64,000 nt of DNA from an uncultured Bifidobacteriaceae bacterium (GTDB lineage: Bacteria; Bacteroidota; Bacteroidia; UKL13-3). The first letter of the stretch is position 1. The number at the start of each line of letters is the position of its first letter. A program made the position numbers and the translations under genes. Under the pieces are notes generated by a model that searched no databases, had not been told where the DNA came from, and saw nothing but the letters and a program-made list of their open reading frames with translations. Shown here one piece after another: positions 1 through 64,000 of this stretch. Where the stretch lies: the NCBI GenBank assembly GCA_964392775.1, contig CAYMRD010000010.1, positions 10,834 to 74,833 on the forward strand, written 5' to 3'.

Positions 1-798
1 TAAATCCCCATTTCGCTGGTACTGCCAAACCTGTTTTTAGTGGTTCGCAAAATTCTATAAACATGATGCCTGTCGCCTTCAAACTGAAGCACTGTATCAA
101 CCATGTGCTCCAACAATTTAGGACCGGCAAGCGTTCCATCTTTGGTGATATGCCCGATTAAAAACACCGGAGTTTCGGTTTCTTTGGCAAACCGGATTAA
201 ATCGGCAGCGGTTTCTTTTACCTGTGAAATACTGCCCGGAGTGGAGTCAATCAAATCACTTTGCAAAGTTTGAATCGAATCCACAATCACGATATCAGGT
301 TGAAGTTCTTGTAAAGCCTTCCCTATTTTTTGGGTACTTACTTCTGTATACAGATAACACTCATCATTTCGAAAAGGTAATCGCTCAGCCCTCATCTTAA
401 TCTGGGTTTCGCTCTCCTCCCCACTTATATACAATACCTTTTTGCCTGTGAACTGAAGCGCAATCTGTAACATAAGCGTAGATTTTCCGATTCCGGGTTC
501 TCCTCCAATCAAAATCACGCTGCCCGGAACAACTCCACCACCCAATACGCGTTTTAATTCCTGATCCTTAATCTCAATCCGCTCTTCTTTACTGCGTTCA
601 ACATCATTCAATAACAACGGGCGTATTACCTCCTGCCTCGCAGGTTGCTTCCACGTTTTTTTGTACTCTGCTTTCTCTTTCTGAATAACCTCTTCAATAT
701 ATGTATTCCACTCTCCGCAACTCGGACATTTACCAATCCATTTGCCGGATGAGGCCCCACAATTCTTGCAAAAAAAGCTTGTTGTAACCTTAGCCATA
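1..798 (-). CDS. radA: DNA repair protein RadA/Sms, 3'-truncated by the window edge (N-terminal ~266 aa present)
   Basis: Reverse-strand translation starts MAKVTTSFFCKNCGASSGKWIGKCPSC (C4 zinc finger), then the Walker A motif GGEPGIGKST, and ends near the window edge with the RadA-specific KNRFG motif. The ORF is open to position 1. Confidence 0.9.
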
Positions 799-825
799 AA
801 ACGAAGATAACCCGAATGAACGGAC

Positions 826-860
826 ATAAAAAAAGCCTCCCGATAAATCGGGAGGCTTTA
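826..860 (-). terminator. Rho-independent terminator hairpin downstream of the giant T9SS cargo gene
   Basis: aaaaaagcctcccgat-aaatcgggaggcttta: GC-rich inverted repeat flanked by A/T runs, immediately 3' of the ORF ending at 889. Confidence 0.6.
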
Positions 861-888
861 AGGTTTGTTACCGTTGTTTAATAGACTT

Positions 889-3800
889 TTACTGTTTGAT
901 CAGTTTTACAACCTGAGATTCGCCTCCAACTGAAATACGTAAGAAATACACTCCGGTTTCCAACGATTCACATGAAGACAATTCAACAGTATTCAATCCA
1001 TTTACCACTGCTGTGGCTTGTGAACGAACCACACGTCCTTGCAAATCAAGAATCTCTATCTGTGCCTGTCCGTTGATTTGTGATGCAAACTCTGTTCTGA
1101 ATTGCGATGTGAACGGATTAGGATATACAGAAGCTGAATTTGTAGCTCTGCTTTCTCTTGATACACGAACTACATCGCTGTATGTGTAAGCTCCATCGTT
1201 GTCCAATTGTTTCAATCTGTAATATGCAACAGCCGACTTCATGTTATAATCCATATAGCCGTATCTGCTTACTTTACCTGTTGTTCCATTGGCTTTTACA
1301 AATCCAATACGATCAAAGTTTCTGCCATCATAAGAACGTTCAACCACATATCCATTTGCGTTTTCTTCGGTTGCGGTTTGCCATTTCAGCTCAACATCCT
1401 CTCCACTCAATCTGCCTGCAAAACTCAACATACGAACAGGAAGCGGATTGTTGCTATTGTCTGTTCCGGTAAATACAGCCGGTAAAGTTGATGCACCCAA
1501 AGGTCCATTTGTACTCATCATACCGGTGATTCCATTTCCACTGCTTGAAGCTAACAGATCCCATGCGGTTGTGTTATAAGCGATACGAACATTGCCTGTT
1601 GCACTTACATCCCCAAACATTGCCGAATCATAACTCAGGCTCATCTGATAGGTGTATCCTGTTCCTCCACTAGGTGTTACTTCGTAGTAGCTATTGAAAC
1701 GGGAACGTCCGCTGATCAGTGATGGAGCATACTCACCTGTATAATATTTAACATCTACAGATGATGGAACACTACCACCAGCTCCCCAGGCTATCGAAGC
1801 AACTGTTCTGCCGGCAAACGTATAGTTTGTAGTTCCGTTATTTGCAGGTGCTGCGCTTGGCACTGCTGATGGTGGCACAGTTGCTGTTGTAAACTCTACT
1901 GCTCCAATATCTGTTGAGCCTCCTGTAATAGTTGTTGAACGGCTTGCACCGTTGAAGTCATTGGTTACAGAAGCCATTGGCAATCCTTTTCCATTTACAT
2001 ACCAGCATGCTGCATTAGCGGTGTTGATTCCTAAATCACCCGATGCTGCATTTGTAAACAACGAGCCTGAGCTTACATTGCCTGATACATCCATCCAGTT
2101 TGCATTAGGTCTTGAAGCATAGAAAGAATTTACATCTGCCGCATTGTAATAGTTACCTAAAGGCATTTCAATATAGCCCGATGCATCTGACCCCACCATC
2201 ATATTGTAATTGAATATGAATGGCGTAAGCTGACTGATATAAAGTGAGCCTATTGCAACATGCTTACCTGACCCGCCTGTACGGCCATTGTACAATACAT
2301 TGTTAAACATATTCGAAACTGTGGCCGAGTTGGCATTTCCTACAACCATAGCATAGGTATTATTGGATCCGGTTGCAGTTCCTCCGATTGCGATACTGTT
2401 ATTAGAGTAATTATGACTGGTAAATGACTGCGCTGTTGCATCCATGATACCATAGACAGAAGCCTCAGATGATGATGCTGTTGATAACGAAATCTGATTG
2501 TTACGAACAGTTTGACCAAATTGAGACGCAGCTCCTGTTGTAGTTCCGTTAATATACAATCCGTATATTTTACTTGCATCTGCACCGGCACCCTGTGCTT
2601 CTGTTTGAATATTGTATATTCTGTTACGCTCAATGGTACAGGTTCCTCCTCTAATGACAATTCCAAATGCAGAAGTTGCAGATCCCATTGTTTGTGTATT
2701 TACAATATTATGCACCGTATTGCCGCTAACTGTTACCGGAACAGTGGCCGCAGGCTGAACCCAAATACCTACCGGACTGGCTATATTTGCCATATACAGC
2801 GGTTGGGCTACCGGCACATAGTTACTTCTGATATCGTGTACGGTATTGTTGTTAAGGGTGAAGTTCATAGGTGAACCCAGGGCTCCTCCAATAACGTTGA
2901 TACCTATTGTTCTGATACCCGCTGTTCCGATACGGGCCATGTAGTTACTGATATTACCAACATCATTTCCGGTAACAGTAACTGTACCTCCAACAAGCAC
3001 AATACCTCCGGCATTTGTTTGGGCACCGCTTCCCTCTTTAATCGTATCATAAGGCATGGCTCCACCTCCAATGGTATTGTTCAATATATTTACCGTACCG
3101 GCTCCTACAAGAATTCCTGCAAATGAATTGTCTAAACCTGTAGGATTTGCATCAATATTAGAAATGATATTACCACTGATAGTGGTGGCATAATCGTTGC
3201 CAATTTGTGCAGGTGATGCGGCATAAGTAATACCGGTAAACTGAATAGAACCACCTGAGGCAGTATTTATTACCCTGTATGCAGCACCACTTCTGTCAGG
3301 AGCAGATCCTCCGATGCTGTTATTGGTTATCGTATGCCCCTGGCCCGATAAAATAGATATTGCCTGCGATGCACCACCTGTGTTGTTTCCTGCTTTTGCC
3401 GCTCCTGCAGAGGTTTGGTAGAATGAATTACCGGAAATTGTCCAGAAATCAGCACCCGCCATGTTTGCCGGAATATTTACACCCTGATAAATAAAATTGA
3501 AAACCTTATTATCCGAGATATTGTTGTGGCTGTTTAAGCGCGCATCTGAATAGAATGCGGTATTTGGAATACGATAAGAATCTGTTGCGAAAGCATCTTG
3601 ATTACCAAGCGTATCTCTCACTTCACAATTCATAACTGCATTGTAATCATTTCCGGTTCCTCCCGGTAATGGTGCCGAAAAATAAACAGTTGCACCTGGA
3701 TTAGCATTTGAGAATCCTTCAATATAGACGTAACGAATTGTATCGTGCTGAGCATCGTTTCCAAAGCGGAATGTTGCCCCATTAAGACCTTTGTTACGGA

Positions 3801-6800
3801 AACGCAAATACATCCCGGATCCGGCATAACGACCATCTATAAGAACATTGTCGGCACCATCAAAGTGAATAAGGCCGCTTATACCTGTGGCAGTTCCTGC
3901 TATTAGTCTTTCGGAAGCAGCATCCGGCACAATTGATACATTATAGTCACCCACCTGATTAAACTGTTTGAGGGTAATGGCACCTGTTTCTGTTGTCAGG
4001 TCGCCTGTAATTTTTAGTATAACGTTTCCGGTAAGGCCTGATTTATTGATGCTGTCAAAGGCTCCGTACTCATTTGTCAGAGAGTTGCATGCACATAAAT
4101 CGCATACCTCAATAACGCCCGACAAAGCTGGCAGTACAACATAGCTGAAAGGTGTTGGCTCTGTTGTTATGAAGTATACATCAGAAGCTTCCACACCAAA
4201 AGGACCTGAGCCTACATTCGATAAAGGAGTTGCCATATCTTGTGCAACAATATAATAAGAGATAGTATCTCCAACGGCTATCACTCCGCCATCAACATTA
4301 GACGCATCAATTGTAAAGTTCCAGTCTCCACTCAATCCTGTACCCGAAACTTTAGTCCCGTTTGATGGGAAATAGGCTATGGCCGAATTCTTTTTGTAAT
4401 AAATTTTTGGCGTAAAAGCTACTGTATCAACACCGGAAGGATCCGAAATAGAAGCGGTTACCGTTAAAACTCCGGTCACCGGATTATTCACAACAGGAGT
4501 AACATTAACTGTTGGAGGAATTAAATCATCCTCAATTGTAAAGTTTCCTTCATAAGCTCCGATATCAGGCGTTGCCGGGCGTGTTGTATTCAGATAATCA
4601 GTTGTGTAACCGGCTATTGGCATACCACCCGTTTCCAAAACAGTAGGCGAAACAGAATCAGGATATAAAAAGAACGGATCTGTAGGGTCGGTAGAGATGA
4701 ACAATACATCTTCTGTTACCGACTGACTTTCTCTTGGATACATCCGGGCTTTAAATTGAGTAAGCGTTGAATCCCTGTTTGTTCCGTCAAAATAAATCAG
4801 ATGCGTTGAGCTTGGAGTGCTTCCTGCCCACAAAAGGTTATTATTGGATTGTGCATCATGGGTAACCAATGACGGAGTTTTGCGGTGAAAGGCACTTGCT
4901 ACACCTGTTCCACTCGGAGTAATATTATTGATAACAATATTATTTGCAAGGGTTAACACTTGCGAAGCATCGCAATAAATACCGGCCGAGTTTAGATTGG
5001 CCACCGTTGTTCCTGATAACGATACCGTATTATAGTAAACATTTGCCGTATAAAAGGTAGATATTACAGAAGCTACTCCTCCTATTGCAATTCCCATAAC
5101 AGCAGGGTTTGCTGTTAATACAGCCGCAGTTGGTGCAAAAATATCGCTAACTATATTGTTGTAAATATTGAGTGGCGCATAATTGTGTATGGTAAATGAG
5201 CCAACAGATGCCGGTTGATTTGTTAAAATACCGGCTGCGTATCCGCCAGTTGTACCGGCATGTGTAATTCCCGATACTTTATTACGATAGATATTTATAT
5301 TCTGTCCATACGTAACCGCAATACCTAACATATTTGCAAAAGTGACAGAAGTAGGCTTGCCACACAGGCGTGTTACAGTATTGTCATACACATTAATTTC
5401 CAATGGATTAGGAGTACCTGTCGATTCTACATATATGCCCGAAATACCCGATGCAAGTGTCGTAAAGCTATCAATTGAATTGTTATAAATATTAATAATG
5501 CGATTGACTGAGGTTGATGCCACGATAATTCCATAACTTGGAGAGGACTGATTACCGCCATGAGAGAGGGTGTCAATAGTATTATTGTAAATATTAAGGT
5601 TATACGCATATCCTGCTGTAATCGCAGCAAAAGTACCGGTTGCCAGGTTTCCGCTGCTAACATTATGAATATAGTTATGGTGAATATTACGGGTTTGCGT
5701 TTCGGATGTTATCCTCACCGGATTACTGATTGTCACTGCACTAAACAACGCAAACAGTCCTGTTCCTCCATTTAAACGTGTTACATTGTAAATTGAATCG
5801 TAACCGATATCCTCGGTTGCGGCAGCACCTGCAATGCGGAAAATAACCGGAGTACCTCCTGCGCTATGCTGAAACGTAAAGTCTCTGGCCACATTTCCAA
5901 CAAAGCTAAGGGATGACGCTAAAGAGGCAGCTCCCCCGTTATTGAAGTCAATTCCAATAAAGGTTCCATTCGAAACACCGGTACCAAGTGTCGCCCATTT
6001 AACAGAGTTATAATTCAACACCGCATTTCCATGCGTATATTGAGTAGCAATATTTGTAAAAGAGATACTGGCCCCCTGTGCTGCCGTCAGATTAACGCTG
6101 TTATAGGATATCTCAGCGTTTGTAGGGTTAGCAATCCCGGTACTGTTGTACGAGTTGAGAATCCCTCCCATACCTGCAACACTTGCTGCAACTGCACCTC
6201 CTGCATAATTATCAATCTCATTAAAGCGTATTTTCACATTATGCTGATTCAGCACCTGAATACCGAACCCGGCTGCTGCTCCTGCAAAGTTTGTGACTGT
6301 GTTAGGCTGCAATGAGTCGCCAATCACATTTCCATTATCAAACAATGATACATCAGGTATTGTTTGGCTGGAATTGCTAAAACCTCTCATGTAAATACCT
6401 GTATTCAGGTCTGTCAGTGTATTTGACACAAAACGGTTGTTGTTATTTGCATCCTCAGCAGTAGCGAGTGGCAATAGTGCACTGTTATCATTAATGGTAT
6501 ACGCATCTGCGTAAATTCCTTTTGAGGCGGTATTGGTTCTTCTTAACGTTACCGTACAATTTTGAATGGTATTGTTTGAACAACCATCAAACGGAGCCTC
6601 GGCATTTAACTTCAACAATCCATACCCCCATTCCATTTGTGCTGTAGCATTATTCACGGTACTGGTATCTTCCAGGTCAATCCCGTCAATGGTCACATAA
6701 TCCGTTCCTGATAATGTAAAGATTCCATCAAATGCTCCACTTCCAAAAGAAGATTTTAGCACAGGATTGGGTCCCGGGCCTCCTGTCTTTACAAAAGAAA

Positions 6801-9800
6801 GCGTATTGGTTGCGTTAAGGGTTGCGTTTAATGTTTTGCTTCCAAGCCTGTACCCACCTTCCTGAGCATATTCGATATAGCCGGCAGTCAGCTGAACAGT
6901 TGTAGGACCGGATATTCCGGCAGCATTCAGCCTGTCAATAACACTTTGTAAAGTAGGATAGTCAAAAGTTCCGACAGTAATGGTTGAACTCAGAGGTTCA
7001 ACAACTAATACAGAACCTAAATTATTACCGGTAGGAGGCAGCGCACTGGAACTAACCGTTACGCCATTGACCAAAACTTCTAACGGATTACCGCCAACTG
7101 CAGTTGGAGCAATATCGTACACAACCCAAAAATGATTTACACCATTAATTAAATTTTGAGAGCCGTTGACATAAAATTGTCCATTGGGAGAGTTAACCGA
7201 AGAGCCGAACTGGGTAGTTGCATCAAACACCTGAGACGAAGCCGTATAATAAACCTTTGCACGCACAATATCCGAAACAAAACCTGTAAAACCTGTATTC
7301 AAATCAAACAGAGTGGCTGTTTTGCTTGCATCTGTTCCGGAAACATACACCTGAATATTTGCAATAATCTGGTTGGGGGCGCCTTTTAACGCCCCTGAGG
7401 TAGCGCTGATTACTAAATTAGAATCGTACGTCATGGCAATAGCTGATCCTTGCGACTCATACGCTCCAATATCGGGCTTAGTCCCGGAACCAGTGTAGCC
7501 CGGATAACCCTGACGTATTACACCTCTTACATCCGTTGCCAGCGAAGGTCCTTCACTGATAACCAAACCGGTGCTTTCAATGCTTGAAGCTGCCGATGAA
7601 TCTACCTGAAGGTAAAAGGGGTCGGTTGGCGATGCCGGCAGCATTGTAATATTTTGGGTTAATGAAAGCGCTTCACGGGGAGCTACTCTGTTTTTAAAGC
7701 TTACCCAGGTTGAATCCTTGTTTGTGCCATCATAGCAAAACAATCTTTGTGAAGATGGTGTTCCGTTATACCACAAGTTATTTCCGGAAGCTGTATTATA
7801 ATTAGCCACCGATCCTCCGCTCAACATCAGGCCACTTGAAACACCGGTTCCGGCTGCCTGATGAATGTCATTATAGAAAATATTATTATTCAGCTTCATT
7901 GTTCTGCTCACATGAGCATAAACTGTTGCGGTGTTGGTATTGGCACCCACTGTATCTGTTGCTTGTGTAAAGTAGATGGTATTGTGGCGCAGGGTGGCTG
8001 CTACCGGAGCATTGGCTGATGAATAGCCCAAATACACCCCTGCAATACTTGGTTGCAGTGTATTAGTAGATGCTGGAGCATCAAATGCACTGATCAAATT
8101 ATTATCAATATAAAGAGGACACGAATAAGTTGCTCCCTGGGCAGGGTTCAAAACATAAATACCATACACTGATGACGTACCCGAACCTCTTTGAGACAGA
8201 TTATATATTTTGTTGTTATGTACCTTGGTAAGATCGGCAGCAACCTTTTGCAATCCAATTCCATGAACCGCGAATGATCCGTTAGCACTTGACGTAAGAT
8301 TGAAAACCTGATTTTGGTAAATGGACAAATTAGATGAGTTAGTGCCCGTATTATCATGGTAAAAACCATAAATATTACGCTCCATCACTATGTTTGAAAC
8401 CGTGTTGTTGTATACATAAAAATTTATACCGTTATTAAAACCCGACTGAATTCCAAAAAATTCGAACCCTGTGCCTGTTGATGTTGATATAATACCATCA
8501 ACGGTATTATTGTAAATATTGGTTGTAGTAACTCCCCCAAATCTTATTGCTGCCGCTATGCCGCTTGAAGAATTGGAAAGCGTAACACCTTGTACCGTAT
8601 TCCCAAACACATTAGCCACTGCACCCGGATAACTCGGCAGCACAGGAGAATTCTGCATTAGAATTCCGACAAACGTATTACTTGCTCCTCCGGTTCTGGT
8701 GATATTGGAAATCGTATTGTTCCCTACATTGAGTGTAGTCTGAGCTATTGCCTGCAATTGAAAAATTGTTGTAGTACCTGAACCTGCAAAGGAAAAATCC
8801 TGTGCCTTATTTCCCTGGAAACTTAATACCGAACCGGGAACCGGACCTACTGTACCGCTTGACAGCACATTGATTCCAAGAGCGATACCGGGTGAGGTGG
8901 AGGGACCATTTGCAAACTTCACATCATTGTCATCCACCGTAAGATTTCCGGTATAGTTCCTGACATAAATCCCATAAGAGGAAGAGCTGGCCGATGGCAG
9001 CGTTATAATAACCGTATTATTTTTACATTCAGCATCCGGCTCTGCAAAGCCCGGATGGGTACCGTTACTACTACTCATATATATACCATACACGCCATTT
9101 CCTGGTACTGATGCACCATTCATAATATTGTTTATATAGTTACCGGAAACTTTAGGTCCATATTGATGAGACATCAATACGCCTGCCGAGGTTGTTGCCT
9201 CTGCGGATCCTCCCAGCCCCAAGCCATAAATAGAGTCATTCGTTACTTCATTTCCATAATCTCTGCGTGTATAGGGTGCAACATTATCATCCAACCCAAG
9301 TAAATAAATACCGGTAAAAGCATTCGTGATTACATTGTCCTGAAATTTGTTGTAGCTATGGCAATCGGCAAGCGTATAGCCATTCAATGAAACGAGTGTA
9401 GTAGCCGTAACTATATGATGCGCACTGTAAATTGCCCTTGATACCGGATTTAATCTCTCCAGTGTAATGGTAGCGTTTTTAATGGTATTGTACTGGCAGC
9501 CGTTGTAAGGCACTGTTGAAGCCCCATTAAGCAAAGCATAGCCAAACTCCATACGCAACAAATTTGTACTGTTAGCAGCCGTATCCTTCAGATCAATCCC
9601 GTCAATGGTTACGTAATCGCTTCCCAATAAGAAGAAAATACCATCCAGAGTAGTAGATGTACCACTATAAGCTGTAATAATGGGATTCTCTCCGGTTGTT
9701 GTTAAATCCTTTTGAATAACAATCGGATTGCCTGCCGTACCGCTTGCCGTTAACCGGATACCTCCTCCGGGAGCTACCTCGGCCCAGTCTGCTGCAACAT

Positions 9801-9975
9801 TAACGGTAACCCCTCCGGGAGTAACTCCGTACAGGTTTAATGAATCGACCGCAACCTTAATGGAAGGGTAGTCTGTTGAGGGTACTGTAATAGTACTTGG
9901 AAGCTGAGCATAGACACTTTGCGAAAGCGCCATACCCAGCATGCACATAAATAAAAGTAAGGGTTTTGTTCTCAT
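889..9975 (-). CDS. Giant (3028 aa) secreted right-handed parallel beta-helix repeat protein with a T9SS type-A C-terminal sorting domain; predicted surface adhesin or enzyme
   Basis: N-terminal signal peptide MRTKPLLLFMCMLGMALSQSVYA. Hundreds of N-/G-/T-rich beta-helix rungs. Three DIGAYE/DIGAVE motifs (choice-of-anchor-Q-like). The last ~80 aa (SVYPNPFTSQF...VYFLRISVGG) match the Por C-terminal secretion signal. There is a clear internal duplication of a ~1000-aa module: LPSTITVPSTDYPS.../YVTIDGIDLKDT... recurs as LSSTITVGTFDYPT.../YVTIDGIDLEDT.... Confidence 0.8.
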   Translation of the reverse strand: MRTKPLLLFMCMLGMALSQSVYAQLPSTITVPSTDYPSIKVAVDSLNLYGVTPGGVTVNVAADWAEVAPGGGIRLTASGTAGNPIVIQKDLTTTGENPIITAYSGTSTTLDGIFFLLGSDYVTIDGIDLKDTAANSTNLLRMEFGYALLNGASTVPYNGCQYNTIKNATITLERLNPVSRAIYSAHHIVTATTLVSLNGYTLADCHSYNKFQDNVITNAFTGIYLLGLDDNVAPYTRRDYGNEVTNDSIYGLGLGGSAEATTSAGVLMSHQYGPKVSGNYINNIMNGASVPGNGVYGIYMSSSNGTHPGFAEPDAECKNNTVIITLPSASSSSYGIYVRNYTGNLTVDDNDVKFANGPSTSPGIALGINVLSSGTVGPVPGSVLSFQGNKAQDFSFAGSGTTTIFQLQAIAQTTLNVGNNTISNITRTGGASNTFVGILMQNSPVLPSYPGAVANVFGNTVQGVTLSNSSSGIAAAIRFGGVTTTNIYNNTVDGIISTSTGTGFEFFGIQSGFNNGINFYVYNNTVSNIVMERNIYGFYHDNTGTNSSNLSIYQNQVFNLTSSANGSFAVHGIGLQKVAADLTKVHNNKIYNLSQRGSGTSSVYGIYVLNPAQGATYSCPLYIDNNLISAFDAPASTNTLQPSIAGVYLGYSSANAPVAATLRHNTIYFTQATDTVGANTNTATVYAHVSRTMKLNNNIFYNDIHQAAGTGVSSGLMLSGGSVANYNTASGNNLWYNGTPSSQRLFCYDGTNKDSTWVSFKNRVAPREALSLTQNITMLPASPTDPFYLQVDSSAASSIESTGLVISEGPSLATDVRGVIRQGYPGYTGSGTKPDIGAYESQGSAIAMTYDSNLVISATSGALKGAPNQIIANIQVYVSGTDASKTATLFDLNTGFTGFVSDIVRAKVYYTASSQVFDATTQFGSSVNSPNGQFYVNGSQNLINGVNHFWVVYDIAPTAVGGNPLEVLVNGVTVSSSALPPTGNNLGSVLVVEPLSSTITVGTFDYPTLQSVIDRLNAAGISGPTTVQLTAGYIEYAQEGGYRLGSKTLNATLNATNTLSFVKTGGPGPNPVLKSSFGSGAFDGIFTLSGTDYVTIDGIDLEDTSTVNNATAQMEWGYGLLKLNAEAPFDGCSNNTIQNCTVTLRRTNTASKGIYADAYTINDNSALLPLATAEDANNNNRFVSNTLTDLNTGIYMRGFSNSSQTIPDVSLFDNGNVIGDSLQPNTVTNFAGAAAGFGIQVLNQHNVKIRFNEIDNYAGGAVAASVAGMGGILNSYNSTGIANPTNAEISYNSVNLTAAQGASISFTNIATQYTHGNAVLNYNSVKWATLGTGVSNGTFIGIDFNNGGAASLASSLSFVGNVARDFTFQHSAGGTPVIFRIAGAAATEDIGYDSIYNVTRLNGGTGLFALFSAVTISNPVRITSETQTRNIHHNYIHNVSSGNLATGTFAAITAGYAYNLNIYNNTIDTLSHGGNQSSPSYGIIVASTSVNRIINIYNNSIDSFTTLASGISGIYVESTGTPNPLEINVYDNTVTRLCGKPTSVTFANMLGIAVTYGQNINIYRNKVSGITHAGTTGGYAAGILTNQPASVGSFTIHNYAPLNIYNNIVSDIFAPTAAVLTANPAVMGIAIGGVASVISTFYTANVYYNTVSLSGTTVANLNSAGIYCDASQVLTLANNIVINNITPSGTGVASAFHRKTPSLVTHDAQSNNNLLWAGSTPSSTHLIYFDGTNRDSTLTQFKARMYPRESQSVTEDVLFISTDPTDPFFLYPDSVSPTVLETGGMPIAGYTTDYLNTTRPATPDIGAYEGNFTIEDDLIPPTVNVTPVVNNPVTGVLTVTASISDPSGVDTVAFTPKIYYKKNSAIAYFPSNGTKVSGTGLSGDWNFTIDASNVDGGVIAVGDTISYYIVAQDMATPLSNVGSGPFGVEASDVYFITTEPTPFSYVVLPALSGVIEVCDLCACNSLTNEYGAFDSINKSGLTGNVILKITGDLTTETGAITLKQFNQVGDYNVSIVPDAASERLIAGTATGISGLIHFDGADNVLIDGRYAGSGMYLRFRNKGLNGATFRFGNDAQHDTIRYVYIEGFSNANPGATVYFSAPLPGGTGNDYNAVMNCEVRDTLGNQDAFATDSYRIPNTAFYSDARLNSHNNISDNKVFNFIYQGVNIPANMAGADFWTISGNSFYQTSAGAAKAGNNTGGASQAISILSGQGHTITNNSIGGSAPDRSGAAYRVINTASGGSIQFTGITYAASPAQIGNDYATTISGNIISNIDANPTGLDNSFAGILVGAGTVNILNNTIGGGAMPYDTIKEGSGAQTNAGGIVLVGGTVTVTGNDVGNISNYMARIGTAGIRTIGINVIGGALGSPMNFTLNNNTVHDIRSNYVPVAQPLYMANIASPVGIWVQPAATVPVTVSGNTVHNIVNTQTMGSATSAFGIVIRGGTCTIERNRIYNIQTEAQGAGADASKIYGLYINGTTTGAASQFGQTVRNNQISLSTASSSEASVYGIMDATAQSFTSHNYSNNSIAIGGTATGSNNTYAMVVGNANSATVSNMFNNVLYNGRTGGSGKHVAIGSLYISQLTPFIFNYNMMVGSDASGYIEMPLGNYYNAADVNSFYASRPNANWMDVSGNVSSGSLFTNAASGDLGINTANAACWYVNGKGLPMASVTNDFNGASRSTTITGGSTDIGAVEFTTATVPPSAVPSAAPANNGTTNYTFAGRTVASIAWGAGGSVPSSVDVKYYTGEYAPSLISGRSRFNSYYEVTPSGGTGYTYQMSLSYDSAMFGDVSATGNVRIAYNTTAWDLLASSSGNGITGMMSTNGPLGASTLPAVFTGTDNSNNPLPVRMLSFAGRLSGEDVELKWQTATEENANGYVVERSYDGRNFDRIGFVKANGTTGKVSRYGYMDYNMKSAVAYYRLKQLDNDGAYTYSDVVRVSRESRATNSASVYPNPFTSQFRTEFASQINGQAQIEILDLQGRVVRSQATAVVNGLNTVELSSCESLETGVYFLRISVGGESQVVKLIKQ

Positions 9976-9994
9976 GTTAATAAGGTTTAAAAGT

Positions 9995-10002
9995 CAAAGT
10001 TA
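9995..10002 (-). promoter_or_regulatory. Candidate Bacteroidota -7 promoter element (TAACTTTG) for the giant gene
   Basis: The reverse strand reads TAACTTTG (fits TAnnTTTG) about 19 nt upstream of the ATG at 9975. There is no good -33 TTG, so this is weak. Confidence 0.3.
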
Positions 10003-10340
10003 TTTTCCTGAACCTATTTATTTGTAGCGATTATTCTACATGTGCGTTTTTATGAAAAAAAAGTTCTGCTCTTTCATCATACACCCCAAAATTATTTCAT
10101 CAAATAATTTTATATGGCTTGGGAAGATGTCAACACACCTTCGCGCACGCGCCCGAACCAACACCACACACTTATCAATTAGAACTGTGCGCAGAACGTC
10201 CTTTAGGATTGGGGATTTTAAATGAGATTCGTATCATCAAAAACGTTCCGTATATAAAATCCCGCTATAATATCCGGTTCTCCTGATCCAATTGCATAAT
10301 TACCCGCCTATTCATTACCTTTACCCTTCAACATACCAAT

Positions 10341-10982
10341 ATGCATACACAACAACGGCTGATTCTTATAGCAGACGACCATGTAATTATTCGCAGGGGG
10401 CTCAAAATGCTTCTCGACAATCATTTTAAAAGAGAACGGCTGATAGAAGCAGATAATACAAAAAGTATCTTATCCATTCTGGAATCCAAACCTGTTACCC
10501 ACATGATTTTGGATATGCAACTTACCGATGCCAATATTTTAGAAATCCTTCCTCAGATAAAGGAGAAATATCCCCAGGTTCCTGTTCTTATCTTTACCAT
10601 GAGTTCGGAGGATATTTACGGGGCGCGTATGATTCAGATGGGAGCAGATGGATTTTTGAGCAAACAAAGTGATGAGTCGGAAGTTGTAAAAGCGATTGAC
10701 CTGTTTTTACAAGGCCGAAAATATATCAGTTCCCACCTTCAGGACATCATGAACAACCGGAAACAGCAAAAGGAGAATCCTATCTCATCGTTATCAGAAA
10801 GAGAGTTAAGCGTATTAAGCCGGTTGCTGAAAGGCGAATCTGTTAAAGAGATATCGTTTAATCTGGAACTTAAAGCCACTACAGTAGCTACCTATAAAGC
10901 CCGTATTTTTGAAAAGCTCAGCGTGAGCAATATTATTGAACTGCGCAATGTTACAGAATTATACGAGTTTCATATTTCATAA
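10341..10982 (+). CDS. Two-component response regulator, NarL/FixJ (LuxR-type HTH) family
   Basis: REC domain with ADDH acidic pocket, phospho-acceptor D in ILDMQLTD, and a conserved K. C-terminal LuxR HTH: LSERELSVLSRLLKGESVKEISFNLELKATTVATYKARIFEKL. Confidence 0.85.
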   Translation: MHTQQRLILIADDHVIIRRGLKMLLDNHFKRERLIEADNTKSILSILESKPVTHMILDMQLTDANILEILPQIKEKYPQVPVLIFTMSSEDIYGARMIQMGADGFLSKQSDESEVVKAIDLFLQGRKYISSHLQDIMNNRKQQKENPISSLSERELSVLSRLLKGESVKEISFNLELKATTVATYKARIFEKLSVSNIIELRNVTELYEFHIS

Positions 10983-10983
10983 A

Positions 10984-13900
10984 ATGAATCGCTGGCCTTT
11001 CCTCTTTCTTATTATATCTCTGTGCTTCATTCAAAAAAACCGGGCTCAGGATTATGTATATTTTCACTACAATCAAAAAAACGGATTACCCCAAAATTCT
11101 GTCAATGATTTATTTTGGGATAGTTCTAACTTCCTTTGGGTTTCAACAGAAGACGGACTCACAAGATTTGACGGACACTCTTTTTATCAGTTCAACATTA
11201 ACAATACCCCCGGCATCCACTCTGACCGCTTTAGATGGATATTGAGAACCATTGACGGCACAACGGTAACCACCACTGTTGATGGAAACTTATTTGAACT
11301 TTCCCAGCATAACCCCAAGCCGTACCTAACCTCTAATCAAACATACCAGAAATACAGCGGCATTTTACCTGATAAAGAACAGCTCAAAAAGCTGATTTCA
11401 ATTGATCAGGAGCATATCATTGCAAACCAGTGGCGTTATTTCCCGACCCAGTTTATTCAGATTGGCAGAAGCACCTATGTACTCGGCAATGAAGGGATTT
11501 ACAAGCTGTCGGATTTAAAAAACAGTGATACGATAAAACATGACGGATCGATAACCAGGATATTCAACATAGGAGATTATGCTTATGCAACCGATGGCAA
11601 CCGGATATATCACATTGATGAGCTGAATAAAAAACTTATTCCTGTTTCGTTTGCCAGTCCGGTCAGATTAACAACACCGTTTAAAATATACTACCAGCCT
11701 TTAACGAAAAAAGCATGTGTAATAATTGATCAGAAACTTTACTTATGGTCTGTTGGAAGCGCCCCCGATACCATTCATTCTGAATTTAAAATAAACCTGC
11801 ACAATCAAACAATTGGCGAGGCCAGCAATGTTAGCTACAATGAGCAATCAAATATGATAGCCATCGGATCGCTGACAAACGGATTACATATTTTTAAGCC
11901 TAAATTATTTAAAACGCTCAGCCCGGATACATGGCAGCCCAAAAATGGCTATTATGCCAATATTTCACTGAATGATTCTACAGTAATTGACAGTTACGGA
12001 GATGAAATTTCCAGCTCATCCTGCCATTCATCCGGCTTTGACTTAACGAATGTAAATACCCACCTTCTTTACCTCGACAAATCTAATCGTTTGTGGAGCA
12101 GCAGAGCAGACACATTATACTATCAGACCAAAGGTCAGAAACGCCAGGGGATTAGTTTACACTACCCCGATTACATCCGCACATTTGCCGCAACGGGGGA
12201 TAGCCTGCTTGTTTTAACAAACCATCACGCCTTTGTATTAAAAGGTACCAAGATCCTGTACTCCGCTCCGCTCGAATACAATGGACAACCCTTTACGTTA
12301 AAATCAATGATGTTTGCCATATTCGCTAATCAAAAATGGATCCTGGGAGGCGAAAAGGGTATTTTTGAGCTTACGCTAAACGCAAAGGCGCAACTATCTC
12401 TTATGTTCAAGTATGAGCAGGTAAGATTTTTAACGGAGATAAACGGGATGATTATGGGGGGCAGCTATGGAAATGGATGGTTCGTTATTTCAAAAGGAAA
12501 AATAATCCGGCTCCCTGTTGATGCCAGACAATATCTTAATAAAGTACACAGCATTATGTCTGATGGCAAAGACCGGTTATTTCTGAGTACAAACAATGGA
12601 TTGTTCAGCACCACTATGAAGGAGCTGAACAACTATCTGAACGGACTGTCACCCTCAATGTATTTTCACTACTTTGATGATGATGAAGGTATTGAAAACA
12701 CAGAGTTTAACGGAGGCTGCTATCCTCCTGCCGTTCATGTAAAAAACGGTTATTTTTCATTTGCCAATATGGCCGGATTGGTCTGGTTCAAACCCGAAAT
12801 GCTCAGGCTTAAAACAGGTTCCTCCGGTAAGGTTATATATCTGGATGCGATTGAAGCTGATCTCGTGTCGATACCATATACAGATACCCTCTTTATCGAT
12901 CCCCAAACAGAAAATATCAGATTAAAGTTCTCAGTCATTTACTGGAATAATCCATACAATATCCGCCTGGACTATAAACTCAAAGGGACTACCCAAAACT
13001 GGACTCCATTGGATCCCGAAAATCCTAAACTCTCATTTACGAACTTAACTTCCGGTGAATTTACCCTTGTTATTCGTTCACAAACCGGATTTAATAATAA
13101 TGACATTTCATACCTGACAATCCCAATCGTTAAGAAGCCCAGATTCCATGAAACCGTATGGTTTATTGTTCTTTGTATCCTGCTTCTCTTTATCATCATT
13201 TTCGGAATAAATATGCTTTACAATAAACGATTGCTTACCCAAAACCTGCATCTCGAAAAAAGAGTCAGCGAACGCACTTCCGAATTGCAAAAAGCGAATC
13301 TGCGGCTTTCAAAATCAGAGCAGGATTTGACACAGGCAGTTAATGTCAAGAACAAACTTATATCTATTATTTCGCACGACATTGTTACCCCCCTCAAGTT
13401 TATCTCTCTGGTTTCGCGCAACTACAAAACCGATAAAAAAGACTCTAACAATTCGCAAAATGAGATTATCCGCGAAATCCATCATACTTCTCAACGTTTG
13501 CACGATAACTCATTGAATATTCTCAACTGGGTACGATACCAGAACAACTTAATAAAAGTTCACAAAACCAGCATCGCTCCTTTTGCCCTTGTTGAGGAGC
13601 TGACCGAACTGTTTAGAGAAGTAGCGGCTATGCGAAAAAACACAATAATCAATGAAGTAGAAATGGATGATATTATTGTTAATGATAAAAATATTCTGAC
13701 CATTATGATTCATAATATCTTATCAAATGCAGTAAAATACACCCACAGCAGTAATATCATCATTAGCTCTGAACATAAAAAAGACGATTGTTACATCATC
13801 ACAATTACAGATGACGGGAACGGCATCAGTGAAAACAACCTTAAACGTATTGAATCAATACGAAACAAGGCCAAGACAAATATCTTCGAAGACAGCGCAG

Positions 13901-14016
13901 AAGGCACAGGCTTAGGATACATTATTTTATTTGAACTGGCCGAACTGACAGGGGCTGATATAAAAATACAAAGCTCCGCAGATAAAGGAACCCAAATTAG
14001 TATTATCTTAAACTAA
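10984..14016 (+). CDS. Sensor histidine kinase with a periplasmic two-component-regulator beta-propeller/Y_Y_Y domain, one TM helix, HisKA and HATPase_c; no REC or HTH
   Basis: Signal/TM at the N-terminus, ~700 aa of propeller repeats, TM helix VWFIVLCILLLFIIIFGI, coiled coil, H-box ISHDIVTPL, ATPase motifs NAVKYT / DDGNGI / GTGLGY. The start is set at ATG 10984 (MNRWPF...), one nt after the regulator stop, not at the in-ORF 10936. Confidence 0.8.
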   Translation: MNRWPFLFLIISLCFIQKNRAQDYVYFHYNQKNGLPQNSVNDLFWDSSNFLWVSTEDGLTRFDGHSFYQFNINNTPGIHSDRFRWILRTIDGTTVTTTVDGNLFELSQHNPKPYLTSNQTYQKYSGILPDKEQLKKLISIDQEHIIANQWRYFPTQFIQIGRSTYVLGNEGIYKLSDLKNSDTIKHDGSITRIFNIGDYAYATDGNRIYHIDELNKKLIPVSFASPVRLTTPFKIYYQPLTKKACVIIDQKLYLWSVGSAPDTIHSEFKINLHNQTIGEASNVSYNEQSNMIAIGSLTNGLHIFKPKLFKTLSPDTWQPKNGYYANISLNDSTVIDSYGDEISSSSCHSSGFDLTNVNTHLLYLDKSNRLWSSRADTLYYQTKGQKRQGISLHYPDYIRTFAATGDSLLVLTNHHAFVLKGTKILYSAPLEYNGQPFTLKSMMFAIFANQKWILGGEKGIFELTLNAKAQLSLMFKYEQVRFLTEINGMIMGGSYGNGWFVISKGKIIRLPVDARQYLNKVHSIMSDGKDRLFLSTNNGLFSTTMKELNNYLNGLSPSMYFHYFDDDEGIENTEFNGGCYPPAVHVKNGYFSFANMAGLVWFKPEMLRLKTGSSGKVIYLDAIEADLVSIPYTDTLFIDPQTENIRLKFSVIYWNNPYNIRLDYKLKGTTQNWTPLDPENPKLSFTNLTSGEFTLVIRSQTGFNNNDISYLTIPIVKKPRFHETVWFIVLCILLLFIIIFGINMLYNKRLLTQNLHLEKRVSERTSELQKANLRLSKSEQDLTQAVNVKNKLISIISHDIVTPLKFISLVSRNYKTDKKDSNNSQNEIIREIHHTSQRLHDNSLNILNWVRYQNNLIKVHKTSIAPFALVEELTELFREVAAMRKNTIINEVEMDDIIVNDKNILTIMIHNILSNAVKYTHSSNIIISSEHKKDDCYIITITDDGNGISENNLKRIESIRNKAKTNIFEDSAEGTGLGYIILFELAELTGADIKIQSSADKGTQISIILN

Positions 14017-14063
14017 ACAAAGGCTCTGAATACCGATATAAATTATTTAATTGCACCTTTATT

Positions 14064-15035
14064 GTGAGCAGCATCCAGCATATAAAACATCCTATAGAAG
14101 CCGAGTTGGACTTATTTGAACAACGGTTCAGAGAGGCCATGAAAAGCAATGTTCCATTGCTGGACACAATCATGACCTATATCGTTAAACGCAAGGGCAA
14201 ACAAATACGCCCCATGTTTGTGTTTTATGCAGCAAAACTGTTCAGCGGCATCAATGACTCCACATATCGGGCAGCGTCACTTGTTGAGCTATTACACACT
14301 GCAACACTTGTTCATGATGATGTGGTGGATGACAGTGATGAACGCAGAGGCTTTTTCAGCATTAATGCGTTATGGAAAAATAAAATTGCCGTACTGGTGG
14401 GTGATTACCTTCTGAGTAAAGGACTATTACTCTCGGTAAAACATAAGGATTATCATTTGCTTGAAATTGTAAGTGAGGCTGTGGAGGCCATGAGCGAAGG
14501 CGAACTGTTGCAGATTGAAAAAACCCGCAGCTTAAACCTTAGCGAAGATGTTTATTTTGAGATTATCCGTAAAAAAACCGCATCCTTAATTGCCAGCTGT
14601 TGTGCCATTGGCGCTGCCAGTGCCGGAGCCGGTGAAAATGATATTAAAAACATGCGCCTGTTTGGCGAAAAAATCGGAATTGCATTTCAAATCAAGGATG
14701 ATTTACTGGATTATGGTGATGATGTTATCGGGAAACCAACCGGAATAGATTTAAAGGAAAAAAAGCTGACACTGCCAATCATTTACACGCTCAACAATAC
14801 CGATAAAGCAACCCGCAACCGCATCATCAATACCATTAAAAACCACAGCACTGATAAAGCAAAAATTGCCGAGGTGATTGATTATGTCAACAAACATGAT
14901 GGCATTGCATATACCCGAAACACCATGTTTCGTTTTAAGCAAGAGGCAATGGATATCCTCAATCAGTTTAAAAACAAGGAAACAGCGAACCAGCTCAGCC
15001 TGCTGGTTGATTTTGTAATAGACCGCACTAAATAA
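14064..15035 (+). CDS. ispB: Polyprenyl (octaprenyl/solanesyl) diphosphate synthase, IspB-like trans-isoprenyl diphosphate synthase
   Basis: First and second aspartate-rich motifs LVHDDVVDDSDERRG and KDDLLDYGDD. Apparent GTG start. Confidence 0.8.
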   Translation: MSSIQHIKHPIEAELDLFEQRFREAMKSNVPLLDTIMTYIVKRKGKQIRPMFVFYAAKLFSGINDSTYRAASLVELLHTATLVHDDVVDDSDERRGFFSINALWKNKIAVLVGDYLLSKGLLLSVKHKDYHLLEIVSEAVEAMSEGELLQIEKTRSLNLSEDVYFEIIRKKTASLIASCCAIGAASAGAGENDIKNMRLFGEKIGIAFQIKDDLLDYGDDVIGKPTGIDLKEKKLTLPIIYTLNNTDKATRNRIINTIKNHSTDKAKIAEVIDYVNKHDGIAYTRNTMFRFKQEAMDILNQFKNKETANQLSLLVDFVIDRTK

Positions 15036-15039
15036 ACAA

Positions 15040-15150
15040 TGACTCCGAATATTGTCCCCCGCTGCCCCCAACCCTAATGGGTGTTCCGCGCACAAGTATT
15101 TTAGAAAATGAGCGGTTGGCCCCCCTTCGAAGTTGAATCTTCCCGGCAGA
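15040..15150. repeat. Degraded copy of the MITE-like element whose full copy is at 29275-29432
   Basis: ~75 nt (15056-15124) is ~85% identical to 29316-29386, sharing the core gggtgttccgcgcacaagt.ttttagaaa.tg.gcggttgg. Flanking remnants of the terminal-repeat arms are present (ccgaatattgtc ; gttgaatcttcccgg). It lies between convergent genes. Confidence 0.55.
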
Positions 15151-15170
15151 CCCTAAATAAATTATTGGTA

Positions 15171-17093
15171 TTACTTAACAAGTTTCATCTCAACGCGCCT
15201 GTTAACCGAGTGTTGTTCCTCAGTACATATCACTCCGTCAGCACATTCGTTAAGCAGGTAGGTTTCACCCAAACCCCGTGTAATAATTTTTGATGCAGGT
15301 ACGCCCTTTGTCAACAGGTACTGTTTAACAGACAATGCTCTTCGATTTGTAAGCTTAAGATTATACTCAAATGGCCCCCTGCTGTCTGCATGGGCAACAA
15401 CAAAAACCTTATAGCCGGGATTTGCTTCCAACAGCAATGCTACCGAGTCGGCAGCCTGCATATTAGCGGCATCAATACCCGCATCATTAAACTTAAACTG
15501 AACCGGTGTGAAGGTTTTGTTTAGTAAAACTTCAGCAGGGTATACATGCTCTTTATCAGCCACAGGAAGAGCAACTGGTACTGGTGCCTTAGCCACAGTT
15601 TCCCCGCTTGCAGGATTCGAATTCGCCTTGTTGTCACTTTTATCATTTCCTGCCGTTGCGGCAACTACCACTCCACCAGCGGCAACGGCTCCTTTAGGTA
15701 CCGATGTTGGTGGTGGAGCCGAAACTTCCTTTTGCGCTACAACACCTGTGGTGGCGGCCGGTGCGGCCGCAGGCGGATTAACCTGTACTACCGGTTCACC
15801 TAATTCATTACGGGGTGCAACTTCATTAAAATAATACACGAAGTCTGCTCCATCCTCATTGTCGCGGTTTGATGAAAAGTATCCCGTTCTGCCACCATCT
15901 TTCGTTATAAATGCAACATCATCACGATATGAATTAATCGGTTGACCAATATTTTTCAGTGCTGACGGAAGCAAGAATTTATTAAGCCTCGCCACAAAAA
16001 TATCATATCCTCCGTATCCATTAAAACCTTTAGAAGAAAAGTAGATTAATCCATCACTACACCATGGAAAAAGCTCATTTTCCTCAGTATTGATAACCTT
16101 CCCCATATTCACAGGATCACCCCATTTTCCGGTTTCATCCTTTAGCGACTTCCATATATCAAATCCACCGAACCCTCCCGGCATATTTGAGCTAAAAAAC
16201 AAAACATTACCATCCTCAGAGATAAACGGATGTACAAAGCTGTAATCTTCATCATTAAAAGCTACCGGTACCGGATTCTGAAACATCCCTCCCTCATTTG
16301 CCGCTACATAAATCTGAAAATTAGAAACACCATCACTACTAACCTTAACACCTCCAACAGATTTTGTTTTACCCCGTTTGATTTGTTGAGAATTGGCGGA
16401 GAAAAAAAGAAACATTCCGTCTTTGGATACGGATGGGGCTCCCTCATTTAAGTCAAACTGGATGAAATCCATAATTTTCAGATCCGGCATAAATTCAGTA
16501 TTGCTTTCCTTACGGGCATAATCCAAATCAAATACCGGAATATCCGCCTTCCCTGCATTGGGTTTGGTTCGTTCATGGGAGTATATCAACCCGTCATCAT
16601 AAAAACAATAGCCTAAAGCCTGACCACTTATATCAAGGTTGGTTGGAAAAGTTTCGTAATTCTTAATGGTATCGGCATTGCGGATTGCCCAATTTACAGA
16701 GCGGATAAAGGGCTCTGCCAAATCTGTTCCTGTTACGTCCTGGTATTTTTTGAACTGCTTCCGGGCCTCATTATACTTGCCGTTCAACTTGAGAATATTT
16801 CCATAGTCGATATAATATTCAGGCTTAACATCTCCCCCACTCGTCATAATCATCTTAAAGTATTCCTCCGACTTTCGATATTCAAACAAATACTTATAAC
16901 ATTGAGAAAGCTGCTCATAAAGATACAAGCGCTGTTTGGGCTTTGTAGAAATTTCAAGTGCTTCCTGATAATATTTGGCCGCCTCCCTAAAATGGAAAAA
17001 TTCAAAGTACACATCACCATAGTCAATTGCAACCCTTTGTGAAAAGGACTGAATTGTCAGATGAAGGAATATAAGCAGTAATATTTTTTTCAT
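15171..17093 (-). CDS. OmpA-family outer-membrane/peptidoglycan-associated protein with N-terminal TPR repeats and a TolB-like beta-propeller
   Basis: Signal peptide; TPR-like N-terminus; WD40/TolB-like middle; Pro/Ala-rich linker; C-terminal OmpA_C motif (NLKLTNRRALSVKQYLLTKGVPASKI...RRVEM). Confidence 0.8.
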   Translation of the reverse strand: MKKILLLIFLHLTIQSFSQRVAIDYGDVYFEFFHFREAAKYYQEALEISTKPKQRLYLYEQLSQCYKYLFEYRKSEEYFKMIMTSGGDVKPEYYIDYGNILKLNGKYNEARKQFKKYQDVTGTDLAEPFIRSVNWAIRNADTIKNYETFPTNLDISGQALGYCFYDDGLIYSHERTKPNAGKADIPVFDLDYARKESNTEFMPDLKIMDFIQFDLNEGAPSVSKDGMFLFFSANSQQIKRGKTKSVGGVKVSSDGVSNFQIYVAANEGGMFQNPVPVAFNDEDYSFVHPFISEDGNVLFFSSNMPGGFGGFDIWKSLKDETGKWGDPVNMGKVINTEENELFPWCSDGLIYFSSKGFNGYGGYDIFVARLNKFLLPSALKNIGQPINSYRDDVAFITKDGGRTGYFSSNRDNEDGADFVYYFNEVAPRNELGEPVVQVNPPAAAPAATTGVVAQKEVSAPPPTSVPKGAVAAGGVVVAATAGNDKSDNKANSNPASGETVAKAPVPVALPVADKEHVYPAEVLLNKTFTPVQFKFNDAGIDAANMQAADSVALLLEANPGYKVFVVAHADSRGPFEYNLKLTNRRALSVKQYLLTKGVPASKIITRGLGETYLLNECADGVICTEEQHSVNRRVEMKLVK

Positions 17094-18619
17094 ACCTGTT
17101 TACTCATCATGTGGGTTGCTGACAAGATTTCTTCAATATATTGTCGGGTGTTTGATAATCGTGGAACTTTATGCTGACCACCTAATTTACCTGCTCGTTT
17201 TAACCATGCCTGAAATGTTCCTTTGGGTAACACTTTTACAATCGGACGGATCATGGCCATATCTTTAAACCGTTTCGCCTCGTAATCGCTGTTCACCTGT
17301 TTCAAATGTGAATCCAGTTCATCCGTAAAATGTTCAATTGATGCAGGCATTTCATCAAATTCAATTAACCATTCATGCGCACCAATCTTGTGATCTTCAA
17401 AATGTACGGGAGCAGCAGTATAATCGGTTATACTGGCGTTTAATTTTTTGCACGCTGATGAAATTGCAAAATCAGCATTTTCAATCATCAGCTCTTCGCC
17501 AAAAGCATTTATAAAATGTTTGGTTCTGCCGGTTATAATAAAACGAAACGGATTGACCGAGGTGAAACGAATGGTATCGCCAATGATATAACGCCAGAGT
17601 CCCGAATTGGTGGAAATCACTAAAGCATAATTCACATCTTTCTCAACCTCATCAAGGGTATGTGTTTTGGGATGATCTTTCCCGTATTCGCTCATCGGCA
17701 TAAATTCATAAAAAATGCCATAGTCGAGCATCAATAACATATCCGATCGTTGCATGGAATCCTGAATACCCAAAAATCCTTCTGAGGCATTGTAAGTTTC
17801 CAGATAAGAAACATTTGATGATTGTATAAGTTTACTGAACCTGTTGCGGTATGGCGCAAAGCTTACACCGCCATGAATGTATAATTCCAGGTTGGGCCAG
17901 ATATCGGTAAGGTTGTTTTTGCCGGTAACTTCAAGTAGCTTTTCTATAAGCACCAATGTCCATGTAGGAACCCCTGAAATATTTGTGACATCTTCATTCT
18001 GAGTTGCCGCCACCATTTTTTCAATTTTCTCGTCCCAGTTATCCATGGTGGCAATATCTAAATCAGGCGTTCGGAAATAGTGCGCCCAGAACGGCAGATT
18101 TTGCATCATTACAGCAGATACGTCTCCATAATAACTATCGGTATTTCCATTGTTAATCTGATGACTTCCGCCCATTACCAACCCTTTGCCGTCAAATATC
18201 CTGCTATCAGGCTTATTCAGATGGTAAAACAACAGAGCATCTTTTCCTCCCTGAAAATGACACTCTTCCAAACTCTCGTATGTAACCGGAATAAACTTGC
18301 TTTTTGAGCTTGTTGTGCCTGATGATTTGGCAAACCACCGCACTTCGCTTGGCCAGAGAATATTCTGTTCTCCCTTCATCATCCGGTCAATATACGGCTT
18401 CAACGATTCGTAATTTCCTACCGGAACCCTTTCTTTAAACTCATCAATACTCTTTATCGAACCATATCCGTATTTTTTCCCCCACCCTGTATCACGGGCA
18501 GTATCTACCAAATGTCGAAACAGGTCATACTGTACCTGTTGAGGGTACTGCATAAAATGTTCGATATTCGGTATCCGTTTTTTCAGATACCAGGTTACTA
18601 GTGAATTGAATATGGCCAT
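17090..18619 (-). CDS. GH3 auxin-responsive-promoter family protein (GH3-like acyl-adenylate ligase)
   Basis: The characteristic N-terminus (...KKRIPNIEHFMQYPQQVQYDLFRHLVDTARDTGWGKKYGY...SIDEFKERVPV...YESLKPYIDRM) and the AMP-binding-like SSGTT motif, as in bacterial GH3 homologues. Confidence 0.75.
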   Translation of the reverse strand: MAIFNSLVTWYLKKRIPNIEHFMQYPQQVQYDLFRHLVDTARDTGWGKKYGYGSIKSIDEFKERVPVGNYESLKPYIDRMMKGEQNILWPSEVRWFAKSSGTTSSKSKFIPVTYESLEECHFQGGKDALLFYHLNKPDSRIFDGKGLVMGGSHQINNGNTDSYYGDVSAVMMQNLPFWAHYFRTPDLDIATMDNWDEKIEKMVAATQNEDVTNISGVPTWTLVLIEKLLEVTGKNNLTDIWPNLELYIHGGVSFAPYRNRFSKLIQSSNVSYLETYNASEGFLGIQDSMQRSDMLLMLDYGIFYEFMPMSEYGKDHPKTHTLDEVEKDVNYALVISTNSGLWRYIIGDTIRFTSVNPFRFIITGRTKHFINAFGEELMIENADFAISSACKKLNASITDYTAAPVHFEDHKIGAHEWLIEFDEMPASIEHFTDELDSHLKQVNSDYEAKRFKDMAMIRPIVKVLPKGTFQAWLKRAGKLGGQHKVPRLSNTRQYIEEILSATHMMSKQV

Positions 18620-18684
18620 GCAGAAATAGGCTAATTGTCTGTAAGTTTAATGCTAAACTTGGAATAAAACAATAGCCGGTTCCA

Positions 18685-19959
18685 CTAATACATTGTGGAA
18701 TAGTCTGTCAAAAAATCATAAATAAGAGCAAACGACTGATTGTAACGGCTAAATGTAACCGCATCTGCATTGTCTCCCGGGTCATGATAACAACAATATT
18801 CTCCCATCAAATAAAAGAAAAATGCCTTTACTCCTTTTTCCGAAAAATAGTAATGATCGCTGTTGGCGGCCTTTCCGCGGGAGCTTACCACCGGCAAATA
18901 GTCGTTGGTAATATTGATAAGCTGCAACTGCCTGAACTCATCAGGAAACAATGTGGCGTTTACAACCGTCATACCTTTATCTCCCGTTCCCATCAAGTCC
19001 AGATTAATGAGCATACTGATCCGGGACAGTGGAAACAATGGTTTTTCTGTATAATACAATGACCCTAACAGGCCGATTTCTTCACCGGCAAATGCAATAA
19101 ACGCTACGGAATAGTCAAGAGGTTTTTCCTTAACCTTACGCATTAAATCCAACATCATAGCAACACCGCTGGCATTGTCATTTGCGCCCGGAAAAAGTGC
19201 TTCGGATCCCATCATTCCAAGATGGTCATAGTGTGCAGTAATAACAAGAAACGAATCGGGATAGCGGGTTCCTTTCACATAACCGGCCACATTGTGCATA
19301 TTATAGTCGTTGATCTCCGACTCTACTGTCAACTTACATTTGAGCTGGTGACGTTTAAGCGCTCCCTTTTTTATGTATACAACCGGATAATTATCCCAAT
19401 CCATTGACGCTCCCCAGGTGAGCTTATCCTGATTTGAATAAATCAAGCCTTTAGCACGGTAGCCGTTTTTAAGAATCTTTTGCTGAGCTTCAGCATTAAT
19501 AAGCTGGCGGTCTTTTATACCATCCACCACCAACAGGGTTTTGTAAAATGATGTTTTTTGAAACGCCCCGAACTCGGTTGGGTTATCCAGAGTTGATGAG
19601 TCGACAAACAATATATCAAAAACGCCCATTACTTTAGGGCATCCCGGAGCAATGATAAAATCCGTTCCGGGAACAAGCGGCTCATCTTCAACAATAAACT
19701 GAACCTTATCGGGAAACGAAACCGCCTGATAGGCAAACGACTGAAAATACTCTCCGTTCCATGAAAGAAGGTTGTTTTTCTTGAACTCCTCTTTGATGAA
19801 GTTAGCAGCTTTTTGGGCCCCGTTGTTTACATACCCTCTGCCCGAAAAATCTTCGCTGCACAGCGTATTCAGGACCGAACGGGCATACTCCACATCCTGC
19901 GCAAGCAACGGGATGCTGCACACTCCAAACAACAGTATGCACAACAGGCGCGTAAACAT
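18685..19959 (-). CDS. M28 family zinc aminopeptidase (secreted)
   Basis: Signal peptide. M28 metal-binding motifs HYDHLG, GANDNASGVAMMLDL and GEEIGLLGS. Confidence 0.8.
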   Translation of the reverse strand: MFTRLLCILLFGVCSIPLLAQDVEYARSVLNTLCSEDFSGRGYVNNGAQKAANFIKEEFKKNNLLSWNGEYFQSFAYQAVSFPDKVQFIVEDEPLVPGTDFIIAPGCPKVMGVFDILFVDSSTLDNPTEFGAFQKTSFYKTLLVVDGIKDRQLINAEAQQKILKNGYRAKGLIYSNQDKLTWGASMDWDNYPVVYIKKGALKRHQLKCKLTVESEINDYNMHNVAGYVKGTRYPDSFLVITAHYDHLGMMGSEALFPGANDNASGVAMMLDLMRKVKEKPLDYSVAFIAFAGEEIGLLGSLYYTEKPLFPLSRISMLINLDLMGTGDKGMTVVNATLFPDEFRQLQLINITNDYLPVVSSRGKAANSDHYYFSEKGVKAFFFYLMGEYCCYHDPGDNADAVTFSRYNQSFALIYDFLTDYSTMY

Positions 19960-19986
19960 GGAAACTGTTTTTAAGCTTGTTATAAC

Positions 19987-20241
19987 TTAGATTTTTGAAA
20001 GCGTATAGTCGTAACGCTCCATAATCAAATTAGCCAAAAGCTTTTTGCATGCATCATCAACCATTTGTGAAGCCTGTTGCTCATCACTTGCCTCAATTTC
20101 AAGTGAGATATGTTTGCCCACACGTACATTTTGAATAGATGGCAATCCGATGTTTTTCATACTTCCGGTTACCGCTTTACCCTGAGGATCGAGCAGGGCA
20201 TCATGAGGCATCACATTAATTTCAGCTTTAAACTTTGTCAT
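19987..20241 (-). CDS. purS: Phosphoribosylformylglycinamidine synthase subunit PurS
   Basis: MTKFKAEINVMPHDALLDPQGKAVTGSMKNIGLP...RVGKHISLEIEA matches the PurS fold consensus. The start is trimmed to MTKF from the longer ORF. Confidence 0.8.
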   Translation of the reverse strand: MTKFKAEINVMPHDALLDPQGKAVTGSMKNIGLPSIQNVRVGKHISLEIEASDEQQASQMVDDACKKLLANLIMERYDYTLSKI

Positions 20242-21106
20242 TGCGTTTATTGATAAATTGAGAAACAATAGAAATTACGATATAAAGAATAATAGCAATC
20301 GGAATACCTGAATATCCGAATGCAAGCACCGATGCAACCGAAGAACCGATCAGCAAATACCTGAATTCATTTCCCTGCCAGCTAAACTGTTTAAATTTAA
20401 GCGCCAGCAAAGGAAGTTCGGCAACCAACATATAAGCCGAAAGCAAAGGGAAGAATGTCAGGAAATAGGCATTAGAGAATAATATTCCCAGACCAATCAT
20501 ATCATGTTCCATTACAAATGGAATACTTGCAATAAACATGGCATTTGCCGGTGTTGGAACACCAATAAAAGAATCGCTCTGGCGTGTATCAATATTAAAC
20601 TTGGCAAGCCTTATTGCAGAAAAAACCGGAATAAGCAAAACGATATAACGATTGATACAAAAACCATCCATTGCAAAACACTGCTTAGACAGCATCATAA
20701 AAATCATCCCCGGAGCAACGCCAAAACTCACCATATCAGCCAAAGAATCCAGTTGTTTGCCAATTTCTGAATAGGCCTTAAGGGCTCGGGCAACAAACCC
20801 GTCAAAAAAATCAAGTACAGCTGCCACTCCTATGTAGATTGAAGCTATGGTCAAATCTCCGTTAAGAGCTGCCATTATCGACAAGCAACCACATACCAGA
20901 TTGAGGGACGTAAGTGTATTTGGAATATGCTTAATCACTGTATCGCGTTTAGGCCCGCAAAGTACGCTTATATGATTTGTTAAAAAAATATTGCGGTGGT
21001 TTTTACCAACAATTCTATATTTTTGGAGATGAGGTGTTCTCTTCAAAATATTCTTTTTTGTACCCTTCTTTGTGTTCTTTGTTCCTTTACAAAAGGGCCG
21101 GAACAA
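20228..21106 (-). CDS. pssA: CDP-diacylglycerol--serine O-phosphatidyltransferase (CDP-alcohol phosphatidyltransferase family). The listed ORF start is probably over-extended.
   Basis: CDP-OH phosphatidyltransferase signature DGFVARAL...G.QLDSLADMVSFGVAP in a multi-TM protein. The first ~55 codons of the ORF (MFRPFCKGTKNTKKGTKK...) are a basic low-complexity stretch and overlap the divergent ORF at 21029. The real start is probably internal, e.g. GTG near 20938 (VIKHIPNTLTSLNL). Confidence 0.7.
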   Translation of the reverse strand: MFRPFCKGTKNTKKGTKKNILKRTPHLQKYRIVGKNHRNIFLTNHISVLCGPKRDTVIKHIPNTLTSLNLVCGCLSIMAALNGDLTIASIYIGVAAVLDFFDGFVARALKAYSEIGKQLDSLADMVSFGVAPGMIFMMLSKQCFAMDGFCINRYIVLLIPVFSAIRLAKFNIDTRQSDSFIGVPTPANAMFIASIPFVMEHDMIGLGILFSNAYFLTFFPLLSAYMLVAELPLLALKFKQFSWQGNEFRYLLIGSSVASVLAFGYSGIPIAIILYIVISIVSQFINKRNDKV

Positions 21107-21517
21107 CAGCTCACCAACAAAATCGTATTCAAAGGTATGTTAAGCAGTTATGTTCCTTTTTCACATCTGAAAAACTCATCCATTGAAATCCGAAACAACA
21201 TCTTAAACATAGTTGCCGTAGATCAAAATGGCGACATGCTTCAAATTAAAGGGGTACCTGTTTCGAAAGTGCAAAACGGCATACTGTCCCCCGCTGAATT
21301 CAGAACCATTTATATTTCCGAAAAAAATGGCATCCACCATGATGATGACGATACAAACCCTAACTCATTACTGGAAATAAAATGCAACGACAATAAACCG
21401 GGGTCCCTAATTTCAGTTGGCCTCAAAACAACCCTTATAATGAATGGAAAAGCGATTAGAGTATACGCAACCCTTTCAGGTATTCTCCCCTCCTACATTT
21501 ATACCGAGCAGAATTAA
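21029..21517 (+). CDS. Hypothetical secreted protein (signal peptide; Asp-rich HHDDDD stretch). It ends 4 nt before the S8 protease start and is probably co-transcribed with it.
   Basis: MRCSLQNILFCTLLCVLCSFTKG signal-like N-terminus. No recognisable domain. Confidence 0.4.
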   Translation: MRCSLQNILFCTLLCVLCSFTKGPEQQLTNKIVFKGMLSSYVPFSHLKNSSIEIRNNILNIVAVDQNGDMLQIKGVPVSKVQNGILSPAEFRTIYISEKNGIHHDDDDTNPNSLLEIKCNDNKPGSLISVGLKTTLIMNGKAIRVYATLSGILPSYIYTEQN

Positions 21518-21520
21518 GCC

Positions 21521-24500
21521 ATGATGTGTGTCAAGAAATCAGTTGTTTTATTATTTGTGGCCTGTGCAACAACTTCAATTGCCCAACAATCCGTAAGTCC
21601 TGCTTCCGGTCCTGTTACCAACCTAAAGGTGATGGAAGAACAGTTTCGCCAGCAATTTGAACTAAACCGGGTGAAGGCCGAAAAAATTGCGCAAGAAACA
21701 GGTATCCCCTTACGCCAAAACCTTGAAAACGGACGCATTGCAGGGTTTTATGGATTCACCCCAACCGGACAAATGTTGTTTTACGAAACGCAGAATCTTG
21801 GTGCTGCAAGAACTGTTTCTACCCATAAGGTATGGCCCGGAGGAACAGCAGGTACTGCCCTTACCGGAAATGGCATGACCAACAGACTGGGGGTTTGGGA
21901 TGCGGGGGCCGTATTAACCACTCATCAGGAATTTGGCGGCCGCGTGACACAGGCAGACGGGGCTACCACATTAAGCGCCCATTCAACACATGTGGCCGGA
22001 ACACTGGTAGCAGCAGGTGTGGACCCTAATGCAAAAGGAATGTCATACCAGGCTCCGCTAAAAGCTTATGACTGGGACCTTGACGAAAGCGAGATGACCG
22101 CGGCTGCGGCAGCAGGTATGCTTGTTTCCAATCACTCTTATGGAACAATATGCGGATGGAGATGGAATAGCGACATATCGAAATGGGAATGGTGGGGCGA
22201 TGCATCCGTAAGCCAAACCGAAGATTATAAATTTGGATTTTATGATTATCAATCGGCCGACTGGGATAACATCGCATTGAACAATCCTTTTTATCTTATT
22301 TGCAAATCAGCCGGTAACGACCGCAGTGATAATATATCAGGTGGTACATCTCATTTGGTTCGTGATCCATACAACAACTGGGTTAGCAGCAATACGGTTC
22401 GCAATCAGGATGGGGGTACAACAGGTTTCGACTGTATACTTCCCTCTTCAACATCCAAGAACATTCTGACCGTAGGGGCCATTCAAAAAATAAACAACAG
22501 CAATACCAACGATGGGTACGTAAACGCAGCAGGAGTAGTGATGAGTTCTTTCAGCGGCTGGGGACCTACAGACGATGGCCGCATTAAGCCTGACTTGGTT
22601 GGAGCAGGTGTCAGCATATACTCAACCGGGCCGGCATCAAACACCGCGTATTTAAGCGGCTACAACGGAACATCTATGGCTGCTCCTAATGTTGCAGGTT
22701 CACTTCTGTTGGTTCAACAACACTATAACAATTGCAAAGGTACTTTCATGCGAGCGTCAACACTCAAAGCTTTAGCCATTCATACCGCAGATGAAGCTGG
22801 AACAAGTGAGGGGCCTGATTACAAATTTGGCTGGGGATTGCTCAATACGGCAAAAGCTGTTCAGTTAATTTCTGATTCCAGTAACAATATGATTTTGGAG
22901 AAATCATTGAACAATGGAAGCTCGTACACGCAAGGTATCTCCAACGATGGATTAACACCTCTTAAAGTAACCATCTGCTGGACTGACCGCCCGGGAACAC
23001 CTGCAAAAATTGCAGTTGACCCTACCAATTTAATGCTGGTAAACGACCTTGATATTCGTGTAACGCGAATATCAGACAATATGGTGTTTTATCCGTATGT
23101 TTTGAATCCGGCAAGTCCGGCTGATGCAGCCACTAAAGCAGATAATTTCCGTGATAATGTTGAACAGGTATACATAGCTGCTCCAGCTGCCGGTTCGTAT
23201 ATGATTTCGGTAACTCATAAAGCCAATTTATACAACAATCAGGCTCAACACTTTTCATTAATCATCGGAGGTATTGTTGGCAATCCTGCGGCTGCGTTTT
23301 CTGTTAATAACAAATCGGTTTGTACCGGACAAGTTGTTACGTATACTGATAATTCGGGTGGTAATCCAACCTCACGAGTTTGGACCTTCCCCGGAGGAAC
23401 TCCATCAACTGCTACAACAGCTACAGTTAATGTAACCTATGCATTACAGGGAACATACTCCGCTTCCTTAAAGGTAACCAACGCTAAGGGTTCCGATTCT
23501 GTATTTCAGCAAAATGTAGTTGGGGTTGGAGGTTTGGCATTGCCTTTTCTGGAAACATTTGAACCCAACTCCCCTACGCTTACCAGCTGGACAATTGGCA
23601 ATCCTGATGCAGATACCACCTGGCGACTGGCAACCATTGGCGGAAACACTCCCGGAAATACGGCATACTGTATGCCATTTTACAATACCAACAAGGATGG
23701 TAGCCGCGACCAGCTCACCTCTCCTCCTCTCAGTTTCAAAGAATCCCACAACACATCTTTATCATTCAAACACGCATACACGAATTTTTTTTCAGGAGAA
23801 ACTGATTCTCTGATTGTACTCATATCCACCAACTGTGGGACTACATGGACAAGGCTTCTCGCCCTGGGTGAAAATGGAACCAATAACTTTAAAACAGCAC
23901 CAACATCAATGGCTCAGTTTATCCCTGCCCACACATCAGAGTGGTGTAACACAAACTGCAATACCATAAACCTAAGTGCCTATGATGGAATGAATGATGT
24001 ACGCATTCGCTTTGAGGCTTATAACACCTACAACAATAACTTGTATTTAGACAACATCAATATTACAGGAACGGCAATCCAACCTGTTGTAAAATTTGGT
24101 ACACTTCAAACAACAGTTTGTGCAGGAAACCCTGTACAATTCCGTGATTCCAGTGATAATTATCCTACATCGTGGCAATGGACATTTACCGGAGCAGCCG
24201 CTGAAAATGTAACCTCACAACATCCTTTGGTTACTTATAATGTACCCGGAACATATACTGTTAAGCTTAAAGCTGCCAACAGTGGAGGTTCAGACAGCTT
24301 AACCAAAAATGCTTATATAACGGTATTGTCCTCACCAAATATTCCCAATATCACAAGCAACCGAACCGGTAAATGTATTGGTGACAGTATTCTCATATCC
24401 ACCGATTCTGTTGACAATGGATACCAATGGCTGTTGAACAACAACATTATTCCGGGAGCAGCAACAAACTCTATATATGCCCTGTCGGCCGGTATATACA

Positions 24501-25342
24501 ATGTAAGATTGTTGGGAAACAACGAATGTGACCGTAACTCAAACCCGCTCTCTATTATAGAGGGAACCAAACCCGGTCAGCCTGTTGTAACATCAAACCT
24601 AACTACAACTGCATTCTGTCAGGGAACAACCGCCATACTAACTTCAAGTGCTGCATCAGGCAATCAATGGTTAAAAAACGGAACTGCTGTAACCGGAGCC
24701 GTTAACAAAATATTCCCTGCTCAGGACTCAGGCGCATATTCTGTAATCACAATAAATTCGGGTTGCCCCAGCGACACATCAAACACGCTCTCTCTGAGCC
24801 TCAAACCCAAACCGGTTACATCAGCAATAAGTGGAGAAGCGAACCCTTTTTACAACAGTGTTCAATCCTATATGGTTGTTCCAACATCAGGTTCAAGCTA
24901 TGCATGGACCGTCACAAATGGAACCCCATCCTCAACTAGCAATACAACAGGCAGTTTAGAAGTCGCATGGGGAACCCAACCTACGGGTAAAGTTGCTGTA
25001 ACCGAATATGCGGATAATGGTTGTGCCAGTGATACCCAAACACTGTCGATAACCCTGACTCCCGCAACAGGAATCGCTCAGGAAAACTGGATGAATTCGG
25101 TATCTGTTTATCCGAATCCTGTCAACACACAGCTAACGGTTTCATTTGCGCAAACACTAACTCAAACAACCGAAGTACGTGTTGTAAATATTTTGGGGCA
25201 AACGCTTCAGAGTAACATCATTCAAACACCATCAGCGGGTTCTGTCCATACCATTGATATGAGCCGGTTGAACCCGGGACTGTATATTATTGAGATAGAA
25301 CAACCGGGCGGCATCAAACAAGTGCGGGTGATGAAACGTTAA
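21521..25342 (+). CDS. Subtilisin-like S8 serine protease with MAM-like and at least two PKD / multiple Ig-like domains and a T9SS C-terminal sorting domain
   Basis: Catalytic triad contexts GVWDAG (Asp), HSTHVAGTL (His) and GTSMAAPNVAG (Ser). PKD motifs (VCTGQVVTYTDNS...WTFPGG ; VCAGNPVQFRDSS...WQWTFTG). C-terminal VSVYPNPVNTQLTVSF...LYIIEIEQ T9SS CTD. Confidence 0.85.
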   Translation: MMCVKKSVVLLFVACATTSIAQQSVSPASGPVTNLKVMEEQFRQQFELNRVKAEKIAQETGIPLRQNLENGRIAGFYGFTPTGQMLFYETQNLGAARTVSTHKVWPGGTAGTALTGNGMTNRLGVWDAGAVLTTHQEFGGRVTQADGATTLSAHSTHVAGTLVAAGVDPNAKGMSYQAPLKAYDWDLDESEMTAAAAAGMLVSNHSYGTICGWRWNSDISKWEWWGDASVSQTEDYKFGFYDYQSADWDNIALNNPFYLICKSAGNDRSDNISGGTSHLVRDPYNNWVSSNTVRNQDGGTTGFDCILPSSTSKNILTVGAIQKINNSNTNDGYVNAAGVVMSSFSGWGPTDDGRIKPDLVGAGVSIYSTGPASNTAYLSGYNGTSMAAPNVAGSLLLVQQHYNNCKGTFMRASTLKALAIHTADEAGTSEGPDYKFGWGLLNTAKAVQLISDSSNNMILEKSLNNGSSYTQGISNDGLTPLKVTICWTDRPGTPAKIAVDPTNLMLVNDLDIRVTRISDNMVFYPYVLNPASPADAATKADNFRDNVEQVYIAAPAAGSYMISVTHKANLYNNQAQHFSLIIGGIVGNPAAAFSVNNKSVCTGQVVTYTDNSGGNPTSRVWTFPGGTPSTATTATVNVTYALQGTYSASLKVTNAKGSDSVFQQNVVGVGGLALPFLETFEPNSPTLTSWTIGNPDADTTWRLATIGGNTPGNTAYCMPFYNTNKDGSRDQLTSPPLSFKESHNTSLSFKHAYTNFFSGETDSLIVLISTNCGTTWTRLLALGENGTNNFKTAPTSMAQFIPAHTSEWCNTNCNTINLSAYDGMNDVRIRFEAYNTYNNNLYLDNINITGTAIQPVVKFGTLQTTVCAGNPVQFRDSSDNYPTSWQWTFTGAAAENVTSQHPLVTYNVPGTYTVKLKAANSGGSDSLTKNAYITVLSSPNIPNITSNRTGKCIGDSILISTDSVDNGYQWLLNNNIIPGAATNSIYALSAGIYNVRLLGNNECDRNSNPLSIIEGTKPGQPVVTSNLTTTAFCQGTTAILTSSAASGNQWLKNGTAVTGAVNKIFPAQDSGAYSVITINSGCPSDTSNTLSLSLKPKPVTSAISGEANPFYNSVQSYMVVPTSGSSYAWTVTNGTPSSTSNTTGSLEVAWGTQPTGKVAVTEYADNGCASDTQTLSITLTPATGIAQENWMNSVSVYPNPVNTQLTVSFAQTLTQTTEVRVVNILGQTLQSNIIQTPSAGSVHTIDMSRLNPGLYIIEIEQPGGIKQVRVMKR

Positions 25343-25344
25343 AC

Positions 25345-25380
25345 AAAAAATGGGAACCGGTTAGTTCCCATTTTTGTTTT
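25345..25380. terminator. Bidirectional rho-independent terminator between the S8 protease gene and dusB
   Basis: aaaaaatgggaaccggttagttcccatttttgtttt: perfect 10-bp stem flanked by A and T runs, between convergent genes. Confidence 0.7.
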
Positions 25381-26389
25381 ATGCCGGTTGAAGTATTTGA
25401 GCATAATGCCCGATAACCTGTTCCAGCGTTTCCAGAATTTCATCTTTGCTATTGGCCGTTACAAGCCTGCTTCTGTACTCTTTAAAATGATCGATACCTT
25501 TAAAGTACTGGCTGTAATGTCTTCTCATCTCCACAATACCAACCCAGTCGCCTTTCCATTCAAGGGATCTTAGCAAGTGGGTTTTACATACCTCTACCCT
25601 GTCAATAATGGTTGGGGCTGCTATATGCTCTCCCGTTCTGAAAAAATGTTTGATTTCATTAAAAATCCAGGGGTATCCGATAGCTGCACGCCCAATCATG
25701 ATTCCATCTACACCATACCTGTTTTTATACTCGAGGGCTTTTTCGGGTGTATCAATGTCACCATTTCCAAAAACCGGAATCTTTATGCGCGGATTGTTTT
25801 TGATTTTGGCAATCAGGGCCCAGTCGGCTTCGCCTTTATACATTTGCGCGCGTGTACGGCCATGCACCGAAAGTGCCTGAATACCCACATCCTGCAAACG
25901 CTCCGCAACTTCTTCTACATTTTTGCTGTTTTCATCCCAGCCCAGACGTGTTTTTACAGTAACAGGTAATGAAGTCGATTTCACCACAGCCTCCGTTATC
26001 TTTACCATTTTGGGAAGATCTTTTAAAATTCCGGCACCGGCTCCTTTACACACTACCTTTTTTACCGGACAGCCAAAATTGATGTCCACCAAATCAGGAT
26101 TGACGGCATCTACAATTTGGGCCGACAACGCCATGCTCTCTTCATCTCCTCCAAAAATCTGAATCCCCACAGGGCGCTCGTAGTCGAAAACATCAAGCTT
26201 CTGACGGCTTTTAATCGCATCACGAATCAATCCCTCACTCGAAATGAACTCCGTATACATCAAATCTGCTCCGTGCTGTTTGCACACAGCCCTGAATGGC
26301 GGATCACTTACATCCTCCATCGGAGCAAGCAATAAAGGAAATTCCCCGAGCTCTATGTTACCAATTTTTACCATTGTATATTGCGGCAA
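25379..26389 (-). CDS. dusB: tRNA-dihydrouridine synthase (DusB family)
   Basis: TIM-barrel Dus motifs LAPMEDVSDPPFR, the conserved GCP(V/Q)KKV Cys context and GRAAIGYPWIF. Confidence 0.85.
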   Translation of the reverse strand: MPQYTMVKIGNIELGEFPLLLAPMEDVSDPPFRAVCKQHGADLMYTEFISSEGLIRDAIKSRQKLDVFDYERPVGIQIFGGDEESMALSAQIVDAVNPDLVDINFGCPVKKVVCKGAGAGILKDLPKMVKITEAVVKSTSLPVTVKTRLGWDENSKNVEEVAERLQDVGIQALSVHGRTRAQMYKGEADWALIAKIKNNPRIKIPVFGNGDIDTPEKALEYKNRYGVDGIMIGRAAIGYPWIFNEIKHFFRTGEHIAAPTIIDRVEVCKTHLLRSLEWKGDWVGIVEMRRHYSQYFKGIDHFKEYRSRLVTANSKDEILETLEQVIGHYAQILQPA

Positions 26390-27352
26390 AAATACAATAA
26401 AATGTCGGAAAACGCTGCTAATCCACTCAAACGCTGGTGGTTCTTCATTTCACGCTTGTTTGTGCTGGGCGGTATGATGCTGTTTTTTTCATCATTGGCC
26501 TATATCGTTTCTGCATATTGCTGTAACTGGTTTTGGGGCGTAAACCTGATTGAACATCCTGAGTTGGTCAATAATTTCAGTTCAGACCCAATAGTGCTTA
26601 ATGCCGTAAAGTTTTTGCAGGTAGCTCTTACCATAGGCATGATGATTATCCCGGCCCAATTGTTCCCTAAAGCCATTGAGCAGGATTCCAATACCTTTCT
26701 GCAACTCAAAACATCCGTAAAGCCTGTTCATTTATTGCTTGCTGTTGCCATTACCCTTGCAGCCACACCAATGGTATCATGGATGGTAGAGTTCAACAGC
26801 AAACTAACCTTTCCGGCTGCATTAGCCGAATTGGAAGCTTCTCTGAGAGCCTCCGAAGAGCTTGCTGCTCAACTGACCAATGCGTTTGTGCAGGGAACAA
26901 CCCTTTCCGATTTAGGCATTAATCTGTTAGTGATTGCTGTGGTACCGGCCATAGCCGAAGAACTTTTATTTCGTGGAGCCATCCAGCAATTCATCCGAAT
27001 GGTTTTTGGAAATATTCATGTTTCAGTAATTGTAACTGCCGCTATTTTCAGTGCTTTCCACGGACAGATATTTGGATTCCTCCCACGTATGGCTCTTGGT
27101 ATTTTATTGGGATATTTGTTTGTATACAGCGGCAGCATCTGGCCTTCCATTCTTGCTCATTTCATCAACAATGCCATTTCTGTTTGCATCAGCCACTTTA
27201 AACTTGACGAACAAACAGCAAGCATCTTCAGCGAACAATATCATTTCAGTTTTATTTGGGTGTTGGCAAGCACAGTAATTTGTATCATTCTGGTTATCGT
27301 TTTAAATAAAACACGTTCCACTTATGTTTCTTCACTGGACACCCATTTTTAG
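26381..27352 (+). CDS. CPBP family intramembrane glutamic endopeptidase (CAAX protease / Abi family)
   Basis: Multi-TM protein with the EELLFRG, FSAFHG and HFINN motifs. The true start may be MSEN at ~26402. Confidence 0.75.
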   Translation: MRQKYNKMSENAANPLKRWWFFISRLFVLGGMMLFFSSLAYIVSAYCCNWFWGVNLIEHPELVNNFSSDPIVLNAVKFLQVALTIGMMIIPAQLFPKAIEQDSNTFLQLKTSVKPVHLLLAVAITLAATPMVSWMVEFNSKLTFPAALAELEASLRASEELAAQLTNAFVQGTTLSDLGINLLVIAVVPAIAEELLFRGAIQQFIRMVFGNIHVSVIVTAAIFSAFHGQIFGFLPRMALGILLGYLFVYSGSIWPSILAHFINNAISVCISHFKLDEQTASIFSEQYHFSFIWVLASTVICIILVIVLNKTRSTYVSSLDTHF

Positions 27353-27539
27353 TACCGCCAACCCATTGGAAGCCGGCATGGTAGTAAGTATGCTACAGGA
27401 GAATGGCATTGATGCCGTTGAAATGAACAAACGTGATAGCAGTTATCTGTCATTTGGAATGATAGAAGTATATTGCCCCGCAGAAAAAGCCGTTTTGGCC
27501 CTGCATCTTATTCAATCAAACCGAACCGAAAATTCATAA
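27324..27539 (+). CDS. Small DUF2007-like protein (putative signal-transducing protein fold)
   Basis: 71 aa, ...ANPLEAGMVVSMLQENGIDAVEMNKRDS... pattern typical of DUF2007. Immediately upstream of cdsA. Confidence 0.45.
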   Translation: MFLHWTPIFSTANPLEAGMVVSMLQENGIDAVEMNKRDSSYLSFGMIEVYCPAEKAVLALHLIQSNRTENS

Positions 27540-27541
27540 AT

Positions 27542-28363
27542 ATGAAAAGTAATTTTGTGCAACGTGCGCTTACCGGAAGCCTATTTGTAACTGCCGCTGC
27601 CGGTTGTACGCTATTAAGCGAATGGTCGTATTTCATCCTCATGTTTGCCATTAACTTTTTGTGTCTGCTCGAGTTTTACGAATTGGTTTTACCCGATAAA
27701 AGATGGATTGAAAAATACCTTGGCATTATTGCCGGATCTCTCATTTTTATCATGTTTGCCTCTATTTTTTCGGCTGATTTATCCCTTGCCTGGTATTACC
27801 ATATCATTCCTATTTTCCTGTTGATGTTCATCATTAAACTGTTTGAAAACTCGAATAACGAATTTTCAACCCTGGCCTTTCAGGTACTGGGATTGGTGTA
27901 TATCACCATGCCCTTGGTGATGCTCACCAAAATGGGATATATCAACTCATTTGAATACAGTTCGGGATTACCAATGGGATTTTTCATCTTGCTCTGGACC
28001 AGCGATACCGGAGCTTATTTAGCCGGGCGCTCATTCGGACGACATAAATTATTTGAACGTGTATCGCCTAAAAAAACATGGGAAGGCAGTATTGGCGGAG
28101 TCATTTTGGTGAGTATCGTAGCTTATGTATTATCACGATTTGAATTGTTTGATGCCGTAGATACCCTCGACTGGCTTATCATCGGATTTTTGATTGTTGT
28201 ATTCGGAACCTTTGGCGATTTGTTTGAATCATTGCTCAAACGCAATCTTCACATCAAAGACTCAGGCACCATTTTACCGGGCCACGGTGGCGTGCTCGAC
28301 CGTTTTGACGGTTTGTTTTTAGCTGCTCCTGCCGTATTCTTTTATTTGTTGTTTACCAATTAA
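27542..28363 (+). CDS. cdsA: Phosphatidate cytidylyltransferase (CDP-diglyceride synthase)
   Basis: C-terminal CTP_transf_1 signature WTSDTGAYLAGRSFGRHKL...SPKKTWEGSIGG...GHGGVLDRFD. The start is taken at MKSNFVQRALTG (27542) inside the longer ORF that begins at 27473. Confidence 0.85.
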   Translation: MKSNFVQRALTGSLFVTAAAGCTLLSEWSYFILMFAINFLCLLEFYELVLPDKRWIEKYLGIIAGSLIFIMFASIFSADLSLAWYYHIIPIFLLMFIIKLFENSNNEFSTLAFQVLGLVYITMPLVMLTKMGYINSFEYSSGLPMGFFILLWTSDTGAYLAGRSFGRHKLFERVSPKKTWEGSIGGVILVSIVAYVLSRFELFDAVDTLDWLIIGFLIVVFGTFGDLFESLLKRNLHIKDSGTILPGHGGVLDRFDGLFLAAPAVFFYLLFTN

Positions 28364-28369
28364 CCGTAC

Positions 28370-28900
28370 ATGAAACTCTTTAAAGTATACCTTATTATAG
28401 CTTTGATTGTGGGTGCGTTTGTGGGCATCTCCCGCTTTTTTTCTCCATCGTACCGTGTGCAGGAAACCATTGTGGTGAACAAACCGATTGACCAAACTTT
28501 TGCTTATATGAGCAATATGAAAAACTGGGAACAGTGGAGCTTGTGGAACAAAACACTCGACAGCACTTTGTTTATTTTTTATACGCCCAAAGCCGACTCC
28601 TTGGGAGCCCGCCAGTACCTTGCAGGTGAACTAATCGGAAAAGGATTTATTGAAATCAATCAGTATGTGGCTTCTCACTATTTAGGCTACCGCATGACGC
28701 TGCGTGAAGGAGAAATTACCGCCAATGGTGCTTTTGAATTTACTGACATCAGCGGAACACAAACCCAGATTGCATGGATTGATTCGGGCAATGTGGGAAA
28801 TAACCCCATTAAACGCTACATGATTCCGTTTGTGACCAAAAGTACAGCCGAAACCTTCCGCACCGGACTGGCCCGTATCAAAACAGCTATCGAGCAATAA
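28370..28900 (+). CDS. SRPBCC (START/Bet v1-like) superfamily hypothetical protein
   Basis: N-terminal TM/anchor followed by a ~150-aa region with polyketide-cyclase/SRPBCC-like spacing. Weak assignment. Confidence 0.4.
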   Translation: MKLFKVYLIIALIVGAFVGISRFFSPSYRVQETIVVNKPIDQTFAYMSNMKNWEQWSLWNKTLDSTLFIFYTPKADSLGARQYLAGELIGKGFIEINQYVASHYLGYRMTLREGEITANGAFEFTDISGTQTQIAWIDSGNVGNNPIKRYMIPFVTKSTAETFRTGLARIKTAIEQ

Positions 28901-29274
28901 AAATCATTCCTAAATATCGCTGAAATTCCTTTATTAATAAGCCTTCGCTAATACTTTTAGCAGGAGTTATTTTATACATTTAGAATACTACTAAAAAGGA
29001 GGGACCTTCAGAAAATCCGCCAAAAAATGATCATCAACAGCATGTGCGATGGGCTTAGCTAAGCGTGGCGCGAGTCTCGCCATTCTGAAGTAGACAACAT
29101 AGGCGAGACGCTTGGCACGCGGGGAAATGCGTTGATGTTACATTTTTCAGGATTTTCTGTCAGTCTTGATTTTTTGGTCCTTTTTTATCAAGAAAAAAGG
29201 ACGAAAGAAATTAAATAGATACAACTACTGAACAGCAGATTTTTCTTGAACAAGAATCTCATATCAAAACAAAA

Positions 29275-29432
29275 ACTGACTATCGGGATATTGTCAATTA
29301 AACTTCTTCCATCCTCCGCAGCCCCTAACCCTAAAGGGTGTTCCGCGCACAAGTCTTTTAGAAAGTGTGCGGTTGGTCCCCGCTAGGGGCAGGCGTGCGC
29401 GAGGGCAAGTTGACAATATCCCGATAGTCAGT
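29275..29432. mobile_element. 158-bp MITE-like non-coding element with perfect 23-bp terminal inverted repeats and an 8-bp target-site duplication
   Basis: TIRs actgactatcgggatattgtcaa (29275-29298) and ttgacaatatcccgatagtcagt (29410-29432). Flanked on both sides by aaacaaaa (29267-29274 and 29433-29440). The internal core is homologous to 15056-15124. No ORF. Confidence 0.6.
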
Positions 29433-29442
29433 AAACAAAAAT

Positions 29443-29474
29443 CCCGTTACGACATTCGCAACGGGATTTTTTAT
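29443..29474 (-). terminator. Rho-independent terminator of guaB
   Basis: aaaaatcccgttacgacattcgcaacgggatttttt: 8-bp stem with flanking A/T runs directly 3' of guaB. Confidence 0.7.
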
Positions 29475-29487
29475 ATACGCTCTACTC

Positions 29488-30960
29488 TTATCGTTTGCTA
29501 TAGTTTGGTGCTTCTTTGGTAATGGTCACATCGTGTGCGTGACTTTCTTTTGAACCCGCAGGAGTGATTTTGATAAACTTCGCTTTTTGCAGCGACTTGA
29601 TATCTTTTGCTCCTACATATCCCATACCTGCACGCAATCCGCCTACAAACTGGTAAATCACTTCTTTTAATTCGCCTTTAAACGGTACAATGCCCACAAT
29701 ACCTTCCGGTACAAGCTTTGCAATTTCATCTTCGGCATCCTGAAAATAACGGTCTTTTGAGCCTTCTTTCATCGCCTCAATCGAACCCATTCCTCGGTAT
29801 GATTTGAACTTACGTCCTTCGTATAAAATAGTTTCTCCCGGTGACTCTTCAGTTCCGGCAAACAAACTTCCGCTCATCACAGTACTTGCTCCGGCAGCTA
29901 ATGCTTTCACCACATCTCCACTGTAACGAATACCACCATCGGCAATAACCGGAATACCTGTTCCTTTTAAGGCTTTAGCGGCTTCGTAAATGGCTGTTAA
30001 CTGTGGAACACCAATACCTGCGATAATACGGGTGGTACAAATTGAACCGGGACCAACGCCTACTTTTACGGCATCCACACCGGCAGCAGCAAGGGCTTTT
30101 GCACCTTCACCTGTTGCAACGTTTCCGGCAATGATATCCAGAGTTGGGAACAATTTACGAAGGCGTTTGATTTCCTTCAATACAAAAGCCGAATGTCCGT
30201 GAGCCGTATCAATTGTAATTACATCCACTCCCGCTTTCACCAATGCTGCAATACGATCCTGCGTTTCGGGTGTAACCCCAACAGCCGCACCTACCAATAA
30301 ACGTCCGTGTTTATCTTTACAGGCATTCGGGTTATCGCGCAGCTTTAAAATATCTTTATAGGTAATCAAACCAATCAGTTTACCTTGTTTGTTTACAACA
30401 GGCAACTTCTCGATTTTGTATTTCTGTAAAATTGATTCTGCTTTTTTAAGGTCGGTACCTTCGGGAGCTGTAATGAGATTTGTTTTCGTCATTACCTCGC
30501 TCACCTTTTTGCTCATTACCTTTTCAAAGCGCAAATCGCGGTTGGTAAGGATTCCTACCAATTTATTTTTATCATCAACAATCGGAATACCACCGATTTT
30601 ATTGTCGCTCATCAGTTTCAACGCTTCCTTTAAGGTAGCATTCACCAATAACGTAACCGGATCGAGAATCATTCCACTTTCACTGCGTTTTACCTTACGC
30701 ACTTCTTCAGCCTGACGCTCGATGCTCATGTTTTTGTGCAACATGCCCACTCCCCCTTGTTGCGCCATGGCAATAGCCAAACGCGACTCGGTAACCGTAT
30801 CCATCGCTGCTGAAAGCATCGGGATATTGATTTTTAGATTACGGGTAAGTTGGGTGGCGGTGCTTACTTCTCGAGGAAGTACTTCTGAAAAAGCCGGGAG
30901 AAGCAATACATCATCAAACGTGAGGCCTTCTCCAAAGAATTTATTTTTATCGTTTATCAT
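29488..30960 (-). CDS. guaB: Inosine-5'-monophosphate dehydrogenase
   Basis: IMPDH catalytic loop [11 protein letters not shown], tandem CBS domains, GGIPIVDD and the ...[19 protein letters not shown]... motifs. Confidence 0.95.
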
Positions 30961-31085
30961 GGCAAATAATCGTTTCTATTATTTGCCGTGCGAATCTATG
31001 CTAAATGAATGAATTTAAAACAATAAACTTGCTTAACTGATAAATATCCTAGAAAGCATCTGCTGCATCTACGTTTGATGTCAAT

Positions 31086-31113
31086 AAAAAAAGTCCAGTC
31101 TTTCGACCGGACT
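31086..31113 (-). terminator. Terminator-like hairpin downstream of the Fic gene
   Basis: aaaaaaagtccagtctttcgaccggact: 8/9-bp stem with an A run on + (T run on -), 50 bp 3' of repeat B1. Confidence 0.5.
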
Positions 31114-31163
31114 TGCGAACGAAAAATGGGTAGTATCTCACTACGTGTGTAAGCAGAAAAACG

Positions 31164-31232
31164 AATAACAGTTTACAGTTTGTTGTGATGGCATTCCTCA
31201 GAATTCTACTCAATAGATTATGAACAGGCTCT
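31164..31232. repeat. Repeat B copy 1 (69 bp; identical to 35505-35573)
   Basis: aataacagtttacagtttgttgtgatggcattcctcagaattctactcaatagattatgaacaggctct is present twice in direct orientation. A looser match extends ~15 nt further 5' (ttgcgaacgaaaaa / ttgcgagcgaaaaa), with a 30-nt indel in copy 1. Confidence 0.9.
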
Positions 31233-32786
31233 TAGGGCAGTTCAGCCCCTCCTTTACCGGTCATCCGATCGTTTACAAGATTCCCTATAAACTTAGCAAA
31301 TGGCTCAAAGTTTTGCTCCACACTTGCACTTTCAAGAGCCTGCATATATTCATCACGTTTTTCGACAGGAATAACAGTCCAAGGATACCCTCCGGAAGCT
31401 AACATCACATTCATCAAAAAGCGTCCCATGCGCCCATTGCCATCCATGTAAGGGTGAATAAATACAAAAATGAAATGCCCAAGGACTACCCTTACTGAGG
31501 CTTCCTGTTCTTCTTCCAACAATTCAAAAAGTATTGGCATAGCGTCTCGCATACCTTCTACATTTAATGGCACATGCTTGGAATTACTTATGTAAACCTG
31601 ATGACTCCGATATCCAGCTAAATCAGACGGCTTTAACAACCCTACTGCTACACTTGGATCAAACAGTTGCCTATACCATCTTGGGTGATCATTCCATACC
31701 CGTTTCCCGGAATTTTCACCTGTAAGAATTGCCTTTATGGAATCTTTAACTACTTGGAACGTTTGCCAATAACCTCTGGCAGCCATTGCGTCTCTTTGTT
31801 TCCTGTCTTCCGCATTTTCTTTCGCGTTCCATTTACCGGAACTTACTTTCGCGATTAATTCAGGTGTTACTTTGTAACGTTCGATGGATAGTGAGTGATA
31901 AGCGTCAAGTCAGATAGATATCATCAATATCTTTCAAAAAAGCGTCATAATCTTTAGGAAGCCCGGGAGCCTTCGGAAAATTAGCAATTACTTTCTCACG
32001 CATCTCCATCCACATCAGACGAATGCGATTTGCATAAGGGGAACGTTCGCGGGAGGATAGCTTAATATTCAACCTAAACTCAAACGGATCTTCTTCACGT
32101 ATATCATAATCCGCTTGTTTGAATGTTTCTATGATTTGATCAGCAATCCTTTCTTGATGAATATTCCGAAAAGCTCCGGCCAGTCGACCAGCCAATGTAG
32201 TGTGTCCATTTTCCAATAACGCAGGCAACAATTCCGAAGCATCCCTAATTAAGGCAAGTGCTGTGCGGGCATCTATTGCATTATGAGTATAAACCGCTCC
32301 TGTACTATAAATAAGTGCAGATTGAAGATTATATATGCGAATGCCTTTATACACCTCCATTTGTTCAACGGGAGAAATATCTGTCTTTAAATTAAACAGT
32401 GATGTATTGTGTGGTAACGGTGTCGGTTTGTTATTTCCTTGCGAAGATCGCACAAGTAACTGATGTGGTACTGCCCAGTTGCCTGCATGAAGGAGCAAAG
32501 ATTGATCAGCGGATAAACACCAGTTATCTCCATATTTACGCTCCAAAAACTGTGCAACAAATTCCCAATATGAGCTATACCAAGCGGTGGTTTCCCCATC
32601 TCTTTCGTCAGGATTTGTAGCAATATACCACCCCTTAGTCACTTGACGCAGAAAGCCCTTTTTTACGAGTAACTGCCTGTGTTTTGCATTCGGTATATCA
32701 TTCGTATGAATGCCCACCCCCCCCTCATCCTGTACATTTTTCAGAAAGGTAAGGGCTTCTGCAAATCGTTCATTAGGTGTGGCCAT
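31232..32786 (-). pseudogene. Fic/Doc (Fido) family protein gene split by a +1 frameshift near 31905-31910 (ORFs 31905-32786 and 31232-31786 plus an in-frame open extension)
   Basis: The downstream part carries the Fido active-site motif HPYMDGNGRMGRF. The upstream 293-aa ORF is the long N-terminal region typical of ~500-aa Fic proteins. The lower reading frame is open from 31909 (LDAYHSLSIERYKVTPELIAKVSSGKWNAKENAEDRKQRDAM...), so a single-nucleotide indel at ctgACTTGAc would fuse them (~517 aa). Confidence 0.7.
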
Positions 32787-32831
32787 AGTCTTATAATTTT
32801 TATAAATAAACCTATCTATCCTTTGCTATTC

Positions 32832-32947
32832 TTAGTAAACACATACGTAGAACTACTAGTAAACACAAACGTACAACTATTAGTAAACATAAGCGTGTTA
32901 TTTTTAGTAAAACTAAACGTGTTACAATTAGTAAACGTATCAATATT
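32832..32947. promoter_or_regulatory. Five tandem 24-bp iteron-like direct repeats (TAGTAAAC...ACGT...) immediately upstream of the Fic start
   Basis: TAGTAAAC recurs at 32833, 32857, 32881, 32905 (TAGTAAAA) and 32929 with exact 24-bp phasing: ttagtaaacacatacgtagaactac / tagtaaacacaaacgtacaactat / tagtaaacataagcgtgttattt / ttagtaaaactaaacgtgttacaa / ttagtaaacgtatcaatat. Confidence 0.7.
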
Positions 32948-33181
32948 AAGCATAATATATTAAGCAACAGCAATTTAAATCAAATTACAACGATTCACCC
33001 CAGAGGATGAAACCTGTTAATTAGCTCCCGCTGCTCATCTATCGAGGTCTGGCGATACCGCGCAGTTGAGGATATCTACTTATGTCCGGCCATAAGACGA
33101 TAAGTTCTTGGTTCTACACAGGAACCAAATATTAGTACTATTAATGACAAAATTCTAATGCTATTCATTACATAAGAATCA

Positions 33182-33361
33182 AAAGTGATGAATGGGACAC
33201 GTAGAAATTATAAAATCAATCAGAACAACCTCTCATACATTTAAAACAAAAAAGATAAGGTTCATTACGCCCTCTCATTTGTCTTTCTTCAACAACAAAC
33301 CTGCTGAAAACAAATGAAATATAAAAACAGAATTCGAATAAGTGATAAATGGTACACTGCC
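33182..33361. repeat. Repeat A copy 1 (180 bp)
   Basis: 100% identical to 35281-35460 by eye. Sharp boundaries; the flanks differ between copies. Internal sub-terminal direct repeats AAGTGATGAATGGGACAC ... AAGTGATAAATGGTACAC. Confidence 0.9.
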
Positions 33362-33520
33362 TATTTTATTGAATTAGAAGTAAAATATGTAGTAAAATAC
33401 ATTTAGTAAAATTTAAACGACAAAGAGAATAATTATGGCTAAATATGTATTTAATTGCATTTATTGAAGAATAAATATATCTTTGCTAGTAGAAATAACT
33501 CATATAATGTATTTAAATAC

Positions 33521-33730
33521 ATGAAAAGTCTAGAATTAGCAGAAATAGTAAAAAGGAGAAGAGAAGAATTAGGAATAACTCAAAAAGATTTAGCAGAAAT
33601 GAGCGGAATTCATTTGCGAAGTATTAGTACAATAGAAAGTGGAGATGCAAACCCAACATTAGAGATTATAAGCCAAATAGCAGATATACTGGGATTAGAA
33701 ATACTATTAAAAGTTAAAGGAATAGAATAA
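33521..33730 (+). CDS. hipB: XRE-family HTH transcriptional regulator (HipB-like antitoxin/repressor component)
   Basis: MKSLELAEIVKRRREELGITQKDLAEMSGIHLRSISTIESGDANPTLEIISQIADILGLEI is a canonical Cro/C1 HTH. It ends 1 nt before the next gene. Confidence 0.8.
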   Translation: MKSLELAEIVKRRREELGITQKDLAEMSGIHLRSISTIESGDANPTLEIISQIADILGLEILLKVKGIE

Positions 33731-33731
33731 T

Positions 33732-34055
33732 ATGAAGCGAATGGCTAATGTATATATCAACAAAGAACTAGCAGGGATCTTGACTCACGAAAATGAATAT
33801 ACATTTCGTTATCAAGATTTATATTATAGTGATTCTAATAAACCAGCGATTAGCTTAACTCTACCGAAATCTAAGCAGGAATATACATCACCAATTCTTT
33901 TTCCATTTTTCTTTAACATGCTCGCGGAAGGAGTAAATCGACAATTGCAAAGTAGAAGATACAGAATTGATGAAACAGATTACTTCGGCTTATTATTGGC
34001 AACAGCTCAATATGATACAATTGGGGCAATCACATTAGAGGAGATTAAAGAATGA
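33732..34055 (+). CDS. hipS: HipS-like protein (stand-alone HipA N-terminal subdomain, 107 aa)
   Basis: MANVYINKELAGILTHENEYTFRYQD... matches the HipA_N / 'couple_hipA' N-subdomain 1. Overlaps the downstream kinase gene by 4 nt (ATGA). Confidence 0.7.
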   Translation: MKRMANVYINKELAGILTHENEYTFRYQDLYYSDSNKPAISLTLPKSKQEYTSPILFPFFFNMLAEGVNRQLQSRRYRIDETDYFGLLLATAQYDTIGAITLEEIKE

Positions 34056-35074
34056 GCACATTAGAAATAAATGTTTGTCCTGGAACGTTAAAAGAAGGTT
34101 TCAATACATATAGTCCAGCTTGTAAAAAGAGGGTCTTTAATGGTCGAGCTGTAAGCCATATTTTACCATTCCAAGCTCCTGACAAGGAAGGTGCGGATCA
34201 GGCTAAGTATCTTGAGAATAGAAAGAGGTTATCTATTTCAGGTGTTCAGGAAAAAATAACCTTATTTCTGGAAAAGAATAAATTTCGGTTCCCAGATGAA
34301 AATGAAGGAGGGCAATATATACTAAAGCCAATCCCAAGAGACTTATTACATGTAAGTCAAGTTCCTGCTAATGAGCATCTGACTATGCAAATTGCTGAGC
34401 AAGTTTTTGATATTCTAACTGCTCCAAATGCTATGATTTTTTTCAATGACTACTTACCAGCATACATTACCAAACGCTTTGATATAAAAGAGGATGGCAC
34501 AAGAAGAAGAAAAGAGGATTTTGCCTCTCTAGCACAAAAAACAGAAGAAAATGCAGGAAAAAATTTTAAGTATGACTATAGCTATCTTGGGGTTGCCGAA
34601 TTGATTAAGAAATATGTCCCTGCATATATCCCACAACTAGAACGTTTTTATACTCTAATTCTATTTAACTATCTTTTTAGTAATGGTGATGCTCACCTAA
34701 AGAACTTTTCACTACTTGAAACAGAGTCTAATGATTTTTTGCTGGCCCCAGCCTACGATTTAGTTTGTACCCGTATACATGTAGACGATGGGGATATGGG
34801 ATTAAAAGAGGGCCTTTACGATGAAGACATTGATCATCCAAGCTATGCAAAGTATGGATTTCATGCCTATGACGATTTCTATGACTTTGGTCTAAAGATT
34901 GGGCTTAAAGAAAGTCGAATACAAAAGATTCTTTTGTCATTTTCATTGAATCAAGAAATTGTTTTGTCCTTAATCGATAGATCATTCCTTAATCCTGAAT
35001 GCAAAGAGAATTATAGAAATCTGTATTTGGATAAACTTAGGCGATTCAAAATGTCAGAATCAGGAAGACTTTAA
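34052..35074 (+). CDS. hipT: HipT-like Ser/Thr kinase toxin (HipA C-terminal kinase domain lacking N-subdomain 1)
   Basis: Gly-rich loop LSISGVQEKITLFL (the SIS-G-V-Q pattern of HipT autophosphorylation serines). Catalytic motif GDAHLKNFSLL (HipA DxHxKNxS). PAYDLVCT activation-loop motif. Confidence 0.75.
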   Translation: MSTLEINVCPGTLKEGFNTYSPACKKRVFNGRAVSHILPFQAPDKEGADQAKYLENRKRLSISGVQEKITLFLEKNKFRFPDENEGGQYILKPIPRDLLHVSQVPANEHLTMQIAEQVFDILTAPNAMIFFNDYLPAYITKRFDIKEDGTRRRKEDFASLAQKTEENAGKNFKYDYSYLGVAELIKKYVPAYIPQLERFYTLILFNYLFSNGDAHLKNFSLLETESNDFLLAPAYDLVCTRIHVDDGDMGLKEGLYDEDIDHPSYAKYGFHAYDDFYDFGLKIGLKESRIQKILLSFSLNQEIVLSLIDRSFLNPECKENYRNLYLDKLRRFKMSESGRL

Positions 35075-35280
35075 TTCTATTAAATTGAAATAAGTCGTGC
35101 TCTATAACTGAGATCTCTATAAAACTTACATGTAAAAAGCATACGATTCTTTGGGTTGTTCATTTTCGCCAAGATATTTCATAATTTCACCAACACGCCT
35201 TGCACAGCCAATAGTGATAGGATATTTATTATCAAACTGTGTGTTATTCCAATTCATTTTAGTCAAACCAAGCACTTCTT

Positions 35281-35460
35281 TAAAGTGATGAATGGGACAC
35301 GTAGAAATTATAAAATCAATCAGAACAACCTCTCATACATTTAAAACAAAAAAGATAAGGTTCATTACGCCCTCTCATTTGTCTTTCTTCAACAACAAAC
35401 CTGCTGAAAACAAATGAAATATAAAAACAGAATTCGAATAAGTGATAAATGGTACACTGC
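35281..35460. repeat. Repeat A copy 2 (180 bp)
   Basis: Identical to copy 1. Lies 44 bp from repeat B copy 2. Confidence 0.9.
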
Positions 35461-35504
35461 CGGAAAAGTGTAGAAGGCTTTGGAAAAATTGCGAGCGAAA
35501 AATA

Positions 35505-35573
35505 AATAACAGTTTACAGTTTGTTGTGATGGCATTCCTCAGAATTCTACTCAATAGATTATGAACAGGCTCT
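35505..35573. repeat. Repeat B copy 2 (69 bp)
   Basis: Identical to 31164-31232. On the minus strand it is translated in-frame after the Rhs-core remnant (EPVHNLLSRILRNAITTNCKLLF). Confidence 0.9.
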
Positions 35574-35576
35574 AAG

Positions 35577-35689
35577 AACCGTCCTAATCTCGGATTATAA
35601 ATTCTGAACCCATAATCTTGTTGATTTCCAGCTCCGGAAACTTCATTATCATTCTCCTTGCCATTGAACCCGAAACGGTGCAACTCCAC
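35577..35689 (-). pseudogene. Orphan remnant of an RHS/YD-repeat core C-terminus (…GFNGKENDNEVSGAGNQQDYGFRIYNPRLGRFL), truncated exactly at the repeat-B junction
   Basis: The peptide matches the end of the RHS repeat-associated core domain (…YGYNGKE.D.E.GL..YGARYYDP.LGRF…). The expected continuation (…DP…NPYxYxxNNP…DPxGL + toxin domain) is absent; instead the frame runs into repeats B2 and A2. Confidence 0.6.
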
Positions 35690-35692
35690 CCA

Positions 35693-36160
35693 CTACCGTC
35701 TTTTTGTTCCTCGTTTAATTCCACTATTCTCAAAATTTTGAATCATTAAACTGTAACATGTTATAACATTTTTGCTTTCGATTGATTCAATTTCAGTGAG
35801 AATATGTTGTAACTTATTTAGACTTTCAAGCAGGCTTTCTTCATTCCCAATAATTGAATAAGTGGCATTCATAGTATCATTTGTCACAATTATTAAATAG
35901 TTATGCCCCCCATGAGATGAACCGTCACCAAAGGAATAAATTGTATTAGGAACAGATGTATAAAACACAGATTGGATTTTGTGAGCAAAATAGGTTTTAT
36001 TTCGAACCAGATCAGCATATCTATTATTGCTATCTTTAACTAAAGAATGCTCAATGATATTTCTAACATAGGCCGGTATATTCTGGGCCATTAATATGTT
36101 ATTGTTGAAATTTAAAAAAGTCACAATAACTAAGCAAAAATTAATTTTAATTATTTTCAT
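35693..36160 (-). CDS. Hypothetical small secreted protein (AT-rich, signal peptide MKIIKINFCLVIVTFLNF)
   Basis: 156 aa, ~30% GC, no recognisable domain. Sits 4 nt upstream of the Rhs-core remnant on the same strand. Confidence 0.4.
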   Translation of the reverse strand: MKIIKINFCLVIVTFLNFNNNILMAQNIPAYVRNIIEHSLVKDSNNRYADLVRNKTYFAHKIQSVFYTSVPNTIYSFGDGSSHGGHNYLIIVTNDTMNATYSIIGNEESLLESLNKLQHILTEIESIESKNVITCYSLMIQNFENSGIKRGTKRR

Positions 36161-36309
36161 TTCATTTGTGTTATGAAAGATCATTATTTTTTTTCAACAT
36201 CGTGAACTTTCGTTCCTTCTTTGTCAACACTTTGATAAAATTTCACTTCATTTTCTGTTGGCTTTTTCTCAGGATCACTTGGAGAGGGCACAACACTCCT
36301 GTTAGATTT

Positions 36310-36345
36310 CCCGTTGGCGCGGACGTGTCGTCCGCGCCAACGGGG
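36310..36345. repeat. 36-bp GC-rich perfect palindrome (16-bp arms, 4-nt loop)
   Basis: cccgttggcgcggacg-tgtc-cgtccgcgccaacggg, embedded in AT-rich DNA. Neither strand has a following T run, so it is not a canonical intrinsic terminator. Confidence 0.7.
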
Positions 36346-36446
36346 ATACAAGCATCTTCACAGAATTGTTCTTTCCTATTGAACTCGTCATGGATGATAA
36401 ATGAGACATTCCACTTAGGGCAATTAAATATAATTTCTTCTCGCTA

Positions 36447-36560
36447 AAAAAAGATAAGGTTCATTACGCCCTCTCATTTGCCTTTCTCCAACAACAAACC
36501 TGCTGAAAACAAATGAAATATAAAAACAGAATTCGAATAAGTGATAAATGGTACACTGCC
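36447..36560. repeat. Repeat A copy 3 (3'-partial, 114 bp, 2 mismatches)
   Basis: Matches the 3' 114 bp of repeat A (aaaaagataaggttcattacgccctctcatttgCctttctCc...ggtacactgcc) with the same sharp 3' boundary. Lies ~210 bp from the tRNA-fMet 3' end. Confidence 0.85.
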
Positions 36561-36722
36561 GACAGCTATGCTGTTGATACTTTTTACATAACAGGCATTG
36601 AAATTTTTGAGTTCCATTTTTCTAAAAACCTTTCTTAATGCATTGAGCATCACAAAGTTTACACCTCATATTTTCAGGTGATAATTAGGAACACGACTCT
36701 GGCAGAGTTGGCAGAGTTCTAA

Positions 36723-36765
36723 AAAAATAAGGGTTTCAACAATCTGTCAAAACCCTTTATTTTAC
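36723..36765 (-). terminator. Rho-independent terminator of tRNA-fMet
   Basis: The minus strand reads aagggttttgacagattgttgaaaccctt followed by atttttttag. Confidence 0.65.
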
Positions 36766-36768
36766 TTG

Positions 36769-36840
<72 letters not shown>

Positions 36841-36988
36841 ATGTATCTTTTGTTTATTGAAACTTCTGATTGTCGCCAACCAAACCATAATATGTTTGTT
36901 TTTCGGGGATGCAAATATAGTGAGCTTTTAATAGAATGCAACTATTTTCTGAAATTATTGTTGTTTCTTTGCAGCTCAATTTGTTAGC

Positions 36989-37876
36989 ATGTCACATCAG
37001 TCTGGTTTTATAAGTATCATCGGTAAACCCAATGTTGGTAAATCAACATTGATGAATGCCCTCGTAGGTGAAAAACTTTCTATTATTTCGCCAAAGGTGC
37101 AAACCACGCGCCACCGCATCATGGGTATTTTGAGTAAACCCGAATACCAACTGGTGTTTTCGGATACTCCCGGTATCATCGAGCCTAAGTACAAACTACA
37201 TGGCAATATGATGCAGTTTGTAAACGAAAGCCTTGCAGATGCCGATGTTGTGATTTACCTGACCGATACCTTTACCTCGGCCGAAAAAGACGCGGAACTC
37301 ATTGAGCGCATTAAGCTTATCAAAAGTCCTTTACTCATTGTGGTAAACAAAGTAGATGAATTGACCACCACCGAACAAATGATGGAACGGGTTAGCTTTT
37401 GGGAACAGCAAGTGCCAACAGCAACCGTGATTTCTATTTCGGCTCTCAACAAGTTTAACCTCGATGTTTTATTGCAAAACATTTTGAAGCATACACCTGT
37501 AGCTCCTCCTTTTTACCCTGATGATCAGCTCACCGACAAATCGGAACGTTTTATTGCTTCCGAAATGATTCGCGAAAAAATCATGATGCGCTATAAGGAA
37601 GAAATTCCATACAGCGTTCAGGTTGAAGTGGTTGAATTTAAAGAAGAAGAAAAGCTTATCCGCATAAGTGCCGAAATTTATGTAATGCGCGATTCGCAAA
37701 AAATCATCCTCATCGGTAAAGGAGGCATCGCTCTTAAACAAGTTGGGATTGCCGCACGCAGAGATATGGAAAAGTTTTTCGGTAAACAGGTATTTCTGCA
37801 AACCTTTGTAAAGGTGAAAGAAAACTGGAGAGACGATGACCGCATGCTCAAACATTTTGGATATAAAAACGACTAA
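36989..37876 (+). CDS. era: GTPase Era
   Basis: G1 GKPNVGKST, G3 DTPG, G4 NKVD, C-terminal KH domain. 295 aa. Confidence 0.92.
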   Translation: MSHQSGFISIIGKPNVGKSTLMNALVGEKLSIISPKVQTTRHRIMGILSKPEYQLVFSDTPGIIEPKYKLHGNMMQFVNESLADADVVIYLTDTFTSAEKDAELIERIKLIKSPLLIVVNKVDELTTTEQMMERVSFWEQQVPTATVISISALNKFNLDVLLQNILKHTPVAPPFYPDDQLTDKSERFIASEMIREKIMMRYKEEIPYSVQVEVVEFKEEEKLIRISAEIYVMRDSQKIILIGKGGIALKQVGIAARRDMEKFFGKQVFLQTFVKVKENWRDDDRMLKHFGYKND

Positions 37877-37913
37877 GCGCAGCGATTTGCGCAACTAAAA
37901 AGAAAATACACAC

Positions 37914-39233
37914 ATGGGAAATATAGTAGCTATTGTAGGACGACCAAACGTTGGGAAATCAACCTTATTTAACCGGTTGGTTGGAAACCGTAAGGCCATT
38001 GTTGACGATTATTCGGGTGTTACCCGCGACCGTCATTACGGGCTTGCCGAATGGACAGGACGTGAGTTCACCATTATTGACACCGGAGGATTTGTAGACG
38101 GCTCGGATGACATCTTCGAATCGGCCATTAACAGTCAGGTTAAACTTGCTGTTCAGGAGGCCGATGTAATCGCATTTATGGTTGATGTTGCAGACGGCAT
38201 CACGGATTTAGACAAGTCGGTTGCAAACCTGTTGCGCAAAAGCAAAAAGCCTGTAATGCTTGTGGTGAACAAAGTGGATAACAACGATAGGATCGCTTAC
38301 GCCAGCGAATTTTATGGTTTAGGTTTCGATAAGCTGTTTAATATTTCATCCGCATCAGGAAGTGGAACAGGCGATTTATTGGATGAGATTGTGGCCAACT
38401 TACCGGCTCCAACCGAAGAAGATGAAAACGAAGAAGAAGCGGAATCGCTTCCTAAAATTGCCATCGTAGGACGTCCAAATGTTGGCAAATCATCACTGGT
38501 AAATGCTCTTTTGGGCGAAGAACGCAATATTGTAACCGAAGTGGCCGGAACTACCCGCGATACCATTGATACGCTTTACAACGGATTCGGACATAAATTT
38601 TTACTGATTGATACGGCCGGAATCAGACGTAAAGCCAAAGTTAAAGAAGATATCGAGTTTTACTCGGTGATGCGTTCCGTTAAAGCCATTGAAAACTGTG
38701 ATGTTGCTGTTTTGGTGATTGATGCCACCGTAGGCATTGACTCTCAGGACATCAACCTTGTTCATTTAATTGAAACCAACAGCAAGGGCATGGTGGTATT
38801 GGTAAACAAATGGGATTTGGTTGAAAAAGACCATAAAACATCTGTTGAGTTCGAGAAAGTCATTCGCAAAAAACTGGAACCGTTTACCGATGTGCCTATT
38901 ATTTTCACCTCGGCCATAACCAAACAGCGTATTCACAAAGCCGTTGAAATGGCTATGCTGGTAAATGAGAACCGCAAACGCAGAATCCCAACACATAAAC
39001 TAAATGATGTGATGCTGGCACATATTGAGGCCTACCAGCCGCCTGCAATCAAAGGTAAATATGTAAAAATCAAGTTTGTAACCCAATTACCGGGCCGCAG
39101 TCCTAAGTTTGCATTCTTCTGTAACTTACCTCAATACATTAACGACAGCTACAAACGCTATCTTGAGAACAAACTGAGAGAAAGCTTTGATTTACATGGA
39201 GTTCCAACAACAATATTCATGCGTAAAAAATAA
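37914..39233 (+). CDS. der: Ribosome-biogenesis GTPase Der (EngA), tandem GTPase domains
   Basis: Two G domains ([12 protein letters not shown] ... DTGG ... NKVD ; [12 protein letters not shown] ... DTAG ... NKWD) plus a C-terminal KH-like domain. Confidence 0.92.
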
Positions 39234-39300
39234 ATATATTGCAATTCTCATGGCCTTGCATACATTTGCACCGAATTTTAACCAATAAATATTTATTACA

Positions 39301-39507
39301 ATGAAAAAAGTATTATCAATCCTTGCTGCTGCTTCAATGTTGGCAGTAATCGCTTGCGGTCCTTCTGCTGAAGAAAAAAAGAAAGCTGACGAAAAACGTA
39401 TCCAAGATTCAATCGAAGCGGCTCAACGTATGGCTGATTCATTAGCTGCTATGGAAGCTGCTATGATGCCTGCTGATTCAGCTGCTGCTGATTCAGTTGC
39501 TAACTAA
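39301..39507 (+). CDS. Small Ala-rich lipoprotein (hypothetical)
   Basis: Lipobox LAVIAC|G, 68 aa with a repetitive DSxAA pattern. Followed by the strong terminator at 39536-39566. Confidence 0.45.
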   Translation: MKKVLSILAAASMLAVIACGPSAEEKKKADEKRIQDSIEAAQRMADSLAAMEAAMMPADSAAADSVAN

Positions 39508-39535
39508 TCAGAAGTTGCAGAAACGCATTAATCTA

Positions 39536-39566
39536 AAAAAGAGTGCTTAGGCACTCTTTTTTTTAC
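39536..39566 (+). terminator. Rho-independent terminator
   Basis: aaaaaagagtgcttaggcactctttttttt: 7-bp stem, T8 tail. Confidence 0.75.
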
Positions 39567-39585
39567 CCCTGAAATCAAAAAGAAT

Positions 39586-39616
39586 TTGTTTTTAAAAACC
39601 GGAAGGCATACTTTTG
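39586..39616 (+). promoter_or_regulatory. Candidate Bacteroidota sigma-A promoter for rpmH (-33 TTG ... -7 TACTTTTG)
   Basis: TTG at 39586-39588, 20-nt spacer, TACTTTTG (TAnnTTTG) at 39609-39616, ~21 nt upstream of the rpmH ATG. Confidence 0.45.
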
Positions 39617-39637
39617 CCGTCCTAATTAGTATAACGT

Positions 39638-39799
39638 ATGTCACTAAGAACGTTTCAACCTTCTGTAAGAAAAAGAAGAAATAAGCACGGATTCCGTGAA
39701 AGAATGAGCACTGCATCAGGCCGTAAAGTAATTAATGCCCGCAGAGCACGTGGACGCAAGAAACTTACCGTTTCAAGCGAAAAACGCCACAAAAAATAA
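39638..39799 (+). CDS. rpmH: 50S ribosomal protein L34 (not in the ORF track because it is <60 aa)
   Basis: [53 protein letters not shown] matches the universal L34 signature (TFQPS..KR....GFR.RM.T..GR.V...RR.KGR..L). It is followed by rnpA and yidD, the canonical order. Confidence 0.9.
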
Positions 39800-39881
39800 T
39801 CAGAATAAATTTCGAAATTCGAATCCCGCAAATTCGAAAACTTAATTTTTTCGGATTTCGGATTTTTGTATTCGAATTTGT
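39800..39881 (+). promoter_or_regulatory. rpmH-rnpA spacer containing clustered TTCGAA/TTCGGA palindromic repeats (possible attenuator or regulatory site)
   Basis: tttcgaaattcgaatcccgcaaattcgaaaac...ttcggatttcggatttttgtattcgaattt: six or more TTCGRA-type hexamers in 80 nt. Confidence 0.35.
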
Positions 39882-40268
39882 ATGTATACATTTCATAAAT
39901 CAGAAAGGTTATGCAGCCTCCGGCTCATTGCCCAACTGTTTGCAAAAGGAAACCCGAGCATTGTCAGGTTTCCTTTTCGTTTTACATGGGTAACAGCCAA
40001 ACTTGAGCAGGCCGTACCCATTCAGGTGGTATTTGTGGTTCCCAAACGAAAGTTTCAACGCGCCAATGCCCGTAATGCCATCAAACGGCACATGAGGGAG
40101 TTGTACCGTTTAAACAAACCGGCATTGTATGAGCAGCTTCCTGCCGGCAAGCAGTTTGCACTGGCCATTTTATACAGTGGAAATACCCATCTGAGTTATA
40201 CTGAACTTCAAAAATCCTTTACTGCTTTAATCAAACAACTGGCTCATGAAATGGCGAAACTGGATTAA
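39882..40268 (+). CDS. rnpA: Ribonuclease P protein component
   Basis: ...[17 protein letters not shown]...[24 protein letters not shown]... is the basic RnpA fold signature. Position after rpmH. Confidence 0.85.
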
Positions 40269-40473
40269 TGCTCCCTTTATCTTACTCATCAAGATATATC
40301 AGGCTATCATCTCGCCCATATTGCCCAATGCATGCAGGTATACTCCCACCTGCTCCCATTACACCGAACAGGCCATCCGAAAATATGGAATTATAAAAGG
40401 AATATGGCTTGGTGTCAGGCGGATTTCACGTTGCCACCCATGGGGCGGAAGCGGGTATGATCCTCTCCCCTAA
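40246..40473 (+). CDS. yidD: Membrane protein insertion efficiency factor YidD
   Basis: [58 protein letters not shown]. Overlaps the rnpA 3' end. Confidence 0.9.
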
Positions 40474-40572
40474 ACCGTTTATCAATTAGTACATCATTTC
40501 ATTCATTTTGTATGTAACTTCGGTTTGATTATAACCGAATGTTGTTCATTATTGTATTGACATCTTATATCT

Positions 40573-42243
40573 ATGAAAAATCTGCTGCGTAAAATAAAAT
40601 GGCCGGTAGGCTTATTAACAATTACAGTTTGTGCGCTGCTGGCATTCAGTCCGGCTAATACCAACTATTTCGAAGTTTCAAAAAACCTCGACATTTTTGC
40701 CACCTTATACCGTGAGGTAAATGCATATTATGTGGATGATGTTGATGCCGGCAAACTGATGCGCAAAGCCATTGATGAAATGCTGAACTCATTAGACCCC
40801 TATACCAACTATATTTCCGAATCGGAGATTGAAGATTACCGCTTCCAGATGACCGGTCAATATGGAGGTATCGGCTCCCAAATAGGGCAGAAGGGTGATT
40901 ATATTATGATTACAGACCCTTACGATGGTTACCCTGCCCAAAAAGAAGACCTCAGAGCCGGTGATCTTCTTTTGGAAGTGGATGGTCATGTAGTGAAAGG
41001 TAAAAACAGCACCGATATCAGCAAATTGCTCAAAGGACAACCCGGCACCAAAGTAAAACTCAAAATCAAAAGAGAAGGTGAAGGAGAACTCATCAAAACA
41101 TTAACCCGTGAAGAAATTCATGTTAAAAATGTGCCTTATGTGGGCATGATTAACGAACATACCGGTTATATCAGGTTGCAGTCATTTACCAATGATGCAG
41201 GAAAAGAAGTCCGCGATGCCATGCTCGAACTTAAGAAAAATACCGGACTGACTTCTGTTATTCTGGATGTAAGAGGAAATCCGGGAGGATTATTGCACGA
41301 ATCAGTTAACATCGTCAATGTTTTTGTTCCGCAACAAACCGAGATTGTAAGCACCAAAGGCAAAATCAAAGAATCGGATAAGACATACAAAACGCTAAAC
41401 CAGCCGGTTGATACCGAAATCCCTTTAGTTGTACTAACCAATCGCTCATCAGCATCTGCCTCCGAAATTGTGTCGGGCAGTATTCAGGATTTAGACCGTG
41501 GCGTGGTAATCGGCTCCCGCACCTTTGGTAAAGGTTTGGTTCAAAACACCCGTCCGCTCAGTTATGGTACACAGGTGAAAATTACCACGGCAAAATACTA
41601 TACTCCATCAGGCAGATGTATTCAGGCGCTCGACTATTCGAACCGAAATGAAGATGGCAGTGTAGGTGCTGTTCCCGATAGTTTGAAAAAAGAATTTAAA
41701 ACCAAAAACGGACGCAAAGTATATGATGGTGGCGGAGTTACTCCTGATGTTGTGGTTGATCATAAAAACTATTCGAAAATCACGGAGAGCTTATTATCGA
41801 AACAACTCATGTTTGATTATGCCACCCGCTACCGGGCTACACATGCGAGCATCCCTCCTGCCAAAGAATTTCGCCTAACGGATAAAGACTTTGAAGACTT
41901 CAAACAATACATAGCCGGAAAAGAATACGACTATTCAACAGCAAGTGAAAAGGCTTTGGAGGAGTTTCGCAAAAAAGCAGAAGCCGAACAATACTTTGAT
42001 GCTGTCAAAACTCAATATGAAAGTTTGAAACAAAACTTAAGTCACGACAAACAAGCTGATATTGATAAAAACAAAGCAGAGATTGTGGAACTTCTGGAAG
42101 AAGAAATTGCCCGCAGGTATTATTTCCAGAAGGCCCGTTACGAAGCCTCTTTTAAAGGAGACGAAGACATTCAGGAAGCGCTCTCATTATTTGCAGAGCC
42201 ACAGCGCTACTCATCCATTTTAAAAGGAAGCACAAAAAAATAA
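40573..42243 (+). CDS. S41 family C-terminal processing (tail-specific) peptidase with PDZ domain
   Basis: PDZ region (GDLLLEVDGHVVKG), S41 catalytic region RGNPGGLL ... SASASEIVSGSIQDLDRGVVIGSRTFGKGLVQ (Ser/Lys dyad). Confidence 0.85.
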   Translation: MKNLLRKIKWPVGLLTITVCALLAFSPANTNYFEVSKNLDIFATLYREVNAYYVDDVDAGKLMRKAIDEMLNSLDPYTNYISESEIEDYRFQMTGQYGGIGSQIGQKGDYIMITDPYDGYPAQKEDLRAGDLLLEVDGHVVKGKNSTDISKLLKGQPGTKVKLKIKREGEGELIKTLTREEIHVKNVPYVGMINEHTGYIRLQSFTNDAGKEVRDAMLELKKNTGLTSVILDVRGNPGGLLHESVNIVNVFVPQQTEIVSTKGKIKESDKTYKTLNQPVDTEIPLVVLTNRSSASASEIVSGSIQDLDRGVVIGSRTFGKGLVQNTRPLSYGTQVKITTAKYYTPSGRCIQALDYSNRNEDGSVGAVPDSLKKEFKTKNGRKVYDGGGVTPDVVVDHKNYSKITESLLSKQLMFDYATRYRATHASIPPAKEFRLTDKDFEDFKQYIAGKEYDYSTASEKALEEFRKKAEAEQYFDAVKTQYESLKQNLSHDKQADIDKNKAEIVELLEEEIARRYYFQKARYEASFKGDEDIQEALSLFAEPQRYSSILKGSTKK

Positions 42244-42263
42244 AATAAACCATTTAAACACGA

Positions 42264-43091
42264 TTGATGTTAGATATAGTTGATTACCTTCTCCTTTTTG
42301 CACTGGGTTCACTTGGTGCTTTTATTGCCGGACTATTGGGAGTTGGAGGAGGAATCATCTACATCCCCATTCTCGATTATTTTTTGACCAAACTTGGCCT
42401 TAGCAACGATACTTTGGTAAAAGGCATATTGGCCAACTCTTTGTTTACAATTATTTTCTCGGGTAGTGTTGCTTCTTACAAGCAATATAAAATGAAAAAT
42501 TTCTACCCTAAGGAAATTCTCTATACGGCCCTTCCCGGAGTTGTATCAGCCGTTATCATGACCTACTTCATCAAAACAGGTTCGTGGTACTCCAAACAAG
42601 CATTCAACTATGTATTCGGTTCTATGCTGCTTGTTATCATCCTCCGAATGTTTCTGGCCAAACCTAAAGCTTCCGAACTGGATAAAGAACTCATCTCTCC
42701 TTACAAATATTCTCTCACCGGACTGATGACCGGAATAGTGACGGCCTTATCGGGCCTTGGGGGTGGAATTTTAATGACACCTGTTTTTACTGATGGACTT
42801 AAGCTGAGTATCAAGAAATCAAGTTCCATATCCAATGGTGTAATCCCAATTTTAGCTATCGGAATAGGTCTTTACAACTTATCATCAGTGGCTCCTCCTA
42901 TCTTGCCCGGCTGGCAACAAATAGGATTTATTGTACTTCCTGTTACGCTTCCAATGATTGCTGCCACTTTTATATTTGCACCGATTGGCGTTAAAGTTGG
43001 GCAATCAACTCGTCCACAAGTTTTGCGATTCATATTCGCATCCTTTATCAGCATTGTATTCATCAAATTGATTTACCAAATGATACGTTAG
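42264..43091 (+). CDS. Sulfite exporter TauE/SafE family membrane protein
   Basis: Two TauE repeats (FIAGLLGVGGGIIYIPIL ; TALSGLGGGILMTPVF). ~8 TM helices. Confidence 0.8.
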   Translation: MMLDIVDYLLLFALGSLGAFIAGLLGVGGGIIYIPILDYFLTKLGLSNDTLVKGILANSLFTIIFSGSVASYKQYKMKNFYPKEILYTALPGVVSAVIMTYFIKTGSWYSKQAFNYVFGSMLLVIILRMFLAKPKASELDKELISPYKYSLTGLMTGIVTALSGLGGGILMTPVFTDGLKLSIKKSSSISNGVIPILAIGIGLYNLSSVAPPILPGWQQIGFIVLPVTLPMIAATFIFAPIGVKVGQSTRPQVLRFIFASFISIVFIKLIYQMIR

Positions 43092-43116
43092 TTTTAGTAT
43101 CGCACAATGCCTCATA

Positions 43117-43794
43117 TCAGGCCTTTATCTCGGTTATTTTTGCAAGAGCATGCACCCGGTATTTTCTTCCGGTTGAAATATCCTCACACATTATATATGA
43201 CCGGAGTTTTTCCAGTTTCCGGAATACCTTTTTACTCCGATTGGATAGCTTAAACAAAGTATTTACAGGCAAATCGTCCAACAACATAGCCGGGCCATTT
43301 TTATTAAACTTCATCAAAGCTTTCATCAAAGCCACATCCCCACTGTGAGTATACTTGGGCGACTTCATGTGTTTAATTAATGGGGCTTGAATCTCGGCCG
43401 GAAAAACATTCATCATCACTACCGGTCTCATGCAATTCTTAAACTCTTCCTTCCATTCTTTTCCATGCGATTGATGATGGGGACCATATTTTTTATGTGC
43501 TACATGATGAGCCAACTCATGAATAAATGTAATCAGAAAATCATACGGATTAAGATTATGGTTGATGCTGATACGGTTACCCTGCCCCAAATGAGGACTG
43601 TAATCACCCAACCTGTCAGCCCTTTCAACCTCTATATGCAAATGGAGTTTATAGAGCATAATCAACTCCGCGCAATACGCTACAACCGTTTGGGGAAGGT
43701 AGGGTGATAAGGCCGCCATGAGTTTTTGCTTATGTCCAAATTGCACTTCAGACAATGGACCCAGCAATAATGAATTATGCATACTGTAAACCAA
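43117..43794 (-). CDS. SprT-like zinc metalloprotease family protein
   Basis: HExxH motif in FIHELAHHVAHKKYG with the upstream NHNLNPYDFL context typical of SprT-like/DUF45 proteins. Confidence 0.65.
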   Translation of the reverse strand: MVYSMHNSLLLGPLSEVQFGHKQKLMAALSPYLPQTVVAYCAELIMLYKLHLHIEVERADRLGDYSPHLGQGNRISINHNLNPYDFLITFIHELAHHVAHKKYGPHHQSHGKEWKEEFKNCMRPVVMMNVFPAEIQAPLIKHMKSPKYTHSGDVALMKALMKFNKNGPAMLLDDLPVNTLFKLSNRSKKVFRKLEKLRSYIMCEDISTGRKYRVHALAKITEIKA

Positions 43795-43900
43795 TGGACC
43801 TCAAAATTGTTCTCATTTTATGGGTTAAAAATACAGCCAATTTCAAAAAATATTCCTTCTATTTTATTAACTTGCTTTCAATATAAAACATACCCACCTC

Positions 43901-44185
43901 ATGAACTCGTTAGAAGTCATCCCTAAAGAAGAAATTCAGAATTATCATTTTGTCACATTCGATGTATTGGACAATAATGAAGACCGCGCCACCCGTATTA
44001 GCAGTTTACAACAAGCTATGGTTTTAGGAAACAATGAGCACCATAAACTTCGGATTTATTTCACTACAACAGATGGAATGAAAGTTGTTGAAACTACTGT
44101 TTGGGCCGCAACAGAAGAAGCTGTTACCCTGAAAGGCGGAGTTGTTATTCCAATCAACTGTGTCAACAAAATTAGTTTTTACTGA
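43901..44185 (+). CDS. Hypothetical protein (94 aa)
   Basis: ORF with no recognisable motifs, followed by a hairpin terminator. Confidence 0.3.
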   Translation: MNSLEVIPKEEIQNYHFVTFDVLDNNEDRATRISSLQQAMVLGNNEHHKLRIYFTTTDGMKVVETTVWAATEEAVTLKGGVVIPINCVNKISFY

Positions 44186-44186
44186 C

Positions 44187-44218
44187 ACAAAAACACCCCT
44201 TACGGGGCGCTTTTGTGT
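44187..44218. terminator. Bidirectional terminator-like hairpin between convergent small genes
   Basis: cacaaaaacacccc-ttac-ggggcgcttttgtg. Confidence 0.5.
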
Positions 44219-44268
44219 AATGAATCAACTATAAAAACATGGCAACTCACGTCACCGGTTTTTCTGTT

Positions 44269-44604
44269 TTAAAAATTGAGAACCGCTGCAGATGCAGTTT
44301 GCTCTTCCTGGTTAATAGCCAAACCCGCTAATCCGGTATCTTTTGTATCTGGCTTTTTGGTTGCATTGGTGACTACTTTTACTTTAGCCAACTCGCCCAA
44401 ACCCGAGATTTCAAATTTATGCTCTTTTGCAAACATCCCCAAAGCTACCGCTTGTTTTATTCCACTTATTGTCAGATCTATTTCAAATTCATCTGAAGCG
44501 ATTCCTCGGTTACTTACCGAAAAGGAAATCTTAAGATCTAAACAATAATCAAATACCATTTGAATGTTTTTGCGCTTGGCAAACAGGGTTACTTTTTCTT
44601 CCAT
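44269..44604 (-). CDS. Hypothetical protein (111 aa)
   Basis: ORF only. Confidence 0.3.
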   Translation of the reverse strand: MEEKVTLFAKRKNIQMVFDYCLDLKISFSVSNRGIASDEFEIDLTISGIKQAVALGMFAKEHKFEISGLGELAKVKVVTNATKKPDTKDTGLAGLAINQEEQTASAAVLNF

Positions 44605-44840
44605 AATTTTATTTAAAATGTTAATTATCAGGCAATTAAAAATACAACTTCTTCTCTGTAAAGGTACTCATGAAGCCTAAAATTACCGTAAAAGGGCATT
44701 GCTTGTTACCCACATTTTACACCGCCAACACACAGGCTTATTCACACCCTGCTTCCAATTGTTAATAGTATGTTTACAACCATGCGGTTATCCACACACG
44801 ATTTGCCCGACAAATAACTAATAAGCTGATATACTTAACA

Positions 44841-47240
44841 TTACCTCAAAACGGTAACATTACCCTTTTGCTCATGCTGGGAACCGTCATAACCTGTATA
44901 GGTTATGGTATATACATACACATCTGACGGGGCGTAAGCTCCGGTAAACGTTTTTCCATCCCATTTCCGGGTTTTATCCAGAGTTTGGAAGACCAACTGC
45001 CCCCATTTATTATAAAGCATTATATTATAGCTTTTTACAAAAACATCCCTAATATCCCAAAGGTCATTGATACCGTCTCCATTGGGTGTAAATGCATTGG
45101 GCACATATAATTTAGGTGGTTCAATCAATACTATCTCATTTGAGAAACTAACGGCTCCAAAATATCTGAGCATGGTTGTTTGTTGCATGGGGACCTTTTG
45201 ATAGGCGGCAACCTGATAGGTAAATTCTCCCGATAATAGATCCAAGTCACTATCCTTCCGTAAAGTATCCGTAGCTGCAACCATTCTCCATTGCTTAAAT
45301 TCCGGATTAAAATCGCCCCATGCTGCCAAAGTATAAGATTGAAGTCCCGTTAACCAGTAAGAATAGGAAGTCCAATTCAGATAATTATAAAATGGCTTCG
45401 ATTCGCCTTTCAATAAAATGGAGCAGGCCTCATATCCGTCATATCCTATATTATCACAGGTATCCTTCATCACAACATGATAACAATAGGAGCTGTTCTG
45501 AACATCAACCTCAAAATCAGCATAAGAGGTATCCGCAATATTGCCGGTTTCATAAATCAACTGATAGTTCGATGTCCCAAAAGACTTTTTATACACGAAA
45601 TATCGGGCGAAATCGTGTTCGTAGGTTTGAGACCAAAACAGTCGTATATATTTGTTATCTGCAACTGTTACGGTGATGAGTTGTTGTGTATCGGGAATAA
45701 ACTTAAGTTGTTCAAATGTTCCGAGTGTATCAGAAGTTGGCCCTTCTTCTCCACAGGTATTAACCCCACGCATCAGGTAACGGTAGTTGATGATTGCATA
45801 GCTGGGAGTATGAAAATCGTGGTAACTTCTGATTGACCGGTCAAAAACAGAATCCACTTTCACAAACGGACCATCTGCAACTGCCCGGTACAATACATAG
45901 TGTGAGAAATAAGATTTAGGAACAGCGGAATCGCCCCAATAGACAATTGTTTCTTTGTTATCAACCAAGGTCATACATAATAAATCTACAGGCGTAATAT
46001 CCGGCATTGGGATGGTTTGCACAATAACATCGGCAGTTGCTGTTCCATTTTTGGGACAACCATTATCTGTTGCTTTCGCTTTTAAAACCAAGCGGTATCC
46101 ATCCGGTGTTGTGCAAGGCACATCCCAGCATACACGTATTACAACTTTGCTGAAGCCCTTTCGCATGGTTTCAAAAACAGGCTTGGCTTGAATGCCCGTA
46201 TCTATTGAAACATTCTCCAACTCCAATAATAGGGAATCCGTTGGGTCGGTTGTTTCTACATCAAAACAAAGTGAACCGGGAACATTTACCTGCATAAAAT
46301 TGCCGATAATACTTCCATTGGTACTTTTAATTACAATTTGAGGTGGGGGCTGAGGACATTCGGCAACCGTAAATTGCATTTCCAGCCTTACTTCCCCAAT
46401 CTTCACTCCCGCTCTCCATTCTTCAATTTTAATGGCAATAACATGTGTTCCGGTATGAAGCGGGCTTACCGATATTTCGCCATTGGATGGGTTAATACCA
46501 AGGGATGGAACCCCAATAATTTGCTGCTGATCACTATGTCCTCCCGACCACGTAACCTGAGGATACGGACCGGCACCGGCAGTATTGCTTCTGGGTTGAT
46601 TTTTGTCCAGATTCCCATTTAATGGAGTAACCATTGAATACCTAAGTTCATCTCCATCAGCATCTGTAAAATTGAAATTATAAACGGTCAGCTTCTCTTT
46701 ACAAAAAAGAACATTCACGTTTGCATCAAAATCAGGTGTTGAATTAATCATCCTGGACGGTGACGGAATCTCCATATAAATGGCAATTCCTGCATCTCCC
46801 GGTTGCACAATGTTTTGAATGATACCATTTCGGCAACAACGCTGATACGAAAAATAATAACCTGCTGTATTATTAAACTGAGTTGGAGAAAGCGTGATGG
46901 TTTGAGTATATAAGGCCATCTCTGTGCAGCCTACAGGTAAATTTACATTGCAATTAGCACCAACAAATGGCTGGTTTACAGCTACTCCATAAAAACCCAT
47001 CAGATAGGTTGCCTTCAATGCATGGGTTGCTTTATCAAAAACCCCAACAGTAGCCGGATTGTCAAATTCAGCCTCCCCATTCAGGCAATCTCTATATACC
47101 TTAAGTGTAAGTTGATAGTTGTTTGCCGAGAGATGTTGCAATGAAAAAACACCACCCACAATATGCGTTGCATTAACCGGGAAATAAATTCCTAAAATGG
47201 CGATCCGGATCAGAAAGATATGCAGTCTCCGCAATTGCAT
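44841..47240 (-). CDS. T9SS type-B cargo: gliding-motility-associated C-terminal domain (CHU_C) protein with Ig-like/beta-sandwich repeats
   Basis: Signal peptide. C-terminal ~90 aa contain VPNAFTPNGDGINDLWDI...YNKWGQLVFQT...WDGK, the TIGR04131/CHU_C type-B sorting domain. Confidence 0.8.
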   Translation of the reverse strand: MQLRRLHIFLIRIAILGIYFPVNATHIVGGVFSLQHLSANNYQLTLKVYRDCLNGEAEFDNPATVGVFDKATHALKATYLMGFYGVAVNQPFVGANCNVNLPVGCTEMALYTQTITLSPTQFNNTAGYYFSYQRCCRNGIIQNIVQPGDAGIAIYMEIPSPSRMINSTPDFDANVNVLFCKEKLTVYNFNFTDADGDELRYSMVTPLNGNLDKNQPRSNTAGAGPYPQVTWSGGHSDQQQIIGVPSLGINPSNGEISVSPLHTGTHVIAIKIEEWRAGVKIGEVRLEMQFTVAECPQPPPQIVIKSTNGSIIGNFMQVNVPGSLCFDVETTDPTDSLLLELENVSIDTGIQAKPVFETMRKGFSKVVIRVCWDVPCTTPDGYRLVLKAKATDNGCPKNGTATADVIVQTIPMPDITPVDLLCMTLVDNKETIVYWGDSAVPKSYFSHYVLYRAVADGPFVKVDSVFDRSIRSYHDFHTPSYAIINYRYLMRGVNTCGEEGPTSDTLGTFEQLKFIPDTQQLITVTVADNKYIRLFWSQTYEHDFARYFVYKKSFGTSNYQLIYETGNIADTSYADFEVDVQNSSYCYHVVMKDTCDNIGYDGYEACSILLKGESKPFYNYLNWTSYSYWLTGLQSYTLAAWGDFNPEFKQWRMVAATDTLRKDSDLDLLSGEFTYQVAAYQKVPMQQTTMLRYFGAVSFSNEIVLIEPPKLYVPNAFTPNGDGINDLWDIRDVFVKSYNIMLYNKWGQLVFQTLDKTRKWDGKTFTGAYAPSDVYVYTITYTGYDGSQHEQKGNVTVLR

Positions 47241-47302
47241 ATTCGAAGTTAACTAAATAAAAATCAAAGTTTTTCATAATAACAGACCCTTTGCGACAGG
47301 AT

Positions 47303-47345
47303 TCGTTGCATACAAAAACAGCCACAGAGTTGTTACTCTGCGGCT
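47303..47345 (-). terminator. Terminator downstream of the DUF3332 gene
   Basis: Minus strand: ggaaacagccgcagagtaacaactctgtggctgttttt. 11-bp stem with one mismatch, then a T run. Confidence 0.6.
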
Positions 47346-47368
47346 GTTTCCAGTGTTAAAGAAAAACC

Positions 47369-47920
47369 TTAGTTGTGGTTAGCAAACATGCTTTGTGTGG
47401 CTATCGCAGCCATATCAAGCATTTTAACTTCTCCATCCGGTCCAAACACCTCAACTTTATTGAGTTCGGGATGAATCGTTGCAAATGGTGTAACGGTTGC
47501 TCCTTTTTCCATGCTCCAGGTTTTGGTAGCAGGATTATAAGATAGTGCCGATTTCTCTCCTTTATGCTCTCCTGTTAAGGCAACAGCTTCATAACGGTTT
47601 TTGGTAACTGTCATTTGATATTGATTGCCATCTTTCGCCTTTACAATAGCAGTTTCAATATCGCCCTCATTCATGGCTAATGGGTTTGAACCTGTCCAAA
47701 ATTCAAGTAAGTTGAAAATAGCGAAATCAATCGAAATGGTAAAGAAGTACACGAAACCTAAAATCCAAAACAAGAGGTTATCAATAAACTTGTTTCCGGT
47801 TGCCCCGTCATTCCATTTATAGATTTTTGAAGTAAGCCCCCAGGAGCCCATACAACCAGAGTTAAGCGTTCCGATGCCCAGCATAAGGAATGCAATAGAA
47901 TAGATGCTAATTTTTTTCAT
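47369..47920 (-). CDS. DUF3332 domain-containing lipoprotein/membrane protein
   Basis: MKKISIYSIAFLMLGIGTLNSGCMGSWGLTSKIYKWNDGATGNKFIDNLLFWILGFVY... is the DUF3332 signature. Start trimmed to MKKIS. Confidence 0.65.
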   Translation of the reverse strand: MKKISIYSIAFLMLGIGTLNSGCMGSWGLTSKIYKWNDGATGNKFIDNLLFWILGFVYFFTISIDFAIFNLLEFWTGSNPLAMNEGDIETAIVKAKDGNQYQMTVTKNRYEAVALTGEHKGEKSALSYNPATKTWSMEKGATVTPFATIHPELNKVEVFGPDGEVKMLDMAAIATQSMFANHN

Positions 47921-47981
47921 ATCAGTTAATTTTTGCTCCTGTAAGAAAGCAATTTCATACGAACATTCCAACGGTTACGCA

Positions 47982-49184
47982 TTATATTTTAATGCCTGTA
48001 ATTTTTTGGATACTCTTCAGAACAATATCAACGGCAACATCCAGTTCCGGAACGGTGATGGTAAGTGGCGGAGCCAAACGCAAACGATTTGACGCAAATA
48101 AAAACCAATCGGTTATAACTCCTTCTTCAATACATGCGTCTATTATTTTTTTATTGACCTCAAACGAATCAAATTCAAGCGACAACATTAACCCTTTGCC
48201 CGAAACACTTTTAATTGCCGGATGCACCAATCTTGAACGGAGATACGCCTCTTTCTGTTCAACTTCGTTTATCCAGCTATGGCTTTCCAATTCTTCAATC
48301 CCGGCCAGTGCAGCAGCACACACAACGGGGTGTCCTCCAAATGTAGTGATATGTCCGAGTATCGGATTATCGGCCAACTGCATCATTCGCTCGTTTGAGG
48401 AAATAAACGCGCCAATAGGCATACCCGCTCCCAACGCTTTTCCTAACAGTAAAATATCGGGTACAATTCCGGAATGCTCAAAAGCAAACATTTTTCCGGT
48501 ACGCCCCATTCCGGTTTGAATTTCATCAAAAATGAGCAATGCTCCCGTTTCATCGCATCGTTTACGAAGAGCTTGTAAAAAGCTTGTATCTGTAGGCAAA
48601 TATCCGGCCTCTCCACGCACCACTTCAATAATTACACAAGCCGTTTGTTCAGTGATAGCCGATAATTCTTCGGTTCGTCCGTTGGTTAAAAATACAATAC
48701 CCGGCAATAATGGTCTGAATGCCCTTTTATATTCCTCTTCACTGTTTAAACTTAATGCTGCATGTGTACTTCCGTGATAGGCTTGTTTAAAGGCAACCAC
48801 TTCTCCTCTTCCGGTAACACGTTTGGCAAGCTTCAACGCCCCATCGGTAGCTTCTGCGCCTGAGTTTACAAAATACACACTGTTAAGTGAGGCAGGTAAC
48901 AAAGAGGCCAATTTCTGCGCCAGCTTTACTTGCGGGGCTTGCACAAATTCGCCATACACCATCAAATGCATGTACCGATCTACTTGTTCTTTAATAGCAG
49001 TTTTCACTCGTTCGTTTCCATGTCCCAAACTGCTCACGCTGATGCCCGAAATCAAATCCATGTACCTTTTTCCGGAGGTATCAATAAGGTATACTCCTTC
49101 GGCCTTCTCAAACTCAAGTAAGAGAGGGAACAAAGTTGTTTGAGCTTGATGTTGTAAGAAAAGTTGACGGTTACTTAAGTGCAT
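47982..49184 (-). CDS. Class-III PLP-dependent aminotransferase (acetylornithine/ornithine aminotransferase-like)
   Basis: PLP-lysine context DEIQTGMGRTGKMFAFEH, glycine-rich LISGISVSSLGH, fold-type I AT-III spacing. Substrate not assignable. Start taken at MHLSNRQLFLQHQ (49184) inside the ORF that extends to 49211. Confidence 0.75.
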   Translation of the reverse strand: MHLSNRQLFLQHQAQTTLFPLLLEFEKAEGVYLIDTSGKRYMDLISGISVSSLGHGNERVKTAIKEQVDRYMHLMVYGEFVQAPQVKLAQKLASLLPASLNSVYFVNSGAEATDGALKLAKRVTGRGEVVAFKQAYHGSTHAALSLNSEEEYKRAFRPLLPGIVFLTNGRTEELSAITEQTACVIIEVVRGEAGYLPTDTSFLQALRKRCDETGALLIFDEIQTGMGRTGKMFAFEHSGIVPDILLLGKALGAGMPIGAFISSNERMMQLADNPILGHITTFGGHPVVCAAALAGIEELESHSWINEVEQKEAYLRSRLVHPAIKSVSGKGLMLSLEFDSFEVNKKIIDACIEEGVITDWFLFASNRLRLAPPLTITVPELDVAVDIVLKSIQKITGIKI

Positions 49185-49398
49185 AGCACAAACATAAAAA
49201 AAAGCCGCCATGCGGCAGCTTTAAATTTTATTGTTTGGGTTGACTTATATAGAGCCTCTTCGAAAGCTTTGATTTACTTACTAATAGTAACTTTGTTTAT
49301 AAATCAGAATCCCAACACTTCGATAAACTCAGTGCGACAACAACTCCAACAACCCATCCTCTAATCTCAAATCCTAACTCTCAATTCTCAAATTCTAC

Positions 49399-50373
49399 TT
49401 ACCAACCTAAAATCCAGGCAAACATTAAAGGAGCAACAATGGTAGCATCACTCTCTACAATAAACTTAGGCGTATGAATATCGAGTTTACCCCAGGTAAT
49501 TTTTTCGTTTGGAACAGCTCCTGAATACGACCCGTAAGATGTTGTTGAATCACTGATCTGGCAGAAATAACTCCAGAATGGAATATTCTCCATTTCCATA
49601 TCCTGATACAACATTGGTACTACACAAATCGGAAAATCTCCGGCAATCCCTCCGCCAATCTGGAAGAATCCTACTCCTTTTCCTTCGCTGTTTTTTACGT
49701 ACCAATCAGCTAACCAGGCCATGTATTCAATACCACTTTTCATGGTTGAAGCTTTGATCTCGTTTTTGATTACATAAGAAGCGAAGATATTTCCCATGGT
49801 TGAATCTTCCCATCCCGGAACCACAATAGGAATATTAAGTTGAGCTGCAGCCAACATCCATGAGTCTTTAGGATCAATCTCATAATACTGCTCAAGTTCA
49901 CCGCTCAACAAAATTTTGTACATATACTCATGCGGAAAATAACGTTCACCTGCGGTGTCGGCATCTTTCCAGATTTTATGAATATGCTTTTGCAACCTGC
50001 GGAAAGCTTCTTCCTCAGGGATACAGGTATCGGTTACACGGTTGTAATGGTTTTCGAGCAAATCCCACTCATCCTGTGGCGACAAATCGCGGTAGTTAGG
50101 AACACGCTTGTAATGTGAGTGAGCAACAAGATTCATGATATCTTCTTCCAGATTTGCTCCTGTACAACTGATGATATCCACTTTACCCTGACGAATCATT
50201 TCGGCCAGCGACTTACCCAACTCCGCTGTACTCATGGCTCCTGCTAAGGTAACCATCATTTTACCGCCTTCGGTTAAGTGTGTTTCATATCCTTTGGCAG
50301 CATCCACCAATGCCGCGGCATTAAAATGCTTATAGTGTTTTTCAATAAACTGAGAGATAGGTCCTTTGGTCAT
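49399..50373 (-). CDS. Deoxyhypusine synthase-like protein (DHS / homospermidine synthase family)
   Basis: N-terminal ...GGKMMVTLAGAMSTAELG...IISCTGANLEEDI... Rossmann-like NAD site typical of the DHS family. Confidence 0.7.
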   Translation of the reverse strand: MTKGPISQFIEKHYKHFNAAALVDAAKGYETHLTEGGKMMVTLAGAMSTAELGKSLAEMIRQGKVDIISCTGANLEEDIMNLVAHSHYKRVPNYRDLSPQDEWDLLENHYNRVTDTCIPEEEAFRRLQKHIHKIWKDADTAGERYFPHEYMYKILLSGELEQYYEIDPKDSWMLAAAQLNIPIVVPGWEDSTMGNIFASYVIKNEIKASTMKSGIEYMAWLADWYVKNSEGKGVGFFQIGGGIAGDFPICVVPMLYQDMEMENIPFWSYFCQISDSTTSYGSYSGAVPNEKITWGKLDIHTPKFIVESDATIVAPLMFAWILGW

Positions 50374-50424
50374 GATTTGTTAAAATTTGCGCAAATATAA
50401 GCCCTCAAACCCAATTAAAAATAA

Positions 50425-50892
50425 TTAATCACGCTTAATCTCAGAAGCCTTTCGATCCTTCAATTTATTAAGCAATTGGTGCTTAAACTCCTGCTCGATA
50501 GTAATTAAACGTGCTACCTTATAGGATGGAAGAGCCTTCTTAAACTCACTCACATATTTACGGGTAAGTTCCAACTCCTGTTGGCGAAACGTAAAGTACT
50601 CATTCATAAATTTATCCGACTCCTGATCGGCAGGTTTTGTCGTCAGGCTTTTGAAAGCTTTTGCACTTTCACGATCTTTCTCTCTCAGAGCCTTTACCTT
50701 TGCGTTGTACTCATTGTATACAGGCCAAAACACTTCCGCCTCTTTAGGAGTGAGTTCCAGTTTTTCAGTAATAAAGGCAATTTTATAAACTTCAGCCTTT
50801 GCTCTTCGCTCGCCTTCATCGTGTTGTGAACTTTGAGCTTTTGACAACACAACCATGCCTAACAGGCACATAAAAATTACACTTTTTTTCAT
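50425..50892 (-). CDS. Periplasmic hypothetical protein, possibly Spy/CpxP-like stress protein
   Basis: Signal peptide; helical, Lys/Glu-rich. Sits immediately downstream of the ECF sigma / anti-sigma pair. Confidence 0.35.
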   Translation of the reverse strand: MKKSVIFMCLLGMVVLSKAQSSQHDEGERRAKAEVYKIAFITEKLELTPKEAEVFWPVYNEYNAKVKALREKDRESAKAFKSLTTKPADQESDKFMNEYFTFRQQELELTRKYVSEFKKALPSYKVARLITIEQEFKHQLLNKLKDRKASEIKRD

Positions 50893-51374
50893 AATGTTTC
50901 AAGTATTAAATATTCTTCTTCATCTATTTCAACTGTCATATCATTCACCGGAACCAGCTTCACCACCTCCTCAACAGGAACCTCCCGCATAGGGTCTTGC
51001 TGCAGATAACCTATAATTTCTTCCTCGTTGAGCTGAGGATAACTAACCGCTTGCTGTTGGGGTTTATATATGCTAAACAATATGCCTGCAACAAGCAATG
51101 CTGAAGCTGCAACAGAAAACTGTTTGGCATAAGTTGTCGGCCAAAGCGTTTTTATTCTGCCCTTTTGTTGGGTTGTTTTCAACAAAATATTTTGTCTTGA
51201 CTGCTTAAAATATTCATCTTCAATTGGCTCTTCGCTTGTGTGTTGTTGCTGATACACCGTTTGAAAATACACAAGCACCTTCATATCATCAAAATACCCT
51301 TCAGGTACTTTAAAGCCTCCTTCTACGGGCAATTGTTTTAAGTTAAAATCAATATTTTCGTTAAACTCTTGCAT
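50889..51374 (-). CDS. Putative anti-sigma factor (single-TM protein downstream of the ECF sigma factor)
   Basis: Cytoplasmic N-terminal region, one TM helix (AASALLVAGILFSIY), 4-nt overlap with the neighbouring gene. No strong motif. Confidence 0.4.
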   Translation of the reverse strand: MQEFNENIDFNLKQLPVEGGFKVPEGYFDDMKVLVYFQTVYQQQHTSEEPIEDEYFKQSRQNILLKTTQQKGRIKTLWPTTYAKQFSVAASALLVAGILFSIYKPQQQAVSYPQLNEEEIIGYLQQDPMREVPVEEVVKLVPVNDMTVEIDEEEYLILETL

Positions 51375-51407
51375 GTATTTGTTTGGATGATGGAGAAATG
51401 CTGAGGT

Positions 51408-52016
51408 TTAATTTGTCTTTATAAATTGTTCAATCTTTTTCACTGCATGATGGTATGAAGCCTTGAGTGCGCCCACAGAAGTATCCAGCACATGGCTCAT
51501 TTCTTCATACTTTAAGTTGTCGTAGTATTTCATATTAAACACCAGCCGTTGTTTATCGGGCAATGTCAGAATAGCTTCCTGCAACGTGAGTTCAAGTTTA
51601 TTGCCGTCAAAATAAGAGTCGGCAGTAAGCTTACCGGCCAAATAACCGGCATCATCATCTTCTTCATTCTGCAAACTGATATGCGAACGTCTTTGCCGAA
51701 TCAACAACAATGCTTCATTGGTGGCAATCCGAAAAATCCATGTATACAATTTTGATTCTCCTCGGTAAGTACCCAGTTGTGTCCATATTTTCACAAATGT
51801 ATTTTGAGTCACATCATCTGCATCATCATGGCTGATTACTATTCGCCTTACCAGCCAATACACTTTCCGGTGATACTTATCCAGTATGCACTCGAAAGCC
51901 TTTGCTTTGGTGTCTTCATTTCCAAAAGCTTCTAATAATATGGTATCTTCCGATTGGCTGTCCATTTGTACAAGGATACCTATTGAGAGCAGATTGGCCT
52001 CAAAAGGTTTAATCAA
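51408..52016 (-). CDS. RNA polymerase sigma-70 factor, ECF subfamily
   Basis: Region 2 (...DVTQNTFVKIWTQL...YTWIFRIATNEAL) and region 4 HTH (...YDNLKYEEMSHVLDTSVGALKASYHHAVKKI). The start may be MDSQ at ~51965. Confidence 0.8.
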   Translation of the reverse strand: MIKPFEANLLSIGILVQMDSQSEDTILLEAFGNEDTKAKAFECILDKYHRKVYWLVRRIVISHDDADDVTQNTFVKIWTQLGTYRGESKLYTWIFRIATNEALLLIRQRRSHISLQNEEDDDAGYLAGKLTADSYFDGNKLELTLQEAILTLPDKQRLVFNMKYYDNLKYEEMSHVLDTSVGALKASYHHAVKKIEQFIKTN

Positions 52017-52095
52017 TCTACGAAAAATACCGGATTACCGAAAAAAGTTTGCTCCCAGTTATTTTGGCTGTATTTTCACAACCTAAAACAACTCT

Positions 52096-53430
52096 ATGGA
52101 AATTGCACTGTTGATTATTGGAATATGTGTTGGATTTGCCATTGGCTGGTTGGTGCACAAAAGCAAACAACCTGTTGGCGATGAACAATCTGAAGGTATC
52201 ATCCAACAACTCAACACAGCAAATGGACAAGTAAGTTCGCTCAGCAGCACCAACAAACATCTGTCGGATGAACGCGACCGGTTATCATCAGAGGTGAAGT
52301 TGCAACAACATCAGATATTAGAACTCAACAACCACCTCACTTCAGCCCGCAGTGCATCTGCCCACCTCGAAGAACGGCTGGCTGAGCAAAAGGGAGAACT
52401 CGAAAAACTCAACGAACGTTTTAAAACCGAATTTGAGAATCTGGCCAACCGTATCCTCGAAGAAAAAAGTCAGAAATTCACGGAGCAGAATAAACAATCC
52501 ATAGATGGAATATTGACACCATTGCGCGAGCGCATCAAAGATTTTGAGGATAAGGTTCAGAAAGTATACGATACCGAAGCCGCGGAGCGAAATGTTTTGA
52601 AAGGTGAAATCAAACAACTCATGTCGCTCAATCAGGTGATGCATCAGGATGCGCAAAACCTGACCAAAGCGCTTAAAGGTGATAGCAAAATTCAGGGTAA
52701 CTGGGGAGAGTTTATTCTGGAAAGCATTCTTGAAAAAAGTGGGTTGGTGAAAGACCGCGAATATCAAACACAGCAGAGTATCACTACCGAAGATGGCAAA
52801 CGTTACCAGCCCGATGTCATCATCAATCTGCCCGATGGAAAATGCCTGATTGTCGATTCAAAGGTTTCATTGGTTGCGTATGAACGGCTGGTAAATGCCG
52901 AGGATGAGAACCTTCGGATGATTGCTCTCAAAGAGCATAGTGTTTCTCTCAAAAATCATATCAAAGGGTTGAGTGATAAAAATTATCAGCAATTGTATGG
53001 CATTAAAAGCCTTGATTTTGTATTGCTTTTTATTCCTATTGAACCTGCTTTTGCGGCTGCCATGCAGTTCGACAATCAACTGTTTAATGATGCCTTTGAA
53101 CGCAATATTGTGATTGTAAGTCCATCCACTTTACTGGCAACCCTGCGCACCGTTGCCAATATCTGGAGACAGGAATACCAGAATAAAAATGCCATTGAGA
53201 TTGCAAACAAGGCCGGAGATATGTATGATAAGTTTGTGGGCTTTGTGGATGATTTGATTGCGGTTGGAACCAAAATGCGCGACTCCCAAAAAGCATACGA
53301 AGGAGCCATGAACAAACTCAAAGATGGCAACGGAAATCTTGTTAAAAGAGCCGAAGACTTGAAAAAACTGGGAGCCAAGGCATCAAAGTCCCTTGACCAA
53401 CGCTTGATTGAAAAAGCCGATCTTGATTAG
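52096..53430 (+). CDS. rmuC: DNA recombination protein RmuC
   Basis: N-terminal TM, long coiled coil, C-terminal RmuC nuclease-like domain (...PDVIINLPDGKCLIVDSKVSLVAYE...). Confidence 0.85.
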   Translation: MEIALLIIGICVGFAIGWLVHKSKQPVGDEQSEGIIQQLNTANGQVSSLSSTNKHLSDERDRLSSEVKLQQHQILELNNHLTSARSASAHLEERLAEQKGELEKLNERFKTEFENLANRILEEKSQKFTEQNKQSIDGILTPLRERIKDFEDKVQKVYDTEAAERNVLKGEIKQLMSLNQVMHQDAQNLTKALKGDSKIQGNWGEFILESILEKSGLVKDREYQTQQSITTEDGKRYQPDVIINLPDGKCLIVDSKVSLVAYERLVNAEDENLRMIALKEHSVSLKNHIKGLSDKNYQQLYGIKSLDFVLLFIPIEPAFAAAMQFDNQLFNDAFERNIVIVSPSTLLATLRTVANIWRQEYQNKNAIEIANKAGDMYDKFVGFVDDLIAVGTKMRDSQKAYEGAMNKLKDGNGNLVKRAEDLKKLGAKASKSLDQRLIEKADLD

Positions 53431-53469
53431 TGGCATGATATATGTCAGTGAAACATCCAACAAGACTCA

Positions 53470-54159
53470 TTGTTATCCATACAACCAAAAACAGATATTT
53501 GCACCGTGAAAAACATCATAACCTTTCTTCTCATCCTCTCGTTCACTCAGGTACTTGCTCAAGACAAAACAAACAATACCGATAAAAGCGCGGAGAAACT
53601 ACTGAATACCGTTAGCAAACGATACAAGGCATTCAAAAGCATGAAGGCCGATTTTATTTATGCAGTAGAAAGCAAAGCCGACAAATCAATTGAAAAACAA
53701 AAGGGGACCCTTCTTGTGAAAGGAAACAAGTTTAAACTGGATATTGCAGGACAGGTTATCATTTGTGACAATGCCACACTTTGGACGTATACCAAAGAGG
53801 TCAATGAGGTGCAGGTAAGCAACTACAATCCTAAAGAAGGAGCCATCCGGATTGACGATATTTTCACCATGTACAACAAAGGGTTCCTCTCAAAAATTGC
53901 TGAAGAGAAAAAAGAAGGCGGAAAAGATATTGTTGTGATAGAACTCGCCCCAACCAACAAAAAGAAAAATTATTTTAAAATTAAGGTAACGATTGATAAG
54001 ACCAATCAAACCATTTTGAAATCGGTTGTGTACGATAAAAGCGGGACCATACATACCTATACCATCACCAACCAGGTTCCAAACTTAAAATTGGAGGACA
54101 AAACCTTTACGTTTGATAAAGCTAATTACCCTAAGGTAGAGATTATTGATTTACGATAG
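53470..54159 (+). CDS. LolA-like outer-membrane lipoprotein carrier/sorting protein
   Basis: Signal peptide; ~200-aa open beta-barrel-like LolA spacing (LKADFIY...KGNKFKLDI...WTYTKE...). Moderate. Confidence 0.5.
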   Translation: MLSIQPKTDICTVKNIITFLLILSFTQVLAQDKTNNTDKSAEKLLNTVSKRYKAFKSMKADFIYAVESKADKSIEKQKGTLLVKGNKFKLDIAGQVIICDNATLWTYTKEVNEVQVSNYNPKEGAIRIDDIFTMYNKGFLSKIAEEKKEGGKDIVVIELAPTNKKKNYFKIKVTIDKTNQTILKSVVYDKSGTIHTYTITNQVPNLKLEDKTFTFDKANYPKVEIIDLR

Positions 54160-54694
54160 GCTTTTTGAATATTCCTTTTACGTGATACGTAACAGGAGGA
54201 CTCAGTTTTACTGATTGGCTTCCTGATATTTCGAAACCACTATCTGAAGTAAAAACCAATTCCTTAGCAGAAGCATACAGTTGGTTTTTCTCTTCAAATA
54301 CAATCTTAATCTGAGTAATTGTTGAATCTTGTTTGTAAATCCAAACATCTTCAATGTCGGTAACTTTATCATTACGGTGGTAATGCAGAATAATCCGATT
54401 CGCTTCAACGACAGAGTCTGCTAAAAATCTTCCGGTGTAAGCAGGTTTCCTCAAATCTATTGCAGTAAAAGGTGCAAGTTCTGTTTCCCATTTCAACGAA
54501 TCCAAATAAATACGATCCTTCTTCTCTCCAAAATGCATCACTTTTACTAAACCATAATGTTGCTCTTTTAACGAATCAAGTTGTGCCTCAAAAAAAGAGC
54601 GTGTATCGAACAAAATCTCACTTGAATCAGTCGTACCTGTAGAGCAACCTGTCATTAAACCTCCCAAAAATAAAACAACAAGATACTTTAACAT
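54143..54694 (-). CDS. Hypothetical lipoprotein (possibly LolB-like / DUF4292)
   Basis: Lipobox LMTGC|S; no strong motif. Confidence 0.35.
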   Translation of the reverse strand: MLKYLVVLFLGGLMTGCSTGTTDSSEILFDTRSFFEAQLDSLKEQHYGLVKVMHFGEKKDRIYLDSLKWETELAPFTAIDLRKPAYTGRFLADSVVEANRIILHYHRNDKVTDIEDVWIYKQDSTITQIKIVFEEKNQLYASAKELVFTSDSGFEISGSQSVKLSPPVTYHVKGIFKKPIVNQ

Positions 54695-56217
54695 AAAAGA
54701 TTTTCTCCTGTCATCTCAGATGGTTGCGGGATATTTAAAAGTGCCAGAATCGTTGGAGCTAAATCCGCCAATCGTCCATTTTTTATTTTATGCTGAATCT
54801 CCGGTTCAACGAGCAATAGCGGAACCACGTTGGTGGTATGAGCTGTATTGGGCGTTCCGTCTTCTTCATTAATCATGTATTCTCCATTGCCATGATCTGC
54901 TGTTACCAGTAATGAATATCCCTGGGAAAGAGCCGCTTTAACGATTTTTCCAAGGCATTCATCTACTTTTTCCACGGCTTTGATTTCGGCAGATACCACG
55001 CCTGTATGTCCAACCATATCGGGATTGGCAAAGTTTACACAGATAAAATCTGCTTCTCCTTTATTAATATTATCAAGCGCATAGCCACACACTTCATCCG
55101 CGCTCATTTCCGGTTGCAAATCATACGTTGCAACCTTGGGTGAAGGTGCCATTTGACGGATTTCACCTTTAAATGGAAGCTCACGCCCTCCGGAAAAAAA
55201 GAATGTAACATGCGGATATTTTTCAGTTTCTGCAATCCTAACCTGCCTGCGGTTGTTGCGTTCAAGCACCTCACCCAGCGTCATCGACAAATCGAGATCA
55301 GGAAATACCACACCCACATTTGCAAAGGTTTTATCATACTCGGTAAGCGTTATATAGCGCAAATCAAGCTTATGTATATTTTGCTCCTGAAAATCCTGTT
55401 GCGTTAAGGCCATCGTAATCTCACGTCCTCTGTCTGTTCTGAAATTAAAACAGATGACAACATCGCCATCTTCAATCTTAGCCAAAGGCTGATTGTTGCG
55501 ATCTGTTGCGATAATCGGTTTAATAAACTCATCTGTTTCACCGGACTCATATCGTTTATTAAGGCTAGCGATTACATCATTAGCATATTCGCCTTGCGCA
55601 TTAACCATAGCATCATACGCCAGCTTAACCCGTTCCCATCGTTTATCACGATCCATAGCATAATAACGTCCGGTGATACTTGCCAACTTCCCGCCCGTTA
55701 ATTTAAGTGTTTGTTGCAAATTACTCAAATAACCCACTCCCGATTTAGGGTCTGTATCTCTCCCATCGGTAAACGCATGAATATAAAATTCAGAAACCTG
55801 CTTTTGATGCAACAAATTACACAAGCCTTTAAGGTGCTCAACGGAAGAGTGAACCCCCCCATCACTCACAAGGCCAATCAGATGAATCTTTTTTGCACCG
55901 GACTTCGCATACTCAATAGCATCTTTGATAACTGAGTTATCAGCAACTGAGCCTTCTTTGAAAGCCTTATTAATCAAAACAAGTTGCTGGTACACTACTC
56001 TTCCGGCACCGATATTCATGTGTCCTACTTCCGAATTTCCCATCTGTCCATCAGGTAATCCAACATCTTCACCCGAAGTTTTGAGTTCGGCCTGAGGGTA
56101 ATCTTTAGTCAATGCATCAAAATTGGGTTTGTGTGCCAGCGAGATTGCATTGCCAATATATGCCTTTCCTTTCCCCCAGCCATCTAAAATCAGTAGTATA
56201 ACCTTATTTGTATTCAT
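54688..56217 (-). CDS. gpmI: 2,3-bisphosphoglycerate-independent phosphoglycerate mutase
   Basis: iPGM N-terminus MNTNKVILLILDGWG, catalytic Ser context GNSEVGHMNIGAGR, C-terminal metal-binding ...TADHGN.E.... Confidence 0.95.
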   Translation of the reverse strand: MNTNKVILLILDGWGKGKAYIGNAISLAHKPNFDALTKDYPQAELKTSGEDVGLPDGQMGNSEVGHMNIGAGRVVYQQLVLINKAFKEGSVADNSVIKDAIEYAKSGAKKIHLIGLVSDGGVHSSVEHLKGLCNLLHQKQVSEFYIHAFTDGRDTDPKSGVGYLSNLQQTLKLTGGKLASITGRYYAMDRDKRWERVKLAYDAMVNAQGEYANDVIASLNKRYESGETDEFIKPIIATDRNNQPLAKIEDGDVVICFNFRTDRGREITMALTQQDFQEQNIHKLDLRYITLTEYDKTFANVGVVFPDLDLSMTLGEVLERNNRRQVRIAETEKYPHVTFFFSGGRELPFKGEIRQMAPSPKVATYDLQPEMSADEVCGYALDNINKGEADFICVNFANPDMVGHTGVVSAEIKAVEKVDECLGKIVKAALSQGYSLLVTADHGNGEYMINEEDGTPNTAHTTNVVPLLLVEPEIQHKIKNGRLADLAPTILALLNIPQPSEMTGENLLC

Positions 56218-56344
56218 AGGGCAAAAGTAATGATTCAGAGGTTAAAAACTTTTTTAGTCTAATCAGTTGCGAACGTAACAAATTTGTTAATTTGCAATGG
56301 CATGATTTTGGCCACAAAACTAATCATCAATCAAGCTCATACAG

Positions 56345-56722
56345 ATGAAAAAAAACTTACTTTTTGCACTTCTGATTATAGCCCTTGCTGCTAAAGCCGA
56401 TACGTTTGATGATGTTGTAAGCGCCATTAAACAAGCCAGCGCTAAAGATGTATCCAAATATTTTAACTCAACCGTTGAGCTGACAGTAGTTAATACTGAA
56501 GGCGTATACAGCAAGCCACAAGCTGAGATGATTGTCAAAAATTTCTTTGCAGCCAATCCTCCAAAAGCTGTATCCATTCAGCATAAAGGATCCTCTGCTC
56601 AAGGCTCGCGATATGCGATTGCAAATTATGAAACAACTCAGGGCAAATACCGTGTATACATTTTTATGAAAGAAAGTACAGGAGGTATGCTCATTCACGA
56701 ATTACGCTTCGAGAAAGAATAA
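56345..56722 (+). CDS. DUF4783 domain-containing secreted protein
   Basis: Signal peptide plus the DUF4783 pattern (...FDDVVSAIKQASAKDVSKYF...VEL...; often found next to nadC in Bacteroidota). Confidence 0.5.
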   Translation: MKKNLLFALLIIALAAKADTFDDVVSAIKQASAKDVSKYFNSTVELTVVNTEGVYSKPQAEMIVKNFFAANPPKAVSIQHKGSSAQGSRYAIANYETTQGKYRVYIFMKESTGGMLIHELRFEKE

Positions 56723-57576
56723 TGGAACATTTATTAGAACACCCATTGGTAAGCCAGCTCATCAGCATGGCATTTGCTGAAGATATTGGAGATGGCGACC
56801 ATACATCATTAGCCTGTATCGATCAACAAGCTTATGGCAAGTCGATTATTGTGGCTAAGGAAGACGGTATAATTGCAGGAACTTTATTAGGATCTCATAT
56901 TTTCCATAAAGTAGACCCTTCTCTCAAAGTTAAAATTTTAATCCCCGATGGAAGTCGGGTAAAACCCGGAGATATTGTACTTGAAATAGAAGGCAGCGAC
57001 ATCAGCATGTTGACTGCCGAAAGAACCGTTCTGAACTTTATGCAACGCCTGAGTGGTATTTCGAGTCAAACAGCTAAATATGTTGCCGAGCTAAACGGAT
57101 TGCACACACAAATCCTTGACACTCGAAAAACCACTCCGGGAATGAGGCTGCTTGAAAAATGGGCTGTTATCAATGGTGGAGGATCCAACCACCGGATCGG
57201 GTTGTACGATATGATCTTAATAAAAGACAATCATAATGATTTTGCAGGGGGAATCGAACAGGCACTTAAACGTACCCGAACGTATTTAGATGAAAGAGGG
57301 CTTCAATTAAAAATTGAAATCGAAACCCGTAGCATGGACGAAGTGCGTGAAGTGCTCAGAATAGGAGGAGTGGACCGGATTATGTTAGACAACTTTAGCA
57401 TTCCTATGTTAAAAGAGGCGGTTGCTCTTATTGCAGGCCAATACGAAACGGAGGCTTCAGGAGGCATCACTTTGCAAACATTGAGGAGCTATGCAGAAAC
57501 CGGTGTCGACTTTATCTCATCGGGAGCATTGACTCACTCTGTAAAGAGTCTTGATTTGAGTATGCGCGTGAGTTAA
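56722..57576 (+). CDS. nadC: Nicotinate-nucleotide pyrophosphorylase (carboxylating)
   Basis: QPRTase motifs ...ILDTRKTTPGMRLLEKWAV..GGG.NHR.GLYDMILIKDNH.. and C-terminal ...SSGALTHS. Confidence 0.9.
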   Translation: MEHLLEHPLVSQLISMAFAEDIGDGDHTSLACIDQQAYGKSIIVAKEDGIIAGTLLGSHIFHKVDPSLKVKILIPDGSRVKPGDIVLEIEGSDISMLTAERTVLNFMQRLSGISSQTAKYVAELNGLHTQILDTRKTTPGMRLLEKWAVINGGGSNHRIGLYDMILIKDNHNDFAGGIEQALKRTRTYLDERGLQLKIEIETRSMDEVREVLRIGGVDRIMLDNFSIPMLKEAVALIAGQYETEASGGITLQTLRSYAETGVDFISSGALTHSVKSLDLSMRVS

Positions 57577-57597
57577 CAAACGATTCTTTATTGCATA

Positions 57598-57640
57598 AAA
57601 AAGGTAGATTCGTCAATTGAGGAATCTGCCTTTTACATTT
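57598..57640. terminator. Bidirectional terminator between nadC and the GldJ-like gene
   Basis: aaaaaaggtagattc-gtcaattgag-gaatctgcctttt. 9-bp stem including one G·U pair. Confidence 0.6.
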
Positions 57641-57649
57641 TAAAGACTG

Positions 57650-59089
57650 TTACTTTTTACGGGCATCGCCTACACGGTCCATTACACAACGGAATCCGAT
57701 TGTAGCTGTCGATAAATCTTCGTCCAAATATCTGCGAGTTCCCGGATGCAGGTAGTAAGCACGGTCTCTCCAAGAACCGCCTTTGTACACGCGGGCTCTG
57801 TTATCAATCAAAGATGAAACACTGTACTCATACTGTTGATCCATTTCTTGATAGGTCAACTCATCTTTGTAACCAATATTGTTTGATTTTTTGTAGTTTC
57901 TACGTTTCGCATTTTCCTCTTCTGTTACCTCACGGTAAGGGATACGTCCTAAACTATCCTTTTCAGAAACGATACCATCGGCATCAGTCACTTTTGTTTT
58001 GTAAACATTACCACGGAATGGACTTACATCTGTTGCATCCTCTGATGAAAGCGGACGGTATACATCCATTACCCACTCACTTACATTACCGGCCATGTGA
58101 TACAAGCCAAAGTCATTAGGTAAAAAACTCTTCGATTTAACATTGGCAGTGTAAAAAGCTCCATCATTCAATTTACCTGCAACACCCGCAACATCACCAC
58201 GTCCACGCTGATAGTTGGCATACATTAATCCGCGATTTTTTTCCGAATCATTTCTTCTCAGCGTCAAACCATCCCAGGGATAAATTCTGCGGACATCAAT
58301 ATTCTCATTATAATCCGGTGATGTATATCCATAAGCAGCATACTCCCACTCAGCTTCAGTTGGCAAACGGTAATCAGGTAATAATATACCGTCTTCCATT
58401 CTTATATTACGTTTGCTTCCGTTTGGAGTGTAATCCTTCAATTGTTTCTTAGCAGTAGGGCTGTATAACCCCAGAAGATATGCTTCCGTGTTAAAGTTAT
58501 TATCATCTACCGATTTTTGAACATCTAAATCGATGAAGCCTTCACGGGCCAAAATCATCTCGTTTACACGATCTGTACGCCACTCGGCATAAGCCTTTGC
58601 TTGTAACCAGCTCACACCAACAACCGGATAATCACGGTAGGCCGGATGGCGCAGGTAGTACAATACATACGGTTCGTTGTAAGCCAATTTATCCCGCCAT
58701 ACGAGGGTATCTGGCAATGCTTTTTCATGAATAATCGGATTGCTCACATACACACGTGCCAACCAATAAAGGTACTCAGTGTAATGGAAGTTGGAAACTT
58801 CTGTTTCGTCCATATAAAAACTAGGAACCGAAACCCTGCGTTTAAAACTATTGCGATCATACATCAGATCCTGTTCTGACTGACCGATTGTGGCGGTTCC
58901 TCCCTCCACAAATACCAATCCCGGACCTGTTTCCTGATCTTTGAATTTTGCCTTTTCAAAGCCTCCCCATTTAGAGTCGTTGTATTTCCAACCGGTAGTT
59001 GCAGACTTTTTGTTGCTGCTATTACAAGCTGAAAAAACAAAAGCTTGCGCAACAGCGGCCAAAAGAATCAATTTTGAAGCGTGCTTCAT
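57650..59089 (-). CDS. gldJ: Gliding-motility lipoprotein of the GldJ/GldK family (formylglycine-generating-enzyme/SUMF1-like domain)
   Basis: Lipobox FSAC|N. FGE-sulfatase domain (…LVFVEGGTATIGQ…, …RVSVPSFYMDETEVSNFHYTEYL…, …YRVLRGGSW…-like C-terminus GGSWRD). Neighbours porU and PorP/SprF genes. Being alone rather than in gldKLMN favours gldJ over gldK. Confidence 0.6.
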   Translation of the reverse strand: MKHASKLILLAAVAQAFVFSACNSSNKKSATTGWKYNDSKWGGFEKAKFKDQETGPGLVFVEGGTATIGQSEQDLMYDRNSFKRRVSVPSFYMDETEVSNFHYTEYLYWLARVYVSNPIIHEKALPDTLVWRDKLAYNEPYVLYYLRHPAYRDYPVVGVSWLQAKAYAEWRTDRVNEMILAREGFIDLDVQKSVDDNNFNTEAYLLGLYSPTAKKQLKDYTPNGSKRNIRMEDGILLPDYRLPTEAEWEYAAYGYTSPDYNENIDVRRIYPWDGLTLRRNDSEKNRGLMYANYQRGRGDVAGVAGKLNDGAFYTANVKSKSFLPNDFGLYHMAGNVSEWVMDVYRPLSSEDATDVSPFRGNVYKTKVTDADGIVSEKDSLGRIPYREVTEEENAKRRNYKKSNNIGYKDELTYQEMDQQYEYSVSSLIDNRARVYKGGSWRDRAYYLHPGTRRYLDEDLSTATIGFRCVMDRVGDARKK

Positions 59090-59156
59090 ATTGTTAGCTA
59101 AAGTTTAATTTTTCAAATATAACGTAATTTATTTCAGATTATTCCAAACTTTCTTA

Positions 59157-60161
59157 CTAAAGTTCGGGACATTTCATCACTCTGGCTGCTTTCCTGCCTG
59201 ATTTCTGCTGAGGCTTAATCTCAAATGCCATCGACAATTCATGTGATCCCTTGGTTGCAGTACGTGCTCCTGACACTGTTAAATCATAACTGTATCCAAC
59301 CCTGAATTTTGAGAAGTTTAATCCTAACATGAAGATTAAAGCATCTGCATTGTTAGAAGTTTGTCTAAGCCACATACCTGTTGTAAGAGATTGTTTCTTA
59401 ACATAAAACCCCAAGTTCAACTGATTAAAATTACGCTGTTGCATATACAATATATTTGGAGAAATCGTTACGCGTTGTTCCTCATATCTGGATTCCTTTA
59501 TTGTAATGTTAGTTCCTGCGTGAAAGGTATATCTTCTGGGGAGTTTAAATATCTCATCAGAACTGCCCGGATTATAAAAAGACTGATTAGGTTCCGTCAA
59601 ATTATGTACCGCAAACCCGCCATAAAGCTTACTGCTATATATCAGCACACCACTCGATACATTTAACAAGCCGATTTGTTGTACACCAACCTGCTCATTG
59701 GTGGGAAGTATAAAGCCGTATTGATCGTCAATCTGATCTCCAAACCTGAACTTGCTGAAATCGTAGCTTCTCTGGTAATAGGAACCTTGTATGGCTGCTC
59801 TTAATGTAATTTTTCTGGAAAGAGGTGTGGTATATGCATATATTCCACTCAATGTTGTTGTGGTAAGAAAGCCATCACCCGACACATCCATAGTTGCCAT
59901 CGTTCCGATTCCTCCACTCAATGCGTTCACATGGGCATCAAACGAAGCTCCGGCCGTTTTATAATTTCGTTGCAAGCCCGTATACTGATCCCTGCCTATA
60001 ATAACAAAGCGCATATTTCCAGATGCTCCGGCTAAGGCAGGATTGGTATACAGAGGATTTGCATAAAACTGCGAAAACTGCGGATCTTGAGCCCTCAAAA
60101 CAAAAGGTATCAAAACACCTAGCAAATACACGAATGGTCTTTTTTTCATTGCTAATGGCAT
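59157..60161 (-). CDS. Type IX secretion system membrane protein, PorP/SprF family (paralog 1)
   Basis: N-terminal signature AQDPQFSQFYANPLYTNPALAG after the signal peptide, and a C-terminal ...CPEL tail. ~330 aa beta-barrel. Confidence 0.85.
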   Translation of the reverse strand: MPLAMKKRPFVYLLGVLIPFVLRAQDPQFSQFYANPLYTNPALAGASGNMRFVIIGRDQYTGLQRNYKTAGASFDAHVNALSGGIGTMATMDVSGDGFLTTTTLSGIYAYTTPLSRKITLRAAIQGSYYQRSYDFSKFRFGDQIDDQYGFILPTNEQVGVQQIGLLNVSSGVLIYSSKLYGGFAVHNLTEPNQSFYNPGSSDEIFKLPRRYTFHAGTNITIKESRYEEQRVTISPNILYMQQRNFNQLNLGFYVKKQSLTTGMWLRQTSNNADALIFMLGLNFSKFRVGYSYDLTVSGARTATKGSHELSMAFEIKPQQKSGRKAARVMKCPEL

Positions 60162-60184
60162 GATACGAATATAAACAACTTTTT

Positions 60185-61180
60185 CTAAAACTCAGGACAT
60201 CGTATATTTCGAACTGTTTTCTTTGGCGAACGTTTTTTCAGCTCGATTCCAAGCGAGAACTCATAAGACTGTTTTGCACCATACCAAACGTTGGAAAGTG
60301 TGGCATCGTATGAAAAGCCCAGTTTAATTTTTTGTGTACGTATGCCAACAAGAACAATAAAGGCATCGGAAGTGGTTTTGGCTTGCCGGAAATACCCCCC
60401 AAGAACAAGAGGCCCCGTGTTATAGTACATCCCCAAGTTTAACTGAGCTGTTGCTCCCTGCTGCATGTATAAAATATTCGGATAAAAATTAGATGCCTTT
60501 TTAGGATCACGGTGCTGACGGTGAGGAATCACAAGCCCTCCATGTCCTGTAAAACGCATTGGAACCCTGCTATCAGTTGTTCCATAAAAGCCCTGTGCCG
60601 GTGTATTTAAATTGTGAATTGCGAAGCCTGCATAAAACTGATTGGAATACAATATGGTTCCTGCAGAAAAGTTTGGATAAAACACCGAATTGGCAATAGG
60701 GGTTTCTCCTGTATTTCTAACAAATCCTTGCCCTTGTACAATTTGATCATAAAAGGTTAACTTGCTAAAATCAATGGTTTTTTGAACCATTGCAGCCTGA
60801 ATCCCTGCCCGCATTGTAATTGTTCTGCTGATATTAATCTGATATGCATACACCAAATTAACAGCATTGGTTTTTAAAGTACCAACACCAGCCTCATCTG
60901 CTGTAACCATAACCCCAAAACCACCGTTAATTGCATCAAAATGCTCGTCATAAGATGCAGAGAATGTGCGAAAAGTACCTGAGATACTTGGCCACTGACT
61001 TCGATAGTTCAGATTGACACGCCCTACGGTTGAACTACCGGCAAAAGCCGGATTTGTATATAAAGGATTGGCATAGTACTGCGAAAACTGTGGGTCTTGA
61101 GCCCAAGCTTCGCCTACTCCGAGTACTATGGTTAATATATATACAAAGATGCTGCGTATAGCAGCAAGGTTCAATTTCAT
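60185..61180 (-). CDS. Type IX secretion system membrane protein, PorP/SprF family (paralog 2)
   Basis: N-terminal AQDPQFSQYYANPLYTNPAFAG; C-terminal ...IRCPEF. Collinear with paralog 1. Confidence 0.85.
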   Translation of the reverse strand: MKLNLAAIRSIFVYILTIVLGVGEAWAQDPQFSQYYANPLYTNPAFAGSSTVGRVNLNYRSQWPSISGTFRTFSASYDEHFDAINGGFGVMVTADEAGVGTLKTNAVNLVYAYQINISRTITMRAGIQAAMVQKTIDFSKLTFYDQIVQGQGFVRNTGETPIANSVFYPNFSAGTILYSNQFYAGFAIHNLNTPAQGFYGTTDSRVPMRFTGHGGLVIPHRQHRDPKKASNFYPNILYMQQGATAQLNLGMYYNTGPLVLGGYFRQAKTTSDAFIVLVGIRTQKIKLGFSYDATLSNVWYGAKQSYEFSLGIELKKRSPKKTVRNIRCPEF

Positions 61181-61366
61181 TTTCTTTCTTTAGCTTTGTA
61201 GGGGTTTAGCAGTTTCCCTTGAGCAGTTTCTTCATCACAGGCCTTGTGAGTAATGTCAAATAATTGTTGTTGATAAACGAACAATTAATTTGTTTTGTTT
61301 TCGTTTAAAATAGCGTTACATTCATAACTACACAAAGTTTCAATTATAAGCATTTTATTTTTTGAT

Positions 61367-64000
61367 ATGCAACAACAATTTCGAATAAAATACCTGTATC
61401 CCATCAAAGTATTGCTATTGTTGATTTTTTTTCTGCAATATTTCAGTGTAAAATCCGCTGAAATCAATCAAAAAATAACAATCAACTGGTCTGTAGAATC
61501 CAACTACACTCTGAAAAACGTAAAATATCTGAATTTCAATACATTTAATACTGCACATTTCAACTGGAGCGCATATAAAGGTCTTCCCTTTTATTCTACA
61601 TCATTTCCAGCCCAAAATCCCTCCCAAATAAAAGTCACTATAGAACAACCTGTATACAGAGAGATTACGGAGATTCAAAACCAAGAGCTCCTTCCCAATG
61701 AAGTAAAGATTGAACATTCAGTAGGTTTTGAACGAAAACACGGAAAAATTCTAATCGAGATTCTTCCGCTTCGAAAAAATATACAATCAGGTAAAATTGA
61801 ACAACTCGTTTCATTTACCATCAAAGTCCAATACGAAGATGAACCTGTAAAAACTTCAACGTTAAATAAAAGTTCGTATGTGGCGAGTTCAGTATTGAGT
61901 AGTGGGAAATGGCTAAAGATTGGCCTTACGGCAACCGGGGTATATAGCATTACCGCAAAAACACTTAAAGATGCGGGCATTGATCCTGCAACTATTGACC
62001 CCAGAACAATTAAAATATATGGCTATGGGGCAGGCATGCTGCCTCAGAAAAACGCAGCGCCACGCTTTGATGATTTACCGGAAAATGCAATCCTTGTTGC
62101 TGGCGAAACAGATGGCAGTTTTGATGAAAATGACCAAATTCTTTTTTATGGGAGAGCACAAAGAGATCAATGGGCATTAAGTTCGGGAAAATACAGCCAT
62201 GTTACAAACATATACTCGGATATTACCTACTATTTGCTGACCTACGGAGGGATTCAGGGTAAAAGAATTCAGCAGGCAGCTTCATTGCCCGCATTTAATA
62301 AACAGTCGGAAGAATTTGATCATCTACTTTTACATGAATTAGAGGCCGTAAACCTCATCAAGTCGGGCAGGCTATGGCTTGGTGAAGAGTTTGGAAAAAC
62401 ATTCAACTATGCATTCGGGGTTAATTTAGGAAACATCAATCCCGCAAAACCTGTAATTCTTTCTTCATCTGTTGCTGCAAGAAGCTTTAATACCAGTTCA
62501 TTCAGTGTTTCGGTCAATGGCAACCTGGTACTGACTCAAAACGTAAACCCGATAATTGCCAATTTTGAAGCGGCATATGCCAGCTCAACTTACAATAGCA
62601 CAAACCTATCCTTAGGCTCCGGCAATGTCAACATTGCTTATCAATACAACACCAGTGTTCCGGGCTCAAGTGGCTGGTTGGATTTTTTTGAGTTTCAATC
62701 CAGAAATTTTTTAACTCAGAACACTCCACAACTTAGCTTCAGAGATGCTCAAAGCGTTGGCCCAGGAAACATCACGGAGTTTGCCATTACAACCAATAAC
62801 AACCTGACTGTTTGGGATGTAACACAGCCAACCACTATTATACAGGCAAATGTAATAATGGGTAATGGCAAAGCTAAATTCTCATCTCAAACAGATACAT
62901 TAAGAGAGTTTATTTCATTTAATGGTCAACAATTTCTTTCACCAATCTCTATTGCGGAAATAAGCAATCAAAACCTGCATGCATTGAGTCCGGCAGATTT
63001 AATCATTATATGCCATTCTTCATTTTTAAATGAAGCACAAACGCTCGCAAACCTGCATCGAACCAAATCATCTCTTAGAGTAAACATCGCAACAACAGAC
63101 CAAATATACAATGAGTTCGCCTCCGGGAATCCTGATTTGACAGCCATTCGGGATTTTATCCGAATGTTCTACAAGCGTGCTTCAAGCGTTGGTGATATGC
63201 CTAAATACATTACACTTTTTGGAAGAGCCTCATACGATTATAAAAACCGTTTAGCCAACAACACAAACTTTGTTCCCACATTTGAAAGCACAGAATCATT
63301 TGACCCGGTAAGCACCTACAACTCGGATGACTATCTTGGCCTGTTAGATGACAATGAAGGAAACTGGGACAGCAATACCGATGTAAAAGAACTTCTGGAT
63401 GTGGCAATAGGCAGATTACCTGCACAAAACAATGCACAGGCAAACGATATGCTGAACAAAATTATTAACTATGTTAACCACCCAACATGGGGCGACTGGA
63501 AAACAAAACTTGTGTTTGTGGCCGATGATGAGGATGGAAATATCCATCAAAATCAGGCGAACACTTTAGCCAATAATGCCATCAGTCAGTCCCCCGATTA
63601 CAATATTCGCAAAATATTTATCGATGCGTATAAAGAAGAGAATACCTCAGGTGGTGCACGAAACCCAAACGCTCAGGCAGAAATTGTAAGAGCTGTTGAG
63701 CAAGGTGCTATGCTGATTAATTACACCGGGCATGGAGGTGAAATAGGCTGGGCATCTGAACAGATTCTGACAACAGATAATATTCAAAAATGGACAAATG
63801 AAAACCGTCTCCCATTATTTGTAACAGCCACTTGTGAATTCAGTCGCTTTGACGACCCGGCCAGAACATCCGCGGGTGAAATGGTATTGCTTAATCCGAA
63901 TGGAGGAGGAATCGCCTTATTTACCACTGTTCGATTGGTGAACTCGGGATCTAATTTCGCTCTTAATACCTTTTTATTTAATCATATAGGACTAGACTCT
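61367..64000 (+). CDS. porU: T9SS C-terminal signal peptidase/sortase PorU (C25 gingipain-like peptidase family), 3'-truncated by the window edge
   Basis: ATG at 61367, open to the window end (no stop, so absent from the ORF track). Signal peptide; ...SSGKWLKIGLTATGVYSITAKTLKDAGIDP... and ...AMLINYTGHGGEIGWA...TATCEFSRFDDP... (C25 His/Cys catalytic contexts). Confidence 0.8.
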   Translation, partial: MQQQFRIKYLYPIKVLLLLIFFLQYFSVKSAEINQKITINWSVESNYTLKNVKYLNFNTFNTAHFNWSAYKGLPFYSTSFPAQNPSQIKVTIEQPVYREITEIQNQELLPNEVKIEHSVGFERKHGKILIEILPLRKNIQSGKIEQLVSFTIKVQYEDEPVKTSTLNKSSYVASSVLSSGKWLKIGLTATGVYSITAKTLKDAGIDPATIDPRTIKIYGYGAGMLPQKNAAPRFDDLPENAILVAGETDGSFDENDQILFYGRAQRDQWALSSGKYSHVTNIYSDITYYLLTYGGIQGKRIQQAASLPAFNKQSEEFDHLLLHELEAVNLIKSGRLWLGEEFGKTFNYAFGVNLGNINPAKPVILSSSVAARSFNTSSFSVSVNGNLVLTQNVNPIIANFEAAYASSTYNSTNLSLGSGNVNIAYQYNTSVPGSSGWLDFFEFQSRNFLTQNTPQLSFRDAQSVGPGNITEFAITTNNNLTVWDVTQPTTIIQANVIMGNGKAKFSSQTDTLREFISFNGQQFLSPISIAEISNQNLHALSPADLIIICHSSFLNEAQTLANLHRTKSSLRVNIATTDQIYNEFASGNPDLTAIRDFIRMFYKRASSVGDMPKYITLFGRASYDYKNRLANNTNFVPTFESTESFDPVSTYNSDDYLGLLDDNEGNWDSNTDVKELLDVAIGRLPAQNNAQANDMLNKIINYVNHPTWGDWKTKLVFVADDEDGNIHQNQANTLANNAISQSPDYNIRKIFIDAYKEENTSGGARNPNAQAEIVRAVEQGAMLINYTGHGGEIGWASEQILTTDNIQKWTNENRLPLFVTATCEFSRFDDPARTSAGEMVLLNPNGGGIALFTTVRLVNSGSNFALNTFLFNHIGLDS

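Follow-up and report, generated by a model that had tools for sequence, protein, structure and literature searches.

A repeated 180-bp non-coding sequence at the joins of gene fragments in a decayed tRNA-Met insertion with a hipBST module: a possible relic of mobile DNA

Toxin-antitoxin genes are carried by the pdif modules of Acinetobacter plasmids, which have inverted pairs of 28-bp XerC/XerD sites. In IS607-type and integrase-type elements the expected end repeats are direct, not inverted, and come without target-site duplication. In Bacteroidales, rAID-1 arrays are recognized by a tyrosine recombinase of XerD-like type on the 5' side, followed by at least two co-oriented low-GC genes (10.1101/471110). 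Here we describe a 180-bp non-coding repeat (R) which shares some features with such systems and is found in a low-GC island of an uncultured freshwater Bacteroidia bacterium; all positions refer to the window, i.e. the whole stretch of 64,000 nucleotides that was analysed.

The island (5.7 kb, ~31052..36767) is placed between guaB and a tRNA-Met gene (36768..36840, minus strand), at whose 3' end it begins, and its GC content is 0.25-0.37, compared to 0.40-0.46 in the flanks. It is not present in the four closest relatives (L007-L010), where only ~60-470 bp lie between the homology upstream of guaB and tRNA-Met. The island is a patchwork of fragments with hipBST as the sole intact module. No recombinase or integrase was found in it or in the upstream ORFs checked, the downstream side being syntenic with the relatives, and no fragment of tRNA-Met occurs in R or elsewhere in the island. 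The region in its entirety is a decayed insertion at tRNA-Met, a point missed by the initial annotation of this DNA, as was the identity of an 80-bp repeat adjacent to R, which is an IS5-family remnant.

All three copies of R lie within 3.4 kb of the island, and the remaining 58 kb of the window contain none. R1 (33182..33361) and R2 (35282..35461) are full copies in direct orientation, with 100% identity over 180 bp, just as the initial annotation had claimed with the second copy one base off (35281-35460). The 3'-partial copy that it had also reported, R3 (36447..36560), corresponds to the right-hand 114 bp of R (positions 67-180) with two T-to-C mismatches (98% identity), and its identity with R2 extends one base further, to 36561. 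The sharp ends described earlier are equally real: each end marks an immediate divergence of the flanks, a sensitive self-BLAST across the island revealed no further homology near the copies, and R stands as a discrete unit in several unrelated contexts. Also in agreement with the earlier description, there are no terminal inverted repeats between the ends of R, which are direct repeats, and no target-site duplication, the flanks of the three copies having nothing in common. The copies vary in length, as do the two solo ends of IS5 in the same island, which measure 79 and 111 bp.

The sequences joined by R are mostly broken genes. To the left of R1 lies unknown sequence upstream of a disrupted Fic-family gene (31232..32786, minus strand; Pfam Fic) made up of a 293-aa and a 184-aa ORF; a related locus (L098) has a continuous homologous region, and the Fic gene is a pseudogene. 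The left end of R2 is the exact break point of a short pAgo (Piwi-domain) gene, homology to which ends at 35278-35281. What is left of it (35126..35281, minus strand) comprises the last ~50 codons, which tblastn aligns at 61-73% identity with the C-terminal ends of Piwi-domain proteins of 469 aa, whose genes come after SMEK-domain genes; the 49-aa ORF found here is a pAgo stub. The right end of R2 is likewise the exact break point of an IS5 transposase, whose homology starts at 35463. Further on are a fragment of an RHS repeat-associated core (35580..35689, minus strand; TIGR03696, E=2.6e-5, profile positions 16-48 of 76, under the curated cut-off) and a 163-aa ORFan with a signal-peptide-like N-terminus (35693..36184, minus strand), for which neither a family match nor a homologue other than itself was found, and which is a putative orphan immunity gene.

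Two right-end remnants of an IS5-family element, 96% identical to each other, are present on the plus strand: one (31153..31231) inserted at CTAAG, the stop codon of the Fic gene, and the other (35462..35572) at CTTAG in the RHS fragment. The latter consists of the last 33 transposase codons and the terminal inverted repeat, and matches the 3' end of an annotated IS5-family transposase (tblastx, E=3e-14), while the 80-bp repeat common to both matches 751 plasmid records under IS5 transposase genes. The inverted repeat GAGCCTGTTCATAATC is present twice, flanked by TAA and TTA (a TNA target), so the transposase C-terminus, the terminal inverted repeat and the target all place this repeat in the IS5 family.

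The 1920 bp between R1 and R2 consist of 78 bp of unknown sequence (33362..33439) containing TAGTAAAA repeats, the hipBST module and the pAgo 3' fragment. The earlier view of R as bracketing hipBST is therefore correct in that the module lies between R1 and R2, but incomplete, since the other two parts are enclosed as well. Only the module itself (33440-35076) is conserved with other hipBST loci. Its three genes (33521..35074, plus strand) are intact: hipB (33521-33730) encodes the HTH antitoxin, hipS (33732-34055) the HipA N-terminal domain and hipT (34052-35074) the HipA C-terminal kinase domain, with Pfam matches to HTH_3 (4e-16), Couple_hipA (1e-19) and HipA_C (2e-36), respectively. Homologous modules elsewhere occupy unrelated contexts and have no flanking repeats, which indicates that R does not belong to the hipBST unit.

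R itself contains an internal 18-bp direct repeat at positions 2-19 and 159-176, with 16/18 bases matching. This imperfect repeat had been noticed before, and it is non-random: any such motif pair was found in 4/2000 shuffles of R and a pair at both termini in 0/2000. The left motif AAGTGATGAATGGGACAC lies at 33183..33200 in R1 and 35283-35300 in R2, and the right motif AAGTGATAAATGGTACAC at 33340..33357 in R1, 35440-35457 in R2 and 36539-36556 in R3, all on the plus strand and with a left-to-right spacing of 157 bp. A third variant, GGATGATAAATGAGACAT (36392..36409, plus strand), exactly matches the 14-mer core TGATRAATGNNACA and is situated outside the R-homologous region, 147 bp to the left of the right motif of R3. 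Exact matches to TGATRAATGNNACA number six in the window, all in the island and all on the plus strand, where chance would give 1.24 per window even with one mismatch allowed. A possible fourth motif, AGGTGATAATTAGGAACAC (36676..36694, plus strand), is weak, with three substitutions and one insertion; chance alone would give ~7 equally good matches per window, which leaves just its position and orientation as suggestive.

R was absent from the viral contigs, plasmids, phages and 80 related loci searched, and also from GTDB representative genomes (the source genome not being among them) and JGI metagenomes, the last two each scanned with one exact 20-25-nt word. It matched nothing in any collection searched, in keeping with the novelty suggested for it at the outset. 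Several known classes were considered and are not supported. R does not show the features of a MITE (non-autonomous DDE element), given the lack of terminal inverted repeats and target-site duplication; the window has three copies, all within 3.4 kb of one island, and the flanks of R2 are two unrelated truncated genes and not a split target. Nor is there support for an HUH-mobilised, IS200/IS605-derived palindrome-associated element, as had been proposed, because there are no sub-terminal DNA hairpins at either end (single-strand DNA folds at both termini and on both strands reach -0.3 to -2.1 kcal/mol, weaker than shuffles); neither the island nor the upstream ORFs checked contained a TnpA/RAYT, with the downstream side syntenic. 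An integron attC site or CALIN was rejected for want of hairpin potential and an integrase, and a tRNA-type att site because R has no tRNA-Met 3' end and the island no integrase.

R is found only at joins between broken genes in a degraded island beside a tRNA gene, and is therefore most likely a leftover of mobile DNA. The reading we prefer, one that we hold tentatively and rate somewhat short of probable, is that a decayed mobile element has left R behind as passive, non-coding DNA, a relic that forms a seam between gene fragments. As no homologue of R was found in any collection searched, we infer its mobile-element origin from context only. On this view R would stem from an uncharacterised mobile element, either its end or its att region; the element may be the one with the zinc-ribbon gene start beside R3, and the directly repeated 14-18-bp motifs of R would be former protein-binding sites. 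The partial R3 (98%) and the IS5 remnants (96%) would record older events, and the identical R1 and R2 probably arose by one recent recombination: a single crossover, of the Campbell type or accretion type, between a resident R and a hypothetical donor circle with R, hipBST and the pAgo stub. A 2.1-kb segment between perfect 180-bp direct repeats can be deleted, or excised as a circle, by homologous recombination of the host. Looping out of the cassette, which the initial annotation suggested, thus follows from the repeats and is probably a matter of general homologous recombination; it would need no dedicated machinery encoded locally, and no recombinase was found in or near the island. In favour of the relic reading count the junctions in broken genes, the unequal length of the copies and their confinement to the island, the non-random motif pair with its third copy outside the homologous part of R3, the absence of repeats around other hipBST modules, and the independent Logan assemblies described below. 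Against it, R1 and R2 share both exact ends in different contexts, and these ends lie on the 18-bp motifs, a pattern more in line with a recognition site or defined unit than with an arbitrary relic.

It is conceivable, although unlikely, that R is a functional recombination or transposition unit, either a non-autonomous element or an att-type site. The 18-bp ends may be the binding sites of an enzyme with its gene elsewhere in the genome (a transposase, or a recombinase of the serine or tyrosine type), which may move or capture cassettes such as hipBST and delete adjacent DNA from both ends of R. Such end-mediated adjacent deletions would predict what is seen here, i.e. three right-hand and two left-hand contexts with several truncated genes, and both ends of R are sharp and on the motif. 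Direct end repeats without target-site duplication are the expected pattern for recombinase-type elements, simple arithmetic puts both motif spacings (157 and 147 bp) near whole numbers of helical turns, and the third motif is retained beside R3 despite the differing surrounding sequence. However, neither the island nor its syntenic flanks encode a recombinase, the three copies are confined to 3.4 kb and no copy appeared in the viral, plasmid, phage, GTDB and JGI collections or the 80 related loci; moreover, with unrelated genes on its two sides R2 does not qualify as a simple insertion. In its boldest form, R would be the recognition unit of an undescribed cassette-mobilising system of uncultured freshwater Bacteroidia, with a 160-180-bp site between two directly repeated 18-bp motifs and a recombinase encoded elsewhere, which captures, duplicates and excises defence and toxin-antitoxin cassettes by tRNA-Met. 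This combination we regard as quite improbable; it would be a functional analogue of integrons or dif modules with a different site architecture.

Another explanation, which we consider decidedly unlikely, is that R is the next ~180 bp of an IS1/IS1595-like element whose zinc-ribbon gene start is at 36561-36669, and hence an internal piece of an insertion sequence of a known kind, with R1 and R2 as duplicated scraps of it. The right flank of R3 is indeed the start of a zinc-ribbon ORF (36561..36669, minus strand; N-terminal, IS1/IS1595/IS256-type, with an in-frame stop), whose frame continues from segment S5 into R3 for 47 codons with a CxxC pair spanning the boundary. It matches transposase zinc domains in NCBIfam with E=4e-4 to 2e-3, every one of them below the curated cut-off, and over 28 aa it is 43% identical to an IS1 transposase from Empedobacter; this start is probably a 5' remnant of an insertion sequence, in an island rich in such remnants. 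On the other hand, the peptide encoded by R alone has no family match at E<=10 and R no protein-level match in six frames of the plasmid collection, and open frames this long were reached by 10-28% of shuffles. That the continuation of the ORF encoded by R is without a family match can be noted against the relic reading as well.

It is very unlikely that the tandem arrangement of R, hipBST and R is the assembler's resolution of a repeat loop, the true state being a single R with a 2.1-kb circle (R plus the hipBST segment), or the hipBST segment situated elsewhere between other copies of R. The source, a 110-kb NCBI contig, is apparently metagenome-assembled. In independent Logan assemblies from 4-5 samples the contig of segment S2 is present with 30 nt of R on both sides, and contigs from the same samples break exactly at R and at the IS5 remnant. 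Since these de Bruijn contigs stop 30 nt into R on all sides, the graph holds a loop on R, which reads of <=150 nt cannot span. Nevertheless, the loop can be placed only at R, so the linear path is its natural solution; the 2.1-kb circle would lack a replication gene, and, as R3 and the IS5 remnants demonstrate, this island does contain real repeats.

Finally, that R is a small RNA gene, as also suggested initially, or a regulatory leader or promoter repeated before cassettes is scarcely credible: read in tRNA orientation R is always 5' of minus-strand genes or gene fragments, but two of these three downstream genes are truncated fragments, Rfam gave no match to R at gathering thresholds or at E<=1 (only the tRNA and a sub-threshold chance miRNA match outside R), folding of both strands, a check proposed with that suggestion, was no better than shuffles (z-scores +0.65 and +0.21), promoter- and terminator-like matches across the island were no commoner than in shuffles (sigma-70-type sites only), and no Bacteroidota-type TAnnTTTG element was seen on reading R.

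The locus clearly exemplifies the survival of an intact toxin-antitoxin module next to a tRNA gene, among the remains of defence and toxin genes. Perfect direct repeats can destabilise such a module through loss or circle formation, and instability of the R1/R2 type has a bearing on strain variation as well as on MAG assembly. The annotation of the region is corrected accordingly, i.e. the adjacent repeat to an IS5 remnant, the 49-aa ORF to a pAgo stub and the Fic gene to a pseudogene. If the motif-bounded R were a recombinase site, it would represent a new kind of cassette-capture site in Bacteroidota.

Compared to known systems, the island resembles the rAID-1 arrays of Bacteroidales (10.1101/471110; PMC12247911) as a low-GC Bacteroidota cluster with toxin remnants, a putative orphan immunity gene and a repeated intergenic sequence. 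It cannot be classified as rAID-1, since the XerD-like recombinase is missing from the island and the flanks checked, its genes are not co-oriented short immunity genes and R does not stand between every gene. As in pdif modules, a toxin-antitoxin module is bounded by short repeated sites of recombination type, but R is 180 bp long, in direct copies and without dif-like sequence. IS26-type translocatable units and pseudo-compound transposons likewise have cargo between identical direct copies without target-site duplication, and the cargo with one copy can exit as a circle; IS26, however, is an 820-bp insertion sequence that encodes its own transposase, while R is 180 bp, non-coding and free of inverted repeats. 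The solo IS5 ends of the same island (31153-31231 and 35462-35572) also have one sharp shared terminus and a variably truncated other side, and R, like them, sits at broken genes in highly but imperfectly identical copies; they differ in having a transposase C-terminus, a terminal inverted repeat and TNA targets, whereas R lacks all three and gave no match to a known insertion sequence. In comparison with Campbell-type integration and CIME-like accretion, R repeats have no tRNA 3' end or recognisable att core, no helper integrase or ICE was seen and the circular donor is hypothetical. Nevertheless, this island without an integrase shows the features of CIME-like accretion in its older hybrid copy, R3, which shares one side only, and, as in Campbell-type integration, a segment lies between identical direct repeats in an island at a tRNA gene.

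The 180-bp repeat R is present in two full copies, R1 (33182-33361) and R2 (35282-35461), which are identical over their 180 bp and lie in direct orientation, and in one partial copy, R3 (36447-36560), which covers R positions 67-180 and differs from them by two T-to-C changes. The initial annotation had reported all three copies with the same identity, orientation and number of mismatches, but its coordinates for R2 were one base too low. Sequence flanking R1, R2 and R3 diverges immediately at each end, which bears out the sharp ends claimed for the copies, and a sensitive self-comparison of the island gave no weaker homology around them. Terminal inverted repeats and target-site duplications are absent, as had also been noted. 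The 18-bp direct repeat described at the ends of the unit lies inside it (R positions 2-19 and 159-176, 16 of 18 bases matching) and is not a product of chance, since among 2000 shuffles of R a comparable pair occurred anywhere in four and at both termini in none.

All three copies are situated in a low-GC stretch (0.25-0.37, versus 0.40-0.46 outside) bordered by guaB (29488-30960) and tRNA-Met (36768-36840), both on the minus strand. When genomes were scanned with Era, which is encoded nearby, the closest relatives proved to be uncultured Bacteroidia MAGs (Era 80-88% identical). In the comparison loci L007-L010 the gap between the guaB-upstream sequence and tRNA-Met is only about 60-470 bp, and their synteny with the window to the right of tRNA-Met is unbroken for at least 9 kb. 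Comparison of these loci thus indicates that positions ~31052-36767 represent a lineage-specific insertion of 5.7 kb on the 3' side of tRNA-Met. No gene for an integrase or transposase was found in the island or in the neighbouring ORFs checked upstream, the downstream side being syntenic core sequence, and no partial tRNA copy is present at the far end of the island. The terminator that now follows tRNA-Met (36729-36757) is similar to the one in L015, a more distant relative, and a hairpin at the far island end (31088-31117) looks like the terminator that L008 and L009, two close relatives, have behind this tRNA. These resemblances suggest that the tRNA-proximal flank may have been swapped by an integration event as foreign DNA arrived. 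In this lineage the tRNA-Met locus seems to be a hotspot of rearrangement. The 3' half of tRNA-Met with its terminator is present in three tandem copies in L007 (9575-9852), and in L015 a duplicated pseudo-tRNA surrounds a small GIY-YIG-like ORF, read by eye (4409-4960). A 70-bp GC-rich repeat unrelated to R is present in two intergenic regions (15055-15124 and 29312-29381, 89% identity), the latter copy directly downstream of guaB.

Read from the tRNA on the minus strand, the island consists of the start of a zinc-ribbon ORF, R3, the end of a remnant ORF, a 163-aa ORFan, an RHS-core fragment, an IS5 remnant, R2, the end of a prokaryotic Argonaute (pAgo) gene, hipBST, 78 bp, R1, about 400 bp, a Fic-family gene and a second IS5 remnant. 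The zinc-ribbon ORF start (36561-36669, minus strand; MRCKLCDAQCIKKGF, an in-frame stop, then KNGTQKFQCLLCKK, with a CxxC...CxxC pattern) matches three transposase N-terminal zinc-binding models (IS256_N_4Cys, IS1/IS1595 and IS1249) with E-values of 4e-4 to 2e-3, each below the curated cut-offs, and aligns over 28 residues with an IS1 transposase from Empedobacter (43% identity). This ORF start probably stems from the 5' end of another IS. A perfect GC-rich hairpin, unique in the window (36310-36344, 35 nt, 16-bp stem, dG -24.4 kcal/mol, z -7.5), interrupts the AT-rich remnant ORF end just upstream of the 163-aa gene, and the stop of this remnant overlaps the start of the ORFan in the sequence TAATG. 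The ORFan (35693-36184, minus strand) has a signal-peptide-like N-terminus and no homologues except itself. Together with the RHS-core fragment (35580-35689, minus strand; TIGR03696, E 2.6e-5, below the curated cut-off) it forms, by layout, a putative orphan toxin-immunity module. The pAgo fragment (35126-35281, minus strand), formerly listed as a 49-aa ORF, comprises the last ~50 codons of a gene and is 61-73% identical to 469-aa Piwi-domain proteins located after SMEK-domain genes on plasmids, which identifies it by homology as a truncated short prokaryotic Argonaute defence gene, convergent with hipT. The Fic-family gene (31232-32786, minus strand) is split into ORFs of 293 and 184 aa with a 118-bp gap, and since the homologous region in L098 is unbroken, the copy in the window is a pseudogene. 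Upstream of it, the ~400 bp that separate it from R1 hold five 24-bp tandem repeats (32832-32951; TAGTAAACA.AAACGT...), two further TAGTAAAA copies lie on the other side of R1 (33390 and 33404), and eight of the window's 11 TAGTAAAM sites, all on the plus strand, cluster around R1 and the Fic upstream region; the tandem repeats and the TAGTAAAA copies look like iterons or operators. Neither the scrap of flank upstream of R1, nor the 78 bp between R1 and hipBST, nor the stretch right of R3 matched plasmids in six-frame tblastn.

The hipBST module is intact and lies on the strand opposite to tRNA-Met. Homologous hipBST or hipST modules (73-91% nucleotide identity) are found in unrelated chromosomal contexts, with homology confined to 33440-35076 or part of it, and neither R nor any flanking repeat is present beside them. 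R therefore does not belong to a mobile hipBST unit, and this reading was rejected. A perfect 16-bp palindrome, ATGTATTTAAATACAT (33507-33522), overlaps the hipB start codon and is a likely HipB operator. On a JGI contig (L088, 428-2729) an IS21-family element with IstA and IstB is inserted into a hipT 91% identical in nucleotides to that of the window.

A second repeat of 80 bp (31156-31235 and 35497-35576, 96% identity) was traced to an IS. HMMER search with the minus-strand frame through it returned a common C-terminal peptide fused behind unrelated N-termini (transposases and a response regulator among them), and in 751 plasmid records this peptide maps antisense to genes annotated as IS5-family transposases, at their 3' end. 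In the sense direction (plus strand), 35463-35576 encodes EKCRRLWKNCERKINNSLQFVVMAFLRILLNRL followed by a stop, where an annotated Levilactobacillus IS5-family element has DKCRRLWKNCERQLNTSRQMVILAFLVLLLKRF and a stop at the same place (tblastx E=3e-14). The window has exactly two copies of the terminal inverted repeat GAGCCTGTTCATAATC, at 31216-31231 and 35557-35572. The lone "mismatch" beside it falls on the central base of a TNA target, which reads TAA (the Fic stop codon) in one case and TTA (in the RHS fragment) in the other. The transposase 3' end, the inverted repeat and the differing targets indicate that the 80-bp repeat reflects two independent insertions of one IS5-family IS, each truncated later from inside. 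What is left are two right-end remnants, 31153-31231 (79 bp, at CTAAG) and 35462-35572 (111 bp, at CTTAG), and no left end of this IS was found anywhere in the window.

IS5 homology ends exactly at the right end of R2 and pAgo homology ends within one codon of its left end, so R2 sits between two unrelated genes, both without their 5' parts; these junctions indicate that R2 did not simply insert into a formerly continuous target. R as an upstream continuation of the IS5 transposase was rejected, as codon-by-codon homology stops at 35463 and Pfam gave nothing, and so was R as a continuation of the pAgo gene, whose homology stops at the left end of R2. The reading we favour, with somewhat less than even confidence, is that R is non-coding DNA left over from a decayed mobile element and now forms a seam in an IS-riddled island. 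The IS5 remnants of the same island show the identical pattern, with one sharp end in common, truncations of differing extent and positions at broken genes. Judged by identity, the IS5 remnants (96%) and R3 (98%) would be older and R1/R2 (100%) recent. A single crossover between a resident R and a hypothetical donor circle carrying R, hipBST and the pAgo stub could have produced the present order R1-segment-R2. The 2.1-kb unit can be deleted or excised via homologous recombination between the 180-bp repeats; the loop-out proposed in the initial annotation would probably proceed in this way, and a recombination site served by an enzyme encoded elsewhere is a rival explanation.

According to that rival, which we regard as unlikely but worth weighing before the others, R itself is a recombination or transposition unit for an enzyme encoded elsewhere. 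One feature that stays distinctive is the 14-bp core of the end repeat, TGATRAATGNNACA, of which the window contains six exact copies, all inside the island and on the plus strand, while about 1.24 matches are expected with one mismatch already allowed. Four of the copies form the two ends of R1 and of R2, at a spacing of 157 bp, a fifth forms the right end of R3, and the last is found 147 bp left of this one in sequence otherwise unlike R. A weaker gapped copy just upstream of the zinc-ribbon ATG (36676-36694) is not significant alone. Present at both ends of the unit and retained where the intervening sequence differs, the motif looks like a putative protein-binding site and could be a former transposase or recombinase site. 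A Tn7/Mu-like end was rejected: every motif copy is on one strand, so the opposite end is absent. A recombination or transposition unit is supported by the fact that both ends of R fall on the motif and by the number of different R junctions; however, no recombinase was found in the island or the neighbouring ORFs checked, and copies of R are very few, clustered, and found nowhere else in the collections searched.

Somewhat less probable still is that R is an internal piece of an IS1-like element. At its right end R3 adjoins the zinc-ribbon ORF, the frame of which runs on for 47 open codons inside R3, and a CxxC pair spans the boundary. However, the R-encoded peptide of this frame matched no family and no plasmid sequence, and open frames of this kind are common by chance: minus-strand frames are open through R2 with the IS5 remnant and the stretch lying beside it, and through R3 with the stretch to its right, and the same frame lengths occur in 10-16% of shuffles, so that coding in R was rejected. 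In a HMMER search of 1.84 billion proteins the R-encoded part matched solely the window's own ORF, and no small R-spanning ORFs are on record in public assemblies. A relation of R to the stretch right of R3 as tandem units was also rejected. A loop ambiguity of the assembly at R seems improbable. In the Logan assemblies of the same samples the contigs break off 30 nt inside R on every side, which means that short reads cannot separate R-segment-R from a single R plus a circle.

R matched no plasmid or phage by blastn and no plasmid by six-frame tblastn; one exact 25-mer of it was absent from GTDB representative genomes, among which the source genome is not included, one exact 20-mer gave only two chance matches to unrelated eukaryote-like contigs in JGI metagenomes, two words from it were absent from IMG/VR, and neither the remainder of the window nor ~100 fetched loci gave a hit with nhmmer or blastn. 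A widespread repeat family is unlikely, although the exact words of 20-25 nt used for GTDB and JGI would miss diverged copies there. That R is an sRNA, as the initial annotation had considered, or a leader is highly improbable: there is no Rfam match even at E<=1, folding of either strand is no better than that of shuffles, and promoter- or terminator-like matches across the island are no commoner than in shuffles. Together with the absence of DNA hairpins at the R ends and the database negatives, this also argues against a HUH-mobilised, palindrome-associated element and against an attC-like site.

R lacks features that define MITEs, IS200/IS605 derivatives, attC sites, tRNA-type att sites and rAID-1 arrays (for the latter compared with the criteria in 10.1101/471110 and PMC12247911). 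We therefore assign it to no named family and list it as an unclassified short repeat specific to this lineage, in the broad category "relic or seam of mobile DNA". In its arrangement, cargo between identical direct repeats with no target-site duplication, it is like Campbell-type integration, CIME-type accretion and the IS26 translocatable unit.

Follow-up and report, generated by a model that had tools for sequence, protein, structure and literature searches.

The question raised by this locus is whether three tightly packed genes in a Bacteroidota genome encode a working toxin-antitoxin module of the HipBST family and, if so, which of the characterised Hip systems is the better guide to its toxin, antitoxin and target. 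The genes lie in a 64,000-nt stretch of DNA, which was analysed as a whole and is referred to here as the window. In the systems of E. coli and Legionella, HipT is neutralised by HipS and not by HipB, which instead binds the promoter (PMC6581861; PMC10627512; PMC10653801). The analysis determined gene content, protein fold and catalytic residues, how far the operon and its upstream palindromes are conserved, and signs of mobility. The operon is very probably functional and acquired by horizontal transfer, a type II toxin-antitoxin system of the HipBST family.

Gene content and layout of the operon

Three ORFs on the forward strand make up the operon. The first, hipB (33521..33730), encodes a 69-aa XRE/Cro-type HTH protein presumed to be an autorepressor. 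It is followed by hipS (33732..34055), encoding a 107-aa stand-alone HipA N-subdomain-1 that is the presumed antitoxin, and by hipT (34052..35074), encoding the presumed toxin, a 340-aa HipA-type Ser/Thr kinase without N-subdomain 1. The close packing described in the initial annotation was exact to the base. The TAA stop codon of hipB ends at 33730 and the ATG of hipS starts from 33732, leaving a 1-nt gap, and the ATGA at 34052-34055 is common to the hipS stop and the hipT start (4-nt overlap).

HMM searches matched HipB to HTH_3 (2e-16), HipS to Couple_hipA (1e-19) and TIGR03071 (9e-27), and HipT to HipA_C (2e-36). All four matches exceeded the curated cut-offs and are therefore not due to chance. 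HipB also matched TIGR03070 couple_hipB (2e-16), but under the cut-off of that model. The HMMs, the matches to solved structures and the AlphaFold model agreed on a tripartite hipB-hipS-hipT module with a stand-alone HipS and an N-truncated kinase, as had been annotated.

The GC content of the operon, noted earlier as low, was measured at 34.1% compared to 40-42% in the flanks, and its GC3 was 27% compared to 38-44% for housekeeping genes nearby. Assignment of the host to the Bacteroidota was supported by the T9SS type A and type B sorting domains present in two proteins of the window.

Conservation and spread of the family

To assess conservation, 80 species-representative genome loci were fetched, and the 78 with complete hipS and hipT were used. 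In this set, hipS was directly upstream of hipT in 78/78 loci and hipB directly upstream of hipS in 77/78, with a 4-nt overlap at most hipS-hipT junctions. All three ORFs of the window were full length compared with their relatives. Identical proteins were found only in one 110-kb NCBI contig and in Logan assemblies, which represent independent samples, and among the matches listed by the genome contig search there was no locus with >58% identity. The contig L089 carries a hipS-hipT pair at 91% nt identity, both genes intact, with no hipB upstream. Chimeric assembly is possible for this contig, and the HTH regulator might come from a separate hipBA pair located upstream.

Homologs number more than 8000. 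Family members were located on Bacteroidota chromosomes, on plasmids and on a few phage contigs, and copies were found on five IMG/VR contigs. All three genes are already annotated in RefSeq on Bacteroidota plasmids, including small plasmids, and according to a 2023 mBio paper homologs of the Legionella type occur widely across the Fibrobacterota-Chlorobiota-Bacteroidota (FCB) superphylum. A HipBST system in this phylum is thus not unexpected. Since the family is very large and already described across the Bacteroidota, the operon is a real but ordinary find. The earlier description of a functionally untested member did agree with the literature searched, in which no experimental data on members of the Bacteroidota hipBST clade were found.

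Sequence and fold of the kinase HipT

The HipA_C match spanned residues 60-294 of HipT, and no match to Couple_hipA was found within the 340 aa. The kinase motifs that had been picked out by eye were placed at residues 60-68 (LSISGVQEK), 211-220 (NGDAHLKNFS) and 232-237 (APAYDL). In the alignment, the P-loop serines S61 and S63, the catalytic D213, the Mg-binding D236 and K92 in ILKP were all conserved. D213 corresponds to D197 of the Legionella pneumophila protein, HipT(Lp), and to D210 of the E. coli protein, HipT(Ec); D236 corresponds to D219 and D233, respectively, and both residues were invariant across the HipT relatives. All four Hip kinase motifs were intact, namely the Gly-rich loop with its phospho-acceptor Ser, the activation loop, the catalytic Asp and the Mg-binding Asp. 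The double-serine (SIS) form of the Gly-rich loop was present in 74/78 relatives.

The AF2 model of HipT, calculated without HipS, had a pLDDT of 82.9 and a pTM of 0.86, with a low-confidence loop at approximately residues 242-262. The top Foldseek matches of this model were 7wcf, 7vkc and 7ab5 (target-normalised TM 0.76-0.78), and TM values against the solved HipT structures were 0.72-0.78. Both the HipA_C match and these Foldseek matches to HipT structures confirmed that the 340-aa protein has the kinase fold. With the HipT family profile, HipT(Lp) scored 141 bits, HipT(Ec) 98 and HipA 42-47. Sequence identity with the two characterised HipTs was only 25-32%, with means of 32% (Lp) and 26% (Ec).

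Six residues of HipT(Lp) are known at which mutation weakens HipS binding (PMC9325769). Four of the six were identical in HipT of the window: D144, E155, K173 and K217 (Lp D133, E144, K157 and K201), which were also invariant or nearly so in the family. A fifth showed a conservative change, from R154 to K170. By analogy with its homologs, HipT is predicted to be toxic, and its target would most likely be an aminoacyl-tRNA synthetase.

HipS and the wedge position

The 107-aa protein had been proposed to resemble the N-subdomain of HipA. Besides its Couple_hipA and TIGR03071 matches, phmmer aligned it to HipA residues 7-103 with an E-value of about 1.6e-4, which bears the proposal out. Against solved proteins, the phmmer matches were HipS(Lp) at 1.8e-15 (60 bits), HipS(Ec) at 5e-9 (39.5 bits) and HI_0666 at 8e-8. 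The residue equivalent to Glu63 was invariant in the 78 relatives (78/78). The position of E. coli HipS Trp65 is occupied by Val68 in HipS of the window, and across the 78 relatives it was V in 36, A in 17, S in 12, T in 6 and W in none. Because this Trp is missing, the neutralisation contact must differ from the one tested in E. coli.

These data bear on the possibility that the module works exactly as in E. coli O127, with HipT phosphorylating TrpS and HipS inserting a bulky side chain as a wedge in the P-loop pocket. The three-gene order and the S-I-S double-serine P-loop are the same as those of the E. coli system, and the HipTs of three Gammaproteobacteria all target TrpS (PMC6581861, PMC8262856). 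However, Val68 replaces Trp65, with Trp in 0/78 relatives; HipT and HipS both score higher against Legionella, where the toxicity of HipT is not relieved by TrpS or GltX (PMC10653801); and the target specificity of Hip kinases differs even between HipA paralogs. Full equivalence to the E. coli system is considered possible but doubtful. TrpS, named in the initial annotation as the target in E. coli, cannot be assumed here, as the Legionella relative does not use it.

By analogy with the homologs, HipS is predicted to be the antitoxin. The hipS-hipT pair without hipB on L089 is as expected if HipS has this role. In the classical HipBA-like arrangement, HipB would be the real antitoxin and HipS only a structural piece of a split kinase, needed for activity. 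Such an arrangement could account for the retention of HipB in 77/78 loci, it has a precedent in HipBA, where the HTH protein is the antitoxin, and HipS does match a domain that lies within the active HipA enzyme. It is nevertheless very improbable: HipT is toxic by itself in each of the two characterised HipBST systems, where HipS and not HipB neutralises it, the HipT described here keeps a complete kinase core and was modelled confidently without HipS, and the 91%-identical pair lacks an upstream hipB.

HipB, candidate operators and promoter

Only two perfect copies of the palindrome ATGTA-N6-TACAT were found in the 64-kb window, and both of these, together with one copy carrying a single mismatch, were located at most 136 nt upstream of hipB. 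They are regarded as candidate HipB operators, all given on the forward strand. O3 (ATGTAGTAAAATACAT, 33387..33402) is perfect and O2 (ATGTATTTAATTGCAT, 33445..33460) has one mismatch. O1 (ATGTATTTAAATACAT, 33507..33522) is a perfect 16-nt palindrome that overlaps the hipB start codon. The consensus TAnnTTTG is that of the -7 box of Bacteroides promoters, and a candidate box of this type (TATCTTTG) was identified at 33478..33485 on the same strand.

The palindromes and the TAnnTTTG box were kept in four loci that have nothing else in common outside the operon. O1 was kept as RYGTAKTWWAATACATG in the relatives L083, L086 and L088, and TAnnTTTG occupied the same alignment position in these three and in the window. 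O2 was inside a block (AAATATGYAT...) kept in four loci with unrelated neighbourhoods, and L086 had a similar palindrome at the same distance as O3 (-135). The operator sequence was kept only by relatives at 73-76% nt identity and was found in 0/75 of the more distant hipBST loci, as expected if operators co-evolve with HipB. By analogy with its homologs, HipB would bind these candidate operators as a repressor.

The low-GC island and its repeats

The closest hipBST relatives sit in unrelated neighbourhoods. Together with the low GC content, the conserved operator/promoter block and the copies on Bacteroidota plasmids and IMG/VR contigs, this backed the earlier suggestion that the operon looks horizontally acquired.

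Two copies of a 180-nt direct repeat, D1, flank the operon at 33182..33361 and 35282..35461. The initial annotation had remarked on these repeats, which are real and 100% identical, but they proved to be a trait of this genome and not of the hipBST family. Flanking direct repeats were found at 4/55 hipBST loci compared to 15/535 control positions, a difference that was not significant (p = 0.09). The stretch with homology to other hipBST loci (33440-35076) does not include the left D1 copy. A third copy, at 36381-36560, is 73% identical overall with a core of approximately 114 nt at 98%. In two samples, short-read contigs (L001 and L002) break off 30 nt inside the D1 repeats. An exact 30-mer of D1 gave no match in JGI metagenomes, and probes for D1 and for an 80-nt repeat, D2, gave none in the 93 fetched loci.

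Two candidate explanations were not borne out. That D1 is an integron site or a structured RNA was rejected: it folded no better than shuffled sequence (z 0.65 and 0.21 for the two strands), and Rfam found only a tRNA-Met over the island. Classical integration at this tRNA-Met found no support, as no tRNA fragment of at least 11 nt was duplicated in the island. Read on the minus strand beside tRNA-Met, the order is D1'-163-aa ORF and Rhs core fragment-D2, then D1-small ORF and hipBST, then D1-Fic-D2, and the cargo matched other genomes only inside the repeats (hipBST 33440-35076, Fic 31231-33076). It is conceivable, though improbable, that hipBST is one unit of a small repeat-delimited cassette array beside tRNA-Met. 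If it were, genome-specific D1 (180-nt) and D2 (80-nt) linkers would allow toxin-type cassettes to be captured or exchanged, and the mechanism would be distinct both from that of integrons (no hairpin) and from classical tRNA-att integration.

The contents of the island also bear on what the module is for. Besides hipBST, it holds a fragment of an Rhs core and a Fic gene resembling SoFic (PADLOC SoFic 6e-20), and these could suggest a defence-island cassette for abortive infection, in which phage infection frees HipT to turn translation off, in place of a persistence or addiction module. HipT and HipS weakly match the candidate defence system PDC-M03A/B (5e-8 and 4e-5; PADLOC), the hipBST of L088 adjoins AbiEii and a hipBA pair, and copies occur on the five IMG/VR contigs. 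However, PADLOC gave no strong defence-system assignment, its weak matches pointing to another type of Hip architecture; the Fic gene is interrupted and falls into two ORFs; there is no evident phage-sensing component; the copies on small plasmids fit plain plasmid addiction equally well; and no defence phenotype of HipBST is reported in the literature searched. An anti-phage role is unlikely on this evidence.

The state of the neighbours could instead mean that the operon is itself a decaying, non-functional remnant within a junk island. The Fic gene is split into ORFs of 293 aa and 184 aa, compared to a family length of 518 aa, and the Rhs core is a 37-aa fragment. Against this, the three hip ORFs are full length, all checked catalytic and family-invariant residues are intact, the promoter/operator block is conserved and the identical protein was recovered from independent samples, so that decay appears highly unlikely.

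Proposed working of the module

HipT is postulated to be a HipA-fold Ser/Thr kinase which, when free, would phosphorylate an essential translation factor, stopping growth. HipS, as a detached HipA N-subdomain-1, would bind HipT beside the Gly-rich (P) loop and keep that loop ejected, in a conformation unable to bind ATP; because it would lock the loop in this way, HipS would be the antitoxin. As the wedge position of HipS is Val and not Trp, neutralisation probably follows the Trp-independent Legionella mode. Autophosphorylation of either P-loop serine probably tunes HipT activity as in E. coli HipT, and this is proposed because HipT carries the S-I-S P-loop. The minimal HTH protein HipB may join the complex and repress the operon via the three ATGTA-N6-TACAT palindromes that bracket the Bacteroidota-type promoter. 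Translation of hipB, hipS and hipT would be coupled by the 1-nt gap and the ATGA overlap.

The clade combines an E. coli-type S-I-S P-loop with a Legionella-type Trp-less HipS, and because of these mixed features a clade representative would make a sensible third system. Conceivably, though with low probability, the clade even represents a HipBST type of its own, the third by function, with double-serine regulation, Trp-independent neutralisation and a non-TrpS target. A third system would bear on how the P-loop is ejected without a Trp wedge and on the substrates of non-TrpS HipT kinases. The conserved operator/promoter block is in addition a ready fragment for HipB autoregulation at a Bacteroidota-type promoter. 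The value of the locus is otherwise limited to one more intact HipBST, from a phylum for which no experimentally tested member was found in the literature searched.

Comparison with known Hip systems

In the Legionella pneumophila HipBST (Lpg2368-2370; PDB 7VKB, 7WCF, 8EZR) the gene order is likewise hipB-hipS-hipT, with genes that overlap, and HipT (141 bits) and HipS (1.8e-15) both find their best sequence match in this system. The wedge position is small and aliphatic in both systems, Ile65 in HipS(Lp) and Val68 here. The two differ in the P-loop, where HipT(Lp) has just one serine (SVQ) in place of S-I-S; SVQ/SIQ is kept across Legionella homologs according to the paper that surveyed the Legionella HipBST. 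HipT here is also longer, at 340 aa with extra segments compared to 312 aa, and the identity is about 29-32%. A published tree places FCB-superphylum homologs in the HipBST_Lp subclade, and the distance-based quartet bootstraps calculated here with HipA as outgroup (54/148/98) singled out no sister group among Lp and Ec.

The E. coli O127:H6 HipBST (PDB 7AB3-7AB5) resembles the present operon in its tripartite architecture, in the length of its HipT (about 340 aa), in having a Gly-rich loop with the S-I-S double autophosphorylation motif and in the fold of HipT (TM 0.72-0.76). It differs in its lower scores (HipT 98 bits, HipS 5e-9) and in its essential HipS Trp65, absent here. The HipB described here is a minimal 69-aa HTH protein. 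With HipT and HipS both scoring higher against Legionella, E. coli O127 was not retained as the closest model.

The HipBA systems of E. coli K-12 and Shewanella oneidensis have the kinase fold and catalytic motifs in common with the operon. Their first gene likewise encodes an HTH protein and is preceded by palindromic operators, and HipS is homologous to HipA N-subdomain 1. In contrast to HipBA, the kinase is split over two genes here, the match is much weaker (42-47 bits) and no antitoxin role is expected of the HTH protein. Judged by sequence, the closest solved relatives are best ranked as Legionella HipT/HipS, followed by E. coli O127 HipT/HipS and then HipA.

The hipBST operon and its products

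Three plus-strand ORFs were found at the positions given in the initial annotation, namely hipB (69 aa, 33521-33730), hipS (107 aa, 33732-34055) and hipT (340 aa, 34052-35074), and their order, the 1-nt spacing between hipB and hipS and the ATGA overlap between hipS and hipT were also as described. The products matched Pfam HTH_3 (2e-16), Couple_hipA (1e-19) and HipA_C (2e-36), respectively, all well over the Pfam gathering score. HipS additionally matched NCBIfam TIGR03071 (9e-27), and HipB matched TIGR03070 "couple_hipB" under the cut-off. The reported motifs SISGVQEK, DAHLKNFS and PAYDL were all located in HipT, within LSISGVQEK (residues 60-68), NGDAHLKNFS (211-220) and APAYDL (232-237). 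The initial observation was therefore confirmed by ORF positions, domain matches and motifs, and the arrangement cannot be due to chance.

Against all PDB chain sequences, the best match to HipT was Legionella pneumophila HipT (HipT(Lp), 1.3e-20), followed by E. coli O127 HipT (HipT(Ec), 7e-16), with Shewanella and E. coli HipA ranking after both. A family profile of 29 members gave the same ranking more sharply, HipT(Lp) scoring 141 bits, HipT(Ec) 98 and HipA 42-47. The eleven best PDB fold matches to the AlphaFold2 model of HipT (mean pLDDT 82.9, pTM 0.86) were Legionella and E. coli HipT structures with target-normalised TM of 0.72-0.83 (0.76-0.78 for the top three, 7wcf, 7vkc and 7ab5), followed by HipA and H. 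pylori CtkA. The kinase fold proposed for the 340-aa protein was thus upheld by both the HipA_C and the fold matches. Residues D213 (catalytic Asp) and D236 (Mg-binding Asp), the lysine of ILKP and the two serines of the P-loop correspond to functional residues of HipT(Lp)/HipT(Ec) and were invariant in the alignment of the window HipT's family.

For HipS, the PDB matches were HipS(Lp) (1.8e-15), HipS(Ec) (5e-9), Haemophilus HI_0666 (8e-8) and then HipA residues 7-103. The HipS and HipA matches, together with Couple_hipA and TIGR03071, supported the suggested similarity of the 107-aa protein to the HipA N-terminus. The HipBST architecture was correctly called, and the operon is a real HipBST-type toxin-antitoxin cassette with all three genes intact; its toxin and antitoxin roles are predicted from homologs.

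Distribution of the family

A word-indexed search returned at least 8000 HipT homologs, all at E <= 1e-5. The best 120 of these were mostly ~340 aa, and the named entries among those 120 were from Bacteroidota and Balneolota and annotated as HipA-family toxins. When the representatives of 50%-identity clusters were searched exhaustively, 166 clusters were found at E <= 1e-30, and a scan of species-representative genomes gave at least 486 loci. Eighty loci were fetched, from Cytophagales, Chitinophagales, Saprospiraceae, Bacteroidales, Flavobacteriales, Balneolales, Ignavibacteriota and others, and in 78 of them hipS and hipT were both complete. All 78 had a HipS homolog directly upstream of HipT, most commonly with a 4-nt overlap, and an HTH homolog lay upstream of HipS in 77, the single exception being at a contig end.

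The trio was also present on plasmids of cultured Bacteroidota (Chondrinema, Flammeovirga, Runella, Fulvitalea, Bacteroides thetaiotaomicron and Parabacteroides), where RefSeq labels the products as HTH, HipA N-terminal domain and HipA domain proteins, and on five IMG/VR contigs (41-48% identity); two more IMG/VR contigs gave partial matches only (34%). The rarity implied by the initial annotation was not borne out. A 2023 mBio paper describes Legionella-type HipBST homologs as widespread in the Fibrobacterota-Chlorobiota-Bacteroidota superphylum. Finding a HipBST in Bacteroidota is thus to be expected, and the window cassette adds one member to a widespread family that had already been described and surveyed. 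No paper testing a Bacteroidota member was found in the literature searched.

Three close HipT relatives of 540-545 aa (P0097, P0108 and P0117; 57-58% identity over residues 1-338) were extended at the C-terminus by ~200 aa that matched no Pfam family, and a fourth (P0190, 471 aa) had a weak GNAT-like tail.

Candidate promoter and operators

Only two perfect ATGTA-N6-TACAT palindromes were present in the 64-kb window, both within 136 nt upstream of hipB. Including a third with one mismatch, candidate operators start at 33387, 33445 and 33507; the chance expectation for up to one mismatch was 3.6 matches in the whole window. Despite their unrelated neighbourhoods, the closest relatives (73-76% nt identity) could be aligned over the last ~80 nt upstream of hipB. 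The conserved blocks were the two proximal palindromes and, between them, a TAnnTTTG box (33478-33485), a candidate promoter element that matches the Bacteroides -7 consensus. In one relative (L086), a further palindrome was as far from hipB as the distal one is in the window. The palindrome was found in none of 75 more distant relatives, as expected for operators co-evolving with their repressor. The cassette is predicted to carry its own conserved promoter/operator region, and we infer that HipB would autorepress the operon, with candidate sites over the -33 region and over the start codon.

Probable horizontal acquisition and genomic context

The operon (GC 34.1%, GC3 27%, compared to a GC3 of 38-44% for guaB, era and der) is part of a low-GC region of ~5.8 kb, bounded by guaB (29488-30960) on one side and by the minus-strand tRNA-Met gene (36768-36840) on the other. 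Other hipBST loci were homologous only over 33440-35076, from promoter to stop codon, and therefore the three genes and their own control region move as a block. The low GC noted initially was substantiated, and with relatives in unrelated neighbourhoods the cassette looks horizontally acquired, as had been proposed.

One metagenomic locus (L089, 1-3919; JGI 3300050712, contig Ga0502749_005769) carried hipS-hipT at 91% nt identity to the window's and no hipB, the homology beginning ~11-15 nt before the hipS ATG. This is consistent with HipS rather than HipB making hipT tolerable, although the contig may be an assembly chimera. Upstream on this contig, a separate HTH and 425-aa HipA pair was flanked by two repeat copies (87% identical, ~106-140 nt) that look like the 3' end of mnmE (...FSKFCIGK); here, too, a Hip cassette, of a different kind, thus sits between direct repeats of the site into which it inserted. 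In a close relative (L088, 8406-12345), an AbiEii/DUF6088 pair and a classical hipBA pair were both no more than 5 kb away from hipBST; hipBA near hipBST in Bacteroides is described in a 2023 mBio paper.

The 180-nt repeats (D1; 33182-33361 and 35282-35461) reported to flank the operon are real and 100% identical, and a third copy, D1' (36381-36560), has a ~114-nt core at 98%; however, flanking repeats were not significantly enriched around hipBST loci elsewhere. An 80-nt repeat (D2; 31156-31235 and 35497-35576, 96% identical) comes after the stop codon of Fic and cuts short an Rhs core-end fragment. In minus-strand order, the island consists of D1'-[163-aa ORF + Rhs fragment]-D2, followed by D1-[small ORF + hipBST] and lastly D1-[Fic]-D2. 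Between guaB and tRNA-Met, the repeats delimit these three cargo blocks, which resemble other genomes solely within the repeat boundaries. D1 showed no significant fold or hairpin and no Rfam match, it was absent from the metagenome collection and the fetched loci, and no duplicated tRNA fragment was found in the island. The repeats may be no more than a local repeat used in recombination. Short-read assemblies break at these repeats.

The Fic-domain gene (SoFic-like PADLOC match) is in two pieces (minus-strand ORFs of 293 aa, 31905-32786, and 184 aa, 31232-31786). Both fall in one 90%-identity cluster with intact members of 518 aa, and therefore the gene is probably a pseudogene here; an intact version (86% nt identity) occurs in four loci (L090-L093) in unrelated contexts. 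The Rhs core-domain fragment (35577-35689, minus strand; TIGR03696 positions 16-48, E = 2.6e-5; ...DYGFRIYNPRLGRFL) is an orphan cut by D2, and is preceded by the 163-aa ORF (35693-36184), which is hydrophobic over a stretch at its N-terminus and matched no family.

Overlapping Leu/Val/Asn-rich ORFs on both strands of 32800-32975 (e.g. ...LLVNTNVQLLVNISVLFLV...) point to a possible short tandem repeat in the DNA upstream of Fic. Far from the island, a GC-rich, intergenic-looking 70-nt direct repeat (89% identical), beginning TCCCCCGCTGCCCC..., was found at 15055-15124 and 29312-29381.

Comparison with the E. coli and Legionella systems

HipBST was defined in E. coli O127, where TrpS is the phosphorylation target of HipT, the antitoxin role belongs to HipS, and HipB carries the HTH and augments neutralisation (PMC6581861, PMC8262856). 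In the E. coli structure, HipS Trp65 is essential and HipT has the dual autophosphorylation motif S57-I-S59 (PMC10627512). Legionella HipS neutralises HipT by ejecting the P-loop or converting it from loop to helix (PMC9325769); neutralisation there proceeds without the Trp, the P-loop has a single serine, and neither TrpS nor GltX relieves HipT toxicity (PMC10653801 and its preprint).

In window HipS, the residue aligned with Trp65 of HipS(Ec) is Val68. Of 78 relatives, 71 had V, A, S or T at this position and none had W. The Glu63-equivalent was invariant. Since Val68 replaces the Trp placed in the HipT P-loop pocket and Legionella toxicity is unrelieved by TrpS, importing the E. coli O127 mechanism (TrpS as the target and, by implication, the Trp wedge), as the initial annotation did, is not justified. 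The S-I-S P-loop of window HipT is shared with HipT(Ec) and 74/78 relatives, in contrast to the SVQ of HipT(Lp).

Identity was ~29-32% to HipT(Lp) and ~25% to HipT(Ec). Of the six HipT(Lp) residues at which mutation weakens HipS binding, four were identical in window HipT (D144, E155, K173 and K217) and one was conservative. With E. coli K-12 HipA as the outgroup, a distance-based quartet test resolved no branching order, and the placement closest to Legionella is based on the scores and a published tree rather than on this phylogeny. The pairing of a HipS that lacks the Trp with a double-serine HipT, of which no discussion was met in the portions of the literature available, is a small new descriptive point that sets the cassette beside Legionella in its antitoxin and E. 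coli O127 in its P-loop.
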